Positions 1 to 64,000 of a stretch of DNA of 64,000 bases are shown here, piece by piece (the first letter of the stretch is position 1; the number at the start of each line of letters is the position of its first letter). The stretch is from Fibrobacteria bacterium (GTDB taxonomy: Bacteria; Fibrobacterota; Fibrobacteria; UBA11236), in the NCBI GenBank assembly GCA_043745805.1, contig JAYTSD010000008.1, forward strand, positions 288,001-352,000, in the 5' to 3' direction. The position numbers and the translations under genes were made by a program. Under the pieces are notes generated by a model. The model worked only from the letters and a program-made list of their open reading frames with translations. It had not been told where the DNA came from and did not search any database.

Positions 1-543
1 AATAGCAAGCACTAATATGGGTAATAAATAATAGCTAAACCAAGGCCAGAATTTAAACGCCCCTTCGGGCGGTGTGGTCGAGTAAAAATGAAAGCCTCCA
101 AAAACGATCGCTAATACAATATATCCTAATACAAAAACCGGGATAGAAGAAATTGTATAAACAAAAGAACCTATTAATTTTCCGGTTCGTGAAGCGGGCC
201 GTAAACCCATTAATAATCCCACCGGCAAAGACAAGATGAGTGAAACCAAAACCGACCCAAAGGTTAATGCTAAAGTAGGAGGCGCATAATCCCAGAGTAA
301 TTTGGAAACCGAACTGCCATCCACTAAGGATAAGCCAAAATTAAATCCTAAACAATCACGGAGCCAAAATAAATATTGTAAAACTAGCGGTTGATCCAAA
401 TGTAAAACATGTGCCGTTGCCGAAGAAAGATTATGTATTTCAGCAATATTTCCGGGTGTCAAATGCACAATGAAAAAAATTAACAGCGAAACCAAAAACA
501 AAGATCCTAAAAAAAGGATCAAAAGCCTAAGGATGGATTTCAT
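1..543 (-). CDS. Peptide/nickel ABC transporter permease (DppB/OppB-like), 3' end runs off the window
   Basis: Not in the ORF track. My translation from ATG at 543 gives MKSILRLLILFLGSLFLVSLLIFFIVHLTPGN...LHLDQPLVLQYLFWL...FNFGLSL...PPTLALT...SSIPVFVLG, the typical DppB N-terminal motifs. The frame is open to position 1. Confidence 0.9.
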   Translation of the reverse strand, partial: MKSILRLLILFLGSLFLVSLLIFFIVHLTPGNIAEIHNLSSATAHVLHLDQPLVLQYLFWLRDCLGFNFGLSLVDGSSVSKLLWDYAPPTLALTFGSVLVSLILSLPVGLLMGLRPASRTGKLIGSFVYTISSIPVFVLGYIVLAIVFGGFHFYSTTPPEGAFKFWPWFSYYLLPILVLAI

Positions 544-568
544 AAAACAATTTCCATCCCTAGATAAT

Positions 569-982
569 TTATGGACTTGATTTCAGGATTTTTTCCCCGA
601 TCCCATTAGTTTCACCTTCGGTAGGCCCACCTTCAAGTACGGCATCTTTACCTTCAATTTCCCTTGATAGACGAACAATAATATTTTTATTATTTCCCTT
701 TTTGGGTTTGAAAGAACGTACATAACCCATATTGCCGTCTTTATCTTCAGCAATCAAGGTGTATTCGCTTTCCTCTACAATATTGTCGCTCAACTTAAAT
801 GCGCCATCATTATCTACGCGAACAGATTCTGTTCGTGGAGAGGAATAGACTACTACATTGGCTTCCGTTAATTTAGATCCATCAGGTCGTACTACATGCC
901 CACTAATACTGGTTCCACAACCAATAATAAGTGCTGCCGACCCAATACTCCAAGCCGTGATCCAACTTTTCGAATTCAACAT
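569..982 (-). CDS. Small lipoprotein with carboxypeptidase-regulatory-like (transthyretin-like beta-sandwich) domain
   Basis: Lipobox IIGC, then ISGHVV..DG...ANVVV....VDNDGAFKL pattern. Sits inside the ABC operon. Confidence 0.65.
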   Translation of the reverse strand: MLNSKSWITAWSIGSAALIIGCGTSISGHVVRPDGSKLTEANVVVYSSPRTESVRVDNDGAFKLSDNIVEESEYTLIAEDKDGNMGYVRSFKPKKGNNKNIIVRLSREIEGKDAVLEGGPTEGETNGIGEKILKSSP

Positions 983-985
983 TTT

Positions 986-2656
986 TTAATCCCTCTCATC
1001 TTCAGGAATAAACCACTCGTTCACGAAGGTGAAAAAGCGATAGGGGTGAACTACGGCTTTTTTTACTTTGTTCTCTATTGCCGCATTCTTTTCTAAAGTC
1101 CAGAGGAATGTATAAGGACATTCCTCTGCTAATAATTCATGGAGGTCATAATTAATACGACGACGAACTTCATGATTAATGGTTTTAGAAAAAGTCCCCA
1201 ATAAACTATCCACTTTGGGGCTTTTAAAAGAAATGAAATTATCGCCTGATGGCGGTTTATTTTTTGTGGAATGAAATAATGAAGAAATATCGGAGGAGTT
1301 ATCAAATAACCATTCCGCAAACACAATATCAAAATCATGTTTCGCTTTTACTTCTTCTTTCCATTTTTCATATTCTCGATGTTCTAAGTCTACTTGCACA
1401 CCAATAGCTTTTAAATAATTTTGAAAGCGTAAGCATACCGACAAGCCACCTTCATTACCGCTATAAATAGGAATTTTAAGTTTGAATTTTAAAGGCATGC
1501 CTTTATATTCTAAAATTTTATCTCCGTCGGTATCCTTCATGCCCAACTTTTCCAACATGGCGCGTGCTTTTGCGGGGTCATATGGCCAAGGGGCTACATC
1601 GGGATTATAGCCCCACGAAGCTGGAGAAAATGGTCCGGAAATAACTTCCCCTTTGCCAAAATAAATATCTTCTAACATTTTATTTCGGTCTAAGGCCAAA
1701 GTAAAAGCCTGGCGCACTTCTTTAATTTTTAAAATCGGATTATTGTTATTGTATCCGAAAAAGGCAAATGCTAAAGAGTTATAAGGTATGACCGTGAACT
1801 TACCCGTGTTCGCAATTTCTGCAATTTTTCCTGGAGGAACTTCTACCACTAAATGAATGGCATTAAGTAATAAACTTTGTACAAGTAATGAAATTTCGGG
1901 TTGATACACCATTTTAATTTCACCAATATTCGAAACACCACCATAATGATCCGCAAATGCCGTAAGAATCACATCATGATTTTTCGTTTCTTTTTCAAAT
2001 TTATAATAGCCTGTTCCAATAGGGTTTTTCGCAAACTTGGAAAATTTTGATAATACTGGTTTATTATCAAAAACATGGGCGGGAATAATTTTAAACAAAA
2101 AACGACGTTCGGGTTCCGCTACACTGGTATTAAAATCGAATTTAATAACATTATCCCCTAATACCGTCACACTTTTTATCACTTCTAAAGCCTGACGACT
2201 TTCAGGACGTACATCTGAAAGTGGATTCATCAAAGCATCATAAGTAAACTTCACATCATTCGCAGTGAAAGGAGTTCCATCATGCCATTTCACATCTTTA
2301 CGTAAATAAAAGGTAATGCGCTGGTTACCATTAAAAACATTCCATTTTTCAGCCAAACGACCTTTAATTTCACCTTTATAATCAATGAATACCAAAGATT
2401 CAAAAAGCAGTTCGGATAAACGCAAAGACGTTTCATTATCCGAAGTAGTAATAGGATCATAAGTATCGGGCAAAATGGGTTCGGCATAAATTAAACGCCC
2501 ACCTTTTGCTTCGCCTGCTTTAGGTTCCGATTTATCAGGTGCTTTAGAAAAACTCACTGAATGCATGAGTAAAGCAGATATAAGTAATGTTGAAAGAGAA
2601 GAAAAAGACATAAAACTTACCCTATTGTACTTGTTGTTTGCATTGTTACACTTCAC
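986..2656 (-). CDS. ABC transporter substrate-binding protein, family 5 (peptide/AppA-DppA-like); likely start 2611
   Basis: Motifs LAEKW, FYLRKDVKWHDGTPFTANDVKFT, PIGTGYYK, VRQAFTLALDR and YDPAKARAML. Confidence 0.93.
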   Translation of the reverse strand: MKCNNANNKYNRVSFMSFSSLSTLLISALLMHSVSFSKAPDKSEPKAGEAKGGRLIYAEPILPDTYDPITTSDNETSLRLSELLFESLVFIDYKGEIKGRLAEKWNVFNGNQRITFYLRKDVKWHDGTPFTANDVKFTYDALMNPLSDVRPESRQALEVIKSVTVLGDNVIKFDFNTSVAEPERRFLFKIIPAHVFDNKPVLSKFSKFAKNPIGTGYYKFEKETKNHDVILTAFADHYGGVSNIGEIKMVYQPEISLLVQSLLLNAIHLVVEVPPGKIAEIANTGKFTVIPYNSLAFAFFGYNNNNPILKIKEVRQAFTLALDRNKMLEDIYFGKGEVISGPFSPASWGYNPDVAPWPYDPAKARAMLEKLGMKDTDGDKILEYKGMPLKFKLKIPIYSGNEGGLSVCLRFQNYLKAIGVQVDLEHREYEKWKEEVKAKHDFDIVFAEWLFDNSSDISSLFHSTKNKPPSGDNFISFKSPKVDSLLGTFSKTINHEVRRRINYDLHELLAEECPYTFLWTLEKNAAIENKVKKAVVHPYRFFTFVNEWFIPEDERD

Positions 2657-2661
2657 TCGAT

Positions 2662-4080
2662 TTACCCACCCTTTCGCAATATACGCTGGGATTCATAGTT
2701 TCTAGCTAAACCCGCAGAGATTCCTTGCATGCAATAATACATTTGTCGACAAGCGGGAAACTCTTTTTGAAGATGATATAAAGTCTCAACAATTTCTTCA
2801 TAACGTAATTTATTGGTTTTGAAAATAGCGAAACCATATTGAATCATATACTCAGGATCAATAATATCGATGCGATTGCGAAATTCAATTTTATATCCTT
2901 TAGCTAATTGCGCAAGTGCAGATTCATTTTGGCCCATAGCTAAAAGTAAAGATCCATATGTTTTATAATAAATAGGATTGTTCTTTTCCCTTAAGGTTTG
3001 TTCCGACAATCTAGCACCCACGGCTAAATCGATGCCTATCAAAGCATAACACTCTGCAATATCTCTTTTCACTGAAGAATTTTTTCCATTTTTTTTCACC
3101 AAATCTTCGAGTATGAGTTTTGCTTCCTTTACTTTATTTTGTTTGGCTAAAATGCGTGCTTTTAAAAGCATACCCGGTATTGATGATTCATTTGCCAAAG
3201 CACCATCTGCCTCCGTAACCTGATCGAGGCTTAAATAATTTTCTGCTAATGCAACATTAGTATTAAACTTTGAGGCAATATCGGGGAATTTTTTTTCCTC
3301 ATTTAAAATTTGCAAATTGAGCAATTTACTGGCCGTATAAAAGGCTTGGGATAAAGTAAACAATTCATTGGGATCGTAAAAATTGATTTGTGAATTTTTA
3401 CCCTGATCACTGTAGGCTTCGGGTTGCTCAGCATCTGCTAACAAAGCATTAATGGCATTTTCTAAATCCGCTAAAGAACTTGGATTCGTCAACATCAATT
3501 TCAACTTACATCGATGTGAACGCGCTGAGGTAGCTGCTAAATTTTTAGGGTAATCGGCATCCTTAAATTCCAGGTTTTGCCAAATGGCTGCATTATCCTT
3601 AAGGTTAAGTGATCCAGCCTCGGCCTCACCTAGCTTTCGTTTAGATTGAGCAATATAAACATCAGCCATTTCAATAATAACTGAAGTAGCCTTTGGGCCT
3701 TTCTTTGCTTTTTCTAAAAAAGTTTTAGCCATAGCGAAATTGCCGAAATAAAATTGAATTTGCCCCTCATACAAAGCGCTAATAGCCGTAGGATAATTTT
3801 GCCATTGATCGGCATAATATGCGTCTAGTAAAAAAAGCGAAAATTTATGAAACTCTTGGTATAAACCTCCCAGTTTTTCATAAGCCAAAGCTTTGCCTTT
3901 AATAGCACGCAAACCTTTTTCGTCCACTTTGCCAGGTTTGATATCGTTATTCCAAACTTCAATTGCTTCGGAATAACGATGCCTTTTAATCAGATCAACA
4001 GGATCAGCATTAATAGTTGCTACAAGCAACAGGAAGACACTGCCGGTGATTAAAAGTTTATTTGGTTTTGAAAAGATCAT
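2662..4080 (-). CDS. Exported TPR-like helical repeat protein
   Basis: Signal peptide followed by Ala/Leu/Tyr-rich helical repeats. Overlaps the upstream gene. Confidence 0.65.
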   Translation of the reverse strand: MIFSKPNKLLITGSVFLLLVATINADPVDLIKRHRYSEAIEVWNNDIKPGKVDEKGLRAIKGKALAYEKLGGLYQEFHKFSLFLLDAYYADQWQNYPTAISALYEGQIQFYFGNFAMAKTFLEKAKKGPKATSVIIEMADVYIAQSKRKLGEAEAGSLNLKDNAAIWQNLEFKDADYPKNLAATSARSHRCKLKLMLTNPSSLADLENAINALLADAEQPEAYSDQGKNSQINFYDPNELFTLSQAFYTASKLLNLQILNEEKKFPDIASKFNTNVALAENYLSLDQVTEADGALANESSIPGMLLKARILAKQNKVKEAKLILEDLVKKNGKNSSVKRDIAECYALIGIDLAVGARLSEQTLREKNNPIYYKTYGSLLLAMGQNESALAQLAKGYKIEFRNRIDIIDPEYMIQYGFAIFKTNKLRYEEIVETLYHLQKEFPACRQMYYCMQGISAGLARNYESQRILRKGG

Positions 4081-5374
4081 ACTTCTCAGCTTCTATTTTC
4101 TGTGCACCAACTCTTAGATCAGAGCCAATTAATACGGATGCAAAAATCTGGAATTCTAATCCACTTTGCCCTGCAAAAACAATTATAGGGGTATTGGGCA
4201 AGCAATCTACATCTCGGTGAATACTGCTTTGAGTAGTTATGGTAGCTCGAGTATAATTTTGATCATAAAGCCATTTTTCCAAATTCACAACTTCCAGTGG
4301 ATTCAATCGACTACTTTCACGTTTCGCATATACTATGGCGCGCGAGCCCGGAAGCCAAGTCGGTCCGCAGTAACTGCTAGGAAAAACATTTTCGGCAATC
4401 TTAGGTGTTTTGCCATGTAAATCCGCAACTTCAACCAAATGACCTTGAGGATCAATTTTAAGTTGCATCACGCCAATATCCACAACTCTATCATTTAAAT
4501 CATTAGAAATTTGATAGGCCACAAAGTGACCATCAAAAGACCAAGACGGATGGCTTTTATTATTTGTGATTTGATTATTAAACAGTTTGATTTTGTGATT
4601 GTCCTTAAAATCCATCAAAGCAATGGTGTATAAACCTTTTTTCTTTGAACCACTAGTGCGTGTAGTAAAAGCTAAGTAGCGGCCATCGGGTGAGTAAGCA
4701 GGAAACATTTCTTCGCCGACATTGTCAGTTAAACGTACGAAAGCATTTTTTTCTTCTTTTTTGGTGCCGCGATCAAAATATTTGGAAATGTCTTCTACCA
4801 TGTACAAATCGCCTTCGCCCGTGCGTGCCGATACAAAAATCAAACTTTTCCCATCGGGAGACCAGCGCGGAGATGCATCTACTTCGGGATCGAAAGTAAT
4901 CCGTGTATGCGCTTTAGAACCTATAGCCCCAATGTAAATATCGTGATTATTCACTCCGCCGGCACTGACATAGGCATAATATTGTACGCCATGATTTAAT
5001 ACCGGACACCATTCTAATTCATCCTCATAGCCTTTGAAAATGCTTTGATCAGGATCATCTTCCATATTTACATCTTCAATTTTTTCGGAAACTTTATGCG
5101 GCGTGATTTGCGTAACTTCTTTCGATTTTGCATCGAATAACCAGATTTGTCGATTATCTCTAACCTGACGAACAAAGGCCACATAGTTCACAAAATTAGG
5201 GCAGATTTTAGGATGAAAAAGTTGCCCTGAAATTTTTGGATTAGCACTTGTAACTACTGTAACAGTATTAGCAGCATCCGTGGCATCCGCAGACCAACTA
5301 GTTTGGCATAGAAGGAAGAGAGCGCTTCCAAACAATACGCGAATCATTTGCATGGTTGACCTTTCGAAGGACAT
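4058..5374 (-). CDS. TolB-like beta-propeller (PD40 repeats), exported
   Basis: Signal peptide. Repeats PRWSPDGKSLIFVS, PAYSPDGRYLAFT, PSWSFDGHFVAY and PTWLPGSRAIVY. Confidence 0.85.
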   Translation of the reverse strand: MSFERSTMQMIRVLFGSALFLLCQTSWSADATDAANTVTVVTSANPKISGQLFHPKICPNFVNYVAFVRQVRDNRQIWLFDAKSKEVTQITPHKVSEKIEDVNMEDDPDQSIFKGYEDELEWCPVLNHGVQYYAYVSAGGVNNHDIYIGAIGSKAHTRITFDPEVDASPRWSPDGKSLIFVSARTGEGDLYMVEDISKYFDRGTKKEEKNAFVRLTDNVGEEMFPAYSPDGRYLAFTTRTSGSKKKGLYTIALMDFKDNHKIKLFNNQITNNKSHPSWSFDGHFVAYQISNDLNDRVVDIGVMQLKIDPQGHLVEVADLHGKTPKIAENVFPSSYCGPTWLPGSRAIVYAKRESSRLNPLEVVNLEKWLYDQNYTRATITTQSSIHRDVDCLPNTPIIVFAGQSGLEFQIFASVLIGSDLRVGAQKIEAEKYDLFKTK

Positions 5375-6663
5375 TAAAGAGGAGAAAGGCTTTTTAAATA
5401 ATTTTCAGCCTTTGTATTATCACTTTTAAATTTTTCGTTTTTAGAAAACCAAACTTGATAATCCTTCCATTTAATTACCGCTTGGGTTCGATAAAAACTT
5501 TGTTTATCAGGATCGGAAGCATTTTTGTACAAACGCGTCCATGCTAAGGCCCAAAAATATTTTGTTCGTTGCATGACATCATCAAAAACTGCTGGCTCAA
5601 TGAAGCTTTGGTCGCGAGTAACTGCTTCGAAGGATTGATGCGCCTTCGCAAATTGTTTTAATTCCACATAGCAAATCCCTAAATTCATATTAGCGATAGG
5701 ATAATACTTTTCAAAATCAAGCACATTGGTATAGGCTGTAACCGCCTCAGAAAGATGGCCCGTTTTCTGTAAAGCCAAACCTCTTAAAAAATTTCCTTTT
5801 ACATATTCATCACGTTCTTTTATGCCTCGTTTTTTGGAGTTCGGTTTTGGCATGGCAGCAAAGCTTCGCACCGCATTTGCATAATCTTGTTGCTTATAGG
5901 CTTCTACGCCATTTTTATAATTGGGAGAAGCATCTGCTGAGGCAGAATCGCTATTCGAAATTTTTGGTAATTCGGCTACGGCCTTTTTGCTCTCTTCACT
6001 TGGTTCAACATGCGCAGGCATTGGTAAATCTTCTGGCACAAAGGCTTTAGTTACAATCTTTTTTGGTTCCGGAATAACTTCTTTAGGAGCAGGTGTTGCT
6101 ACCGGAGTAATCGGCTCTACTTTGGGTTCAATTTTAGGCTGTACTTTGGGAACAGGCATTGGTTCCGGCTTGCGTTCAACAATATTAGCTTCAGGTTTAA
6201 CTTTTTTTACCATAGGCTCTTTTGGAGTAACCACTTTAGGTTCACTATAAGATTCATCAATTTTAGGGTGAATCTTATTTACTTTGGGTTTTTCTTTCAC
6301 TACTTTTAACGGTTTCTCAACTGGCGCCTCGACATTTACTTTTTCCGAATCAACTTTAACCGGAGCGGTCACAACTGCCAATGTTTCGGGTTGCGCTTCA
6401 GGAGTTTTATTCGCCAAAGAGTCTGGTGTAAAAGCAGTTGTTGATTCCGGTGCCGGAGATTCAGAAATTGCCATTTCGCTTTGGCTATTAAGAGCATTTT
6501 TAATTCTCTCCGCACTGCGAGTTTTTTGTAACTCCATCCAGCCCCAAACAAGAACTCCTAAAACAATAATCGCCAATATTATTGCCGCAGAAATCAGTTG
6601 ATTCTTTTTCTTGCGCCTTGCTGAAACTTCCATGTAATCCAAATTATTATCACTCATATTCAA
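5374..6663 (-). CDS. Membrane-anchored protein: N-terminal TM, long Pro/Lys/Glu linker, C-terminal TPRs
   Basis: TM ISAAIILAIIVLGVLVWGW, PKVEP/PEPK-rich linker and TPR motifs (ANMNLGICYVELKQFAKAHQSFE). TAATG overlap with the next gene. Confidence 0.75.
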   Translation of the reverse strand: MNMSDNNLDYMEVSARRKKKNQLISAAIILAIIVLGVLVWGWMELQKTRSAERIKNALNSQSEMAISESPAPESTTAFTPDSLANKTPEAQPETLAVVTAPVKVDSEKVNVEAPVEKPLKVVKEKPKVNKIHPKIDESYSEPKVVTPKEPMVKKVKPEANIVERKPEPMPVPKVQPKIEPKVEPITPVATPAPKEVIPEPKKIVTKAFVPEDLPMPAHVEPSEESKKAVAELPKISNSDSASADASPNYKNGVEAYKQQDYANAVRSFAAMPKPNSKKRGIKERDEYVKGNFLRGLALQKTGHLSEAVTAYTNVLDFEKYYPIANMNLGICYVELKQFAKAHQSFEAVTRDQSFIEPAVFDDVMQRTKYFWALAWTRLYKNASDPDKQSFYRTQAVIKWKDYQVWFSKNEKFKSDNTKAENYLKSLSPL

Positions 6664-6700
6664 ATCCTAAAAAAATAAACTGTCGTGCCTCAATGGGAAT

Positions 6701-7834
6701 TTACTGTTCCACAGAGGGAGGTAAAGGAGGAGATTTTACCGTTTGCAAAAAACTTGCTTCATCGGTATTGCTCGTTTTTGTTTTACCCATTTTATCTACC
6801 CAATAAGCAGCTAATCCACCGCCAACTCCCAGTGCACCTAGGGAAAGCCAAAGCATAGTATTGGTTTTTTTTTCTTCTACTTTAGGCACATTGGCAATTT
6901 CTTTTTCTTCTTTTTCATTACTGAAAAGAGTATTAAAAAAAATCCGTTCCGAGTCCAGCAATTTCACTAAATCCTCAGTAGGCTGTGGAGGCATTTCTAA
7001 AACCAAATTTTTGTGGCTTATATCAAACATGGAAAGGCGATAAACATAACTTCTACCATCGCGATTAAGTTTAGTATAAACCAAATTAGACACACCTAAT
7101 TTTTGGCCTAAGCCAATCATATTATCATTCGATGACGCAATCGAGAATTTATTTACTTCTAAAGCCGCGAGAAGTTCATTCAATTCGGTAGGACTCATTA
7201 AATCATATTGCGTACTGCCATAAATTCGGGTACAAACTCTCTCAAAAAAGACTCTTGAGATAAATGAATTTTCGCTAAGATCGACCACCGCTAGGGGCTT
7301 TTTTACTTTACTTTTTATCGCATTCAACAGAATGGGATCCAGTTCATGCGAAAATTTTGCAAAAGCTTTTTCCCAATTTTTGGCTTTCTCGCTAGGTATA
7401 GTAGATTGTGATTCTGTAACCTTGGTCCAAATAATTTTGGCACTTCCGATATGGAGCAACTTTAAAGTTATAGCCTCCATGCTTCCCAGTGGAGCCGTAG
7501 TGCCATAAAGCACATAATCAGCTTGTAGAATATTTCCAATGTCAAAAGAACATTGAGAGTTATTGCAAATTTGATTGGGGTTCAAATTGAATTCTGTATA
7601 TTTTTTTAGAGCAGAATCACGTGAAACCACATTCCATTTTCCACTTTCAACGAGATCGTGGCGTATCACCGAAGATATTTCCACTTTGAATTGATTTTCG
7701 CTTAAATCCACTAAATCTAAAACAGCGAGCCGAGGTTTTTTTACCACTGAATCGGCTGTTGAAATATTTGCACACCAAACAGAAGTTGCGCTCATCGCGA
7801 ATAACATCATTATGCCCAATTTAACCAAAGCCAC
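6701..7834 (-). CDS. Exported protein with two tandem CsgG/TolB_N-like alpha/beta domains and a C-terminal TM + PPxPP tail
   Basis: Duplicated domain starts KPRLAVLDL and KPLAVVDL. CNNSQCSFDIGNILQADYVLYG motif. C-terminal LWLSLGALGVGGGLAAYW...PPLPP. Confidence 0.6.
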   Translation of the reverse strand: MALVKLGIMMLFAMSATSVWCANISTADSVVKKPRLAVLDLVDLSENQFKVEISSVIRHDLVESGKWNVVSRDSALKKYTEFNLNPNQICNNSQCSFDIGNILQADYVLYGTTAPLGSMEAITLKLLHIGSAKIIWTKVTESQSTIPSEKAKNWEKAFAKFSHELDPILLNAIKSKVKKPLAVVDLSENSFISRVFFERVCTRIYGSTQYDLMSPTELNELLAALEVNKFSIASSNDNMIGLGQKLGVSNLVYTKLNRDGRSYVYRLSMFDISHKNLVLEMPPQPTEDLVKLLDSERIFFNTLFSNEKEEKEIANVPKVEEKKTNTMLWLSLGALGVGGGLAAYWVDKMGKTKTSNTDEASFLQTVKSPPLPPSVEQ

Positions 7835-7946
7835 CTCAATTAAAAAGATACTTCATGCCGACAGAATTTGACCCAAAAGTAAACAAATTCTTCTCGCTCG
7901 CTATAAATAATTTCCTTAAGAAGTTTTTCCTTAAGGTTTGTCTCTA

Positions 7947-7975
7947 TTGCAAGGCCGAAAAACTTATTCTAGCTT
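7947..7975 (+). promoter_or_regulatory. Putative sigma70-type promoter of tRNA-Cys
   Basis: TTGCAA-N17-TAGCTT ending 10 nt before the tRNA. Confidence 0.45.
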
Positions 7976-7985
7976 AACGCCCGAT

Positions 7986-8060
7986 GGCGACATACCCAAG
8001 TGGTAAGGGGGAGCTCTGCAAAAGCTTTATTCAGCGGTTCGAATCCGCTTGTCGCCTCCA
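7986..8060 (+). tRNA. tRNA-Cys (GCA)
   Basis: Acceptor GGCGACA/TGTCGCC, anticodon arm GAGCT-CTGCAAA-AGCTT, T-loop GGTTCGAATCC, U73 discriminator and encoded CCA. Confidence 0.97.
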
Positions 8061-8089
8061 AATTTACTCCGCCCCTAAATTGTATTGAT

Positions 8090-8695
8090 TTATTTGCCTG
8101 TGAGGTTAACATCTACTTTCACATCATCTTCTGGCAATACATTGACATGAATTTCTTTGGCCCGCTTGCCTTTGGAGGATATTTTAAATACCCGAGTTCC
8201 CGCTTCGACGTGATTAATGGTTAAAGGGCCGCCGGTAGTATTTCCTACGATTTCTCCATCAATACTTATAGAAGCATGCGGAGGAATAGTGGTAATGGTC
8301 ACGGAACCATAAGGCATTTTCAAAGTCTTTTCAATAACAGTTTGCTTATTTGGCCAAATATTAACTCTCTCTTTAACCAACTCTTCCCCATTGAGCATGA
8401 TGGTTAAAGTGTGACGTCCCGTTTCAAAATTCATCTCTATAGGCGATGGACCTAATTTTTGACCGCCCAAATAAACAATGGCTTTTTCAGGTATAGTACG
8501 AATAACAACTTGGCCTATTTGTCCTCGTGGAGGAATCCCTGCATCATCGACAGGGCCAACTCCCGCACTATCTTGTGCAAAAAGAGGTAAGGCTAAAATA
8601 AGGGTAAAAATGGCTATGAGAATTTGCTTACTTTTAATCACATGCATATAAATTCCTCCATGTATAACACACTTAATATACAGAAAAATTATCAA
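8090..8695 (-). CDS. PEGA domain protein (two PEGA domains); likely start 8647
   Basis: IRTIPEKAIVYLGG..LGPSP and ITTIPPHASISIDGE.VGNT motifs. GGAGG SD before ATG at 8647. Confidence 0.85.
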   Translation of the reverse strand: MIIFLYIKCVIHGGIYMHVIKSKQILIAIFTLILALPLFAQDSAGVGPVDDAGIPPRGQIGQVVIRTIPEKAIVYLGGQKLGPSPIEMNFETGRHTLTIMLNGEELVKERVNIWPNKQTVIEKTLKMPYGSVTITTIPPHASISIDGEIVGNTTGGPLTINHVEAGTRVFKISSKGKRAKEIHVNVLPEDDVKVDVNLTGK

Positions 8696-8716
8696 TCTGG
8701 CCTAATCTTAACGGTT

Positions 8717-10639
8717 TTAAAATGCCTGCGCTAAATCCAAAACCCATTGTGAATGTTGGGAGTTCCAACCATCTTGTGCATAATCTATACGTAAATTGAA
8801 AATGGAAAAAATTGTGTAGCGAATCCCCAATCCATACGCTTTGGCCTTTCCATCCGAACTGATAGGGTTTCCGATGTCCCATACGCGGCCATAATCCACA
8901 AAGGGAACCCATTGTATATCGGTTAAAAATTTCCATTTTGCATCTGTCGCAAAATGGATATTGGCAAAAAGATTTAAGCGTAATTCAAAAGAGGTTAAGA
9001 AATAGGCGGGAAGCAGCCCTTCGGTTTGACAAATGCCATTCATTTTTTTCGGACAAATTTCGCGCCAGCCGTAACTACGAATACTACGCGGCCCACCTAA
9101 AAAAAAACTTTCGGCATTTCCTTGACTTCCTCCATAAAAGCGCCCCCCATTTAAGCGGGTTGCCAGTTTAATGGTTTTAGAAAAAGGCCAGTAAAAGGCA
9201 TTCTCCGATTCAAACCAATTATGCCGAGAATCTTTAATGCGAACCCCACCTTTTTCAATAAAAGGACCGCCATTACCCCATGTCAGAGAGAAGCGCAATC
9301 CTTTATTAGGATTTGCAGCTTCATCCACAAAGGCAAAAAATAAAGCATTAATATAATTCAGATTAAAACTTCGCTCCCAAGATCCCAAATTCATTTTCCT
9401 ACTTTCGCCTTTAAATTCGAGCGTACTTAAGAATCGTGACCAAGTATTAAAACTGCGCGAAAGCTTACTTTGATCTGCGATATCGAAATCGCCGGCATAC
9501 AAATTTGCGTGACTTTGCAAGCGGCTATCTTGATACCAATTCACAATAAAATCATTGTCAAAACGTAAACTCGACCCAAAAAATAAAGCCGATGAATACC
9601 CTAAATCCAAATGCTGCTTTTTTTGTGCGATGGAAGCACCAATGCGCGCTTCATGAAAATCACCCCAAATATTTGAATGCACTAATTGAGAACTAATTCC
9701 CGCTCCATATTGCGTTTCATAAAATAAGGATCCCTCCACTTCGCCCGGAATACGCTCCTCTGCATGAATGACTAAAGCACTTCCTGCTCTATCGGAAAAG
9801 ACGCTGTCTTTGATACGGAAAAAATTAAATACTCGAGTTGATTTCATTTTTTTTTCATAGTTATTCAGATCAGAAAAGCTGACGGTATCCCCTTTATTAA
9901 ACGGGAGCAGTTTTCGAAATTGCCGATCTGGAGTAAGGCCTAACCCTTCATTGGAATGACTATTACTATCCATGCGTATAGACTCACCAGAATTATTCGG
10001 ATTACTTTCTCTTGAATTGCGAACTAATAAGGTATCAAAAACTAGCGCCCGTCCTGGACTAACCATAAACTCTACCTTAACTAATTTCGCAATGGTATCC
10101 AAAGCGGTTTTTTCAGATACTTGCGTATAAGGAAAACCCTTTTCCGCATAGATTTTTATGATACTTCGTTTATCCGCATATAAATTTTCATGATAAAAAT
10201 TTTTGCCCGTTACACATTGCAAATCCTTAGAGGTAACCCGCAAGGGTAAATTCACATCTGCATGGATTTCAATGGGACCAAACAAGTACCGTTTATTTTC
10301 TTTGATATCAATATGAATGGGACTTTGGTTTAACCAAGGCGGAAGATTTCCTTCGCGACTTAACTTAATTTCCACGTCAAAGAAACCTGTTTCAGCATAC
10401 AAATCCGCGATAATATCATGCGTTTCTTCTGCAAATGTATCCCAGTCTTCTTCCGTATGCATTTCACTAGACTCTGGGGCGGCAATAAATTCTTCCAATT
10501 TAAATTGTTGAATAAATTCATTGCCGCGAATTTTAAAATCATTACCATAGGAACAAGCCAGGAATAAAATATTCACAAGAAAAAAGATCCCCCGATAGGA
10601 AAACAAAAAAGTCTGCAAATCCTTTACCATAGTTTCCAA
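8717..10639 (-). CDS. Omp85 family outer membrane protein (TamA/TamL-like), POTRA domains + barrel
   Basis: POTRA motifs LYAETGFFDV and YAEKGFPY. Barrel motifs FFLGGPRSIRSY, PFVDYGRVW and GLGIRY..LRIDYA. C-terminal Phe. Confidence 0.88.
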   Translation of the reverse strand: METMVKDLQTFLFSYRGIFFLVNILFLACSYGNDFKIRGNEFIQQFKLEEFIAAPESSEMHTEEDWDTFAEETHDIIADLYAETGFFDVEIKLSREGNLPPWLNQSPIHIDIKENKRYLFGPIEIHADVNLPLRVTSKDLQCVTGKNFYHENLYADKRSIIKIYAEKGFPYTQVSEKTALDTIAKLVKVEFMVSPGRALVFDTLLVRNSRESNPNNSGESIRMDSNSHSNEGLGLTPDRQFRKLLPFNKGDTVSFSDLNNYEKKMKSTRVFNFFRIKDSVFSDRAGSALVIHAEERIPGEVEGSLFYETQYGAGISSQLVHSNIWGDFHEARIGASIAQKKQHLDLGYSSALFFGSSLRFDNDFIVNWYQDSRLQSHANLYAGDFDIADQSKLSRSFNTWSRFLSTLEFKGESRKMNLGSWERSFNLNYINALFFAFVDEAANPNKGLRFSLTWGNGGPFIEKGGVRIKDSRHNWFESENAFYWPFSKTIKLATRLNGGRFYGGSQGNAESFFLGGPRSIRSYGWREICPKKMNGICQTEGLLPAYFLTSFELRLNLFANIHFATDAKWKFLTDIQWVPFVDYGRVWDIGNPISSDGKAKAYGLGIRYTIFSIFNLRIDYAQDGWNSQHSQWVLDLAQAF

Positions 10640-13600
10640 AACTTATAGCGATAACGTAAGCCTATTTGTTTTTGTAAGCGATTATCCGATTCATTAAATC
10701 GATCTTCTTTACGAGATTCAATAGACGCTTCTAAACGAAGCCTTTCCTCCATTTTTTTGGCCAAAGTAGAGTCTTTAATCACTCTTGAAATTGGAGGACG
10801 CCAAGCCACCGCTCCAAGATATTCTAAAGGATTTTGATTCTTTTTTTCAGGAAGGTATCCACCACGTAACTTAGCCGTTAATCTGAATTTCTCTTTGCTT
10901 TCTACTTCAATGGCAATAGCTTGGGAACTATCCTTGTCCTTAGCCACTACGGAACTTAATCCACTAACCGTGGTATTCGCTATCCAATGGGAGGAGGCTT
11001 TATCCACCACTCCAGTTAAAGTTTGATTGATTGCCGGTTCTAAAAAAGAAGCCGCAGCTTGCCCATAATTACTATTTGCTCCGGCCCCATTATCGGCAAT
11101 GTAACAACCACGATTAACGGAGTTAATTAAAGTCGGAATTTCAACAACTTCACCTTGTCCACATGTACTTTCATACGAAAATTTCATGTCACTTAATAGA
11201 CCTAGTAAATGAATATTAACCAAACAAGTTTTTTGTGTATTAGGATGGCAATTTTCTAAAAGTTTTCGTTCTCCTTCCATGGAAACCAGCCCTTCTTCCA
11301 AGGATGTGTTCTGCCATTTTAAATCGAAATCTCGAATGGGGTAACTTTGATTTATTTGACCGAGCTCTCCATTTAGAGCGGAAAACTGTCCGGCTACCAA
11401 GGTATAAGGATAGGTACCTCGCACATTTATATCTCCGGTAAAATTCATTCTTAGAATATCGGTTTGAATCCGATTTTCCGTTCCGCGTGCTTCCAAAGCG
11501 ATTTGTATTTCTAAGGGTTTTACCTTTTTTTTCTTTTGTTCATTCTTTAAGCTTTTAAAGAAACTTTGTATTTCTCGAAATCCAATTTTATGTTGAAATA
11601 ATAAGCCACTAAATTTTCCATGTACTTGCAGAGCAGGAATTTTATTTAACTGGGGATTTCCCGAAAGATTAGGTTGCAAATAAGTAATATCTACATTTTG
11701 TAGATCGGCGTGAAATTTTATAGGAGGTCTTTCGGAAGAAAAATTTCCCTGTGCAAATTTCCCTTTTAAATTCATACCTAAGGTATCAAAAATTAAGGCC
11801 GCGCTAAATTCCTTCAGTCGAAGCTTATCACGACTTTTATATTGTAAACCAAAGCTTTCACTTTGCATATCAATCTGTAATTTTTTCCCCTGCGCTAAAG
11901 TGTAATTAAGGCTAGCCACAATACTTTCGCCGGTTTTATTTTGCGTCACAAATTGTGGGATTTGCAAAAGCCCATTTTGTAATTGTAAGGTAGAATTGAA
12001 ATGTAAAGTATCGATACCCAAGGTGGTATACAATCCTTGGAAGCGATAAGATTCTGCGGTCATTGCTTGCATAGAAAAGGGACGTAAAGGGATTTTGATT
12101 TTACTGGCAAAATTAAAATTCGAAATTTTACCCGCCTCACTAGGAAGCAAACAATCTCCAAAAACTTTTAAGTCTCCCTCTATACTGCGTAACTCTGGAG
12201 CTACGCCCAAAAATTCTAATTGCCAGCCTTCACGATTTTTTATTTTCAATATCAAGCTGGGATTTTTTTGCAATAAATCGATTAGCGTTAAATTCAATGT
12301 ATCATTCCACCAGTTTTGTTTAGGAGCTTGGGTAATGACATTTAGCTTTATTTTTTTTTCCTCACCTTGTAAGGTCATACTGGGTATATTCCAATCGCCC
12401 ACACTATGTCGCCATTTTAAATTCGACACTTGATAATTTCCCAGAAACCCCAATGAATCCGTAAAGGTTAAGCGTCCTGCAACATGGCCTGTTTCTAAAG
12501 GCTTCCCCTGCAAAAATACGTTTGAGATTTTCGCAATATCAAAATTTTTAGCCTCCATTTCAGCAAAGTGTAAATCAACTATTTGACTATGCCCCATTTC
12601 ATAAAATTGTCTTCCATGCAAAGCGACTTGCATGGAGGAATGTAAATTCGAATTATCATGGCCAATATCCAAATTGGAAAGATTAAATTGCGTTGCATTC
12701 CAATCACCTTGAAGTTTTGTTTGGAAAATTTCATTTTGAAAAACAGCCTCTACAAAACCACCCGCCTCCCCCAACTTATGCTTCCAATCCCAATTAAAAT
12801 GAGCCGTAGCAAGCGGTTTATAAGGGGATAAAAAATGCAAAGGCACATAAGGCCATTCACTAAAAGCTACTTGATCCGCCTTCGCTTCCATACTATGCAT
12901 CGTTGGCATATGATAGTAAGCATGCCCTAAAGTGGGATGTTTAACATCAAAAAATAAATTCGCTTCCACCTCATGCAACTTTTCATTCCATGGCCATTCT
13001 ACTTGACCCAAAACAGCCCACGCATTTTTATTCCAAAATAAATTTGCGGAATCCACATAATAACCATGCACATTGATATGCTGATAAACTCTTGCAGAAT
13101 CTACCGCGGCAAGATAAGCATGCACATCGCTAAGCTGCGCCATAACATGCGTAACCCCTTCAGTAAAATATCCTTTCACATAAGCTTTTTGAAAGGATAC
13201 ATTGGTATCGGTCCAATGTTTTGCCCATTCCTCATCAGCTGATATTTTACCCGCAAAGCTTAGTTTAAATGGGATGGGATTTATTTCCAAGCGCAATTCC
13301 GAACCATCACGTGTAACAAAATCACCCGTCACATTTAAATTCTGCCCTAATACCAAATTATGACTCTCCGCATCTCCAGGTAACACATCATGTCCTAATA
13401 AAATCGGTACGTTTTCGGAAGCCCACTGCAACTCCCCTTTCCAAGCTTTCATCCAAGCTAAAATTGAAAAACTAGAATCCCCAAAGGATAAGCCTAATTT
13501 GGGCCAATGAATATTGGCATTAAGGTGCATTTCCCCATTTTCAATTCCTCGACTTTTTAAGTCTAGCTTAGCTCCTTTTTGTGCCAAGGTGAATTTCACA

Positions 13601-14442
13601 TTTAATTTTTGATTTTCTAATACCCCAATATGAGGCGTGACAATATCTAAGGTACCCTTTATTAAACCATAGGGAAACCAGGTTATTTTTACCGCGAGGT
13701 TTAATTTTGAAAAGGCAGGTAAGGCCAATTGTTTCGAAGCATAAGCCGGTAAAGTATCCACCAGAATTTTTAGGCTATCATAACCTTTTAATAAGTTTTT
13801 TTTATGATGAACGCTTTTTAATTCTATGCGATCCGCATGCCATAAACAGTTTACAGATAGCCGTAGCGAATCACGCCAGCCCAAGGTGGAATTGAAGGCC
13901 GGAGCAAAATCCTTAGGCCAGGCCGCATTACCAAACATTTGCACAGCAGCAATTTCTAAACTTATTTTTTTCAAATTTATTGAATGTAGGGAAAAATCTT
14001 TTATAACAATTAAGCCCATAGACTCTTGTTGAATGTGCAATTGATCAATTTGTAGTTGAAAAGGGAAAGGAAGATTAAAATCCGAAAAAACAAAATCTTT
14101 TTTTTCTTGTTGTGTTTTTTTATCCGGAAGGAGTTGGCAATAAGCTTTCTCTAAATGAATTTCCAAATTAGGCTTAAAGTCAATCAGGCTGCGAAAAGTT
14201 TTAATATGCCCTTGAATATGTTGACTTGAAAAATGCCCTTGAGGAAAGTTACAGGTCAAGGAATCGGTTTCAAAACCAAGCATTCCTTTTAAACGCGGGC
14301 CAAAAAATTGAACTTGATAATCACCAAATGCTATGCCATGGGCCAAGGTTTTCAATAACCATTTTTGCGCAGGAATTACAATTGCGGTCAGCAATAAAAC
14401 CAAACTTCCACTAATTATGAGAAATGTTCTAATTTTTTTCAT
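10624..14442 (-). CDS. TamB/AsmA-like translocation and assembly module protein
   Basis: N-terminal TM, a long beta-rich body and a C-terminal amphipathic strand IGLRYRYKFW. Adjacent to the Omp85 gene. Confidence 0.7.
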   Translation of the reverse strand: MKKIRTFLIISGSLVLLLTAIVIPAQKWLLKTLAHGIAFGDYQVQFFGPRLKGMLGFETDSLTCNFPQGHFSSQHIQGHIKTFRSLIDFKPNLEIHLEKAYCQLLPDKKTQQEKKDFVFSDFNLPFPFQLQIDQLHIQQESMGLIVIKDFSLHSINLKKISLEIAAVQMFGNAAWPKDFAPAFNSTLGWRDSLRLSVNCLWHADRIELKSVHHKKNLLKGYDSLKILVDTLPAYASKQLALPAFSKLNLAVKITWFPYGLIKGTLDIVTPHIGVLENQKLNVKFTLAQKGAKLDLKSRGIENGEMHLNANIHWPKLGLSFGDSSFSILAWMKAWKGELQWASENVPILLGHDVLPGDAESHNLVLGQNLNVTGDFVTRDGSELRLEINPIPFKLSFAGKISADEEWAKHWTDTNVSFQKAYVKGYFTEGVTHVMAQLSDVHAYLAAVDSARVYQHINVHGYYVDSANLFWNKNAWAVLGQVEWPWNEKLHEVEANLFFDVKHPTLGHAYYHMPTMHSMEAKADQVAFSEWPYVPLHFLSPYKPLATAHFNWDWKHKLGEAGGFVEAVFQNEIFQTKLQGDWNATQFNLSNLDIGHDNSNLHSSMQVALHGRQFYEMGHSQIVDLHFAEMEAKNFDIAKISNVFLQGKPLETGHVAGRLTFTDSLGFLGNYQVSNLKWRHSVGDWNIPSMTLQGEEKKIKLNVITQAPKQNWWNDTLNLTLIDLLQKNPSLILKIKNREGWQLEFLGVAPELRSIEGDLKVFGDCLLPSEAGKISNFNFASKIKIPLRPFSMQAMTAESYRFQGLYTTLGIDTLHFNSTLQLQNGLLQIPQFVTQNKTGESIVASLNYTLAQGKKLQIDMQSESFGLQYKSRDKLRLKEFSAALIFDTLGMNLKGKFAQGNFSSERPPIKFHADLQNVDITYLQPNLSGNPQLNKIPALQVHGKFSGLLFQHKIGFREIQSFFKSLKNEQKKKKVKPLEIQIALEARGTENRIQTDILRMNFTGDINVRGTYPYTLVAGQFSALNGELGQINQSYPIRDFDLKWQNTSLEEGLVSMEGERKLLENCHPNTQKTCLVNIHLLGLLSDMKFSYESTCGQGEVVEIPTLINSVNRGCYIADNGAGANSNYGQAAASFLEPAINQTLTGVVDKASSHWIANTTVSGLSSVVAKDKDSSQAIAIEVESKEKFRLTAKLRGGYLPEKKNQNPLEYLGAVAWRPPISRVIKDSTLAKKMEERLRLEASIESRKEDRFNESDNRLQKQIGLRYRYKFWKLW

Positions 14443-14559
14443 GAGAGGCGGCAGCCCAAATTCATTTCCCCAGCTTGATTTCCTCGGTCATTCCAAAAAA
14501 AATCTTCTTTTTAAAGAAATCCTGATGCTATAATCTACTATAATCAACTTTCTATCTAA

Positions 14560-14844
14560 ATGGAATTAAAACACAGATTAAAGCTAGCTATTGCCTTAAA
14601 ATACCAGCACCATGAAGATGCCGCGCCACTGGTATTAGCCTCTGGCAAAGGAGAACTTGCCGAAGCCTTGCTAAAAAAAGCGGAAATATATGGTATACCA
14701 GTTCATCCTGATGCAGGCTTAGCACAAATGTTAAGTGAAGCGAAGGTGGGAGAATCTATTCCCGAAGAGTTATTCGCTGTAGTTGCGCAAATCTTAGCGA
14801 TGATATATAAAATGGACAAACGTCTACAATCCAGTTTAACTTAA
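14560..14844 (+). CDS. Stand-alone FlhB/YscU C-terminal-like protein (FlhX/YlqH type)
   Basis: AIALKY....APLVLASGKGELAEAL...GIPV....LAQML....VGESIPEELFAVVAQILAMIY. Confidence 0.9.
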   Translation: MELKHRLKLAIALKYQHHEDAAPLVLASGKGELAEALLKKAEIYGIPVHPDAGLAQMLSEAKVGESIPEELFAVVAQILAMIYKMDKRLQSSLT

Positions 14845-14921
14845 TTGAAGTATAATAGGACATGGATTGTATGAAAACGATGAGAAGGATATTCCGCTTG
14901 CGGGAAAATAAAGGATAAGCT

Positions 14922-15416
14922 TTGGAACCAACCATTTCGGCAACAAAACCCACAATCTATACTATGCAGCTTCCCAGCGATTTAGAATATATTCCCCCTT
15001 TGCGTCAGTTCATTGCGGAAGTGGCCAGAGTAGAAGGCTATCCGAAAAAATTTTGCTTTCGCGCAGAAATCATTGTGGATGAACTCGCAACCAATGCCAT
15101 CATGCATGGTTCTCAAGATATTAACAGCAAAGTATCCGTCATTGCTGAATTTGATTCTGACAAAATGAAATTAACTATTCAGGACGAAGGTGGAACGGAA
15201 AAAAGCTTAAGCAACTTAAAAAGAGCAGTCTACAATTCGGGAAATAATCACGATATGAAAAAGGGACGCGGCCTAGTCATTGTACAAATGCTCAGCAGCG
15301 AAATGAAAATTAATTTAGACAATCAAGGAAACACCCAAGTTCATGTAGTAAAACTTAGAGAGCCCGAAGAAGGTGGCACTAAACGCGAGACCTTAATTTA
15401 TGAGAGCGAAATATGA
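14922..15416 (+). CDS. Anti-sigma factor / serine kinase, RsbW/SpoIIAB-like (HATPase_c_2)
   Basis: N box DELATNAIMHG, G1 box IQDEGG, G2 box GRGLVIV. Confidence 0.88.
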   Translation: MEPTISATKPTIYTMQLPSDLEYIPPLRQFIAEVARVEGYPKKFCFRAEIIVDELATNAIMHGSQDINSKVSVIAEFDSDKMKLTIQDEGGTEKSLSNLKRAVYNSGNNHDMKKGRGLVIVQMLSSEMKINLDNQGNTQVHVVKLREPEEGGTKRETLIYESEI

Positions 15417-16192
15417 AAATATCTCAACAAATTAGCGCCTTCGACGAACGCATTATACTCTTACATTTTGAAGGGGAATTAAATGCCAGTGATTGCGAAG
15501 CCACGTCCAAGGTATTCCAAGATATTATCGACTCCAAAAAATATTTCATTCTAGCCCTTATGGATAGCGTCCCTTTTGTTTCTTCTCCATTTTTAGGGGA
15601 ACTCATGGGTTGCAAATTACGCCTAGTAGAAAAAGGCGGAAACTTAGTGATTGTGGGATTGCGCTATGATTTACGCGAAAAATTAGTCATGATGGGAGCA
15701 GATAAAATTTTTCAGTTTTATCCCGATACCCATACAGCCTATAATCACTATCACTGGGAATATACCGAATCCTCCCAAGTCGTTTCCATTACTGTACCAC
15801 CCAAAATGCAATCTGTGCCTGCCATTCGACGCTTAATATCTGGCATAGCCAAACAAAAAGGTTTTAACTCCAAAGACGCTTTCCGTATTGAAACCATTGT
15901 AGATGAAATTGCTAACAATGCCATAGAACATGGAGATCCTTCGCAAGAGGCTATTTCCATTGAGCTTACTATTGACAAGAAAAAACTCGACCTGCAAATA
16001 AAGAATAAAACCTTGCTTGGAAAAGCCAAAAACCTACAAAGTGTGATTCAGTCCACCAAAACTGTCCTAGATGATGGGGAGTATCGCGGAAGAGGAGTTG
16101 CTTTAGTGAAGCTAATTAGTAATTCCATTGATGTGGCATTTGATTCGAGCGGTACATATATTAAAATTACGAAGATGCGAGAGGAAGAGTAA
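15413..16192 (+). CDS. STAS + anti-sigma HATPase fusion protein
   Basis: N-terminal STAS (FEGELNA...VPFVSSPFLGEL) and C-terminal DEIANNAIEHG...GRGVALVK. ATGA overlap with the upstream gene. Confidence 0.85.
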   Translation: MKISQQISAFDERIILLHFEGELNASDCEATSKVFQDIIDSKKYFILALMDSVPFVSSPFLGELMGCKLRLVEKGGNLVIVGLRYDLREKLVMMGADKIFQFYPDTHTAYNHYHWEYTESSQVVSITVPPKMQSVPAIRRLISGIAKQKGFNSKDAFRIETIVDEIANNAIEHGDPSQEAISIELTIDKKKLDLQIKNKTLLGKAKNLQSVIQSTKTVLDDGEYRGRGVALVKLISNSIDVAFDSSGTYIKITKMREEE

Positions 16193-16558
16193 ATGGATAC
16201 GCAAATAGAACTACAAATTTCTGACTTGACCAATGTTCCCAATGGAAAATTGATCAAATTCGTCGGCGATTTGGATGCCACCAATGTGGAAAGCACGCTG
16301 GATCAGGTCACTCATCTTATACGTGAAGGTTTTGTAAATATTGTGGCAGATTTTCGTAATCTCCGCTATGTGAATAGCACGGGATTGGGTATTTTACTCC
16401 ATTTTAGCAAAACCGCTCGTGAACGCAGTGGTTCTTTTAAAATTGCTAATGTGAATGACAATGTATATGAAATCATCGAAATAATTGGGGCCAACACTTT
16501 ACTCGATATTTATGATAATATCGAGGAAGCCGTAAATGCGTTTGCAGGCAAACGTTAG
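16193..16558 (+). CDS. STAS anti-sigma factor antagonist (RsbV/SpoIIAA-like)
   Basis: FVGDLDAT and LRYVNSTGLGILL, with the phosphoacceptor Ser retained. Confidence 0.92.
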   Translation: MDTQIELQISDLTNVPNGKLIKFVGDLDATNVESTLDQVTHLIREGFVNIVADFRNLRYVNSTGLGILLHFSKTARERSGSFKIANVNDNVYEIIEIIGANTLLDIYDNIEEAVNAFAGKR

Positions 16559-16665
16559 TTCGCTCCAGTTTACTGCCTTTCACGTTCTCCCACAAAATTC
16601 CTAAGGAATGCCTATTTTCCTCTTGTGAGATTTTGTAATTTTATTGCCTCAAAAAGTTTCGAAGG

Positions 16666-19176
16666 ATGTTTATGAAAAAAGTATTGCCTTTTGTTCCGCT
16701 GCTTTTCCTACTTGCATGTGAAGGGAAAAGAGACACCTCAGGAGCCATGGCGCGTATTGATGGTACCACGTATACTCAAAATGATTTTCAACTTTTAATT
16801 AAATCTCTTCCAAAAGACCGACAAGATGAAATCTTAAGGGATCCCGAAGCGAGAAGAAAGCATTTCGAGGATGTTCTTCGTCAAAAACTATTAGCCTTGG
16901 CTGCTCAAAAAGCTGGCTATACGGATAATGCGGTACTCAAAGAACGCTTGATCACGGTTGACCAACGTATTGTGACACAAAATTATTTTCAAGTGCATCT
17001 TAATGAAAATGGTGGATTTCCTTTTAATGAAATCGAATCATATTATAAAGCACATTCCAAAAGTTTTATCGATGATTCAGGAAAAGTAAAACCTCTAGCG
17101 AATGTACAACCCATGGTGGTTGATTCCTTGATTATTGCTAAAGCCAATCTCGATTCTTTTTATTTAGCTGATGGAAAAAAATTTGAAAGCAAAGCCTCCT
17201 GCGATATTTCTGGATTCGTAGTGGCAAGTTCCAAAGCGGCAGAGCAAGCTATTAAAGCCATTGATGGTGGATTAGCTTTCGAAAAAGCACTAAATAAATT
17301 TTCAACGGATTCACTCCTGATAACCAATAAAGGAAAAATTGCACGTATCACTCAAGGTACGCCTTTTTGGGAATTTGGCAATGCGCTCAATACCGATAGC
17401 CTTTTCTTCAACGATAAAACCAAATTAGCCTTGGGCAAATTTACCAAGCCTATACGCAAAGATTCGATTCACTATTATCTGGTTAAAGCCGATAGCTGTA
17501 GGCCTGCTACCATTCCCCCACTCGCACAAGTACGCCGCCAAGTACAAGAAGCTTATTTAGCACATTATCGCGGCGCCCTAGGTGAAAATGCATTAGCGAT
17601 TCTCAAAGCGAAATACAATGTCAAAATTTCGGATTTGAAAAAACCTATTAATGACGCAGATTTAAATAAATATTATGGCGAACATAAAGACCATTATCTA
17701 ACTGCCGAAACCTACGATGTATATCATATAGAGTTAAAAAACAAAGATGCCTTATTGAAAAAAACAAAGAGTATAAAAACACTGGAAGACTTCAAAAAAC
17801 TGGCCGGCCAAATTTCCGAAAATACTTGGACTAAATCCAAGCAAGGTTATATGGGCTTAATCAAAAAAGATCATTGCCTTCCTTATGGCATTGGCATGTT
17901 ACCCTCACTCTTTGCTGATCTAGATTCTGTAAAAAATGGCTTTCTCAAAAAACCTTTTGCAAATGCAGAAACACGTAAGTGGAATGTTTTTTGGGTTACC
18001 CAAATTAATGGCAAAAAAGAAAAACCTTTTGACCGTGCAAAAGCTATGGTCAAACAAGATTATGTTAATGAGCAAGTCAGTACTATCAAACCCGATGATA
18101 CCTTAGCCTCCTTTAAAGGTGGAAAAGTTATTCTGGAAAAAAACGTGGCATTTTTAAGGCAAGAAATTCCTGCCAATGTGCAAGAGCGCTATACTCGCGA
18201 AATGCTTGTGGACTATCTATTAACTTGGGATTTAGCCACTTTAGAATCTGAAGCTTTAGGCTTGACGCAAGATCTAAAATTACAAGCCACACGTTTGCAA
18301 AATCAAGACTCCTATTGGGCCACGCAATATCAAGATTCAGTAATCAATAAAACATTTGGATTAGATACTTTGTTATTGAAAAAAACCTTTACGGAAAATC
18401 ATAATTATTTTACGAATGACAGCGCCGACCATGCGTATCTACGTTACTCCAAAGATATTGCCACCTTTTTGGAACTGAAACCACAAGATTTCGATTTAGA
18501 ATATCATATTAACTCCGATAAATACAAACATGACAGCGTAACACTTTCAATGCAACAAGCGCAATATGATATGTTTCAAAATATTAAAGGAGAGGCCGCA
18601 GCAAAAGCCGATGAACAAATCTTAGCGCGCTTGAAAAAACAATTTCATGTTGAAATTCTAGACCCAAGTCTATTGCCTTCCAAACCCAAAAGCCCCAATG
18701 ATAAATTTAAGCAGGCACAAAATCTTCACTATGACAGAAAGCTAGATCTTGCTTTAGTTATATATAAGGAATTACGGTCGCAATTTCCTGAAATGAAAGG
18801 CTTACAAGATTCTATTTGTTTTGGCATGGCCCAAATTTATATCGAACAAGAAAATTTTTCGGCAGCCTTAGCCGAGTATCGTCGTCTTTCTTATCTCTAT
18901 CCTGAAAGTGCTGATAATTATAAAGCCCAGTTTATGTTAGGTTTTATTTATGCTGAGCATCTGAAACAAGATTCATCCGCAGTACGCGCTTTCGAAACCA
19001 TGTTGCAAAAATATCCTAAAACCGATTTGTCGGATGATGCCGATTGGATGATTAGGAATATTCGCAGCGGTGGAAAATTAATGCCTCAATTAGAAGGAGA
19101 GAGCTCAACTAAGGACACCGTAACCGTACCACAGGTCCCGCAAGCTGAAAAGAAAGAAGCGAAAAAGACGAAATAA
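16666..19176 (+). CDS. Lipoprotein chaperone/parvulin-like PPIase with C-terminal TPR domain
   Basis: Lipobox LLAC, SurA-like N-terminal region, two degenerate parvulin domains, and C-terminal TPRs (AQFMLGFIYAE..., KYPKTDLSDDADWMI). Confidence 0.78.
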   Translation: MFMKKVLPFVPLLFLLACEGKRDTSGAMARIDGTTYTQNDFQLLIKSLPKDRQDEILRDPEARRKHFEDVLRQKLLALAAQKAGYTDNAVLKERLITVDQRIVTQNYFQVHLNENGGFPFNEIESYYKAHSKSFIDDSGKVKPLANVQPMVVDSLIIAKANLDSFYLADGKKFESKASCDISGFVVASSKAAEQAIKAIDGGLAFEKALNKFSTDSLLITNKGKIARITQGTPFWEFGNALNTDSLFFNDKTKLALGKFTKPIRKDSIHYYLVKADSCRPATIPPLAQVRRQVQEAYLAHYRGALGENALAILKAKYNVKISDLKKPINDADLNKYYGEHKDHYLTAETYDVYHIELKNKDALLKKTKSIKTLEDFKKLAGQISENTWTKSKQGYMGLIKKDHCLPYGIGMLPSLFADLDSVKNGFLKKPFANAETRKWNVFWVTQINGKKEKPFDRAKAMVKQDYVNEQVSTIKPDDTLASFKGGKVILEKNVAFLRQEIPANVQERYTREMLVDYLLTWDLATLESEALGLTQDLKLQATRLQNQDSYWATQYQDSVINKTFGLDTLLLKKTFTENHNYFTNDSADHAYLRYSKDIATFLELKPQDFDLEYHINSDKYKHDSVTLSMQQAQYDMFQNIKGEAAAKADEQILARLKKQFHVEILDPSLLPSKPKSPNDKFKQAQNLHYDRKLDLALVIYKELRSQFPEMKGLQDSICFGMAQIYIEQENFSAALAEYRRLSYLYPESADNYKAQFMLGFIYAEHLKQDSSAVRAFETMLQKYPKTDLSDDADWMIRNIRSGGKLMPQLEGESSTKDTVTVPQVPQAEKKEAKKTK

Positions 19177-19219
19177 AAAAAATCCCGCTTCCAATTTGTA
19201 CTGGATTGCGGGATTTTTT
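19175..19219. terminator. Bidirectional intrinsic terminator between the PPIase and convergent tRNA-Gly
   Basis: AAAAAAATCCCGC...GCGGGATTTTTT inverted repeat with A and T tracts on the two sides. Confidence 0.8.
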
Positions 19220-19294
19220 GGAGCGGATTAAGGGATTCGAACCCTCGGCCTTCTGCTTGGGAAGCAGAAGCTCTACCAACTGAGCTAAATCCGC
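19219..19294 (-). tRNA. tRNA-Gly (CCC)
   Basis: Reverse complement is GCGGATTTAGCTCAGTTGGTAGAGCTTCTGCTTCCCAAGCAGAAGGCCGAGGGTTCGAATCCCTTAATCCGCTCCA, a full 76-nt cloverleaf. Confidence 0.97.
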
Positions 19295-19331
19295 AACAGC
19301 TGGAAATATAATCAATTCAAAAGGAAATAAA

Positions 19332-19772
19332 ATGGAAAGCACATTAGTAATTATTAAACCCAATGGTGTAAGCGGCGGACTAGTTGGAGAAATTGTAGGG
19401 CGATTTGAAAAATCTCGCTTAGCTCTCAAAGCCATGAAATTAAAACAAGTAAGTCGTGCCGAAGCAGAAGGCTTTTATGCAGAACATAAGGAACGTCCTT
19501 TCTTTCCTGAATTGGTGGACTTTATGTCCTCGGGTCCAGTTGTGCTTTTAGCCTTACAAGGTGAAAAAGCCATTGAAGCAGTGCGTGGAATGAATGGCGC
19601 TACCAATCCAAAAAATGCTTTACCAGGAACTATTCGTTTTGACTTTGCGCCTAGCACAGGTGCAAATATTGTGCACTCCTCCGACTCTTCTCAAAGCGCC
19701 GCGAGAGAAATTTCTTTTTGGTTTCAAGATTCTGAATTAGTGGAATACCCCGCTTATTCGAATATACGCTAA
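19332..19772 (+). CDS. ndk: Nucleoside-diphosphate kinase
   Basis: TLVIIKP, FYAEHKERPFF, PGTIRFDFA and NIVHSSDS with the catalytic His. Confidence 0.97.
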   Translation: MESTLVIIKPNGVSGGLVGEIVGRFEKSRLALKAMKLKQVSRAEAEGFYAEHKERPFFPELVDFMSSGPVVLLALQGEKAIEAVRGMNGATNPKNALPGTIRFDFAPSTGANIVHSSDSSQSAAREISFWFQDSELVEYPAYSNIR

Positions 19773-19827
19773 TTAGTCACAGACTTTTTTAGATTTACGA
19801 TTTTAAGACTTCAGAGGAGAATGCATT

Positions 19828-20337
19828 ATGCAAATCCCCTATCAAGGGAAAAAACCTCAAGTCCATGAATCGGTTTTTCTTGCCCCTGGTGCGAGTATCA
19901 TTGGTGATACCCGTATCGGGCAGGATTCCTCGGTTTTTTTTGGCTGTGTTTTACGTGGCGATATTAATTCCATAACCATTGGGCGAGCTACCAATGTTCA
20001 AGATTTAACCACCTTGCATGTAGCAAGTGATATCCCTGTACAAATTGGGGACGAAGTTTCCATTGGCCATGGCTGCCTTATTCATGCTTGTACACTTGCG
20101 AATCGCATTCTTGTAGGTATGGGAAGCATCATTATGGATGGCGTGGAAATCGGTGAGGATTGTCTAGTCGCTGCGGGAAGCTTACTTCCAAAAGGCAAAA
20201 TTTATTATCCTGGATCTTTAATCATTGGAAATCCCGCACGTATACTGCGACCACTAACCCCCGAAGAAATCAAAAGCATCGCTCAGCTCGCAAAAAAATA
20301 TGTGGGAGTAAAAAATGGATATCTTAATAATCCGTGA
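19828..20337 (+). CDS. Gamma carbonic anhydrase family protein (YrdA-like)
   Basis: Hexapeptide repeats, LRGDIN, NVQD...LH and IGH...IHAC metal ligands. Confidence 0.92.
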   Translation: MQIPYQGKKPQVHESVFLAPGASIIGDTRIGQDSSVFFGCVLRGDINSITIGRATNVQDLTTLHVASDIPVQIGDEVSIGHGCLIHACTLANRILVGMGSIIMDGVEIGEDCLVAAGSLLPKGKIYYPGSLIIGNPARILRPLTPEEIKSIAQLAKKYVGVKNGYLNNP

Positions 20338-20936
20338 AAAACTTTTTTAAAAATTTTGCGTTTCTGCTTATTGTAATCACATTAAGTTGCTGGATCATTA
20401 ATCAATATATTATTGTAAAAACTCAAAAAAGAATACTTTCTTTAGCCGATAATATTCCCATTGTCGAAGCGGTTGTTGTACCTGGAGCTAGTGTTTATCG
20501 GTCGGGAAAGCTTTCGCCGGCATTATCACAAAGAATGGATGCAGGTATTATGGTTAAAAAAAAATATCCAAGCATACCATTAATTTTATCGGGGCATTCT
20601 ATTCCCAATGGATACAATGAAACCCTTGCGATGATAGAATATGCCCGTGAAAAAGGAATTCCTGCTACCAATATATTAGCGGATGAAAGAGGTCGTTCCA
20701 CCTACGTCACCCTATTAAATTGTCGCCAAAAATTTCATTTACAAAAAATTCTCATTGTGAGCCAAAGCTTTTATTTACCGCGGACTTTGTATATTGCCGA
20801 ATCGCTGGGTCTCGATGCCTATGGTTTAGTGGTGGAAGATAGCGCTCATAGCGACGTTTTTCATCCGCGTGAATTCATTTCTCGAATTAAAGACTTTTTC
20901 TTTTTAAAATTAACCAGGCTTTTTCGTGCCGCTTAA
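20334..20936 (+). CDS. SanA/YdcF (DUF218) family protein
   Basis: N-terminal TM, VPGASV, LILSG, YNET..M, GRSTY and VSQSFYLPR. Confidence 0.88.
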   Translation: MKNFFKNFAFLLIVITLSCWIINQYIIVKTQKRILSLADNIPIVEAVVVPGASVYRSGKLSPALSQRMDAGIMVKKKYPSIPLILSGHSIPNGYNETLAMIEYAREKGIPATNILADERGRSTYVTLLNCRQKFHLQKILIVSQSFYLPRTLYIAESLGLDAYGLVVEDSAHSDVFHPREFISRIKDFFFLKLTRLFRAA

Positions 20937-21924
20937 ACAAAGTCCTTTGCTTCTTGCATTTTTAATAAACCCCTTTTCGGGTGGAGGCGTGGGTAAAAGG
21001 GTGTTTCATCAATTGCCCGAAATAATGGCTTCCTTCGGAATGGATAGTTCGGAATGGACCGCAGAGCTTACCGAAGAAAATCGCTTAGAAGAACAAACGG
21101 ATGCCTTCTTATTGGCAGCGCAAAAAGTAATTGCCGTGGGTGGAGATGGAACCATTGGCTTTGTACTCAATCGCTTACGCAAACAACATTTACCGCATAC
21201 GCAAATAGGTTTAATTCCCTTGGGTACTGGAAATGATTTAGGGCGTACCTTGGGCATTTATAATATTTATTCGCAAAGAGGTTTACTCGCCAGTGTGAAG
21301 CGTTTATTAAGAGCGCAATCCACCAAATTCGATTTATGGGAAATTAATCGCGATAAAACTCTCGCTTCGTATCTGTCCTTAGGCTTAGATGCATCCGTAT
21401 TATATGATTTTGATACTGCACGTAAAGCCGGACGCATTCCTAAAGGAGCTTGGTTCAATCGTTTATACTATGTGCGATCTTTTATTAAGCATAGTACTTA
21501 TCGTATTCGTGAGCCTATTGAATTGGAACTGGAATTTGCTGGAGAAAAAAAAACCATCTCCTTAAAAAATAAAGTGTGCTGTTTAGTGGCAAATATTAAT
21601 TCCTATGCGGCCGGAGCGCATCCCTTTTTAACCAATCCTTTCGATGATGGAAAATTGGAAGTTATAGTTTTTGATAATATATGGAAATTTGCTGCCTTAA
21701 CTATTGGTTCCCGCATTTACCCTCGCTTTGCAAAGTTTTTACATAAACATTTGCCCACCTATAATGCCACATCGGTGCATATTAAAGGAGCAAACGCAAC
21801 ACCCTGCCAGCTTGATGGCGAAGACTTAAGCGAATATTGTCGGCAACAAAATGCATTGTCTATTCATGCTGCTCAATCCGTGCAATTATTGGATTTGCGT
21901 AGCGCCAATTTTAGCCTCTTTTAA
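20926..21924 (+). CDS. Diacylglycerol/lipid kinase family protein
   Basis: INPFSG, AVGGDGT, PLGTGND, DDGKLEV and QLDGE. Confidence 0.9.
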   Translation: MPLKQSPLLLAFLINPFSGGGVGKRVFHQLPEIMASFGMDSSEWTAELTEENRLEEQTDAFLLAAQKVIAVGGDGTIGFVLNRLRKQHLPHTQIGLIPLGTGNDLGRTLGIYNIYSQRGLLASVKRLLRAQSTKFDLWEINRDKTLASYLSLGLDASVLYDFDTARKAGRIPKGAWFNRLYYVRSFIKHSTYRIREPIELELEFAGEKKTISLKNKVCCLVANINSYAAGAHPFLTNPFDDGKLEVIVFDNIWKFAALTIGSRIYPRFAKFLHKHLPTYNATSVHIKGANATPCQLDGEDLSEYCRQQNALSIHAAQSVQLLDLRSANFSLF

Positions 21925-21952
21925 AGCTTTGTATAACTCAATTATGGCACTC

Positions 21953-22699
21953 TTATAACTCTAATAACATTTCCATATCGTCCGTAACAATACCCGCGAC
22001 ATGTTCGGCTTCGGCCTGTAAAAAATTTTCTTTGCCAATAATATCCCAAAGCAATATTCGATTCGGGGTAACCGAAGTGTGAAGCATATTATTTTGTTTT
22101 TGATTTTTCAAAAACAAATTCCAAGCCATCGAAAAGTACTTCAACTTCATTCCATTCGCCGAGGCATCTAGCATCATTGCTTTTTGCAAACTTTCTTCAT
22201 CCTCAAGAATAACCGCTAAATTCGGGAAAATATCTTTTTGTATACAAAATTCAATTAAAGGTAAATGAAAGCTCGCTAAAAAAGTTAGCGGATGAACCTT
22301 ACTGGCCTGCACCAAGGCAATGGTTTTAAGGACTAAAGATTGCCAATAATTTTCTTGCGCGAATTTAATAGCGGGGATTTTTAACTCCAAATAAAAAGGA
22401 TGCCCTGCAAATTCATTTAAAAAATCTGCGAGAGACGGTATTTTACTAGTTTCCCCTTGCGCATTGGATAAAATTATTTTTTGTATTTCCGAAAAAGGCA
22501 ATTCAAAGGGTTGCAAATCACAATGGCCAAGCCGGTTTGCATTATCGTCATGAAAAATAAAAGGAATGCCGTCTGCGCTAAGTTGCACATCAAACTCGAT
22601 CATATCACATCCCGAATCATAGGCGGCGCGAAAAGATTCTAAAGTGTTTTCAATATGAACTTGATGAAATCCTCGATGAGCTATTTTAAATGGATGCAC
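21953..22699 (-). CDS. Glycerophosphodiester phosphodiesterase
   Basis: IAHRG, ENTLESF, IEFDVQLSADG, FHD, LELK and IVTD. Confidence 0.92.
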   Translation of the reverse strand: MHPFKIAHRGFHQVHIENTLESFRAAYDSGCDMIEFDVQLSADGIPFIFHDDNANRLGHCDLQPFELPFSEIQKIILSNAQGETSKIPSLADFLNEFAGHPFYLELKIPAIKFAQENYWQSLVLKTIALVQASKVHPLTFLASFHLPLIEFCIQKDIFPNLAVILEDEESLQKAMMLDASANGMKLKYFSMAWNLFLKNQKQNNMLHTSVTPNRILLWDIIGKENFLQAEAEHVAGIVTDDMEMLLEL

Positions 22700-24284
22700 A
22701 GTGATTATTCCTTTTTAAATAAGCGGTATACGACAAATCCATTTGACCAGTATAACCTGGCACTTCCTTTTGAAAAATTTGCTCCACCGCCACTAGAGAG
22801 GCCATTCCCCCACTGCGCGTAAAAAACAAATCCGTGCGGCGGCGATAAAAATCAAGTGGGCAACGTGCAAATTCCTTGTGAATGGAGAAATAAACTTCGC
22901 CTGCTAGTAATTGTTCTTTTTCAGCTAAATAATTTTGATACTCCGGTTTTTGCATTATGAACTCTGTCAACTCCACTGCACGAGCGCCGTAGCGACGTAA
23001 CCATAAGGTTATCAGTGAAATATCCAAAAAAGAAAATTTAGCGAGCGTCTTCTCTAACCTGTCCTTGGTCTCGGCATTTTTCCAGCCCCCAGGAAAAATT
23101 TTGTTTTGCAAAGATTGCATGGCTTTTTCGGGAAACATGAATTGAAAATAACCTTCTGCAAATTGGCGATGCGTAGTATATTTTCCACCGACCGCAGAAA
23201 AAACATGTTCTTCCATTTTATGAAATACTTGTTCGCGACTTAAAGCCGATGTGCCCAGGCCTTTAGCTCTCGCCAAAGGACGTATACCTGTAATCGTGCA
23301 AATAGGCTGTAGATTTTCTTTGGGGAAATAGGTTTTTGTCCAATTGATAAGATCAGTAATTTCCGATTCTAAGGCTTTAGGTTCTTCAAGCGCTTCTTTC
23401 AATTCGGTTTCAGTAGTCCCAATTAAATGACCATATTTCCAAGGCACCACAAAAAAATACCGCTTACTTTGGGGTATAGGTAATATAAAACAATTTTGGG
23501 AATCTAGTTTATCTACCAATAAATGTATGCCTTGACTTAATCGCAACTGCGCCGTTTGTCCGGTAAATTTTTTTTCAATAATTTTATCTGTCCATGGCCC
23601 CAGCGTAAAAGCAATATTATCGCAATGCAAAACTTTTTCTTTTTGGCTTAAACGATCTAATACCGTTACTTCTAAGTTACGGATGATTTTAGCTTTGGAT
23701 TGATTTTTACTGGCTCTTTCGGCTAATCGTTCCACACCTATGAAGCGATGATAATTAAATACCTCGGCCCCAAGCTGCTGTGCATCAAGGATATTTTCTA
23801 GCACTAAGCGCGCATCATCCATAACACAATCCGAATAAGCATAAGCCCCACAATTTTCTTCAGGTAAAAAAGCCGGTTCGGTTTTGTGTAGTTTTAATGC
23901 ATTTAACCAAGTATGCGGCTTTAAGGCTTGGCGACCCGCCATAAAATCATATAAAATCATGCCCATTTTAATAGCTGGGCGAAAATGCCGACCCAGCCTA
24001 GTATTCGGAAAAAGAAAGCGCTTTTCTTCCACCAGATGAGGGGCCGTGTGCAAAAGGTTTAAGCGTTCTCTTACCGATCCGCGGACCAAACTAAAATCAA
24101 AATTTTCGAGATAGCGCAACCCCCCGTGAATTAATTTCGAGGTGGCGGTACTGGCTCCTTGCCCAAAATCACCAGCTTCGAAAAGCCCTACTTTTAGCCC
24201 TTGATGCGAGGCTAACCTTGCCAAAGCGGCCCCATTTATGCCCCCACCAATAACAATTAAATCATATTCCGACTTTGTAACCAA
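22686..24284 (-). CDS. glpD: FAD-dependent glycerol-3-phosphate dehydrogenase
   Basis: GGGING, GASTATSKLIHGGLRYLE, DDARL, GTTE, GIRPL and GGKYTT. Confidence 0.93.
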   Translation of the reverse strand: MVTKSEYDLIVIGGGINGAALARLASHQGLKVGLFEAGDFGQGASTATSKLIHGGLRYLENFDFSLVRGSVRERLNLLHTAPHLVEEKRFLFPNTRLGRHFRPAIKMGMILYDFMAGRQALKPHTWLNALKLHKTEPAFLPEENCGAYAYSDCVMDDARLVLENILDAQQLGAEVFNYHRFIGVERLAERASKNQSKAKIIRNLEVTVLDRLSQKEKVLHCDNIAFTLGPWTDKIIEKKFTGQTAQLRLSQGIHLLVDKLDSQNCFILPIPQSKRYFFVVPWKYGHLIGTTETELKEALEEPKALESEITDLINWTKTYFPKENLQPICTITGIRPLARAKGLGTSALSREQVFHKMEEHVFSAVGGKYTTHRQFAEGYFQFMFPEKAMQSLQNKIFPGGWKNAETKDRLEKTLAKFSFLDISLITLWLRRYGARAVELTEFIMQKPEYQNYLAEKEQLLAGEVYFSIHKEFARCPLDFYRRRTDLFFTRSGGMASLVAVEQIFQKEVPGYTGQMDLSYTAYLKRNNHCASI

Positions 24285-24395
24285 AGTTTTCTACCCTCAT
24301 GCTGATGTCACTACATGTCCACCATACAAAAATTGTACATTTCTTGGCGGAAATTATGAAAGCCTCCAAGCCTTTGTCATTTCCTCAAATGTAAC

Positions 24396-25469
24396 ATGAA
24401 AAGGATAGACGATTCCACCATTATGAAAAAACTATTAACTCCTCTCTGCCTAACTTTTTTACTTGCTTTTAGCGCATCCTTTTCTGCTGAAAAATCTGCT
24501 CCTAAAAAAACCTCCTCGGGATCAGCGAACGACGTAATTCTTACTGTGGGTGGGAATTCCATCAAGCGTAAGCAAATGGACACTTTGGCGAATATGATGC
24601 TCAAACAACGCGCGGCCAGCAATTCTCAAGCACCACTCGACATCGAAAATTTGCATATATTAATTGCCAATAATTTAATTGGACAGGAACTTCTGGATAT
24701 AGAGGGGAAAAAAATAGGTTTAAAGGCCGAGCCTAAAGAAGTCGATTCCCTATTGAATTTATTCAAAAAGAATTTTGGTGGCGATCAACAATTTAAAGCG
24801 GCCTTGGCGGAAGCGGGAGATTCCGAAAAATCTTTGCGTGAAAAAATTATTCGTCAAATCAAAGCTGATAAACTTTTAAATAAACAACTCAAAGAAATTT
24901 CCAAACCTTCCGAAAAAGAAATGCAAGATTTTTTCATTGCGAATAAATCCAAGTTTCCCATTGATGATTCATTACGAGCGAGTCAAATCGTATTGTTACA
25001 AACCAAAGAAAGCAATGGCTTAGAAAAGAAAAATCAACTAGAAAAAATTCGCAAAGAATTAATACAAGATAGTGGTGATATTTTTCTTCTTTTGCGTAAA
25101 TTCACACAATATGCCATGCAATTTTCCGAAACACCGGAAAAGGCTGCAGGTGGTGACTTGCACTTATTTGCTCCCAAAGATTTCTCAGCCGACTTTAGTA
25201 AAAATGTATCGTTAATAAAAGCAGGACAAATCTCCCCAGTATTCAAAACCTCTTTAGGTTACCATCTGGTTATGGGTACCGAACGTCATGATGGGCAATA
25301 TCAAAGCTATCGTTATGCCATTGCACAAGCCATTGCTGGACAACAAACGCAAAAAAATAGCGTTGCTTTACGAACCTATTTGCAAAGCTTGGCCACGAAG
25401 TATCCGGTAGTATATGTGGATAAATCACTTAAAGATAAAAGTGCCATGGCCATTTATTCCACCAAATAA
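24396..25469 (+). CDS. SurA/PrsA-like peptidylprolyl isomerase
   Basis: Signal peptide, SurA N-terminal domain and parvulin motifs (ASQIVL, GGDL, ISPVFKTSLGYHLV). Confidence 0.85.
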   Translation: MKRIDDSTIMKKLLTPLCLTFLLAFSASFSAEKSAPKKTSSGSANDVILTVGGNSIKRKQMDTLANMMLKQRAASNSQAPLDIENLHILIANNLIGQELLDIEGKKIGLKAEPKEVDSLLNLFKKNFGGDQQFKAALAEAGDSEKSLREKIIRQIKADKLLNKQLKEISKPSEKEMQDFFIANKSKFPIDDSLRASQIVLLQTKESNGLEKKNQLEKIRKELIQDSGDIFLLLRKFTQYAMQFSETPEKAAGGDLHLFAPKDFSADFSKNVSLIKAGQISPVFKTSLGYHLVMGTERHDGQYQSYRYAIAQAIAGQQTQKNSVALRTYLQSLATKYPVVYVDKSLKDKSAMAIYSTK

Positions 25470-25488
25470 TTGTAAGGCGTAGATCCTC

Positions 25489-27354
25489 TTGCAAATGCAG
25501 GATCCTTTCATCGGTAAACGAATTGAGAAATGTCTCATTCAAAAACCAATTGGCCGAGGAGGTTATGGATTAACCTATCTCGCTTATGATGAAGAATTAC
25601 GTGAAGACCATGTTATAAAAATTTCCCAAGCGACTTCCGAGTTTACCTCGAAAGATCGTTTAACCTGCTTTATTGAGGAAGGCTTAATACTAAGTCGCCT
25701 CAAACACCCGCAAATTGTAACCATACGCTCCCAAGGGGAAGCTTTTCAGCATCGCTATATGATATTGGATTATATTCATGGTTATAGCTTAAAAACGATT
25801 CTTGATCTCATTGATGAAAAGCAAGAGATTCACAACTGTGCTTGGGAAGAATTACTAGATCCCCTTACGGCTACCGGATTTATACTATCCGCTTTATATC
25901 CCTTAGCTTATGCCCATCAAGCTAATGTGCATTTACCCGAGCGTGAAGTTTTTGGAGTAGCGCATCGCGATATTGCGCCAGGCAATTTGATTTTGGGAAA
26001 TCGTGGAAATGAAAAAGGCCGGATTATTCTTATTGATTTTGGAACCGCCAAAACAGAAATTTCCGAAATGTTTACCACTAATCAAAACTTGGTGGGAACC
26101 GTTCCATATATGGGAAAGGCTCGATTACAAAAAGCCACATCCGCCGAACAAATTACCGGCCAACATGATTTTTGGCGGGAGTTTAAAGAAACCCAACATG
26201 ACATTCATGCTCTAGGTGTTTTGTTTTTTCAACTTTTAACCGGTAAGTTACCCTTCGAAGGAGAGTCCTCTCCTCAAATTATTGTGAATATTCTTGACCC
26301 ATCCCGCTATACTCAATGCTTACAGGAGTTACAGGATTTTCATCCCGCCCTTTTGGAGATTATCAAAAAATGTTTGGTCTATCAAGATTTTGCGCAACCT
26401 CAAAATATTCAACCCTATCAATACCCCAATGCCGTAGCCATGCTGAAAGATGTAGAAGCGGTGTTTCAGGAATTATCGGGTGGTTTATTAGTGGAAGAAG
26501 TGCTTACTAATTTTTGCAATAAAATTTCATATCCCGAAAAGCTAATCCCACAAGCTTATGCCAAGTTACCCATTTCCTATGCCAATCCGCTTCCACAAAG
26601 CATTTCTATTAAAGAACCTACGAATCGGTACAAAACACTTTATTTACCCATCAGCAAAAAATCTATGGGGATTTATATAAGTGTGCTTTTTTTCACGGCT
26701 TTATGTTTTGTTGCCGCCCTATATTTTTATCAAATGCAAAAACATCAGGAGCAGCTTTTAAAAAAAGTAGTTTCACCTATTGAGCATTTAGAAAATCTGC
26801 AAAACCCAAGCAGTGAACCAAATAAACCAACTGCAATAGCTTTTCAAGCAAAATCGATGACTAAAGTATTCGCGGAAAACATTTCGAAAGCGGAAGTAAA
26901 AAAAAATAATTCTAACACCCTTAAAGAAAAGCCAATAGCCTATCTCGATGAAATTAATAAAGCTGAATTTTATCGAATTGAATCTATGGTACGAGAAGAA
27001 CACCCTGAGGCCATGATGGCGGTTAATAATGCCTTACAAAGCCATGCCGAGTTACCGGATTTACTTTTTTTTAAAGGCTTACTGTTATACGGCCAAAACC
27101 ATTCTTCTTCCGAAGCCCGACAAATCTTGGCACAAATAGCTGCACTTAAACCACGCTTCCTGCATCCAGCCATCTTTCGTGAAAATGTATTGTTACTCCT
27201 TTGGCAAATCGATTTAAGCCTATTTGAGGGCTTAAATACGCCTGAAAGCCGTATTCAACTCATTAAAAGCAGTAATATATATATCTCAGAATTTAGAGAG
27301 CTCCCCGCTTTCGCTTCCAAAGTTAAGGCTATTGAAGCTAAACTTCCTCAATGA
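25489..27354 (+). CDS. Hanks-type Ser/Thr protein kinase (atypical motifs), single TM, C-terminal helical domain
   Basis: IGRGGYG, VIK, HPQIV, HRDIAPGN, DFG and GTVPYM. TM IYISVLFFTALCFVAALYFY. Confidence 0.88.
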   Translation: MQMQDPFIGKRIEKCLIQKPIGRGGYGLTYLAYDEELREDHVIKISQATSEFTSKDRLTCFIEEGLILSRLKHPQIVTIRSQGEAFQHRYMILDYIHGYSLKTILDLIDEKQEIHNCAWEELLDPLTATGFILSALYPLAYAHQANVHLPEREVFGVAHRDIAPGNLILGNRGNEKGRIILIDFGTAKTEISEMFTTNQNLVGTVPYMGKARLQKATSAEQITGQHDFWREFKETQHDIHALGVLFFQLLTGKLPFEGESSPQIIVNILDPSRYTQCLQELQDFHPALLEIIKKCLVYQDFAQPQNIQPYQYPNAVAMLKDVEAVFQELSGGLLVEEVLTNFCNKISYPEKLIPQAYAKLPISYANPLPQSISIKEPTNRYKTLYLPISKKSMGIYISVLFFTALCFVAALYFYQMQKHQEQLLKKVVSPIEHLENLQNPSSEPNKPTAIAFQAKSMTKVFAENISKAEVKKNNSNTLKEKPIAYLDEINKAEFYRIESMVREEHPEAMMAVNNALQSHAELPDLLFFKGLLLYGQNHSSSEARQILAQIAALKPRFLHPAIFRENVLLLLWQIDLSLFEGLNTPESRIQLIKSSNIYISEFRELPAFASKVKAIEAKLPQ

Positions 27355-27470
27355 AGCGGAGTAAATGAAAAAAAATAAGCTTTTTTCTCATATGGCTTAG
27401 TTTTCGCTTTAAATTCCCGATGACTTTTAATACATTCTGCCCCAGTTTTTATTGAGAAACAAAGGAATTT

Positions 27471-27905
27471 ATGTATTCAGTCATTGAAAGCGGCGGGTTC
27501 CAACACAAAGTGACCCTTGGTGAGACTTTGAAAGTTTCACACACCGATGCAAATGTGGGCGATGTGATAACCGCCACCGTTTTGCTTTATGCTAACGGAA
27601 GCGAAGTTAAAGTAGGTAAGCCGCATGTTTCCGATGCTGTGGTTAAATTGGAAGTTCTCGATCAAGGTCGTGGCGACAAGATTATTGTATTCAAACGCAA
27701 GAAAAGAAAACGCTATCGCTTAACTCGTGGTCATCGTCAACAATATACTGAGGTAATCGTTACGGAAATTGCTTGTGGCAGCGAAACGAAAACTATCGAT
27801 GCTCCAACTAAAGCTCGCGCACATGCACGCATTGCCGCTTTAGCCAAGCAAAAAATTCAAACCCCAAAACCTACACGCAAAGAAAAATTGGCAGCAGCCA
27901 AATAA
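27471..27905 (+). CDS. rplU: 50S ribosomal protein bL21 with C-terminal extension
   Basis: MYSVIESGGFQHKV and KIIVFKRKKRKRYR..RGHRQQYT. Directly upstream of rpmA. Confidence 0.97.
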   Translation: MYSVIESGGFQHKVTLGETLKVSHTDANVGDVITATVLLYANGSEVKVGKPHVSDAVVKLEVLDQGRGDKIIVFKRKKRKRYRLTRGHRQQYTEVIVTEIACGSETKTIDAPTKARAHARIAALAKQKIQTPKPTRKEKLAAAK

Positions 27906-27917
27906 TCAGAGGATAGC

Positions 27918-28187
27918 ATGGCACATAAAAAAGGTTTAGGTAGTACACGTAACGGCCGCGATTCTAATCCACAGTTTCTCGGTGTCAAAAAATTTGGCGG
28001 AGAAAATGTTATCGCTGGTAATATCATTGTTCGCCAAAAGGGTACCAAATGGCATCCGGGCAGCAATGTAGGTATGGGTAAAGATTATACCATATTCTCG
28101 CTTATTGAAGGTAAAGTTCAATTTGAACGCTTTGACAAAACCCGTCAAAAGATTAGCGTTTATCCTCTCGCAACGCCTCAAACTTAA
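27918..28187 (+). CDS. rpmA: 50S ribosomal protein bL27
   Basis: [16 protein letters not shown]...[15 protein letters not shown]. Confidence 0.98.
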
Positions 28188-28194
28188 TTCATAT

Positions 28195-28226
28195 AGCCCC
28201 TTTCTTTCTTATTAGAAAGGGGTTTA
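28195..28226 (+). terminator. Intrinsic terminator after rplU-rpmA
   Basis: AGCCCCTTTCT-N8-AGAAAGGGGTT followed by a short T-rich tract. Confidence 0.65.
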
Positions 28227-28234
28227 GTATTATA

Positions 28235-30835
28235 TTGGCTATGCATCGGCTATGGTCACTACTCGCAATTGCTTTATCTCTGTGTTTATTTGGTTGCCCC
28301 TCTGATCCCAAACATGAAAATTTTGACTATTTACGTTCGCCCTCTGATTTTAAAATTGATTCCGTAGAATCAAATCATCCTTTTTGCGCGGAACTGCAAT
28401 CCGAATTTCAAAATACTGAAGCTTGTCAAAACCAAAAAAAATTCCGCCTTCAATGGGAGCGTCCCGAAGATACCGTTGATTTTATTGGTTACTATATATT
28501 TTTGGATACCACGCCCAAGGGTAAAAGCTGGAAAGCCACGCAAGAACATCCTGAAGAGTTAGCCAATGCTCTGCAATTCGATACGCTAAACCGCGACCAA
28601 AACAATCGTGTACAAAGTTTGATTTTCTTTTTTGGGAATAAACCGAGTACTCTCATAAATTTAAAGGAAGAAAATCATCGCATTATTGCTTTGGATTCTT
28701 CTGGAAAACTTGATAATGACACCTTGGTTTTTGCAATAATTCCAAAGTATAAAAGTGGTAAAATACCCGGCCAACCCCGCTACACCTATATCATCACTTC
28801 CGATAAATTTAAACCCTCGCCCTTTAATCCTTTAATCGAAACCAAAGCTCATACTATAGAGCTTTTTTGGCAACGCCCCAATGATCCCACCAGTTTTTTT
28901 AATCCTAAAGCCGACTCGGGTATTATTACTCAGTACACCATTAAAATTGAAAAAAAAATTAATGCTAATGCTAATGTGTTTCAAGGCTTGGAGAATGTTA
29001 TGCTCAGCTATGTTATTGGGGGGAGTGGACATTCTACGCCAAAAGATTCCATCGTTCGAAATCTTGCCACCGGGAAAGTCACAGCAAAATTGTTCTTTCT
29101 TACCGACAGTGGATATGCACATGCGAATCTCAAAAGTTCAAATGCCGATAGCATTCATGCTACTCTCGATGGTTTAATTGCCCAAGATACCGTTTCTATT
29201 TTGATTTTTGCAACCGATGCCAGCGGCAACAATAATGAAATTACCAGTCAAAAAAATACCGTTATCCTTACAGATACCACGCAGCCAAGTAAACCCTTAT
29301 TGCAAAAAAGCGATAGTCTAGTGAAACGAAATGAATTAATTATCAGTTGGAAAGCTAGTCGTGATTCTATTCGCGATAGCCTAAGTGGAAAAATTTTAGA
29401 AGGCCCTACTCCCAATTTTAAAATTGCAGAGTATCATTTAACCTTAAAAACCAAAGATGATTTAATCGAGCAGGTATTGTTTACTGAAAAGCATACGAAA
29501 AATGAAATTTGGTCCGATACCTTAAAGTTTTTACCGCCAGGTACGCAATATGCCGTTTATTTATATTCCACAGATAGCACAGGATACGAAAGCCAAATTG
29601 ATTCACAAATTGTGGCTACCCCAAAAATTATTTTTCAAGGAGCGGATAGTACTGTCGAATGTCCTAATGGGTTTGTACCTATTGTAGGTGGACGGTTTAC
29701 TTTGGGGAGTAATACCGGTGATGCAGATGAGCGACCAGAAAAAAATGTGTATATCAAACCTTATTGTATTGAAAAAAACGAACATCGTGACAGTGGTAAA
29801 TTTATTACTAATATCACTTATGAAGATGCAGTAAAATCCTGTAAAGAATTATCAACTGCCGACATGCAAGTGCAGCTTTGCACAGAAGCACAATGGGAAC
29901 GGGCCTGCGAAGGCTCAGCGCAAGATACCCTCTTACATGGCATTCAAAGCGAAGGGAGTAATCATGCTATTTTGCAAAAGTCTTGTAATCAAGCCGCTAA
30001 TGATCCTGATATGGCTGCGGACTCCACCAAACGCAATAAAGTTTGTTTAACCTCCGAAGGTGTTTACGATTTAGCCGGAAATTATTCTGAATGGGTTTTA
30101 GATGATTATGGCAAAGAGAATTATACAAAAACTCCCGATAGCATAAATGCCATGCCTTTAAGCGCCCTACCCCTTTCCATGGATACGGTTCATCAGTATC
30201 GTGGTGGAAATTATTATTTACCCACAATCGGGATTACCCAAATTCAAAATTTAGCCCGCTGTTCAAATCGCATTCCAGCCTTGCAAATAAGGCCCGTAGC
30301 CTCAGCGGAGTGTATATCTGATCATCCTAAAATTGTAATCATATATGATTCCTTAGCAGGCCAGCATGTCTGTCGAGATATTCCCGAGACATTATCTAAA
30401 AGAGGTATTATTGAATTTCGTCCCCATCGCGATAGCTCCAAGGTTTTGGTATTTTTTGCCAATAATACTTATGATAGTATGAGCATCAATCTCAATAAAC
30501 AAAGCGCGGAAAGCTTATATGTTAAACGTCGCCCTATAGCTGCACGGTTAACCACCGCATCTTTAATGGAAGTGACTTTTGTGAATGATTCGCGAAGCAT
30601 AATTGATACGCTCGATGCCACAGAAATTAAAGACACCACTTCAACAAGTGAATTCCAAAAAGTTTTTCAACGCGAAGCGGCCCTTCCATGGAAGGGCGAG
30701 ACAGATGCAAATGGGAAGTATAAAGTCAAATTTATTTATGCTTATGCTAAGTTGAAATCAAAAGTTGCTAAGCCTTACTATTCCAGTCGCGTCGTGGGTT
30801 TACGTTGTTGCGGTATTTTACCACCGCAAAAATAA
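28235..30835 (+). CDS. Lipoprotein with FN3-like domains and C-terminal FGE-sulfatase (SUMF1/C-type-lectin-fold) domain; likely start 28241
   Basis: Lipobox LFGC. FN3 motifs LQWERP, LFWQRP, ATDASGN and ISWKAS. FGE motifs GGRFTLGS...ERP, TEAQWERAC, GVYDLAGNYSEW, RGG and GLRCC. Confidence 0.82.
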   Translation: MAMHRLWSLLAIALSLCLFGCPSDPKHENFDYLRSPSDFKIDSVESNHPFCAELQSEFQNTEACQNQKKFRLQWERPEDTVDFIGYYIFLDTTPKGKSWKATQEHPEELANALQFDTLNRDQNNRVQSLIFFFGNKPSTLINLKEENHRIIALDSSGKLDNDTLVFAIIPKYKSGKIPGQPRYTYIITSDKFKPSPFNPLIETKAHTIELFWQRPNDPTSFFNPKADSGIITQYTIKIEKKINANANVFQGLENVMLSYVIGGSGHSTPKDSIVRNLATGKVTAKLFFLTDSGYAHANLKSSNADSIHATLDGLIAQDTVSILIFATDASGNNNEITSQKNTVILTDTTQPSKPLLQKSDSLVKRNELIISWKASRDSIRDSLSGKILEGPTPNFKIAEYHLTLKTKDDLIEQVLFTEKHTKNEIWSDTLKFLPPGTQYAVYLYSTDSTGYESQIDSQIVATPKIIFQGADSTVECPNGFVPIVGGRFTLGSNTGDADERPEKNVYIKPYCIEKNEHRDSGKFITNITYEDAVKSCKELSTADMQVQLCTEAQWERACEGSAQDTLLHGIQSEGSNHAILQKSCNQAANDPDMAADSTKRNKVCLTSEGVYDLAGNYSEWVLDDYGKENYTKTPDSINAMPLSALPLSMDTVHQYRGGNYYLPTIGITQIQNLARCSNRIPALQIRPVASAECISDHPKIVIIYDSLAGQHVCRDIPETLSKRGIIEFRPHRDSSKVLVFFANNTYDSMSINLNKQSAESLYVKRRPIAARLTTASLMEVTFVNDSRSIIDTLDATEIKDTTSTSEFQKVFQREAALPWKGETDANGKYKVKFIYAYAKLKSKVAKPYYSSRVVGLRCCGILPPQK

Positions 30836-30895
30836 TTTTTGCCTTGCCTTAATTTTTTTTCCTTAAGGTTTTGTATTCCAATGCGGGTGACCTGC

Positions 30896-32011
30896 TTAAA
30901 TACTTGTATGCGCCGCTTCCCATATTTTTTTAGGCAAGGAACTAATTAAATATTCCGAAATAGCCTTCCGCTTAACCCATATATAATTTTTGCCAAAAAT
31001 TATTTTACTCGACGCAGCAATCCCCTTTGCCACTTTCAAATCAAATTGATGATGCGTAATCGCATGACGTACTTTTTTATGGGCTAACACAAAGGGTAAT
31101 ATTGGTTTATCCGGAAACATTTTTGCCCAAGCGAGGGTTAAATCTTTTTTACTATCCGCTCTATGGATACTTGGTAAAATAGGAAAAGTAAATAAGCCCG
31201 CTAACAATTCTGGTTTTTGTGGCTTGCACATTAATACAGAATCTTTACTTTCCAAAACCAAAGCATAACCTTTGATTTCCATTATTTTTTTCATTGGTTT
31301 TGCTGGAGGAAATTTCAACACCGATCCCTGCAAAAAGGCCAAGCATTTTTTTTGTAGTGGGCATAGTAAACAACTTGGATTTTTCGGCGTGCAAATCAAT
31401 GCCCCAAATTCCATTAAAGCTTCATTCGCTAACCCAGGCGAGCTACATTGCGCCCATTCATGGGCATGGACCCAATAGATTTTTTTCTGTGCAGTTTCGT
31501 TGGGTAAAAAATTCAATGCGTAGAGGCGGCTAAAAACCCGTATGACATTGCCATCTAAAATTGGCTCGCGTAAATTAAAAGCTAGGCTAAGAATGGCTCC
31601 TGCGGTATATTCTCCAATGCCTTTAAGCTGTAATAACTCATGGCGTGTCGAAGGGATTTTACCTGCAAAATTATTTTCGATTTGCCGTGCTGCAGTCAGA
31701 ATATTCCGAGCGCGAGAATAATATCCTAATCCCGACCATAAATCGAGTAACTCGCTTTCTTTAGCCTGTGATAAAGCTTGTAAATGAGGGTAATGCACTA
31801 TCCACCGTTTGAAATAGTCTATTACCGTTATGACTTGCGTTTGTTGCAGCATAATTTCCGAAATCCAAGTCTCATATGGCGAGCGCATAGATTTGTTGGT
31901 CGGAAGGGCTTTGCGCCAGGGTAGATTTCTTTTATTCTGCTGAAACCATTTCAGCAGAGCTTTACGAATAGGCTGTAAATCGAAACCCGAGTTTTGCTTT
32001 ACGGGCGACAA
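30896..32011 (-). CDS. mutY: A/G-specific adenine glycosylase
   Basis: RNLPWR, WISEIMLQQT, WSGLGYYSRARN, LKGIGEYTA, DGNV.RV and the 4Fe-4S motif CTPKNPSCLLCPLQKKC. Confidence 0.96.
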   Translation of the reverse strand: MSPVKQNSGFDLQPIRKALLKWFQQNKRNLPWRKALPTNKSMRSPYETWISEIMLQQTQVITVIDYFKRWIVHYPHLQALSQAKESELLDLWSGLGYYSRARNILTAARQIENNFAGKIPSTRHELLQLKGIGEYTAGAILSLAFNLREPILDGNVIRVFSRLYALNFLPNETAQKKIYWVHAHEWAQCSSPGLANEALMEFGALICTPKNPSCLLCPLQKKCLAFLQGSVLKFPPAKPMKKIMEIKGYALVLESKDSVLMCKPQKPELLAGLFTFPILPSIHRADSKKDLTLAWAKMFPDKPILPFVLAHKKVRHAITHHQFDLKVAKGIAASSKIIFGKNYIWVKRKAISEYLISSLPKKIWEAAHTSI

Positions 32012-32380
32012 CTATTTCGTTTCTGCACCGTTATATCCACCGCGTGGATCTCCAAAAATCGAATCCACTTTATCGCCACGAAATTTTAATCCCGTAACTA
32101 AAATACCCCGCGCATTAATATATTCCCAATGCGAATCACTCTCACCGGTTCTATCTGGATTTCCATAAAGTTGATAGACCAACTCTTTATTCATGCCTGT
32201 GGCCACATACCCATCTAAAAAGGATTGTTTTACAAGTTCAGGGATACCATAACCATTTTGTACGATATAGTCTTTTCTTTCAATGGCGGGCAAACCACGC
32301 GTAACTAATGGACGGTTATAAGTTGGGGCGCAAGCAAAAAGCAATGCCAAACTGAAAACTACAACGTATTTTTTTTTCAT
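32012..32380 (-). CDS. Small lipoprotein, SmpA/BamE-like fold
   Basis: Lipobox LFAC and GMNKELVYQLYGNPD.....WEY pattern. Confidence 0.55.
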   Translation of the reverse strand: MKKKYVVVFSLALLFACAPTYNRPLVTRGLPAIERKDYIVQNGYGIPELVKQSFLDGYVATGMNKELVYQLYGNPDRTGESDSHWEYINARGILVTGLKFRGDKVDSIFGDPRGGYNGAETK

Positions 32381-32437
32381 TGGAAATTCCCCCCCAATCT
32401 TTTTTTATTCTTACTTTAAAATATAAGTAATCAGCTC

Positions 32438-33358
32438 TTGAATGGATCCCACACCATGAGAATTCTCCACAAACCTCAAACAACCCTTGCCTTAATATGG
32501 GGTTTAGTATTGCATGGAATATTTATGGTCTCCGCCGACAGCATAAAGCTTTTTCGTTTTGGGCCCTATTTGGTTAACGATATTAATGCCACCTATAGCC
32601 CTGCAGGATACGATTATAGTTTAACCAATGCTACCTACCATCTACAATTAGGATGGGTCGAACCCATTATTGCAAATCCACATTCTTTATTCAATGAAAC
32701 TTATATCGAAACGAATGCCAACATAAACGTATCACCTTATGAAACCAGTATCGGAACTACTTTTAATATAAAACCGTTACGTTACTTTGAATTTGGTTTA
32801 ACCTATAATCGATTACTTTTTAATAATTCACTCATCTCCTTTAAGGCGATAGGAAATGATCTTCCTGACTGGCGACCTAGGCAGCTGATGGATCAAGAAA
32901 CTGAAGTTTCGGGAGCCGACGTGTTCACCTATCAATCCAATTTGATCTTTGATATACATCGATTAAAACTGTTATTTTCGGCAGAGCGTGCCTTATGGGA
33001 TATCGATGTCACAGGAAAAGATTTTGTTTATGAATATGAAAATGACATCCTGCTTAAATCCAATGATCGCATAAATATTTTTGTAGCCCAAATGATAGTC
33101 GACATCAAACCCTTTGCGCAAATCGGCTTAATGCTAAAAAATCAATATTGGTATATAGATAATACGGGCCTCGAAAAAAACTTAATCTCTTTTGGCATTA
33201 CCGGTTTTAGGCATGGAATAAATCCCACCAATCAAAAACGCGGTTTAGATTTGTCTGTGGGTTATTGGACAAAGCATCCACATATGCCGTCGTCATTTGC
33301 AAAGCATTTGGTTATACTTGCCGACTGGAAATGGGATATTCGTTTCTTCCAGCTTTGA
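32438..33358 (+). CDS. Hypothetical exported protein, probable outer-membrane beta-barrel
   Basis: Signal-like N-terminus, alternating aromatic/polar strands and C-terminus WKWDIRFFQL. Confidence 0.5.
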   Translation: MNGSHTMRILHKPQTTLALIWGLVLHGIFMVSADSIKLFRFGPYLVNDINATYSPAGYDYSLTNATYHLQLGWVEPIIANPHSLFNETYIETNANINVSPYETSIGTTFNIKPLRYFEFGLTYNRLLFNNSLISFKAIGNDLPDWRPRQLMDQETEVSGADVFTYQSNLIFDIHRLKLLFSAERALWDIDVTGKDFVYEYENDILLKSNDRINIFVAQMIVDIKPFAQIGLMLKNQYWYIDNTGLEKNLISFGITGFRHGINPTNQKRGLDLSVGYWTKHPHMPSSFAKHLVILADWKWDIRFFQL

Positions 33359-34159
33359 CTATTTGATGGGTTCAATCTCAATTTCTATTCGATTTGAGAG
33401 TAACCTAGAAGCATCCCAAACCGTCCAGCCTTTACTGTAAAACTTTTTATCCCTTTCGCCATAGGAATTCATCTCTATACTTTTTAAGCGATGTTTACGT
33501 GCATCATAAAAGATAAGGGATTTAATCCATACCGGATTTTTTTGGCAAGACATTTCAATATAGGTTACTAAGCTTTGCTGTGATGGTTTAATGAAAAAGG
33601 AAAAACTGTAAAGACTATCTTGTATTTCAAATTTTTGTAAATTAGCATTGGCCACAAAATCGCAAGGAATTTTATTTAAATCTTCATAAGTTAATAAAGA
33701 AGCAAAGGCCGATTTTTTCCATTGACGATTTGCAATGCGTCGTACACGACCACCACTCCCCTCTTCAATCCATTGTTCACGACCAAAATACTTACTAGTA
33801 TAAGTAGATTGCTGTAATCCTTCGCCTAAAATATATTGACGACTTCCTTGTAAATCATTCCAATGAATTTCACCCCGCAAAGAATCTTGTCCCCAAAGAT
33901 TATTAAAATGCCAAATGGTTTTTGCCGAAAATTCACCGCGATAAGTGTTTTCATTTAATTGGGATAAAATTTTAATTACGTCTGCATCATTTAACGAAGC
34001 CGAAAAATTCAACAATGGAATACCTAAAATCAAAGCAAGGGTAAGCACCATGAGTTTCGGCGCTTGCTTAAAATTTCTTGAAGTATCAATTCGCATCTTC
34101 ACTTCAGTATACCCTAATTTTTTAAAATGGCCCAGTGGCTGAAGGAATATGAGTCGCAA
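33359..34159 (-). CDS. Outer membrane lipoprotein-sorting (LolA-like) protein
   Basis: RVRRIA....SAFASLLTYEDL and FYD....RLK motifs. Confidence 0.7.
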   Translation of the reverse strand: MRLIFLQPLGHFKKLGYTEVKMRIDTSRNFKQAPKLMVLTLALILGIPLLNFSASLNDADVIKILSQLNENTYRGEFSAKTIWHFNNLWGQDSLRGEIHWNDLQGSRQYILGEGLQQSTYTSKYFGREQWIEEGSGGRVRRIANRQWKKSAFASLLTYEDLNKIPCDFVANANLQKFEIQDSLYSFSFFIKPSQQSLVTYIEMSCQKNPVWIKSLIFYDARKHRLKSIEMNSYGERDKKFYSKGWTVWDASRLLSNRIEIEIEPIK

Positions 34160-34171
34160 GTTTAAATTTAA

Positions 34172-34687
34172 TTAGGGGAAATATTTCAAAATTGCAAATA
34201 TCAACACGCCAGTAACTGAAACATACCACCAAGTAGGTAAAGTCACTTTCGACCATTTGCGATGCGCAGGAAAATTCCCATTAAAAGCAAAATAAAAAGT
34301 GGTTAAAATTAAGGGCAAAACCACCACAGATAAAATAATATGGGAAATTAAAATGGAAAAATAAATGGGTCGTATTAAGCCTTGACCCATAAAATGCGAA
34401 TCCCCATGCACACTATGATAAATGATATAGCACACCAAAAATACCGTGGAGGTAATGAAAGCAGCTATCATACAAAAGCGATGAAAATCTTTTTTTTGTT
34501 GCTTAATGGCCACAAAACCAATGCTTAAAAATATCGCACTTAATCCATTCAAAGTCGCATTCACCGCGGGAAGAAAAGGTAAATCACTGCCCGGAGTGGC
34601 TTTATGAAAATAAATTAGCCAAAACAAAAAGCTTAAAGCTGAGACACTTAAAACTCCATTGAGAATAAAAAATATTTTTTGTTTCAT
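34172..34687 (-). CDS. DUF420 family membrane protein
   Basis: LPAVNATLNG, HRFCM, FLVCYIIYH, YFSILISHIIL, HRK and WWYVSVTG. Confidence 0.9.
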   Translation of the reverse strand: MKQKIFFILNGVLSVSALSFLFWLIYFHKATPGSDLPFLPAVNATLNGLSAIFLSIGFVAIKQQKKDFHRFCMIAAFITSTVFLVCYIIYHSVHGDSHFMGQGLIRPIYFSILISHIILSVVVLPLILTTFYFAFNGNFPAHRKWSKVTLPTWWYVSVTGVLIFAILKYFP

Positions 34688-34745
34688 GGATGCTAATTTA
34701 GAACTTGCTTATGGATTTACTAGGATTTTTATCGCCGACCAAAGA

Positions 34746-35768
34746 TTAACCTTCGGTATAACGAAACATTTCATCAATGCAATGCCTTGCTTTTTGCATA
34801 ATCTGAGGATCCAGAGAAACTTTATCCTCGGCATCTGGCTTCACCAAAACGCGTAAAATATTTTCCAAAGTATTCGACTTCATATATTTGCACATAGTGC
34901 AAGACCCTACAAATTGCTTATATGGCATTTCCACTTCAAGTCGTGAAGTTAAACCACATTCGGTAAGCATTAAAAATTGTTCGTCTTTAGATTTAGCCAC
35001 ATAGTCCATCATTTGATTGGTACTCCCAACATAATCGCTAGCACGTATAATGCTAGGACTGCATTCTGGATGACTCACCACTTTGACCTTGGGAAATTTC
35101 ACGCGCATGAATTGAATCATTTCAGGATCGTACTGTTCATGCACATAACATACACCATGGTATAATTTAATGTCTTTGCGCACTCCGCGTCTTTGCATTT
35201 CCTCTTGTAAATTCTGTCCCATTAATTTGTCGGGTAAAAAAAATATTTTGTCATTGGGGATTTTTTCCACAATGGCATAAACATTAGAAGAGGTTACGCA
35301 GACATCACATTCCGCTTTTACATCAGCAGTTGTATTGATATAACATACAAAAGCATAATCGGGATACTGTGCTTTAAGCGCCTTCACCTGAGTACCCGTA
35401 ACAGCATCGGCTAAACTGCAACCACTTAACTTTCCGGGAATAAGTACTTCCTTTTCCGGATTGAGTATCTTAGCGGTTTCCCCCATAAATTTAACCGCAG
35501 CAAATACAATAGTTTGCGCTTTAGTGCTCATGGCATCTTTACTCAAGCCATAAGAATCGCCTGTAAAATCGGCTACACCATAAACAATTTCGGGAGTAAC
35601 GTAAGAATGTGCTAAAATCACGGCGTTTTTTTCTGCCTTGATCGCATTAATCGCATTGATAAGCGGCAACATCGCTTCACATTTTTCAAAAGTATACACG
35701 CAGGCACCGCTATTTAATTTAACGGTTTTTAATTTATTGAATAAAATATCCGCAGTCATCATTTTCAT
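34746..35768 (-). CDS. nadA: Quinolinate synthase
   Basis: AVILAHSY, GDSYGL, FMGETAKILNP, GCSLAD, YINT, CYVH, HPEC and CKYMK. Start taken at ATG 35768 to avoid overlap with the upstream gene. Confidence 0.96.
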   Translation of the reverse strand: MKMMTADILFNKLKTVKLNSGACVYTFEKCEAMLPLINAINAIKAEKNAVILAHSYVTPEIVYGVADFTGDSYGLSKDAMSTKAQTIVFAAVKFMGETAKILNPEKEVLIPGKLSGCSLADAVTGTQVKALKAQYPDYAFVCYINTTADVKAECDVCVTSSNVYAIVEKIPNDKIFFLPDKLMGQNLQEEMQRRGVRKDIKLYHGVCYVHEQYDPEMIQFMRVKFPKVKVVSHPECSPSIIRASDYVGSTNQMMDYVAKSKDEQFLMLTECGLTSRLEVEMPYKQFVGSCTMCKYMKSNTLENILRVLVKPDAEDKVSLDPQIMQKARHCIDEMFRYTEG

Positions 35769-35778
35769 AAGATTAATC

Positions 35779-36204
35779 TCAGGGAGTATGGAAGCTGTAA
35801 TAAAGGTAAGCACCACCTGCCGTAACGCCAGTTAATGCCGCGACAAACAAAGCCGTTTGCATATTCGTATTTCGGTTTTGTTGCGTTTGCACGCGCGGAT
35901 TTTTAGAGTCTTGTTGAATAGCATAAAATACTCCGCCTACAGCCAAAGCCGCTAAAGCGAAATACGCTAATGGCGCTTGCTCGCCCAAAAAAGAGTCTGG
36001 ATTTTCGGTCGATTCTGAAAAATTAGGAGTCGCATTTTGTGTTTGCTCGGCAACCATTGCTTGCATTTCTTGCTGTATGGAAATAGTCATAGGCACGACA
36101 CCCAATTTTTCTTCGCCAAGACATAAACCCACACTAAGCAAAATAATGCATGTGAAGTTACCCCAGTTTAAAATGGAGGCTATTTGTGGTGACAAGTTTT
36201 TCAT
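35779..36204 (-). CDS. Hypothetical membrane protein
   Basis: Three hydrophobic segments. Fills the space between nadA and the M14 peptidase on the same strand. Confidence 0.6.
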   Translation of the reverse strand: MKNLSPQIASILNWGNFTCIILLSVGLCLGEEKLGVVPMTISIQQEMQAMVAEQTQNATPNFSESTENPDSFLGEQAPLAYFALAALAVGGVFYAIQQDSKNPRVQTQQNRNTNMQTALFVAALTGVTAGGAYLYYSFHTP

Positions 36205-36323
36205 CTCTGAACAAAACTATCAACTCTGCCGAAAGCGTCAAGCCTATGCTCCTGCCAAATTTGATAGAAGGCTATTCCCTTAGAACTGTTTGGGTTCTAA
36301 GGGGACTCAACTCTTTAATAAAA

Positions 36324-37559
36324 CTAAGGATGCACCTTGAATATTGCAGGTACCGACCTAGACTTGGAAAAAATCTGCAAAACCCCCATTTGACCCTCGG
36401 TTTGAATAAAGGACAAATCGATTTCCCCTGCAAGGCTTATTTCACCCTTCGCCAGTAACTGGCCTTGCATATTATAAAAAAACCAATTTTGAAATTTATT
36501 CTGCACATCCAAACCTTGATAAATAAAGCGAGTACCCTTTTGTGACCACATTTCCGAATGCGTTTTAAAGGAAGAAATACGAAGTGGATAAAGAAGGTAA
36601 TCGGTTGCGCCTAGGATCAAAGCGCGAGCTGTACTATCGTATTTCCCAGCCGAAAGAGAGTTGTTGTCTTCATAGGTCAATGCTAAAACATTTTCGCGAT
36701 AATTAGTCCACCAATAGCCCTCGGGATACTTTATTTCTGTGCTATCCTTCCAAGAAATTTGAAAGGAAGGCTCTTTAATGCCGGTAGGAAAATAATTTTG
36801 TACTTGCTTAATGAATTTCGTTTCGAGTTGGGTATAGTGTTCGGAAGTTCCCTTCGCATGATGAAAAAAGAAAAAGCGTGATTCATTATATTTATCCGAA
36901 TGCAAATTCAAAGCTACCTTAACCGGCGTGGTACTGGCCATTAAAGTTTCAAATTGTTGTTTGAGCACCAGTACCTCCGGTTGAGGATTCGCATTCGACC
37001 AATTACTTTCTAAATCGATACCGGCCGCATTCTCACGCGGCAACCCCAACTCCACCCCATCGGGATTATACATGGGAATAATTTGAAAAACAAAATGCTT
37101 TCTTAAGCTATCGGAAACTTGCGTAGTATCCAGCAAAAACTTTATCGCTTCCTTAATAACCCATGTGGTTTGTACTTCGGCAGGATGTGTTCTCACATGC
37201 ATAAAAATCAACGGCTTATTGGAATTATCTCCAGTCGCTCCAGCAGTAGTACGTTTTGCTACAGGTAACGTTGATGTTATCGTTAATTTATATATAGCTC
37301 GATTTTGACCGCTCGCCCCAATGGAATCAATCTTAATATTCGGACTACTTTTCCATAAAGCCAAATCATTTTTGAGCGAATCATAAGTATAACCCCAACC
37401 AGGAATTACGGGGCCTTGCTCGGCAGCTAGTTTGGCAAAACCTCCCCACAAAGGATAACCACATTTATCATTTTCTGAAGCCGAAAATTCATCTGCCCAA
37501 ATTCCTACGCCAGTGAAAATTAATACACCCAAGAAAAAAAATATTTTACGAGGTTTCAT
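36324..37559 (-). CDS. Secreted M14 zinc carboxypeptidase with C-terminal sorting-like domain
   Basis: HPAE, NPDG, RENAAGIDL, LNLHS and LTYE. C-terminal YNMQGQLL motif. Confidence 0.85.
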   Translation of the reverse strand: MKPRKIFFFLGVLIFTGVGIWADEFSASENDKCGYPLWGGFAKLAAEQGPVIPGWGYTYDSLKNDLALWKSSPNIKIDSIGASGQNRAIYKLTITSTLPVAKRTTAGATGDNSNKPLIFMHVRTHPAEVQTTWVIKEAIKFLLDTTQVSDSLRKHFVFQIIPMYNPDGVELGLPRENAAGIDLESNWSNANPQPEVLVLKQQFETLMASTTPVKVALNLHSDKYNESRFFFFHHAKGTSEHYTQLETKFIKQVQNYFPTGIKEPSFQISWKDSTEIKYPEGYWWTNYRENVLALTYEDNNSLSAGKYDSTARALILGATDYLLYPLRISSFKTHSEMWSQKGTRFIYQGLDVQNKFQNWFFYNMQGQLLAKGEISLAGEIDLSFIQTEGQMGVLQIFSKSRSVPAIFKVHP

Positions 37560-37593
37560 CCGTTACCTTGTCCTTGTTCATTCCTCATTAAGT

Positions 37594-38361
37594 TTAGCTT
37601 TCCTTTTGGAAAAGATCCGTATAAGATATGCAAACTCCGCATTGTAATAAAGCGCCTAAAGCTTTTTCCATCCCCGCTTTAGAAAAATCTCCCGGATGCA
37701 AAGCAATGCGTAGCGTAGAAAACAAGTGCCAAGGGCTTTGGCGATGAGCCGTCAATAGTAAATGCAAAATTTCATTGAACGATTTGTTTCCCATCCATGC
37801 CAAAGCGGGAATAATTTTTCGTTCATTACGCTGCAAATCCCAAATGCAAGTGCGCGATTCGGTGAAATGAAATTTTTTCTCTTTTAGCAAACTCAAAGCA
37901 GGACAACCCTGCCAAGTAGGCACTACAAAGCCTTGTAAGGAAAGTCCCATGTCTTGAAATTGTTTTTGACCCAAGGTTAAAAGTTGATTTTGTTGACTGG
38001 GGTTTAAGCCTGCAAATTCAGCTTCATCAGCATTAAAGCGATTAAATATTTTTCCGGCTAAGCTGCGTTGCCATTTTTCCTCGATAACATGATCGCCTTG
38101 CAAATTAATTGCCCCTTTCAGTTTTTCAGGCATAAGATGGCGATAGCCATGCAAAAAAATCTCTTGGCCATTTTGCTGCCTCACTTTTAAAGCCTGTCCA
38201 TATTCCACATGATCCGACATCAAGGTTAGTCCATGATAAGCAGGTACGGCCATGAGGGCCACTTTGCTTGCGCCCATATTTTGCAAATGTTGCAAATCTT
38301 TTTGCACAATTTCCCAATTTCCGGGCCAAATATCATGAATGGAAACAATGAAGCGTAACAA
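37594..38361 (-). CDS. DUF2334 / polysaccharide deacetylase-like protein
   Basis: VSIHDIWP, LHGYRH, EAEFAGL, GFVVPTW and LRIALHPGD. Confidence 0.82.
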   Translation of the reverse strand: MLRFIVSIHDIWPGNWEIVQKDLQHLQNMGASKVALMAVPAYHGLTLMSDHVEYGQALKVRQQNGQEIFLHGYRHLMPEKLKGAINLQGDHVIEEKWQRSLAGKIFNRFNADEAEFAGLNPSQQNQLLTLGQKQFQDMGLSLQGFVVPTWQGCPALSLLKEKKFHFTESRTCIWDLQRNERKIIPALAWMGNKSFNEILHLLLTAHRQSPWHLFSTLRIALHPGDFSKAGMEKALGALLQCGVCISYTDLFQKES

Positions 38362-38395
38362 CGGCGTTCCTTATTATCTTTTAACCATAGTAATT

Positions 38396-39079
38396 ATGAT
38401 AAAGCTACTCGTTTTTGATTTAGATGGCACCTTAGTAGATTCCAAAGTGGATCTTTGGCAGGCCGTTAATTTTTCTTTACAATGCAAAAGTTTACCTCCT
38501 TGTTCATTAGGCGAAGTCACTTCCTTTATTGGAAATGGAGCAAGACAACTCATTGAGCAATCTTTAATGCATACGTTAAATCATCATGTCAAAAAAATAT
38601 CGTTTGCCATGCTACCAGATGAAAATCTTATTGAAGAAGTATTGCAAATATTTATGTCTTACTACATCGATCATTGTAGTGAGAATACCACATTGTATGA
38701 TGGGGTGCGAAAATTCTTGGCAGACAATAAATATTCAAAGGTCGTCCTTACTAACAAACCAAAAATCCCAGCGATTAAAATCCTCGACCATTTAAAAATA
38801 CTTCCCTACTTTTCCACGGTGCTGGGCGGTGATTCTGAGTTTGGGAAAAAACCTAATCCGGCAGGCCTGCAATATCTTCTTAAGATAAACGATTGCCTGC
38901 CTAAAGAAGCCATTTTAATTGGGGATGGACTTCAAGATGCCCAAGCTGCTCAAGCCGCAGAAGTCCCATTTATTGCTTATTTGGGAGGATTGGGTTCCCA
39001 TGAGCTAAACCGATTGGAAAATTCCTCCACTACACTAGAATCTTTCTCTGATTTAAATCACATTTTAGCCCAATTATAG
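38396..39079 (+). CDS. HAD-family phosphatase (phosphoglycolate phosphatase-like)
   Basis: FDLDGTLVDS, LTNKP, KKPNP and IGDGLQD. Start moved to MIKLLVFD at 38396 to avoid the divergent gene. Confidence 0.9.
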   Translation: MIKLLVFDLDGTLVDSKVDLWQAVNFSLQCKSLPPCSLGEVTSFIGNGARQLIEQSLMHTLNHHVKKISFAMLPDENLIEEVLQIFMSYYIDHCSENTTLYDGVRKFLADNKYSKVVLTNKPKIPAIKILDHLKILPYFSTVLGGDSEFGKKPNPAGLQYLLKINDCLPKEAILIGDGLQDAQAAQAAEVPFIAYLGGLGSHELNRLENSSTTLESFSDLNHILAQL

Positions 39080-39104
39080 AACTAGTTTTATCAAAAATTT
39101 AGGA

Positions 39105-40433
39105 ATGCCTTTGAATTCAAAATACCACTTAGCCACCTTCGGCTGTCAAATGAATGTTTATGACTCCAATCTCATTGCAGAAATGTTGGAAAGTCGTGGC
39201 TTAGCGCAAACCGAAGAATTAGGTGAAGCGGATATTGTTATTGTAAATACTTGTTCCATTCGCGGCGGAGCCGAGGATAGAGCCTATGCGCGCATTGCTG
39301 CTATGCGGCATTATAAAAAATTAAATCCTGCTTTACGCATTGCCGTAGTCGGTTGTATGGCACAAAACCATGGTGAAAAAATTCCGGTTGAATTAGAGCA
39401 TGTTGATTTTGTTGTAGGCCCAGATAATTATAAAGAATTAGAAGATTTACTCTTTGCAAAAAAACAAAAAGCCGCCAGCATTTTAACCGAACAAAATGCT
39501 TTTGAAAATTATACCGGCTTAATGGCCAAATTAGATTCCGCTGTAACCACACATATCACCATTATGCGCGGCTGCAATAAACGCTGCACCTATTGCATTG
39601 TCCCCACAGTGCGTGGTATGGAACGCAGCCGTGAGGCAGATGACATTATTGCCGAAATTAAAAGGGCAGTGGATCAAGGGATTAAAGAGATTTGCCTATT
39701 AGGGCAAACCGTAAATTCTTACCGTACCAACAATGTGAACTTTGCAGAACTATTACTCCGTGTAAATGATATTCAAGGTTTACAAAGAATTCGTTTTACT
39801 TCACCTCATCCTCGGCATTTCGATACCGAAACGATTCAAGCCATGGCGCAATGTGAAAAAGTAGCGCGGCATGTGCATATCCCAGTTCAAAGCGGATCCA
39901 ATGACATGCTTAAGAAAATGCGCCGCCAATACACTCGCGAACGTTTTTTAGAAATTGTCGAAGAACTACGCAGTTCGATTCCGGGAGTAGGACTCACTAC
40001 TGATATTATTACTGGCTTTGTAGGCGAAACCGATGAGGATTTTGCGCAAACCCTTTCTTTAGTGCAACAAGTACGTTTCGACACGGCATTTATGTTTTCC
40101 TATTCTCCGCGCGAAGGCACCACAGCTTTTGAAGAAATGGAAACCTTAACCGCCCATGAAAAGCAACTGCGTCTTGAAAAATTAATCGCTTTGCAATTCA
40201 AAATTAGCGAAGAAAATTTGGATGCCATGATTGGTCGTCAAGAAGAAGTTTTAATCGAAACGGTGTCTTCAAAAAATGCGGAGGAATGGATAGGTAAAAC
40301 CAGTTGCTTTAAAAAAGTTATTGTCCCCTTTGCAACCGGCCTCTCTAAAGGATCCATTATACCTGTAAATATCGAGGAGAGACGCGGCACGGTATTACGT
40401 GGTTCAATTGCACATGCATTGACTCATGTTTAG
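39105..40433 (+). CDS. miaB: tRNA-2-methylthio-N6-dimethylallyladenosine synthase
   Basis: TFGCQMNVYDS, NTCSIR, GCMAQ, radical-SAM CNKRCTYC, LLGQTVNSY and YSPREGT, plus a TRAM domain. Confidence 0.95.
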   Translation: MPLNSKYHLATFGCQMNVYDSNLIAEMLESRGLAQTEELGEADIVIVNTCSIRGGAEDRAYARIAAMRHYKKLNPALRIAVVGCMAQNHGEKIPVELEHVDFVVGPDNYKELEDLLFAKKQKAASILTEQNAFENYTGLMAKLDSAVTTHITIMRGCNKRCTYCIVPTVRGMERSREADDIIAEIKRAVDQGIKEICLLGQTVNSYRTNNVNFAELLLRVNDIQGLQRIRFTSPHPRHFDTETIQAMAQCEKVARHVHIPVQSGSNDMLKKMRRQYTRERFLEIVEELRSSIPGVGLTTDIITGFVGETDEDFAQTLSLVQQVRFDTAFMFSYSPREGTTAFEEMETLTAHEKQLRLEKLIALQFKISEENLDAMIGRQEEVLIETVSSKNAEEWIGKTSCFKKVIVPFATGLSKGSIIPVNIEERRGTVLRGSIAHALTHV

Positions 40434-41559
40434 ATCCAGCATCTCTTTTCATTTTCACGGTGCGAACCTTTTATTTTTCTTTATTTTTATTTCTCTAGCT
40501 GGAATCACAAATGCGGCTCTGGCCGATGATAGCTTGCAGCAAAGCATCATACTAGCCTTAGCACAACAAGGACAGCTCGATTCGGCTAGAACACTAAGCG
40601 AAGTTGCCTATAAAAAAAATCCTGCGGATGATTTTGCTGCGCTCATGCTCGGTAAATTAAATCCTGATGGTAAGGCTTCGGCAGAACAATTAAAAAAAAT
40701 TGCCCTCTCTACTTCAAAGTCCTCAGCTACCCAAGAAAGTTTTTATCGCTTAGGGCAATTCTACTATGCCATAGGTAAATACAATTTAGCGATTCCTTAT
40801 TTTAGAGATTATTTGAAATTATTTCCCCAAGGAGATTGGCAGGAACCCGCAACCTATTGGATGGGAAATGCCTGTTTATTTTTAGCTCAGACGCAAAAAA
40901 ATCGATCGTCCTATTTAGATTCTGGTGTAGTTTATTTGCAAAAATTATTGTCTTCTTTAAAATCCGATGCTTATTATTTTCCACTGGCTTGGGAATGTAT
41001 CGCGAAAATAAAAAAAGCGCAAGGTCAATCCGACCAAGCCCTTTCAGCATGGCAAAAGGCTATAGATAAAGCCCCACAAGAGGAATTAAGCGCCTTACTT
41101 TTATTCGGCATGCAAATACAAAGGTCAGCGGATAGCGCCATCGTGCAAAAATTATCCCAACGCATTCAAGAGGAATTCCCCAATTCTTTAGAAGCAAAAA
41201 CCCTAGCGCAAAGTTCCAGAGTAATATTTGGTATTAAAAAAGAATTATCCGTCGCTAACCCAAAATCAAAGCCCAGTAAAGAAATGAAAAACGATATTTT
41301 ACCCACCGCAAATATTATTTTACAACTGGGAGTTTTTTCACAAAAAGCCAATGCCGAAAACCTTCGCTTGATCTTAACCAAAAATAGTTTGAACTCAATT
41401 TTAAAGGAAGAAATAAGAGACGGCAAGAAAATGTACTTCGTATATTTGGGGCAATTTTCCAATGAAGACGCCGCCCTAGAATTCGCCCACACACGCCTGA
41501 AACCGCTCGGTATTATGGCCCAGCCCATTTCACTCCATGAAATCCAAAGCAAAAAATAA
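40426..41559 (+). CDS. TPR + C-terminal SPOR domain protein
   Basis: TPRs (YRLGQFYYAIGKYNLAI) and SPOR motif LQLGVFSQKANAE...VYLGQFSNEDAA. Confidence 0.85.
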   Translation: MFRSSISFHFHGANLLFFFIFISLAGITNAALADDSLQQSIILALAQQGQLDSARTLSEVAYKKNPADDFAALMLGKLNPDGKASAEQLKKIALSTSKSSATQESFYRLGQFYYAIGKYNLAIPYFRDYLKLFPQGDWQEPATYWMGNACLFLAQTQKNRSSYLDSGVVYLQKLLSSLKSDAYYFPLAWECIAKIKKAQGQSDQALSAWQKAIDKAPQEELSALLLFGMQIQRSADSAIVQKLSQRIQEEFPNSLEAKTLAQSSRVIFGIKKELSVANPKSKPSKEMKNDILPTANIILQLGVFSQKANAENLRLILTKNSLNSILKEEIRDGKKMYFVYLGQFSNEDAALEFAHTRLKPLGIMAQPISLHEIQSKK

Positions 41560-41641
41560 TCTGGACAAGAATAAACTTTTTTTTATCTTTGCCCTCACCA
41601 CTAATTGTTGAGTCCTTTCGACTTCACAAAATTTTTCTCAT

Positions 41642-41728
41642 GCCGAGGTGGTGAAATTGGTAGACGCGTCGGACTCAAAATCCGATAGGGGCAACTCTGT
41701 GGGGGTTCAATTCCCCCCCTCGGCACCA
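41642..41728 (+). tRNA. tRNA-Leu (CAA)
   Basis: GCCGAGG/CCTCGGC acceptor, anticodon arm TCGGA-CTCAAAA-TCCGA, long variable arm and ACCA end. Confidence 0.96.
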
Positions 41729-41803
41729 AGAAATTTTTAGAATTATGTGCGCTATTTTGAATTAGCTCCTATCTTAATCAAAAACCAAATACAAGGACAG
41801 TTT

Positions 41804-42430
41804 ATGGTGGCATGGAAATTTTTGGCGCTGGGATTTATTTTTTGCGTACTCGGTGCGGTTAAGGTTTTGGCAGATGATTGGGAAGGCACAAAATATGACG
41901 ACCTAGGTATTAGCCAAGAAGAGTTTCAAAAAGTTAAAGAAACGGGCATGCCAAGAGCAAAGCTCATGAAACTATTAGAACTTGGAATTTCCCCTAATGA
42001 ATATTTTTCTGAGCCATGGAAAAAATTAGGCGTAAGCGAAGATCATTGGTTGAGTGAAAAAAAAGGGGGGATGGCTGATGATGATATCGATCGCAGCTAT
42101 CGGAAACAGGGATTTAATAATATGACCCCTTTTATTTCTTTTATTTTACCTGGATATTATCAGTATAAAACTAACCGACTCTATTTTGGTTTAGGCTTAT
42201 CGACCACGGCAGTCGCCGCTTGGACTTTAACCTTTCTTCATAAAAACTCAGAAACTAAAGCAATTTACCCCGTTTATCCGGTTATTGCCGTGGCGGCCAT
42301 GTTTTGGAGCGCCGCCGATGCTTATATTGGTTCTCGCTATAATGATAATCAAGAAGCACAACGTTTTAGCTGGAATTTGGGTTTAAGCTCTTCGGGCTCT
42401 CCTCTCGCTGGTTTTTCGCTTCGCTTTTAG
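41804..42430 (+). CDS. Hypothetical exported/membrane protein
   Basis: Signal peptide from ATG 41804 (AAGGA SD), short LG(I/V)S repeats, two hydrophobic helices and a C-terminal strand GFSLRF. Confidence 0.65.
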   Translation: MVAWKFLALGFIFCVLGAVKVLADDWEGTKYDDLGISQEEFQKVKETGMPRAKLMKLLELGISPNEYFSEPWKKLGVSEDHWLSEKKGGMADDDIDRSYRKQGFNNMTPFISFILPGYYQYKTNRLYFGLGLSTTAVAAWTLTFLHKNSETKAIYPVYPVIAVAAMFWSAADAYIGSRYNDNQEAQRFSWNLGLSSSGSPLAGFSLRF

Positions 42431-42451
42431 TACATTTGGCCGCATAGCCAT

Positions 42452-42805
42452 ATGTACAGAGAAATACTAAAATCAAAAATTCATCGGGCTACAGTAACCG
42501 ATGCAAATTTAAATTATAAGGGATCGATTACTATCGATCCTGTTTTGCTGCAACTCGCTAATATTCTTGAATACGAAAAAGTACATGTTGTGGATCTAAA
42601 CAATGGAAGCCGCTTTGAAACGTATGCCATTCCAGGCAAACCAAATTCTGGTGAAATTTGTTTAAATGGAGCTGCGGCACGTTTAGTACAAATTGGGGAT
42701 TTAATAATTGTAATGACCTTCGCATGGCTTTCCGAAGTCGAAGTGGAGTCTCATAAGCCTCAAATCGTACTAGTGGACGATAAGAATTTTCCTTCATCGA
42801 ACTGA
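42452..42805 (+). CDS. panD: Aspartate 1-decarboxylase
   Basis: [22 protein letters not shown] self-cleavage site, RFETYAI and NGAAARL. Confidence 0.97.
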
Positions 42806-42827
42806 TTATCTATATTACAATTGACTT

Positions 42828-43397
42828 ATGAGGAAACTTCTACTCTCCCTAACAGTGAATGTCTTGGTTTTTTCAACCTTGTTTTCACACGCTTCTCAAG
42901 GAGATGCAGTCGATTTAAATCCGCAACATATAGCACAACAATCAGTCGTTTTGAATAGCGAAGACTTTGATCGTAATGCGTTATTGGCTCCTAATTATCG
43001 TCCCAATTCCTCCGCAGGTTTTTCATTTTTAAACCCCAATCGCTTTAGTATGCAGCAAAGTTACAGTGTCTCTTTTGCTTCCGGTGGCCAAGGCTCTTCG
43101 TCCGGTGGCTTATATTTAAATTCCATTTCTTATCAGCTTGCCAACCCACTTTGGTTAAGTATGGATTTGGGTTTTCAAACCCCTCTTTATTCCAGCGGTG
43201 CTTATAATGCTACGGGAAAAAGTGGCTTATTTAATCATGGAAACGGTGCGAGAGACGCCAGCTCATTTGTCTTGCCACGCATTGGACTCGATTATAAACC
43301 TACCGAAAACATGTCCTTTTCCTTGCAGTTTTTTAATGGTCAAGATGCCACGAAAGCCTATGGGCCAATGAACCCATATTTTACTCCTTATCATTAA
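42828..43397 (+). CDS. Hypothetical exported beta-rich protein
   Basis: Signal peptide. SMQQSYSVSF...GLYLNSISYQ and LDYKPTEN. Confidence 0.7.
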   Translation: MRKLLLSLTVNVLVFSTLFSHASQGDAVDLNPQHIAQQSVVLNSEDFDRNALLAPNYRPNSSAGFSFLNPNRFSMQQSYSVSFASGGQGSSSGGLYLNSISYQLANPLWLSMDLGFQTPLYSSGAYNATGKSGLFNHGNGARDASSFVLPRIGLDYKPTENMSFSLQFFNGQDATKAYGPMNPYFTPYH

Positions 43398-43402
43398 CTC
43401 CA

Positions 43403-43843
43403 TTGTTACGCTCGCCTATGCATTTATTCTTATCCTTAGCAAGGATTTCTCATCTATTTTATTTAGTCATATTGGGATTTGCATTGTTTTGTTTTTGCGG
43501 CTGCGAAAAAGTAAAGCCCGAAATAAAATTCATTCCCAATACTGGACAAATTCAAATACTCAATGGCAGTGGCAAGCCTGGAGCAGCAGAAATTTTTCGG
43601 GATTTTTTAACCGATCAGGGTTTCGATGTAATCGAATTTGGGAATGCAGCCAATTGGAATTACAATCAAACTTTAGTGGTCACTAGAACTGAAAAAAAAC
43701 AAGTAGCCGAAGATTTGGCTAAAATTATGAATACAGAAAATCTTATCACTTTACTCGACTCTTCTGCAATGGTAGAAGCTACAGTTTTTGTGGGTAAGGA
43801 TTATGAGGAGCTAATTAAAAAATGGCAAAAACAAAAACATTAG
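43403..43843 (+). CDS. LytR C-terminal domain protein
   Basis: IQILNGSGKPGAA..L...GFDV...GNA and VFVGKDY. Confidence 0.88.
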   Translation: MLRSPMHLFLSLARISHLFYLVILGFALFCFCGCEKVKPEIKFIPNTGQIQILNGSGKPGAAEIFRDFLTDQGFDVIEFGNAANWNYNQTLVVTRTEKKQVAEDLAKIMNTENLITLLDSSAMVEATVFVGKDYEELIKKWQKQKH

Positions 43844-44235
43844 AAGGTATGGATCTTGTTAACCGCGCAGCGGGAATATTATTCAGCAAAAAAGTGGTGG
43901 ATGCAATACTTATTGATTTACATGAATTAAGTAGCATCACCGATTATTACTTAATCTGTACTTGCCAGAATGAAGCGCAGATGAAAGCGGTGTTAAATCA
44001 TCTATCGAGAGCTTTAAGCCGCGAAGGCGCAAAAGCTTTACGTTCAGAGTATCGCCAAGGTGTACGCTGGGCGGTATTAGATTATGGCGAGTTAATCGTG
44101 CATTTATTTGAAAAAGATACGCGTAATTATTATTCATTGGAAAGACTTTGGGCGGATGCAAAAGTAACGCCACTTAAAGCTGAAGACTATATCACTACGG
44201 AAGAGGACAGCGACAGCGAGGATGACGAACTATAA
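43822..44235 (+). CDS. rsfS: Ribosome silencing factor
   Basis: TDYYLICT, WAVLDYGELIVHLF and RNYYSLERLWADA. Confidence 0.95.
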   Translation: MAKTKTLEGMDLVNRAAGILFSKKVVDAILIDLHELSSITDYYLICTCQNEAQMKAVLNHLSRALSREGAKALRSEYRQGVRWAVLDYGELIVHLFEKDTRNYYSLERLWADAKVTPLKAEDYITTEEDSDSEDDEL

Positions 44236-45937
44236 ATTAGCGATAGCGGAAACGCTCGCTCCCCTCATTGGAATTAACCCCGAAGAAATTCAAGCACAAA
44301 TTTCCTATCCACAAAATCCTCTGCATGGGGATTTTGCTTTTCCTTGTTTTGCCTTAGCGAAACTGCAACGTAAGGCTCCGCCATTAATTGCAAAAGAGTT
44401 AGCAGAAAAACTTACCCTCCAATCCCCTTTAGAAAAGGTGGAAGCGATAAATGGATATTTAAATTTTTTTGTAAGTGCGAAATATTTTGCTGAAGAAACC
44501 TTAAGTGAAATATCTTCTCAAGGCAAAGCCTATGGCGATAATACCTTGGGTAAAGATCAAACTTGCTTGATAGACTTTTCGTCTCCAAACATGGGTAAAG
44601 AATTGGTATTCCATCATTTACGTGGAACTATGCTAGGTAATGCATTAAGTAAAATTTTTCATAAATCGGGGTATCATGTAGTGCGCATCAATCACTTAGG
44701 GGATTGGGGCACCTCCTATGGCAAACTCATTGTCATGTTTTTGGAGCAAGGTGATTATAATGATAGTGATTTAGAAAAATTAACTTTAGAAAAGCTCAAC
44801 GCTTTATATAAACAATTTTCTCATGCCGCAGAACTTAATCCCGAATTAGAAAATTCCGCGCGACAGGCTTTTCAAAAATTAGAATCTGGCGATCAAGAGT
44901 ATTTTAAACTGTGGAAAACTTTTCGTGAAGTCACACTTAAGGAATTAAAAAGACTCTATGCCATTTTGGATGTTGAATTTGATCATTATGTAGGTGAAGC
45001 TTTTTTTATCGATAAAATTTCACCAGTGATCGAAACGTTACAATCGAAAAACTTATTGGTAAATAGCCAAGGTGCGGTTATCGTTGACTTAAGCGCGTTT
45101 GAGCTTCCTCCTTTATTAATACAAAAAAGTGATGGCGCCACCTTGTATGCCACACGTGATATAGCCGCAGCGATTTATAGACAAGCTGAATTTAAATTCG
45201 ACAAATGCTTATACATTGTCGACAATGGGCAGTCACTGCACTTCCAACAGTTTTTTAAAGTTTTAGAATTAATGGAATATAGCTGGTGGAATAAATGCGA
45301 GCATATTCCTTTTGGCTTAGTGCTCAATAAAAGCGATGAAGGCAAATGGGAAAAAGGGAAAACCCGTTCCGGTCATTCCAGCTTACTCAAAGATGTGATT
45401 GAAAAAGGCGAAGACCGCGTTTTGGAAATCATGAGCGAAAAAAACCCCGCTTTAGGACAAAAAAGAGAGCTCGCGCAAAAAATTGTTATCGGTGCTTTAG
45501 TGTTTGATGATTTAAAAAATCGCCGCTTGAATGATATTCGTTTTGAATGGGAAAGAGTTTTAAGTTTTGAAGGTGACTCTGGGCCTTATGTACAAAATGC
45601 GCATGTTCGCCTTTGCAGTATACTTCGTAAAGGTCCAGCATTAAGTAAGCCCCATGAATTGGATTTTTCTTGTTTGCACGATCCACAAGCCAAGAGCCTG
45701 ATCCATGCCTTATACTTATTCCCAGAAAAAATAAAAGCTGCCTTGCTGATTTGTGATCCATGTTTGATTGGACAATATATTTTAGAAATCGCCGAAAATG
45801 TGCATGGCTTTGTGCATTCTTGTCGCGTTTTAGGAAGTCCCGAAGAAAAAGAACGGTTATTTTTGATTTATTGCGCTAAATCCGTATTAGCAAATGCCTT
45901 AGAATTACTTGGCGTTCCTGCGATTGAAGAGATGTAG
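44222..45937 (+). CDS. argS: Arginine--tRNA ligase (non-canonical HIGH/KMSKS motifs)
   Basis: GDFAFPCF, DFSSPN, NHLGDWG, KSDGATLYATRDIAA, LSFEGDSGPYVQ and C-terminal LGV....M. Confidence 0.96.
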   Translation: MTNYKLAIAETLAPLIGINPEEIQAQISYPQNPLHGDFAFPCFALAKLQRKAPPLIAKELAEKLTLQSPLEKVEAINGYLNFFVSAKYFAEETLSEISSQGKAYGDNTLGKDQTCLIDFSSPNMGKELVFHHLRGTMLGNALSKIFHKSGYHVVRINHLGDWGTSYGKLIVMFLEQGDYNDSDLEKLTLEKLNALYKQFSHAAELNPELENSARQAFQKLESGDQEYFKLWKTFREVTLKELKRLYAILDVEFDHYVGEAFFIDKISPVIETLQSKNLLVNSQGAVIVDLSAFELPPLLIQKSDGATLYATRDIAAAIYRQAEFKFDKCLYIVDNGQSLHFQQFFKVLELMEYSWWNKCEHIPFGLVLNKSDEGKWEKGKTRSGHSSLLKDVIEKGEDRVLEIMSEKNPALGQKRELAQKIVIGALVFDDLKNRRLNDIRFEWERVLSFEGDSGPYVQNAHVRLCSILRKGPALSKPHELDFSCLHDPQAKSLIHALYLFPEKIKAALLICDPCLIGQYILEIAENVHGFVHSCRVLGSPEEKERLFLIYCAKSVLANALELLGVPAIEEM

Positions 45938-46022
45938 CGTTTATCGCTACCCTTCTCTACTTTATCTTCTCATTTTTTTTATAAACTCATCAAAAAAACA
46001 CGTCAATACTGCATTCGTAATC

Positions 46023-46049
46023 ATAACTCATTTTAAATCAATGAGTTAT
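46023..46049. repeat. Perfect 10-bp inverted repeat with 7-bp spacer
   Basis: ATAACTCATT-TTAAATC-AATGAGTTAT. Confidence 0.8.
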
Positions 46050-46141
46050 TTGTTTAGGTTTTTTCTACGGCACAGTAGCTTTAAGGTTGCGAGAGAAAAA
46101 AAATTACAATCAATAATATGCGTTAATTAATTTTGATCCAT

Positions 46142-46173
46142 AAAAAACGGAGGCCAAGATCTCTTGGCCTCCG
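46142..46173 (-). terminator. Intrinsic terminator of the small basic peptide gene
   Basis: Minus strand reads CGGAGGCCAAG-AGAT-CTTGGCCTCCG-TTTTTT. Confidence 0.9.
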
Positions 46174-46212
46174 CATAAGGCATTGATATTACTGCAATTG
46201 CAGCAGCAATCC

Positions 46213-46299
46213 TTATTTCTTCTTCTTGGTAGCTTTCTTGACTACTTTCTTTGTTGCTTTTTTTGCAACTTTTTTTGCAGCTTTCTTCTTAGCGGCCAT
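46213..46299 (-). CDS. 28-aa histone-H1-like Lys-rich peptide MAAKKKAAKKVAKKATKKVVKKATKKKK (below the ORF-track length cut-off)
   Basis: ATG..TAA open frame with 15 Lys in 28 residues. SD AAGGAGGTGATC at 46302-46313. Has its own promoter and terminator. Confidence 0.85.
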   Translation of the reverse strand: MAAKKKAAKKVAKKATKKVVKKATKKKK

Positions 46300-46530
46300 G
46301 AGATCACCTCCTTCCGGCTTTTAAATTTTTAAAATACGATTATTGTTTTTGAAAAATTTTTTGAAAAAAAGTTTTGCTCGTTGCAATTTTTTCGAGCTGG
46401 CGAAATACCATTTGAGCTCGATAAAATAAGGTCGGAATACGAGTAACGAGGGAGTAACATCCGCGTTTCAGTAGTTTTTTTGAAGAGTGTTTGATTCAAT
46501 TTCTTCCTTACACTTCGTCTCAACAAATAA

Positions 46531-46559
46531 ATGATAAAGAACTTGACAGCAATAGTCAA
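46531..46559 (-). promoter_or_regulatory. Sigma70-type promoter of the peptide gene with overlapping CTTGAC-N7-GTCAAG palindrome
   Basis: Minus strand TTGACT-N17-TATCAT. Palindrome at 46542-46560. Confidence 0.65.
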
Positions 46560-46601
46560 GCAATTATTTCACTTTTGTTAATTTATTTTTTTCGTTGCTG
46601 A

Positions 46602-49274
46602 TCAAATTGAACTTAATTCGATTTTGAGAGTAGTAATAATTTTATCAATCATTTCTTGTCCAACAATTTTTTCTTCATGCATATCCGTGATATAAAAAGA
46701 ATCCATTGCCTTATCTGCTTCCGTTGTAAGTACAGCTCCATGCACATTCAGACGTAACTCGCTGAAGACCTTAGTCACTTGATATAAAAGCCCCAATCTA
46801 TCTTTACAAGTGAAATCAACAGTGCTAAAAGAATCGCTAATGGTATTCGAGAAAAAAATTTCCGCCGCAACCGGCAATTCTTTCCTCTTTCCGAATTGAA
46901 AACCGGTTTTGAATTTTTTTTGCAAAGTAAAAAGCTCTTCGCGTGACAATCGAAAATTCTTTTCCAACTCTTCACATAACTTTTTTTTGAGACTTTCAGG
47001 CGTAAATTTATTTCGTGCCGACACCGAAACTTGGAATTTATCAATCGCTACGCCATCAATACGGGTGTAGATGTGAGAACTAAGGATTGATAGCTCTAGA
47101 TGCGCCATAGTGCCTGCAATGCCACACAGAAGGGCTACATCATCAGCAGCGACAATGGTTACTTCCCAATGTGTATTTGTCGCGAAAACCTGTGCATTGA
47201 ATTTTTGCTTTCCTAAAGTGCTGATCAACTGTATATGTTGAATAATTTCTTCCGGTGAAGTGGAGTTTGCATAATGTCCGGGTAAAAGTTCCAGATGAGT
47301 TCTCACTTCTTGCTCAGAAAATCTCTTGCTAATATTTTCGATGAGCATTTCTTGCAGATCTCGTTTACTGATAGCGGCTTCCATAGGAGTTTGCATTGCT
47401 TCTAAAGCAAGATTATAAAGTTTTTGTAAAAGTGAAGCTTTCCAATTGGACCAAGCATCGGGATGTACCGAAGAAACATCGCAATAAGTTAAAACGTACA
47501 GTTTATGCAAAGTAGCGGGTGTTTCCACTTTAGCAATAAAGTCACGAATGGTTTTGGGATCCCCTAAATCTCTTCTTTGAATAATTTCATTCATTAATAA
47601 ATGATGCAGTACTAAATTAGAAGCCTCTTTACAACGCGAAGCAGAAAATCCCATCGCATCCATATAGTCGAAAACCATTTTTGCGCCGGTTATACTATGC
47701 TTGGGTCCCACGCCCTTCCCTATATCATGAAAAAAACTAACCAGCACCAAAGTGTCCATGTCATTTACCAGCGATACTGCTTTTCTTAAGGAAGACAATT
47801 CTTTTTCCGGACGTTGTCCTAAATAAGCGAGCTGTCGTACTACGGTAATGGTATGTTCATCCGTGGTATAGATATGGTAAATGTCATGCTGACTATGACA
47901 ATAGATATAATTGAAATCGGGAATAATAAGCCCAATCAATCCAACATCATTCATCGCGCGTAACATTCGTCCTACGCGCAACGGACTTTTACACAAACGT
48001 AAAAACTCGGGAAGATATTCTTTAGGTTCAAATTGCGATGCCGATAATACACTTACAGCTTGTTTAATGCGCATCACGGCATGATGGGCGTAGCCAAAGT
48101 TTTTTTCATTAGCAAGCTCAAAATACTCCATGATTAAGTTCACTTGATCAATGAAAGGGTTACCTACACGCGCCTTAATATCCAATGCGTCGTCTTCTAC
48201 TTTAAAGTGTGCATGGTTTTTTAAATTTTCTCTGGATCCTTTAGCACCCTCAGGTTTTACCCAACGAGAAATTACCGCTTCGGTAATGCGATTAATGGTT
48301 TTGGTATGGTGATAAAAAACTTTAAGGAAAACTTCGACGGGTTTTTGATTGGCTTCCTCTTTAAAATCTAATTCCAAGGCAATTTCCGGCTGGATTTCAA
48401 AAGAAAGATAATCGTCTTTTTTTTGCGTAATGAAATGCAAACAGCAGCGAACTTGCAAAAGGAAATCATAAGCCACACGAATATCTTCCAATTCTTGCGG
48501 CGTAATAAATCCTTCACGCACTAAATCCTCAAAATCTTGACAACTATATTTTACTTGCGCAATCCACATCATGGAATGCACGTCGCGTAAACATCCATTG
48601 CCTTCTTTAAGATTGGGTTCCAATAATTGCACCAATAATCCAGTTTGAGATTTGCGATGCTCGCGCTCTTTAATTTTTGCTTCAATCAAAGCGGAACTAC
48701 GCCAAGAAAATAAAGGCTTCTTCATAAGCTTCACAAATTTGCGATACAAGCCATGATTGCCCGATAAAAAGCGCTCATTTAAAAAAGAGGTCCATGTTTC
48801 CGCATCTTTTTTCGATGCCTCCTCGCATTGACTTAAGCTGCGTACCGATGAACCTACTACAAAACCATAATCCCATAAATTACGCACGATGATTTCTGCT
48901 TGACGTAACTCTTCAGTCGTTGGACTGGAAGAAGTGAGAATTAAAATATCAATATCGCTTTGCGGACAAAGTTCCATGCGACCATAGCCTCCCACAGCCA
49001 CAATGCTCACTAAATCATCTTCATTGGGAACCGACATTTCGATTTGATCCCACATCACGCGAATTAAAGTATCCGCCATTTCACTTATAAAACGTACCGT
49101 TTCCGTTCCTGAGGCGCCGCTTCGATTTAGGAGACGGATTTTTTCCCTTTGCTTAGCTAAGACAGTTTTAATGGAACTAATTTGTTCCGCCGATGATTTC
49201 CGATTATAACATTCACGTAATGCTTCTACAAAATCACCTTGCATACCAAAACGATGGTAATAACGTTGTACCAT
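46602..49274 (-). CDS. glnD: [Protein-PII] uridylyltransferase/uridylyl-removing enzyme
   Basis: AVGGYGRMELCPQSDIDIL, EPNLKEG.GCLRD, YHIYTTDEH, HDIGKG and two C-terminal ACT domains (DRLGLLY). Confidence 0.95.
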   Translation of the reverse strand: MVQRYYHRFGMQGDFVEALRECYNRKSSAEQISSIKTVLAKQREKIRLLNRSGASGTETVRFISEMADTLIRVMWDQIEMSVPNEDDLVSIVAVGGYGRMELCPQSDIDILILTSSSPTTEELRQAEIIVRNLWDYGFVVGSSVRSLSQCEEASKKDAETWTSFLNERFLSGNHGLYRKFVKLMKKPLFSWRSSALIEAKIKEREHRKSQTGLLVQLLEPNLKEGNGCLRDVHSMMWIAQVKYSCQDFEDLVREGFITPQELEDIRVAYDFLLQVRCCLHFITQKKDDYLSFEIQPEIALELDFKEEANQKPVEVFLKVFYHHTKTINRITEAVISRWVKPEGAKGSRENLKNHAHFKVEDDALDIKARVGNPFIDQVNLIMEYFELANEKNFGYAHHAVMRIKQAVSVLSASQFEPKEYLPEFLRLCKSPLRVGRMLRAMNDVGLIGLIIPDFNYIYCHSQHDIYHIYTTDEHTITVVRQLAYLGQRPEKELSSLRKAVSLVNDMDTLVLVSFFHDIGKGVGPKHSITGAKMVFDYMDAMGFSASRCKEASNLVLHHLLMNEIIQRRDLGDPKTIRDFIAKVETPATLHKLYVLTYCDVSSVHPDAWSNWKASLLQKLYNLALEAMQTPMEAAISKRDLQEMLIENISKRFSEQEVRTHLELLPGHYANSTSPEEIIQHIQLISTLGKQKFNAQVFATNTHWEVTIVAADDVALLCGIAGTMAHLELSILSSHIYTRIDGVAIDKFQVSVSARNKFTPESLKKKLCEELEKNFRLSREELFTLQKKFKTGFQFGKRKELPVAAEIFFSNTISDSFSTVDFTCKDRLGLLYQVTKVFSELRLNVHGAVLTTEADKAMDSFYITDMHEEKIVGQEMIDKIITTLKIELSSI

Positions 49275-49313
49275 AAATCCTCCTCAGCTGATTTAATATT
49301 GGTTAATCAGCTA

Positions 49314-50105
49314 TTATCGTAACATTAAGCTAGAAATTAGAAAGCCAGAAATGAGCACGGAAACATTAGAGGCTACCACCGAAGCCATGGTAGCACGCCC
49401 CACACCTTCCGCTCCATGCGTGCTGGTATAACCAAAATAACATCCGTATAAGCTGATTAAGATTCCAAATACAAAAGATTTAAATAAACCTACCAGTAAA
49501 TCCCAATCGCTGTAAAACAATCGTACGCCACTAAAAAATGCTTCGGAGGATAAATCTTTAAAGAAGGTTACTACAAAAAGCGCACCCAAAATGGCAACCA
49601 AAGAAGAAAAAATAGTCAACATAGGTAACATAATCATGCCCGCTAATAAACGCGGTGCCAATAAAAACCGAAAAGGATTAATATTCAAACATTTCATGGC
49701 ATCTAATTGTTCCGTAACCGCCATGGTTCCCAGTTCTGCGGTCATGGCTGCACCCACACGACCTGATACAACCAAGGCGGTTAAAACCGGACCCAACTCT
49801 AACATCACCGATTTCCCCACGGCAGTGCCGATATAGCGCAGAGGAACATAATCGGCAAATTGATACGCTGCTTGCCAGGCCGCTACCGCTCCCGTAAAAA
49901 TGGAGGTCAAGCAAACTAATGGAATAGAGGTGATGCCGATGATATACATTTGTTCAACGGTAAAATGAAAGTTACGAGTCACTTGCGGCAATTGCAAAAA
50001 AAGTTCCCAAGTAAACCGAAAAAACTCTACCGTGGTTTTCACTTTGGCTAAGATGAAGAAGCCAAATCGCACCATACTTTGATCGATACTGGTGAGTATG
50101 TCCAT
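49314..50105 (-). CDS. mlaE: MlaE-family ABC permease
   Basis: ELGPVLTAL..SGRVGAAMTAELGTM.VTEQLDAM, PR and GAEGVGRAT..SVV. Confidence 0.93.
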   Translation of the reverse strand: MDILTSIDQSMVRFGFFILAKVKTTVEFFRFTWELFLQLPQVTRNFHFTVEQMYIIGITSIPLVCLTSIFTGAVAAWQAAYQFADYVPLRYIGTAVGKSVMLELGPVLTALVVSGRVGAAMTAELGTMAVTEQLDAMKCLNINPFRFLLAPRLLAGMIMLPMLTIFSSLVAILGALFVVTFFKDLSSEAFFSGVRLFYSDWDLLVGLFKSFVFGILISLYGCYFGYTSTHGAEGVGRATMASVVASNVSVLISGFLISSLMLR

Positions 50106-53100
50106 TTATTGAGCCATCAAGGTTTCAAAATATTTTTCCACAATTTTCCTTTGGTTGGAATCTAATTTCCAATTCTTCGCATTTTTACGTGCGGCTTGCA
50201 AGAGATCTCTAACTTTATCAGGACTCATTGCATTGGCTATTTGATTTTCCGAAGCATTACCTTGATATGATTTTGCTTCGCGTTCGGGACTTTCACCACG
50301 TTCTTCCATTGCATTCGCAGCTTCTAGCAAGCGTGTTTGAAAGCGTTGTTGCTTTTGTTGTAACTCCTCAGGATTCAATCGCCCTTGGCGTAATTCTTTT
50401 TCCAAATTCCGTGCTTGTTCAGCCAGTTGATGCAGTTTCTGTGCCGATCCACCACCGGCATTATCTTTTTCTGCCAACCCTTCAATTTGCTCACCCAATT
50501 CACCTTGTTGATTAGCCATGCCTTGTGGAGATTGTCCGGGACTTAAGCTATTAGCACTTTTGCCTTGTGAGCGAGCCTCCATCATAGCGTGTAACAATTC
50601 TGTGGTCGCCTGATTAATCGCCATTTGCTTTCCACTCATGCCTTTCAATTGCGAGGCAAAATCTCCGTGACCTTGCCCAGATGATTTTTTTCCCTTACCA
50701 TTTTTTCCACTTTTTCCATCCGAACCCTCTTTGCCTTCTTTACCTTGGCCTTTAGATTTCCCCGAACTACCTGAGTTACCCGAAGCTTGTTGGTTACGCG
50801 CAAATTTAAGCAATTTTAACAATTCTCTACTCACATTTTCACTATGTTGCAGAGCTAAATCTGCTTTGTCACCATTATACTCTTTGGCAGCGGCGGCGGC
50901 AGTAATTTGTAATTGCCTTACTTCCGATAATAAAACCGGACTTACAAAAGGTAATTCTCCACTCAAAACTTTAAGGTGATCTTGCAAGTAACGCGCTACT
51001 TGTTCCACAGATCCATATAAAGAAGGTTCATCCCCTTCCCAACCTTCGCTTTGCCTTTGCGATTTTCCACTGCGGATTAAATTTTGCAAATGCATCAATT
51101 CCAAACTTTCTTGCGTGATATTATCAATTTCACTCAAATCAATTTCCAAGCCTTCGCCGCCTTCCGCAGTAGCTTCGGCTAATATTTTTTGCATTTTAGC
51201 TAATTTTTTTTGGACTTTTCCTGCCGCCTGTTTCGCTTCCGTTTTTTTTTGATTGTCGCTCATCAGCTCTTCAGCTGCCTGCATATCCTCCGTAACTTTT
51301 TCTTTTTGGAAAGCCTCATTAATATCCGCGTACATTTTTTGTTTATCCGCTTCTTTATTCAGTTCCGCTAAAAGCTTATGGCTATCTTCGCTTATTTTTT
51401 TTTGATTTTCCCTCGCCAAAGTAGTCGCCACATTTTTTTCTCGTTCTTCCAAATCCTCTAAACGGTTTTTCCAACTTTCAATTTTTTGCATTTCACGAAG
51501 ATTTTGTAGCATACTTAAAGTACGATCAATATCTTGCTGCAATTGTTCGCGATTCTCCATGAGCTTATTCATTTCTTTTTGCAAATCCTCAGGATTCACT
51601 TCTTGCCCTGCCATTTTTTCGCGCAGTAAATCTTTTAAACTATCCGAAAGCAGTTCTTTAGTTAATTCTCGAACTTTTTTCATCTTGTCCAATAATTCTG
51701 GTGATAACAATTTATTGTCCATACTCTTTTGCATAAATTTTTGCAAATCCTCACTAGCTTGCTGTAAATCTTTCGCTACCTCTAATTGATCTTTAGCACC
51801 TTGTTCCTGTAATTGCTGTTTAAAAGCACTTTGCTTTTTTTCATCTTCAAACAGGCCTTGTAAATCTTTTTGATTTTCGGCATTTTTCTTCGCTTCGTTT
51901 TTCAAATCCTGTAAATGTGTTTTTTCCGCAGCAAGTTTATTTTTATCGGCTGGCGCTACTTTATTACCCTTATCGCCTTTTTCCGGCTGCTCCATAGTTT
52001 TTTCGATTTGTGCTAATTGTGTTAATTCTTCCTGCTGATTTTTTTGGATTTTTTTCAATAGGGTTAAACGTTCCTCAACCGGCAAGTTCGCAGGATTGTT
52101 AAGGGGTAAATCTTTCTCTGCTTTTAGCATATGTTCTGCAAGCTTTGGATAAGCCTTTTGCATTAACGCTTGTACACGTTTACCATGTTCCAAAGGATCG
52201 CGCAGCATAATACGCTGAATATCATATTCAGTAATACTCGGTGGTGCATCTTCCTTTGGCGCGGATTGCACTTGATCCAATTTATGATTGACTTGCTTTT
52301 GTCTTTCGGTAGCACTTTTTAATGAGGTGAGCGCATTGCCTTCTTGTTTTTGTAAATCGGCAAGCCATTCTTCTAAACTGGGCATACGCAAAATAATGCG
52401 TTCCGATTTACCCGATTTGTTACCACTAATAGCATCATTGTCCCAGGCTTGAAAATAAATCTCTAGGCTATTTTCTGGGCGTAATCCTAATGAATCGAGA
52501 TTCCAAGTAAACTCAGCCATTTCCGATTCTTTTTTCCACCAGAATCGCGCGGATACAATGCCTGTCCTATTTTGATTATTCTCATTTGAAATACGGTAAT
52601 GCAATTGCAGACGTGATATGCCAAAATCATCATGCACTTTAACTTGCAAGGGAAGTAATAATGAACGATTCAAAACATCTTGCGGACGAGGATTTATTAA
52701 AGTGAGTTGAGGTGCTTCATCCCTTAGCATTTCGATTTGTGCTTGTAACTGCGTATGATTTAATAAGCCATCTCTATCGCACAATTTAAAAGTTAAAGTT
52801 TGCGCCTCGCGTACGCCCCCCCTCCAAGTGTAATTTTGGCCTTTTCCTAAATCTCTAAACTGGTTGGCTTTTACCGAGTCTGCATAATGAATGGATAGTT
52901 CTGCTTTTTGTAAATCACGATTCGCTTGCGCATTAATAACTACTTGCGATCCAGGCAATACTTCAAAATGTACTTGTCCCCTAGGTAAAGTATCGGGGCC
53001 TAAATTTGTATAAGCAGGTGGTTGTACAATAAATTGTAATTGCGAAAAAGTGGGAGCCGATTTAACTTGCGCCAAAAACCGTTTACTTTTTCCATTTTCA

Positions 53101-53921
53101 CCGGTAAAGAAAAAGAAAAAATCACGTTTTACTGGACCATAAGCAAAGTTAAGTGAAAAAGAGGCCGTTGAATCATTCGCTGGCACTATTTTATGTGGCA
53201 TAAGCAAAAATCGTTTTTCCTCATTTCCAATTTGCACATGTGCAAAAACGTTTTGGCCGGGGAAATAATTTTTTAAAAGCGCCGTAACGTTTAAAGTATC
53301 CTCGTCGCCTATTACAAAGTGATTTTGAGAAATTTCGAAATGTAAAAGTGGTATAGCCGCCAAAGTACGCTGAGGATGAATAATACTTGCATAAAATTTG
53401 GAATTATTTCCCGATAGGTAGGCTGCCGAAAATATAAGGCCAAAAGAAAAACCCAGCACGATTAATCCCCATCGCCAAGGAAAAGCCATGCGCTGAATTA
53501 TAAGTTGCGGCCAAAACTCAGTATATAACTTTTCTAAAGCCTTTAATGTCTCATCGGAATGATTGTCTAAAGAAAGTAAAGACTGAAAAATATCCGGAGC
53601 ATTTGCATTGGCGCGATCCCAACCTTTAGCAATGGAAGGAATGGCTTGGGTTAAGGTTTGCCAAACCCAAAACCCATAAATAGGTAGCGTCAAATACACA
53701 TAAGGAAATAACGCTAAAGCCTTTAAAGTCCAACCAGACCAAGGATATTTAGCCGACCAATATCCCAAGCAACCAGATAATACAGCATGCGTAAGGATTA
53801 AAAGGAAGGTCACTTGCAAGATACGCTTCCACAAAAGGCGACGACGTTCCGCAAAAAGAAGTTCCACCCCTTTATTTAAGGTGGTAAAATTCATTTCCAG
53901 AGCTGTCCTTGTAAATACCAA
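50106..53921 (-). CDS. DUF4175-like membrane-anchored coiled-coil protein
   Basis: N-terminal TMs, PPAYT, DEAPQL, DDFGI and AWDNDAISG.K.GKS, then a long Gln/Glu/Lys coiled coil with G/S-rich linkers. Confidence 0.78.
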   Translation of the reverse strand: MVFTRTALEMNFTTLNKGVELLFAERRRLLWKRILQVTFLLILTHAVLSGCLGYWSAKYPWSGWTLKALALFPYVYLTLPIYGFWVWQTLTQAIPSIAKGWDRANANAPDIFQSLLSLDNHSDETLKALEKLYTEFWPQLIIQRMAFPWRWGLIVLGFSFGLIFSAAYLSGNNSKFYASIIHPQRTLAAIPLLHFEISQNHFVIGDEDTLNVTALLKNYFPGQNVFAHVQIGNEEKRFLLMPHKIVPANDSTASFSLNFAYGPVKRDFFFFFTGENGKSKRFLAQVKSAPTFSQLQFIVQPPAYTNLGPDTLPRGQVHFEVLPGSQVVINAQANRDLQKAELSIHYADSVKANQFRDLGKGQNYTWRGGVREAQTLTFKLCDRDGLLNHTQLQAQIEMLRDEAPQLTLINPRPQDVLNRSLLLPLQVKVHDDFGISRLQLHYRISNENNQNRTGIVSARFWWKKESEMAEFTWNLDSLGLRPENSLEIYFQAWDNDAISGNKSGKSERIILRMPSLEEWLADLQKQEGNALTSLKSATERQKQVNHKLDQVQSAPKEDAPPSITEYDIQRIMLRDPLEHGKRVQALMQKAYPKLAEHMLKAEKDLPLNNPANLPVEERLTLLKKIQKNQQEELTQLAQIEKTMEQPEKGDKGNKVAPADKNKLAAEKTHLQDLKNEAKKNAENQKDLQGLFEDEKKQSAFKQQLQEQGAKDQLEVAKDLQQASEDLQKFMQKSMDNKLLSPELLDKMKKVRELTKELLSDSLKDLLREKMAGQEVNPEDLQKEMNKLMENREQLQQDIDRTLSMLQNLREMQKIESWKNRLEDLEEREKNVATTLARENQKKISEDSHKLLAELNKEADKQKMYADINEAFQKEKVTEDMQAAEELMSDNQKKTEAKQAAGKVQKKLAKMQKILAEATAEGGEGLEIDLSEIDNITQESLELMHLQNLIRSGKSQRQSEGWEGDEPSLYGSVEQVARYLQDHLKVLSGELPFVSPVLLSEVRQLQITAAAAAKEYNGDKADLALQHSENVSRELLKLLKFARNQQASGNSGSSGKSKGQGKEGKEGSDGKSGKNGKGKKSSGQGHGDFASQLKGMSGKQMAINQATTELLHAMMEARSQGKSANSLSPGQSPQGMANQQGELGEQIEGLAEKDNAGGGSAQKLHQLAEQARNLEKELRQGRLNPEELQQKQQRFQTRLLEAANAMEERGESPEREAKSYQGNASENQIANAMSPDKVRDLLQAARKNAKNWKLDSNQRKIVEKYFETLMAQ

Positions 53922-54589
53922 GCCACCACATTTACGCCCATACGCAAAGCCTGCTCATGCAGAGTGGGGAGGTCATGATACACTTCCAAATCCTCCCAAC
54001 CATTGCCTAAATCACTTTCATAACTAAAGAAAACTATTTGTCGGCCTTCGATTTGAATTCCAAACGCAGTAGCACGTTTACCATCATGCTCATGAATTTT
54101 AGGTAAGCCATTAGGAAATTTGTAAAAGGCGGAAAACACGGGATGCGCATTGCTTAAAATTTGTAAGGGATTATGCGGAAAAAGAATTTTCATTTCTCGT
54201 TGAAAACTTTCTTGCAATCCATAATTATCATCTGCGAATAATAATCCGCCGCGCAGTAAATAAGTGCGCAAGACCTTTCTCTCCTCTTCGGAAAAAGTCA
54301 CATTGCCATGGCCCGTCATAAACAAAATAGGATAGCGATACAAATCACCATCCAATAAAGCCACGATACGTTCTTGAACGCAGGTTTTTATTTGCAAATC
54401 TTTTTTTAAACGCGCTTGTAAATTAGCCAGCATGGATGGGCCAGCATACCAATCCCCTCCGCCTCCATACTTTAAACGCGCCACCGCAAAACAACTGTCT
54501 TGGGTTTCGGCAATAAGTTTACCTAAACATACAACCACAAATAAAAAAAATATTTTAAGGCGTAAGTGCAACATTTTTATTTGCCTCAA
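53891..54589 (-). CDS. DUF4159 domain protein
   Basis: RLKYGGGGDWY, LFMTGHG, GGLLFADDNYG, GLPKIHEHD, DLGNGWED and ALRMGVN. Confidence 0.92.
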   Translation of the reverse strand: MRQIKMLHLRLKIFFLFVVVCLGKLIAETQDSCFAVARLKYGGGGDWYAGPSMLANLQARLKKDLQIKTCVQERIVALLDGDLYRYPILFMTGHGNVTFSEEERKVLRTYLLRGGLLFADDNYGLQESFQREMKILFPHNPLQILSNAHPVFSAFYKFPNGLPKIHEHDGKRATAFGIQIEGRQIVFFSYESDLGNGWEDLEVYHDLPTLHEQALRMGVNVVAWYLQGQLWK

Positions 54590-56708
54590 CCGAGGTATAA
54601 AGTTTTTTGTAAATCCAATAATTAGCCATCACCTTTTTTATATAATCCCGTGTTTCCCAATAACTAATATCTTCTACATATTGTTCTAAAGGCTTTTTTC
54701 CCAATTGACTTTGCCAACGTTTTGCCGGTTCTGGACCTGCATTATAATTCGCTAGTATGAAGGGTAAGCTGCCTTTATAAATTTGCATCAGCTCATGCAA
54801 ATAAACGGTTCCTAAACGAATATTGATAGCGGCGAGTTGTAAATCATCGCTGGCAAATTTAGGGATATGTGCTTTTTGTGCGATGCGTTTACCTGTGGCG
54901 GGCATAATTTGCATTAGCCCTGTGGCTCCTACTGCCGATTTGATGTTGGGATCAAAACCACTTTCTTGACGCATTAAAGCAAAAATAAAATAAGGATCTA
55001 AATTGCTTTGCATAGCATTTTGCCTTACTTCTTCACTATAGGCTTGGGGATAAATCAATTTGGCTATTGCTAAAGGTGTTTTAGCTATTTGTTCTTCGGA
55101 AATTTTATTCCACAATAACAATCCAATTTTATAGGATTCGGGATAAAGTTTATAATTCAGAAATATTCTTGAATAATTCAATAATAACCATGGATTATTT
55201 TTTTCTGAATCCGGAAAACTTTTAAAGGTAGTAATGGCCAAAGTATCGAGATGTAATTGTAATAATTTACCAATGTCGAGATAATTACTCGCAAAATTAT
55301 TAGGAGTTAATTCTTTAAAGTCCGATAAATTATTTTGCATCCATGCTTTTAAGCTGTCGGGCCTTGAAGAAGCCGGTGCCCAAATAGCCAGTAAACTATC
55401 ATTAATGATCTTTTTTTTCTGATGCGCATTTAGTGTATCACGTGCAATACAACCATAAAACTGATAAGGAAACTGATCCGCGAGAATATTATAGTCTTCA
55501 TAAACACCTGCTGTATCCCCTAGTCGCTGGCGCATTTGAGCTTCCCAAAAAATCCCCGCGGAAGTCGCGGCTAGGTTTTTTTGTGCGCGCACATTTCTAA
55601 AAAAAGTTAAGGCCACCGAATCATTTTGCTGTTTAGCATAATTCCAGCCTATGCGAAAATTTGCCCACTCTGCACGTTTGTTTTTATTCGTAGGTACTAA
55701 TTGACGAAAGTACAATTCAATAGCTTTAGTGTAATCGCCTTTACCTTCCGCATCGAAAGCTCTTAACCAATAAATTTCCGACGATTTTTCATGCTGTGGA
55801 AATTTTTCTAAAAAAGTGTCATAGGTTTGCTGCGCTTTTTTTTCCTCTCCATTTTTGTCTTGGGCTTTCGCCATTTGTAGCCACACTTCCGCATGCTCCC
55901 CATAAAGCCGCGAATATTTCTGTCCCACAGAAATCACATTCACGTATTGCTTATCTTTCAGATATAAACGAATAACATTTAATTGTAATTTTCGTTTTTC
56001 TTCGGGATTGGGCAAACAAGCTAACAAGGCTTCGCAACGCGAAATACCTGCCGAAAAATATCCCAATTTTTCTTCCCACGCCAAGAGCAGGTTTTGTACC
56101 TCCCAGCTACTTTGGCATATTGGATTACACGCATTCAACATTTTATATAGAGTATCAGCACGCTTGTCGCTATAACTTAATTCCACTAATGTGTGCAGAG
56201 GTTTTTCAAAACCTTGAAAATTTCCTCGATAACTTTTCAAGTTTAACCAAGCTTGAATAAACTCGAATTTTACATTCGCCGGTATAGGATTAAATATGGC
56301 CTGTTCATAAAACTCTAGCTTGTTCGAATCCGAAGGAGTTGTTTGTGAAAAAATAAGTGCTCGCTTTTTCCATAAAAAAGCTTGCCAACTGGAACTCGAA
56401 ACCGTCTTGCATTTTTCTGCCAAAACACTATCGGCTTTATCAAACTTAGCTAAACCAATATATGCCTCATATAAAAGCGAGGTAACATATAACTGTGCCA
56501 AAGGTTCATTCGGTTTTGCCAACTGTAATAAGCGAATGGCTTTAGTATAATTTTTTATTTGTAAAGCCTGTACAGCCCCAACAAAGGCGTTTTGAAAACG
56601 CCTGACTTCCTTGGCAGAGGGAAAAAAAATTTCGGCGGGTACTTTGACTTCGGCGGAAAAAGTGAATCCGCAAAATATTAACAAGAACCCAAAAGGCAGC
56701 CATTTCAT
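54555..56708 (-). CDS. Soluble lytic transglycosylase (Slt70-like, TPR + SLT)
   Basis: MRQESGF, GATGLMQIMP, NYNAGP and ETRDYIKKV. Confidence 0.92.
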   Translation of the reverse strand: MKWLPFGFLLIFCGFTFSAEVKVPAEIFFPSAKEVRRFQNAFVGAVQALQIKNYTKAIRLLQLAKPNEPLAQLYVTSLLYEAYIGLAKFDKADSVLAEKCKTVSSSSWQAFLWKKRALIFSQTTPSDSNKLEFYEQAIFNPIPANVKFEFIQAWLNLKSYRGNFQGFEKPLHTLVELSYSDKRADTLYKMLNACNPICQSSWEVQNLLLAWEEKLGYFSAGISRCEALLACLPNPEEKRKLQLNVIRLYLKDKQYVNVISVGQKYSRLYGEHAEVWLQMAKAQDKNGEEKKAQQTYDTFLEKFPQHEKSSEIYWLRAFDAEGKGDYTKAIELYFRQLVPTNKNKRAEWANFRIGWNYAKQQNDSVALTFFRNVRAQKNLAATSAGIFWEAQMRQRLGDTAGVYEDYNILADQFPYQFYGCIARDTLNAHQKKKIINDSLLAIWAPASSRPDSLKAWMQNNLSDFKELTPNNFASNYLDIGKLLQLHLDTLAITTFKSFPDSEKNNPWLLLNYSRIFLNYKLYPESYKIGLLLWNKISEEQIAKTPLAIAKLIYPQAYSEEVRQNAMQSNLDPYFIFALMRQESGFDPNIKSAVGATGLMQIMPATGKRIAQKAHIPKFASDDLQLAAINIRLGTVYLHELMQIYKGSLPFILANYNAGPEPAKRWQSQLGKKPLEQYVEDISYWETRDYIKKVMANYWIYKKLYTSVEANKNVALTP

Positions 56709-56750
56709 ATGATTGAAAATAGTAAATCGCTTGCGGCAAAGCGCAATGAG

Positions 56751-58550
56751 CTAAACCGGCGAAGAAGAAAGATGCGTAGTTTTGAAAAGACCTAAATCCT
56801 TAAGTAAAGTTCCAAAACGAATTTGTAAAAATTGGCGAATTTCATTGGCTGTTTTCATGCCTTGCACTTTTACGGCACATTTTCGCACCTCTTCATAAGT
56901 CAGTGAACGAATCAATTTTTTCATTTCTAATAATCCGCCTGGACCCATAGATAATTCATCGACGTCCATACCTATTAATAAAATCGCTGAAAAAGGATCT
57001 GCTGCCATTTCTCCACAAACACCCACTTCAATCCCATGTGCATGACCCGTATCAATAATGAGTTTAATCATTCTTAATACCGAAGGGCTTTGAGGTTCAT
57101 ATAAATCGGCAATTTTTTCATTAGCTCTATCCACGGCCAATGTGAATTGCACTAAATCATTAGTACCGATGCTAAAAAAATCAACTTCTTGCGCCAATTC
57201 ATGGGCGATCATCACCGCTGCAGGAACTTCTATCATACAACCAATAGGTATTTTGGGATCATAGGAAACTTTATCGCGATCCATTTCTTCACATACTTGG
57301 CGCAAAATTTTTTTTGCTTCGCGAATTTCCCATACACTACAAATCATGGGAAACATTATGCGCACATTAAGCATAGCACTCGCGCGTAAAATGGCACGCA
57401 ATTGTACTTTGAAAATGTCTTGATTATCCAAACATACACGAATTGAACGCCAGCCCATATAGGGATTAAGTTCACCCGCATTTTTTAAAGCCGGAACCAA
57501 TTTATCACCACCCGCATCCATGGTACGAATAGTTAAAGTTCTTGGATTCATGCGTTCAGCCATATAATTATAGGCCTGAAACTGTTCTTCCTCTTCTGGC
57601 ATATCTTCACGAGTGATAAATAAAAATTCCGAACGGTATAAGCCTACGGAATCAGCACCATATTGCAAAACACTTTCTACTTCCGAAGGCAATTCAATAT
57701 TTGCAGCAATTTCTACATATTTTCCATCGAGGGTAACAGGATCGAGATCACGCAGGGTAAACAGCTCACGCTCTAAAGCAAAAAAAGCTGCTTTTTTTAT
57801 TTCATATTCTTTAATGTCGCGCAAAGAGGGATTTAAAATTACGATGCCTGCAGTTCCATCAACAATGATGGTAGCACCAAGATCCATTTCATTACCATGC
57901 CAGAGGATTCCTGAAACCGTTGGAATTTCTAAGGAACGCGCTAGAATTGCCACGTGGGAAGTACTACCTCCGACCTCGGTAATAATGCCTAAAGTATTCT
58001 TACGATTGAATTGCGAAAGCACTGAAGGCGTAAGATTATGTGTCATTACAATAACGGGTGATTGAATATCGAGCGACCCCACATTGGTTTCACTCAAAGT
58101 CAAAATATCAATGACACGCGAAGCAATATCCCGCAAATCACTTTTATAATCTTTGAGAAAACCACCGGAAACTTTTTCGAATTTTTCGATAAGGCTTCCC
58201 ATTTTTTCACTAAAAGCAAATTCAGCATTGCATAAATTGTCACGAATATCACGAATTACACTTTCTACGACGTCCACATCTTGTAAAATCAAAATGTGAC
58301 TATCAAAAATGCGTGCTTCATATTCTCCGACATCGCCCACTATGCGGGATTTCACCGCAAGTATTTCTTTTTGAGCGCGTTCTAAAGCTCGACGTAAACG
58401 TGCCACTTCTTGTTCAGCCTTTTCGGGTGCAATAGTAATACGTTTAACTAATCGTTCTTCTGGATGCAATAAATAAGCTGGTCCAATGGCAAATCCCGGG
58501 GAAGCCGGAACGCCTTGCAGCACTTGGCGCTTGTGCTGATGGCCACTCAT
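56751..58550 (-). CDS. ptsI: PTS enzyme I
   Basis: GVPASPG, GGSTSHVAILARS (phospho-His), GLYRSEF, RTMDAGGDK, FFSIGTNDL and VCGEMA. No N-terminal GAF domain. Confidence 0.96.
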   Translation of the reverse strand: MSGHQHKRQVLQGVPASPGFAIGPAYLLHPEERLVKRITIAPEKAEQEVARLRRALERAQKEILAVKSRIVGDVGEYEARIFDSHILILQDVDVVESVIRDIRDNLCNAEFAFSEKMGSLIEKFEKVSGGFLKDYKSDLRDIASRVIDILTLSETNVGSLDIQSPVIVMTHNLTPSVLSQFNRKNTLGIITEVGGSTSHVAILARSLEIPTVSGILWHGNEMDLGATIIVDGTAGIVILNPSLRDIKEYEIKKAAFFALERELFTLRDLDPVTLDGKYVEIAANIELPSEVESVLQYGADSVGLYRSEFLFITREDMPEEEEQFQAYNYMAERMNPRTLTIRTMDAGGDKLVPALKNAGELNPYMGWRSIRVCLDNQDIFKVQLRAILRASAMLNVRIMFPMICSVWEIREAKKILRQVCEEMDRDKVSYDPKIPIGCMIEVPAAVMIAHELAQEVDFFSIGTNDLVQFTLAVDRANEKIADLYEPQSPSVLRMIKLIIDTGHAHGIEVGVCGEMAADPFSAILLIGMDVDELSMGPGGLLEMKKLIRSLTYEEVRKCAVKVQGMKTANEIRQFLQIRFGTLLKDLGLFKTTHLSSSPV

Positions 58551-58553
58551 ATT

Positions 58554-58820
58554 TTATTCAAATTTAAAACGGGATTGAAATAACTCGTCCATAGCCGCAA
58601 GCGCTTGTTCTTCGTCATTGCCTTCGGCTTCAACGCGAATAGTTGCGCCCATTTCTGCTGCCAAAAGCATAATATTCATAATGCTCTTCGCATTGGCTCG
58701 CATTCCATCTTTTATAAAATACACCTGACTTTGAAATTTACCTGCCGCTTCAACCACAAGCGCAGCTGGGCGTGCATGTATGCCCGATTCATTCTGCACG
58801 GTTAATTCCTTAAATACCAT
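58554..58820 (-). CDS. ptsH: Phosphocarrier protein HPr
   Basis: GIHARPA (His15) and NAKSIM (Ser46). Confidence 0.96.
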   Translation of the reverse strand: MVFKELTVQNESGIHARPAALVVEAAGKFQSQVYFIKDGMRANAKSIMNIMLLAAEMGATIRVEAEGNDEEQALAAMDELFQSRFKFE

Positions 58821-60920
58821 TCAAATTCCCTCTTTCCAAATCAATTCCATTGCACATTTTTTTTCTTGTCCCGCTGTTAATTCAATGTCCCATACGGGAA
58901 TTAAAACCGTGCCTTGATAAACACGTTCATAGCCGCCTTCACTCTGACTCACAGTTTCAATAGCATCTCTCCAAAATTCACAGGTATCCGCTTTTATGCA
59001 ACCCTGTAAACGTAACCATTCATCACGAATTAAAACTTCGGTAGTTTCCATCGAGCCATGCGAGGCCAAGCGATCTCTTTCGGGTTGTGTAGCATTTTTA
59101 TTTTTCCATTCCACAAAACGATCCGAGGCATTACCTGCTAATAAACAAAATAAATTTTCACTGACCAAACGAAAGTTCACGGATTCCAAACCACTAAAAC
59201 TCCATTGTACTTTCAAGCCTTGCGCTGAGAAAATCATGGTTTTTTTCACTTGAAAGGCAATATGCGAGGCTTCCACCAATCCTTCTCCCATATATTCCGC
59301 GCACCAAGATTTTTTCGTCTGAGTCAATACAGGTGTTTTCCAAACCAATTTATAAGCTTCATGGTATTGTTGTGCGAAGTAAGTTTCTGGGCTGCATTGC
59401 GCTTGCAAACAATGATCCGCACTACTCCGTCGAGTACCTTTATCATAAATAAGATATTGCTGTAAATTTTCTTCTTTACTGCCTAAAGTATTTTCCAGCT
59501 TGGTGCCATCTTCCGGCTTTCCCGCAATATTATCATGATAAGCTTCGAATCGACGGGTAAGGGTATCAATTAAATTTACCTTGGTTTTTTTTAACCAAAG
59601 TTGATCCATTTCCGCTTGACCATTGAGGCTCACATATAACTCGGGGGTGTTTAACGCAAACTCCAGCTTGCCATCACAATTCCAATCTTCGCTTTCCCAA
59701 ACTCCGAATGGACCCGCTATTTTGGAGGCGCTATTTTTGCTATCGATAATTTTTTGCGCTTCAATCATTTGGCGATACAAAGCAAAACGCAAATGTGGTA
59801 AATACAAACCCCCAAATACGCCATGCCAATAGGCACAATTACATTGCGCTTGCCAAATATGATCTTGGGCTTCGGCAAATTCTGTTTCAGATAGTTCGGG
59901 TTTTATTTTTTGTAAAGCACGATTCAAACGCTGTACTTGTTTATGCATTTGATTACTTTCAGCATATTTACTGAAAAAATTGCGCCAAAAAACCCCTTTC
60001 ACGAAAGGCAAATAATGCTGACTTTGTTCGCTTTGCATAAGGTCGCGTTGCGCTTGACGAAAAACGGGAATATCTTTTGCGTTCTGTGCCCAGATCATCA
60101 TTTCTTGATAAGAGGCCGGAGGAATATATACCAAACCTAAATTTTTCTCGGGACTTAAACCTCGGGCCACAGTTTCCATGCGAATAGCCCCATTACTTTG
60201 TTCTATCGCTTCAAAAAAATGATGTAACCATTTTTCGCCATAGCAAAGCTGATTTGTAAAAGGCCAATCTCCAAATTTTTCACCATCATCACCAAACACT
60301 ACTTGCACATGCTCTTTAGTATTCATGGCATGCAAGGTTTGTATCACATCACCTACCGGACGAAAGGGAATGAAATCACGCACCACATCGTGAATGGGAA
60401 ACATCTTAAGCGTGTAACCTTGATCTTCAGAAATAAAATAGCCATCCATTTCATTTTCATGCTTGCCCGCCATTTTAAAATGGCTACCATCGAGCAATAC
60501 ATACTCAATGCCGGCTTCGGCAATCACCTTAACCAAAGAAGGTTCCCATACCCGTTCAGCAAGCCAAATTCCTTTAGGGGTAACTCCAAAGAGTCGCTTC
60601 ACCGCAGCTTGTAATTTTTTTAATTGTCCTAATTTGTCGGCATCCGAAATAATGGGCAAAATGGGTTCATAAAATCCCCCTCCCAAAATTTCCACTTGCC
60701 CACGTTTCACTAAACTTTTTAGTTTTTTCAAATACGCGGGTTTATGCTCTTCCAGCCAAGTCAGTAAAATGCCGGAAAAATGTAAGGATAAAGAAATATT
60801 AGGATGCGCTTCTAGATTATCTAAAAATGGTGCATAGGCTTGATCAAAAGCCTTTTCAAAAACAAAATCAAAGTTACCCACCGGTTGATGGTTATGAATT
60901 GCAAAGAGTAAGTGGATCAA
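58821..60920 (-). CDS. GH57 alpha-amylase / 4-alpha-glucanotransferase
   Basis: HNHQPVGN, GIWLAERVWEP (nucleophile Glu), DDGEKFG (acid/base Asp), YQEMM.W and QCNCAYWHGVFGGLYLPHLR. Confidence 0.92.
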   Translation of the reverse strand: MIHLLFAIHNHQPVGNFDFVFEKAFDQAYAPFLDNLEAHPNISLSLHFSGILLTWLEEHKPAYLKKLKSLVKRGQVEILGGGFYEPILPIISDADKLGQLKKLQAAVKRLFGVTPKGIWLAERVWEPSLVKVIAEAGIEYVLLDGSHFKMAGKHENEMDGYFISEDQGYTLKMFPIHDVVRDFIPFRPVGDVIQTLHAMNTKEHVQVVFGDDGEKFGDWPFTNQLCYGEKWLHHFFEAIEQSNGAIRMETVARGLSPEKNLGLVYIPPASYQEMMIWAQNAKDIPVFRQAQRDLMQSEQSQHYLPFVKGVFWRNFFSKYAESNQMHKQVQRLNRALQKIKPELSETEFAEAQDHIWQAQCNCAYWHGVFGGLYLPHLRFALYRQMIEAQKIIDSKNSASKIAGPFGVWESEDWNCDGKLEFALNTPELYVSLNGQAEMDQLWLKKTKVNLIDTLTRRFEAYHDNIAGKPEDGTKLENTLGSKEENLQQYLIYDKGTRRSSADHCLQAQCSPETYFAQQYHEAYKLVWKTPVLTQTKKSWCAEYMGEGLVEASHIAFQVKKTMIFSAQGLKVQWSFSGLESVNFRLVSENLFCLLAGNASDRFVEWKNKNATQPERDRLASHGSMETTEVLIRDEWLRLQGCIKADTCEFWRDAIETVSQSEGGYERVYQGTVLIPVWDIELTAGQEKKCAMELIWKEGI

Positions 60921-60930
60921 GGAAAACTCC

Positions 60931-61833
60931 TTAGAACAAATCGATATTTACGTCGAGGCCCTGTTTTTTAATTTGCCGAAAAAGCGAGTCTGCACTTTGC
61001 GCGGTAGAACGCAACTCAGTATATAAAGTGGTGTCATTTAGCATCGCTCCCAAAGTACTATGCCCACTTTGTGCTTTTTCCAACATATGATTCATATTCT
61101 CTGCAATTTGATCGGCCTTAGCGGCTACCACTTTTAAGCGTTCGGAAATATCTTCCCCATTTTTAATAATATTATGCAAAGGTTTTTGTTCCTCTTTGAT
61201 CAGGCTATTCATTTGCAAACTGGCATTTTCCAAATTGGCTATGCTATGACGTATTTGCGGATCCACTTTTTTAACTAAATCATTGAGTCGATTACTAAGC
61301 GCCTTCGTATCATCCAAGAGCTGATTAAAAGTACTTACAAATTCTTTTTTGCCTACTGTGCTATCCATCACACTTCTTAAGGTTTTAACCATAATTTCGG
61401 ATTGCACAAACACTTCACCCGCTATGCCCAAAGCTTCCGCAATGCCGGCATCAAGTACACCTTGTAATTCAGCGCCCGGTACGAAATAGTCAGAGGAATG
61501 TCCAAGCAAAATTCCTATTTGGCGTTCACCCATAAGTCCAATATTTTGAATACGTACTTCACTATCCTTAGGAAGACGAATCCCTCTCTCCACTTCCACC
61601 GTAACATGTACGTGCTGATCAATTAATTTGAGATCAGCCACTTTCCCCATTTTCACACCATTAACTTTAACGGGATCACCATTTTGCAAAGTGGAAACTT
61701 GATCAAACAAAACACTATATTTATCCATTTTTCTTCCTGGAGACGTTTCCTTCAGGAAGTACACGCCGTATAGCAAAATGGCTACGGCGAGGACCACAAA
61801 TAGGCCTACAACAAAATTATCTTTTCGATCCAT
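60931..61833 (-). CDS. mlaD: MlaD/MCE family protein
   Basis: VGLFV TM, L..GDPVKVNGVKMGKV and GLMGERQI, then a helical tail. Confidence 0.9.
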   Translation of the reverse strand: MDRKDNFVVGLFVVLAVAILLYGVYFLKETSPGRKMDKYSVLFDQVSTLQNGDPVKVNGVKMGKVADLKLIDQHVHVTVEVERGIRLPKDSEVRIQNIGLMGERQIGILLGHSSDYFVPGAELQGVLDAGIAEALGIAGEVFVQSEIMVKTLRSVMDSTVGKKEFVSTFNQLLDDTKALSNRLNDLVKKVDPQIRHSIANLENASLQMNSLIKEEQKPLHNIIKNGEDISERLKVVAAKADQIAENMNHMLEKAQSGHSTLGAMLNDTTLYTELRSTAQSADSLFRQIKKQGLDVNIDLF

Positions 61834-61923
61834 CTTGGCGTAAATATAAATACTGTAAGCGCAAAGCCTTTATGGCTCTCAAAGATAATGTTAGAAATCG
61901 ATGCACCTGAATATTAGGTTTGG

Positions 61924-62940
61924 TTATTCGTAAACCTCGGTGGATAACCGGGTTAAAGAGTTGAGGCGTGTTTTGTTTTTCATTGTTTCTATCAATTTTT
62001 CGTTGAAAAGTTTGGCCGCGTCGATGCCGTTCATTTTGAGTAGCATATTCATAGCTATCACTTCGGATATCACGGTAATATTTTTGCCAGGAGAGATGGG
62101 AATAATCACTTTGGGCACACCCACACCTATCACATCGGTGATTAAAGGATCGAGTCCTGTACGTTCGTAATTTTCTCCGTCTCGCCATTTCTGCAATTCT
62201 ACCACTACTTCCACTTTTTTGGTATTACGAATTGCACGAATACCGAATAATTTACCCACATCGACAATACCAATGCCACGAATTTCCATATGATGACCAA
62301 GAATTTTATTTCCTTTGCCTATAATGGAATGCCCTTTGCGAATTAAATGCACAATATCATCGGCGACTAAGCGATGTCCGCGCTCTACTAAATCGAGTAC
62401 GCATTCACTTTTTCCCACGCCACTTTCCCCAACATAGAGCATTCCCACGCCGTACACATCCACTAAGGAAGCGTGAACGGAACAGTAAGGGGAAAACCAA
62501 TCCTCTAAAATATCTTGCACTTCGGTGCAATAATTTAAAGTTTCGCGCGAAGTGGTCATGATCGGCACATTTTGCGCCAAGCACATTTGCAAAAGTTCAT
62601 CATGCAAACCAGCATTATGCGTCAACACCCAAAGCGGTGACCGATATTCTTTAAGTCGATCAAAAATTTCTTTGCGTTTTTCCGTACCAATCGATTCCAA
62701 ATAAGACCATTCAGTGGTGCCGATGATTTGTACGCGTTGAAAAGAATAAACTCCGGTAAAGCCGGCTAAGGCTAAACCAGGACGATGTAAATTAGCTTCA
62801 ATAATTTCTGTGCAAAGAGTGGTTTCAGGAGTTTTTAAACTCATAGAAAGTTCTTCACGAAACTGGGTATAAAAATCCCTCACAGGGAGGGAACGTTTAC
62901 GGTTTATTTCTAATCGATTGAATTCTATTTGTTGAGGCAA
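61924..62940 (-). CDS. hprK: HPr(Ser) kinase/phosphorylase
   Basis: HRPGLALAGF, Walker A GESGVGKSE, GHRLVADD, HHMEIRGIG and PGKN. Confidence 0.97.
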   Translation of the reverse strand: MPQQIEFNRLEINRKRSLPVRDFYTQFREELSMSLKTPETTLCTEIIEANLHRPGLALAGFTGVYSFQRVQIIGTTEWSYLESIGTEKRKEIFDRLKEYRSPLWVLTHNAGLHDELLQMCLAQNVPIMTTSRETLNYCTEVQDILEDWFSPYCSVHASLVDVYGVGMLYVGESGVGKSECVLDLVERGHRLVADDIVHLIRKGHSIIGKGNKILGHHMEIRGIGIVDVGKLFGIRAIRNTKKVEVVVELQKWRDGENYERTGLDPLITDVIGVGVPKVIIPISPGKNITVISEVIAMNMLLKMNGIDAAKLFNEKLIETMKNKTRLNSLTRLSTEVYE

Positions 62941-62951
62941 TACAAAAGTCT

Positions 62952-63278
62952 CTACGGTTCTGCGATTAAGGAAGCAATAGGCGCACCTTTATGCACCTTC
63001 ATTTTTTCATTCTCTTTTTTTAATTGTCTTTCGACCTTGCCGAGCATACTTTCGATTGCCTTATGCATATTTTCTTCTTCGGCGTGTGCATGCACCGTTT
63101 TATCTAAAATCTTCACAGTGATTTCAGCTTTACGCATCCCTTCATGTGGAGCATCGAGTACGACGTGAGCGCCGCTTATAGAATCATTAAACTTCGTGAT
63201 TCTTTCGACATTCTCTTTAATATTGGCATATAACTGATTCGAAGCTTCAAAATGCCGAGCGGTGATTTGGATTTTCAT
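62952..63278 (-). CDS. hpf: Ribosome hibernation promoting factor (short HPF/RaiA)
   Basis: MKIQITARHF and AIESM..KVERQLKK.NEK. Downstream of rpoN, with AAGGAG SD. Confidence 0.92.
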   Translation of the reverse strand: MKIQITARHFEASNQLYANIKENVERITKFNDSISGAHVVLDAPHEGMRKAEITVKILDKTVHAHAEEENMHKAIESMLGKVERQLKKENEKMKVHKGAPIASLIAEP

Positions 63279-63406
63279 GTGGCTCTCCTTCTTGTAAGTC
63301 GTTGTGGTTAATGGCTGTCCATCCTTAATCTACATAAACACAATACATAAATTGGATGACTAGAGGAAATATTTTTATTGCCGTAATGCTCATATGTCCA
63401 AGTTTT

Positions 63407-63435
63407 ATCTTAACGAGGACCTTAACGCTTGTCAA
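63407..63435 (-). promoter_or_regulatory. Sigma70-type promoter upstream of hpf-hprK
   Basis: Minus strand TTGACA-N17-TAAGAT. Confidence 0.7.
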
Positions 63436-63458
63436 GCGCTAAAGTGAATTTTACGGCA

Positions 63459-64000
63459 TCAATATTGTTTTCGCAGCCGGGCAGGGAGAATTTCCAGCTG
63501 ATCGCGGTATTTGGCAACTGTTCTGCGAGCGACATCTAAATTCTTGCTTTTCAAAATTTCCACAATTTTTTGGTCACTTAAGGGCTTTTTTGCATCTTCT
63601 GAACCAATAAGCCTTTTGATTTCTTCTTTTGCCGTCACCGAAGAGACTTCACTGCCATCGGCTTGCGTGACACCGGCGGTAAAAAAATACTTGAGTTCAA
63701 AAATACCATGTTTGGTTTGTACATACTTGCCATTGGTCACTCGGCTAACCGTAGAGATATGCATGCTGATTTTATCCGCTACATCTTGGAGAATAAGCGG
63801 TCGTAAATAGGTTGGTCCTTGGGTAAAAAACTCAGGTTGGGTTTCCACAATGGCATGCATCACTTTTAACATGGTGGATTTACGCTGTTCAATGGCGCGA
63901 ATTAACCAAGTCGCAGAATTTAATTTATCTCTAACGAATTTTTTTTCTTCGGTGCGTGCTTTACTACCCTTACGTAACAAATCTGCATAAGCTTTGGAAA
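63459..64000 (-). CDS. rpoN: RNA polymerase sigma-54 factor, C-terminal part (5' end outside the window)
   Basis: HISTVSRVT HTH, FELKYFF, PLSDQKI and RpoN box ARRTVAKYR. The frame is open to the window edge. Confidence 0.97.
   Translation of the reverse strand, partial: SKAYADLLRKGSKARTEEKKFVRDKLNSATWLIRAIEQRKSTMLKVMHAIVETQPEFFTQGPTYLRPLILQDVADKISMHISTVSRVTNGKYVQTKHGIFELKYFFTAGVTQADGSEVSSVTAKEEIKRLIGSEDAKKPLSDQKIVEILKSKNLDVARRTVAKYRDQLEILPARLRKQY

What the first reader, a model, noticed from the sequence alone, without database searches (positions are those of the whole stretch)
46142..46560. Hidden stand-alone gene for a 28-aa (KKxx)n histone-H1-like micro-protein
Seen: the minus-strand ORF 46299-46213 encodes MAAK-KKAA-KKVA-KKAT-KKVV-KKAT-KKKK, with strict 4-residue periodicity, 15 Lys, and no acidic or aromatic residues. 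It has every hallmark of an expressed unit: a TTGACT-N17-TATCAT promoter, an AAGGAGGTGATC SD and a strong GC hairpin-U6 terminator. It is below the ORF-track cut-off, so standard pipelines would miss it. Known: Lys/Ala-repeat bacterial H1-like proteins (Chlamydia Hc2, Bordetella BpH1, HupB tails) condense DNA but are much longer. Inference: this may be a minimal nucleoid-condensing or polyanion-binding (DNA/RNA/polyP/ribosome) peptide made of the repeat alone.
Basis: partly seen in the sequence, partly recalled or inferred. Interest (0 to 1): 0.8.

Follow-up and report, generated by a model that had tools for sequence, protein, structure and literature searches.

The report
Conserved hidden polylysine micro-protein gene
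A 28-codon gene that gene callers skip encodes a peptide that is more than half lysine; related sediment bacteria keep it at the same spot and look-alikes occur in many other phyla, so it is a real gene for a tiny, very positive peptide that probably coats DNA or RNA, which is untested.

Summary
The minus-strand ORF 46299-46213 encodes MAAKKKAAKKVAKKATKKVVKKATKKKK. It has a TTGACT-N17-TATCAT promoter, the only AAGGAGGTGATC in the 3.95-Mb genome, and a 12-bp hairpin-U6 terminator.

It is a real gene. All 19 relatives' loci first fetched carry a 19-45-aa MA[AT]KKK(KKxx)n ORF in the same glnD-argS slot. The SD-plus-start pattern occurs once per genome in 28 of 31 family relatives and in 0 of 263 genomes of other families of the phylum. 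Third codon positions vary about three times more than first or second. None of 8 peptides looked up is in a 15-billion-protein collection.

The same pattern found 119 loci across many phyla, and 98 are acid-free lysine-rich ORFs of 10-49 aa. Earlier notes of this scan describe similar micro-genes in Patescibacteria, Nitrospira and Asgard archaea.

Function is inferred, not shown. The most likely product is an abundant polycation (+14.5) that binds DNA or RNA. It is not bS22, since the genome has its own bS22. It matches no Hc2 or H1 model. No RNA data exist. I rate it a new variant of a known kind, interest about 0.6.

The parts
46531..46559 (-). Promoter TTGACT-N17-TATCAT (-35 at 46559-46554, -10 at 46536-46531)
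   Evidence: 10 of 12 matches. The DNA patch 46569-46525 is one of only two conserved patches in relatives. The same 31-nt architecture is present in all 26 unique family loci extracted.
46542..46560 (.). Palindrome CTTGAC-N7-GTCAAG spanning the -35 box and the spacer; candidate operator (inferred)
   Evidence: One search lists it as a hairpin on both strands. It is conserved as TTGACT-N5-AGTCAA in relatives. TTGAC-N7-GTCAA occurs 7 times in G000, against 1-2 times for spacings 5, 6, 8 and 9.
46300..46524 (-). 5' leader of about 225 nt; the start at 46524 is inferred as 7 nt after the -10 box. AU-rich just before the SD
   Evidence: Leader length is 171-243 nt in 25 of 26 unique loci (353 nt in one), while the sequence is poorly conserved. 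The whole transcript folds with z = -3.3 against shuffles.
46302..46313 (-). Shine-Dalgarno AAGGAGGTGATC, a 12-nt complement of the 16S rRNA 3' tail
   Evidence: It is unique in the genome. The 16S 3' end reads ...GGATCACCTCCT in 2 relatives of the family (2 of 4 searched had it assembled). GGAGG(G)AGGTGAT is conserved in the relatives.
46213..46299 (-). Micro-ORF of 28 codons plus TAA: MAAKKKAAKKVAKKATKKVVKKATKKKK (3.07 kDa, net charge +14.5)
   Evidence: AlphaFold2 models the 35-aa orthologue, with the family alignment, as one helix with mean pLDDT 80.
46188..46210 (-). 3'-UTR hairpin 1 (8 bp, predicted)
   Evidence: minimum-free-energy structure. Relatives have a hairpin of different sequence at the same place.
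46142..46174 (-). Intrinsic terminator GCGGAGGCCAAG-AGAT-CTTGGCCTCCGT plus U6. The 5' arm is SD-like (GGAGG) and the 3' arm is anti-SD-like (CCUCC)
   Evidence: An SD-like purine box sits in the 5' arm in 24 of 26 unique family 3' UTRs, and CCTCC/CTTCC-type plus a T-run in 23 of 26. The inner stem covaries.

Best explanation
This is a real, independently transcribed and very efficiently translated gene for a 28-residue polycationic micro-protein (15 Lys, net charge about +14.5, no acidic or aromatic residue).

The unit has these parts:
- A near-consensus promoter overlapped by a palindrome, which may be a regulator site.
- A leader of about 225 nt ending in an AU-rich stretch.
- The strongest possible Shine-Dalgarno sequence.
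- The ORF.
- A small 3' hairpin.
- An intrinsic terminator.

Inferred mechanism: the peptide is made in large amounts and binds cellular polyanions through charge. It probably folds into a single lysine-studded helix once its charge is neutralised. Chromosomal DNA is the most likely partner, giving H1-tail or protamine-like charge neutralisation and compaction. RNA and ribosomes are the next most likely partners.

Shown here: the gene structure, its conservation, and selection on the peptide's charge. Inferred: expression level, binding partner and physiological role.
For: Gene reality:
- All 19 of 19 relatives' loci carry the ORF with ATG, SD and frame kept. Lengths are 19-45 aa.
- 17 of 19 loci show both glnD and argS. 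The other two are cut by contig ends.
- The SD-plus-start pattern is single-copy in 28 of 31 family relatives and 1 of 1 f3 genome. It is in 0 of 263 other genomes of the phylum, and the reversed control gives 0.
- Two of the three family genomes that one search missed do have the gene (G014; G001 and G014).
- The sister family f2 keeps a 35-86-aa version in the same slot.

Coding signal:
- Summed entropy by codon position is 6.97 / 7.66 / 23.13 over 13 unique 28-codon alleles.
- Lys columns are invariant.
- The variable positions use A, V, T and S, rarely P and G, and never D or E.
- Among 98 micro-ORFs from many phyla there are 114 Val and 27 Gly but 0 Asp/Glu, although GAN is one step from GCN just as GTN and GGN are.

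High expression signals:
- The 12-nt SD is unique in the genome.
- Only 3% of 2000 long ORFs have GGAGG upstream.
- The promoter and terminator are conserved.

Polyanion binding:
- Charge is +14.5.
- One helix is predicted.
- The same repeat is fused to a SWIB/MDM2 domain in a sister-family genome, E = 5.3e-29.
- By analogy, Lys/Ala-repeat tails of AlgP bind DNA and associate with polyP granules (PMC9239181, abstract read). The KPAA region of PhaF binds RNA (PMC12818456, abstract read).
Against: - There is no expression evidence of any kind. No RNA run holds the locus, so transcription and translation rest on sequence signals.
- No binding partner was tested.
- Gene neighbourhoods of look-alike micro-ORFs in other phyla are heterogeneous: UvrA, UDG, RecA, class II aaRS, RsfS, PrmC, CHAD. 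They point to no single process.
- The genome already has 4 HU/IHF-family genes and a 189-aa H1/AlgP-like protein, so a further DNA coat is not obviously needed.
- It also has PPK1 and PPK2, so polyphosphate is an available alternative partner.
- Pairwise synonymous (472) and non-synonymous (426) codon differences are similar. Selection is on charge and composition, not on exact sequence.
- The third-position wobble is also synonymous in one antisense frame, so it does not by itself fix the strand.
Confidence: 0.5

Rival explanations
1. The peptide is a ribosome- or rRNA-associated micro-protein. It would be a lineage-specific extra ribosomal protein or ribosome-bound polycation in the manner of bS22, bL37, bTHX or eL41.
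For: - Size and charge match known ribosomal micro-proteins.
- The best SD in the genome suggests ribosomal-protein-like abundance.
- Translation genes lie nearby: argS is convergent and rsfS is 2 kb away.
- An Omnitrophota look-alike directly follows rsfS, and others sit by a class II aaRS and by PrmC.
- Parcubacteria carry an Ala/Lys-rich tail of about 25 aa on uS19 (PMC9297842, passage read).
Against: - There is no match to any solved chain at E <= 10.
- The bS22 role is already filled by a separate 31-aa gene, E = 8.1e-8 to 7jil_5.
- Known ribosomal micro-proteins are Arg-rich with fixed sequences. This one is Arg-free, repeat-built and varies from 19 to about 86 aa within one order, which fits poorly with a defined rRNA pocket.
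- Neighbourhoods also include DNA-repair genes.
Confidence: 0.2
2. The peptide binds polyphosphate, or bridges polyphosphate granules and DNA, as proposed for the KPAA tail of AlgP. It may act in nitrogen limitation, given the conserved position just after glnD.
For: - The genome has two PPK1 genes and one PPK2 gene.
- An Acidobacteriota look-alike lies next to a CHAD-domain gene.
- AlgP associates with polyP granules during nitrogen starvation (PMC9239181, abstract read).
- No terminator with a U-run separates glnD from the unit.
Against: - Only 1 of about 20 neighbours examined is polyP-related.
- The link to glnD is position only.
- The unit has its own conserved promoter.
Confidence: 0.1
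3. The transcript itself is the functional product, or is dual-function. It could be an RNA that titrates 30S subunits or an RNA-binding protein through its perfect SD, its purine (AAR)n tract, or its 3' end that mimics the 16S tail.
For: - The leader is long, about 225 nt.
- In one genus (g3) the leader has covarying stems. P1 shows CG:6 UA:4 AU:1, and P2 has up to 7 double changes.
- A hairpin with the conserved loop CAAUAACCAC is shared by several genera.
- The terminator arms are conserved as GGAGG / CCUCC.
- The transcript folds better than shuffles, z = -3.3.
Against: - The leader elements are not conserved in the window's own genus, in g5 or in f3. The ATG, the frame and the Lys columns are conserved everywhere.
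- Indels keep the frame.
- Acidic codons are excluded.
- No Rfam family reaches threshold. The best is atoC RNA at 28.5 bits against 50.
Confidence: 0.1
4. The real gene is on the opposite strand: a small hydrophobic F/L-rich peptide of the type I toxin kind. The lysine frame would be its antisense.
For: Two antisense frames are open across the ORF in all 26 unique alleles checked. One reads YFFFLVAFLTTFFVAFFATFFAAFFLAA and shares the wobble positions.
Against: - That openness is forced by Lys/Ala/Val/Thr codons.
- The antisense frame has no Met and no SD.
- It shows radical V/E/D/A swaps where the sense frame has T/S/A.
- Promoter, SD, ATG and terminator are all conserved on the lysine strand.
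Confidence: 0.02
5. It is a regulatory leader or arrest peptide that senses lysyl-tRNA supply or ribosome stalling on poly-lysine.
For: There are 15 Lys codons, including two A7 runs.
Against: Nothing lies downstream to regulate. A strong terminator follows, and the next gene, argS, is convergent.
Confidence: 0.03

Closest known systems
Chlamydial Hc2 (HctB, Pfam PF07382) and Hc2-like Lys/Ala-repeat proteins
   Same: Both have a Lys/Ala-rich short-period repeat, extreme positive charge and no globular domain. Hc2 binds DNA (PMC2848022, abstract start seen in the listing). The nearest ESM Atlas cluster that has any Pfam family carries HC2 on 17% of its members.
   Different: Hc2 is 165-237 aa with pentamer repeats (same abstract). 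This peptide is 28 aa with a 4-residue period, and no HMM matches it. This is a likeness of composition, not shown homology.
AlgP and PhaF of Pseudomonas aeruginosa (KPAA-repeat disordered regions)
   Same: Both are lysine/alanine repeat polycations. AlgP binds DNA and associates with polyP granules (PMC9239181, abstract read). The PhaF repeat region binds RNA upstream of the SD and activates translation (PMC12818456, abstract and introduction read). These papers show which partners such repeats can have.
   Different: Those repeats contain proline, are about 150 aa long and are attached to other domains. This peptide is the repeat alone, has no proline and is predicted helical.
Ribosomal micro-proteins bS22 (AURKAIP1/COX24-like), bL37, bTHX, eL41
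   Same: All are 24-33 aa, very basic and often unannotated.
   Different: There is no sequence match. The genome has a separate bS22. Those proteins are Arg-rich, have fixed sequences and are not repeats. The bL37, bTHX and eL41 features are recalled, not tested.
Lys/Ala tails of HupB/MDP1, HbhA and mycobacterial Ku (PAKKA/AKKA repeats)
   Same: These are short-period Lys/Ala repeats that bind nucleic acids. The papers appeared in the listings, where only abstract starts were seen.
   Different: They are C-terminal tails of folded proteins and contain proline.
Lysine-rich micro-genes noted earlier in this scan (Patescibacteria, Nitrospira, Asgard: e1-723448, e1-5128941, e1-860169, e1-878493, e1-5415569)
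   Same: All are unannotated 9-58-codon lysine-rich ORFs with their own promoter, leader and terminator. My pattern scan independently recovered such ORFs in Patescibacteria, Nitrospiraceae and other phyla.
   Different: This one is the Fibrobacteria version. It has a fixed glnD-argS position, a strict KKxx period and a 12-nt SD. Common descent with the others is not shown, because low-complexity sequences can converge.

Membership tests
Hc2 / histone H1-like nucleoprotein (Pfam PF07382) | Match to the family HMM | tested here: not met
   0 Pfam families at E <= 0.01 for the 28-aa peptide; 0 NCBIfam families at E <= 10.
Hc2 / histone H1-like nucleoprotein (Pfam PF07382) | Length of 165-237 aa built from lysine-rich pentamers (PMC2848022 abstract) | tested here: not met
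   The peptide is 28 aa with a 4-residue period.
Hc2 / histone H1-like nucleoprotein (Pfam PF07382) | Binds and condenses DNA | not testable with these tools
   This needs EMSA or a compaction assay with the peptide.
Eukaryote-type linker histone H1 | Globular winged-helix domain (PF00538) flanked by basic tails | tested here: not met
   No Pfam hit. 28 aa cannot hold the domain.
Ribosomal protein bS22 (AURKAIP1/COX24-like) | Sequence similarity to bS22 chains of solved ribosomes | tested here: not met
   0 chains at E <= 10. A different 31-aa gene of the same genome matches 7jil_5 at 8.1e-8 and 8fmw_V at 9.3e-8.
AlgP/PhaF-type KPAA repeat region | KPAA (proline-containing) repeat unit | tested here: not met
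   The window peptide has no proline. Only 9 Pro occur among about 2350 residues of the 98 micro-ORFs.
Independent bacterial transcription unit (sigma-70-type promoter, SD, ORF, intrinsic terminator) | All four signals present and conserved in orthologous loci | tested here: met
Independent bacterial transcription unit (sigma-70-type promoter, SD, ORF, intrinsic terminator) | Transcript and translation observed | not testable with these tools
   only 4 DNA runs from one sediment study hold the locus, and no RNA run does.
atoC RNA motif (Rfam RF01733) | Score at or above the gathering threshold | tested here: not met
   28.5 bits against 50. The match rests on the terminator hairpin.
Type I toxin (small hydrophobic peptide with antisense RNA) | Hydrophobic ORF with its own start and SD on the opposite strand | tested here: not met
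   the antisense frames are open, but they have no Met or SD and show radical substitutions.

The most novel reading that the evidence does not exclude
This gene is the Fibrobacteria representative of a pan-bacterial, almost wholly unannotated class of 10-50-residue polylysine micro-proteins starting MA[AT]KKK. Each is translated from a full complement of the 16S 3' tail. Together they would act as a genetically encoded general polycation, a ribosomally made counterpart of polyamines or protamine that neutralises DNA or rRNA charge, and possibly a still unseen ribosome or nucleoid component in many uncultured phyla. The conserved terminator whose 3' arm mimics the anti-SD could add a layer of self-control of translation.
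Probability: 0.3. Interest if true: 0.8.

Novelty: new variant of a known kind. Interest (0 to 1): 0.6.

Why it matters
Lys/Ala-repeat 'H1-like' proteins are known in bacteria only as long proteins or as tails of folded proteins. Here the repeat alone is a gene.

- It is conserved across an order of uncultured Fibrobacteria.
- It is built for maximal translation.
- It is invisible to gene callers.
- One pattern scan recovered 98 comparable micro-ORFs from many phyla.

Such peptides may therefore be a common but uncounted component of bacterial cells. If they are abundant, they change estimates of the cellular polycation budget (polyamines, Mg2+, nucleoid proteins). They would also be missed by tryptic proteomics, because trypsin cleaves at lysine.

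The finding gives a concrete, cheap test object: a 3-kDa peptide that can be synthesised.

Six searches of the held library found no description of this class, and one look inside the sORFdb paper found none either. Supplementary tables of small-protein surveys could not be opened and might list such families.

Tried and rejected
- Rfam scan of 45800-46900 at E <= 10: 7 weak matches, none near threshold. atoC RNA is rejected because the hit is the terminator only.
- Pfam and NCBIfam on the peptide and two longer orthologues: nothing meaningful.
With the 45-aa orthologue it scored 8000 candidates and returned one 76-aa protein at E = 0.021, which is uninformative for low-complexity queries.
- Protein search across the class with the 45-aa orthologue: low sensitivity. 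It missed known carriers in genus g4, so its 0 of 12 (f4) and 0 of 34 (f5) mean 'not found with this query'.
- Sequencing runs: no RNA holder is listed. There are 4 DNA runs from one sediment study, 2 of them possibly the source. Read laying was not used, because DNA contigs cannot show expression.
- 16S 3' end of G000: not assembled. It was taken from 2 relatives instead.
- SWIB domain in G000: none found, but the control rang in no genome, so this is weak.
- HU, PPK1 and PPK2 are all present, so gene content does not separate DNA from polyP as a partner.
- Neighbourhoods of look-alikes in other phyla: no common theme.
- Antisense hydrophobic ORF: rejected.
- Leader as a conserved riboswitch-like element: covariation in one genus only, and it is not conserved in the window's genus. 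No covariance model was built.
- ESM Atlas: only unnamed small 'hypothetical protein' clusters.
- Complex prediction and fold search were not used, since there is no protein partner or fold to test.
- timed out because of a script bug. It was fixed.
Full report
**1. The observation**

ORF 46299..46213 is listed as a 28-aa ATG ORF and encodes MAAKKKAAKKVAKKATKKVVKKATKKKK. It has 15 Lys, no acidic or aromatic residue, a mass of 3069 Da and a net charge of +14.5. The Lys periodicity peaks at 85-90 degrees per residue, which is a period of 4.

- The promoter scan finds TTGACT-17-TATCAT at 46559..46531 with 10 of 12 matches.
- The terminator scan finds a 12-pair hairpin (8 G-C) at 46174..46147 followed by T6.
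- The number of promoter-like sites in the region (4) is what shuffles give (3.4 +/- 1.8), so the promoter match alone is weak evidence.
- Terminator-like sites (5) exceed shuffles (0.8 +/- 1.0).
- The SD AAGGAGGTGATC lies at 46313..46302, 2 nt before the ATG.
- The flanking genes are glnD (46602-49274, minus) and argS (44222-45937, plus) by Pfam.

**2. It is a conserved gene**

A DNA search of 41 genomes (G000 plus 40 relatives) with 46100-46620 hit 27 of them. By family the hits were f1 21 of 24, f2 4 of 6, f3 1 of 1, f4 0 of 5 and f5 0 of 4. The matches fall in only two patches: SD plus ORF (46331-46214), and the promoter (about 46569-46525). The leader between them is not alignable by BLAST.

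All 19 relatives' loci returned carry an ORF MA[AT]KKK(KKxx)n of 19-45 aa, preceded by GGAGGGAGGTGAT. In 17 of the 19 loci both GlnD and ArgS flank it. The other two loci end at a contig edge.

The exact pattern GGAGGTGAT-N2-6-ATG GCN RCN AAR AAR AAR gave these counts, with 0 for the reversed control everywhere:

| Group | Genomes with the pattern |
|---|---|
| f1 relatives | 28 of 31 (once per genome) |
| f3 | 1 of 1 |
| Other families of the phylum | 0 of 263 |

- Of the three f1 misses, G014 has a 61-aa version starting MAIKKK, and G001 has the KKK-xx-KK repeat DNA.
- G022, which is 84% complete, showed nothing.
- The sister family f2 keeps a lysine-rich ORF in the same glnD-argS slot: L145 with 42 aa, L147 with 35 aa and L143 with about 86 aa, all with the SD GAGAGGGGGTGAT.
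- In f4 and f5 nothing comparable was found with the queries used. In one search, 6 of 66 f5 genomes have some KKxx-type DNA of another kind, and the single f4 hit is a poly-A run.
- Within G000 the gene is single-copy.

One genome, G021 (loci L005 and L158), is flagged unpublished.

**3. Who carries it**

Relatives' loci from the named collection that carry the same 28-aa ORF are labelled by their depositors Fibrobacteres, Fibrobacteria or Fibrobacterota (L035, L053, L069, L070, L081, L086). One is labelled Bifidobacteriales and some only 'bacterium'.

The window's genome is a 3.95-Mb, 40% G+C assembly. Its DNA is held by four sediment-metagenome runs of one study. I take it to be an uncultured member of the class Fibrobacteria outside the Fibrobacter family. 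That last point is an inference from the family sizes.

**4. Coding or not**

- Thirteen unique 28-codon alleles show summed entropies of 6.97, 7.66 and 23.13 at codon positions 1, 2 and 3.
- In an alignment of 13 orthologues, M1, A2 and the Lys columns are invariant. The x positions vary among A, V, T and S, rarely P.
- Length changes keep the frame.
- Pairwise codon differences are 472 synonymous and 426 non-synonymous. Selection therefore acts on charge and composition, not on exact sequence.
- One caveat I checked: because AAR codons read YTT on the other strand, two antisense frames are necessarily open. One of them shares the wobble positions and would give an F/L-rich hydrophobic peptide.
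- That antisense frame has no Met and no SD. It shows V/E/D/A swaps where the sense frame has T/S/A. Promoter, SD, ATG and terminator are all conserved on the lysine strand. I reject the antisense gene.
- A charge argument also favours the peptide. Among 98 look-alike micro-ORFs there are 603 Ala, 114 Val and 27 Gly but 0 Asp/Glu, although GAN is as close to GCN as GTN and GGN are.

**5. Signals for strong expression**

- AAGGAGGTGATC occurs once in the genome, and GGAGGTGA occurs 54 times, mostly not before genes.
- The 16S 3' end is not assembled in G000. In two family relatives it reads ...GGATCACCTCCT (2 of 4 searched). The SD is therefore a 10-12-nt perfect complement.
- Among 2000 long ORFs of G000, 33% have a 4-mer SD core upstream against 6% in a control window. 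Only 3% have GGAGG and 0.5% have GGAGGT.
- The spacing from GGAGG to the ATG is 7 nt, and an AU-rich tract precedes the SD.

**6. Other conserved anatomy**

- *Promoter.* It is conserved as a whole block, TTGACT-N5-AGTCAA-N3-CTTTATCAT, including a palindrome that covers the -35 box and the spacer. Housekeeping promoters do not usually conserve the spacer, so a regulator site is likely. This is an inference.
- *Palindrome elsewhere in G000.* TTGAC-N7-GTCAA occurs 7 times, against 1-2 for other spacings. One copy, at G000:C14:87585, has the same promoter architecture. It precedes about 170 nt of non-coding sequence with a terminator-like hairpin and no Rfam family.
- *Leader.* It is 171-243 nt in 25 of 26 unique loci.
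- *Leader structure in genus g3.* RNAalifold gives a closing stem GYAGGA/UCCURC (CG:6, UA:4, AU:1). It also gives an inner hairpin with up to 7 double changes, and a hairpin with the conserved loop CAAUAACCAC.
- *Leader in other genera.* Genus g4 keeps only that last hairpin. The window's own leader has none of these in recognisable form, although its transcript folds better than shuffles with z = -3.3.
- *3' UTR.* A small hairpin of varying sequence follows the stop codon. Then comes a terminator whose 5' arm is SD-like (UUAAGGGAGG) in 24 of 26 unique 3' UTRs. Its 3' arm plus tail reads CCUCCUUUUU in 23 of 26, and the inner stem covaries.
- Two of the three misses are truncations by my extraction rule. 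L009 is a real exception.
- Why the mRNA 3' end should mimic the 16S tail is unexplained.

**7. The wider class**

A uniform-random expectation for this pattern in 596 Gb is about 0.1 by my own arithmetic.

| Class of locus | Count of 119 |
|---|---|
| ORFs of 10-49 aa with at least 40% Lys and no acidic residue (66 distinct peptides) | 98 |
| Longer lysine-rich ORFs | 6 |
| Intermediate | 3 |
| Ordinary proteins | 5 |
| Run off the stored locus | 7 |

- Depositor labels include Eisenbacteria, which have a nearly invariant 22-mer with a 5-residue period.
- Other labels are Patescibacteria groups, Nitrospiraceae, Acidobacteriota, Chloroflexi, Omnitrophota, Verrucomicrobiota, Planctomycetota and Gammaproteobacteria MAGs.
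- The pattern fixes the SD and MA[AT]KKK, so those features are not independent findings. What is informative is that almost every such start is a micro-ORF.
- Neighbours differ from phylum to phylum: UvrA, HARE-HTH, class II aaRS, UDG, RecA, RsfS, CHAD and PrmC.
- Repeat periods also differ (4 here, 5 in Eisenbacteria). This fits selection for charge density, not for a specific fold, and leaves convergence as likely as common descent.
- Earlier notes of this scan describe similar genes in Patescibacteria, Nitrospira and Asgard archaea. My scan recovers the bacterial ones independently.
- The ESM Atlas holds unnamed 'hypothetical protein' clusters of 42-49 aa with 86-166 members as nearest neighbours of the 45-aa orthologue.

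**8. What it is not**

- No Pfam or NCBIfam model matches.
- No solved chain matches at E <= 10.
- The genome has its own bS22: a 31-aa gene at G000:C14 that matches bS22 chains 7jil_5 and 8fmw_V at about 1e-7. The peptide is therefore not bS22.
- None of the 8 exact peptides looked up is in the 15-billion-protein collection. This confirms that pipelines miss it.

**9. How it probably works**

The gene structure, its conservation and selection on charge are shown. The rest is inferred.

- A +14.5, 3-kDa peptide must spend its life on polyanions.
- AlphaFold2, given the family alignment, models the 35-aa orthologue as a single helix with mean pLDDT 80. With a 4-residue period the lysines spiral around that helix and do not form one face. 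This suits wrapping contacts with a phosphate backbone, not membrane insertion.
- I favour DNA as the partner, at about 0.45-0.5 of my belief. A sister-family genome fuses the same repeat to a SWIB/MDM2 domain, and Lys/Ala repeats are classic DNA condensers (Hc2, AlgP, HupB tails).
- Ribosome or RNA binding gets about 0.2. PhaF shows that such repeats can bind mRNA leaders, and Parcubacteria have such a tail on uS19.
- Polyphosphate gets about 0.1 (AlgP; PPK genes).
- Gene content does not discriminate, because G000 also has 4 HU/IHF genes and a 189-aa H1/AlgP-like protein.

**10. Novelty and verdict**

- Six literature searches found no description of stand-alone polylysine micro-genes, and a look inside the sORFdb paper found none either.
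- No paper in the held library prints the strings MAAKKKA or MATKKKA. In one search, 2 papers matched other strings and both were irrelevant.
- Supplementary tables were closed.
- The kind, a bacterial Lys/Ala 'H1-like' polycation, is known. The free-standing 20-45-aa form, its order-wide fixed locus, its maximal SD and its cross-phylum look-alikes are a new variant.
- Interest is 0.6. The gene is real and conserved and the class is probably widespread, but function is untested and the scan has already seen its like elsewhere.

Noticed in passing
G000:C14:105779-105871 (L163:180-272, +): A 31-aa ORF, MPCGKKRKRKKMATHKRKKRRRLNRHKKKLV, is a bS22 ribosomal micro-protein homologue. phmmer E is 8.1e-8 to 7jil_5 and 9.3e-8 to 8fmw_V. 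No Pfam or NCBIfam model matched it at E <= 1, so it too is likely to go unannotated.
   Followed up: yes
G000:C46 (L164:244-810, +): A 189-aa protein has an acidic N-terminal third and a long AKKAAPKK-type H1/AlgP-like tail, with no Pfam or NCBIfam hit. The genome therefore also has a 'classical' long Lys/Ala-repeat protein.
   Followed up: partly
L144:1254-1718 (-), genome G027 (sister family f2): A 155-aa protein has an N-terminal (KKxx)n tail of about 75 aa fused to a SWIB/MDM2 domain (PF02201, E = 5.3e-29). In G029, L146 has a similar tail on a 114-aa protein with an unassigned C-terminal part.
   Followed up: partly
G000:C14:87585 (L165:786-816, then to about 990): A second copy of the micro-gene's promoter architecture, TTGACTtcggtAGTCAAGTTCCTTATATT. 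About 170 nt of non-coding sequence follows, containing CCCCUCCCC and a terminator-like AUUCCUUAUUAACGAGGAAGGGUUUUUU, before a 220-aa ORF. No Rfam family matches. It may be a co-regulated small RNA.
   Followed up: partly
L004:1575-1767 (-) and other genus g3 and g4 leaders (alignments A1, A2): A hairpin with the conserved loop CAAUAACCAC (CAAUGAAUAC in g4) sits in the 5' leader of the micro-gene in several genera. It is not in the window's own leader. Its partner is unknown.
   Followed up: partly
window 46142-46174 and the 3' UTRs of L002-L138: The terminator 5' arm copies the SD (UAAGGGAGG), and the transcript ends in CCUCCUUUUU, resembling the 16S rRNA 3' tail. This holds in 23-24 of 26 unique loci with a covarying inner stem. 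It is unexplained.
   Followed up: partly
L024, L025, L029, L036-L038, L040, L042, L044, L047 and many more: MAGs labelled Eisenbacteria share a nearly invariant 22-aa peptide, MAAKKKAAKKK[AGV]TKKKAAKKKK, with a 5-residue period. This is the largest single group among the 119 pattern hits.
   Followed up: no
L076:4299-4896 (Omnitrophota label); L057:6869-7869 (Acidobacteriota label): A 35-aa lysine-rich micro-ORF lies directly after rsfS in one lineage. In another, a 20-aa one lies next to a CHAD-domain (polyphosphate-associated) gene.
   Followed up: no
G040:C3:505434 onwards: A run of well over 1000 A residues in a class relative's contig produced about 1200 pattern and control hits. It looks like an assembly artefact.
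   Followed up: no
window 46339-46367 (-): A second, weaker promoter-like site, TTTTCA-17-AATAAT (9 of 12), lies about 40 nt upstream of the ATG in the AU-rich tract. It was not examined for conservation.
   Followed up: no
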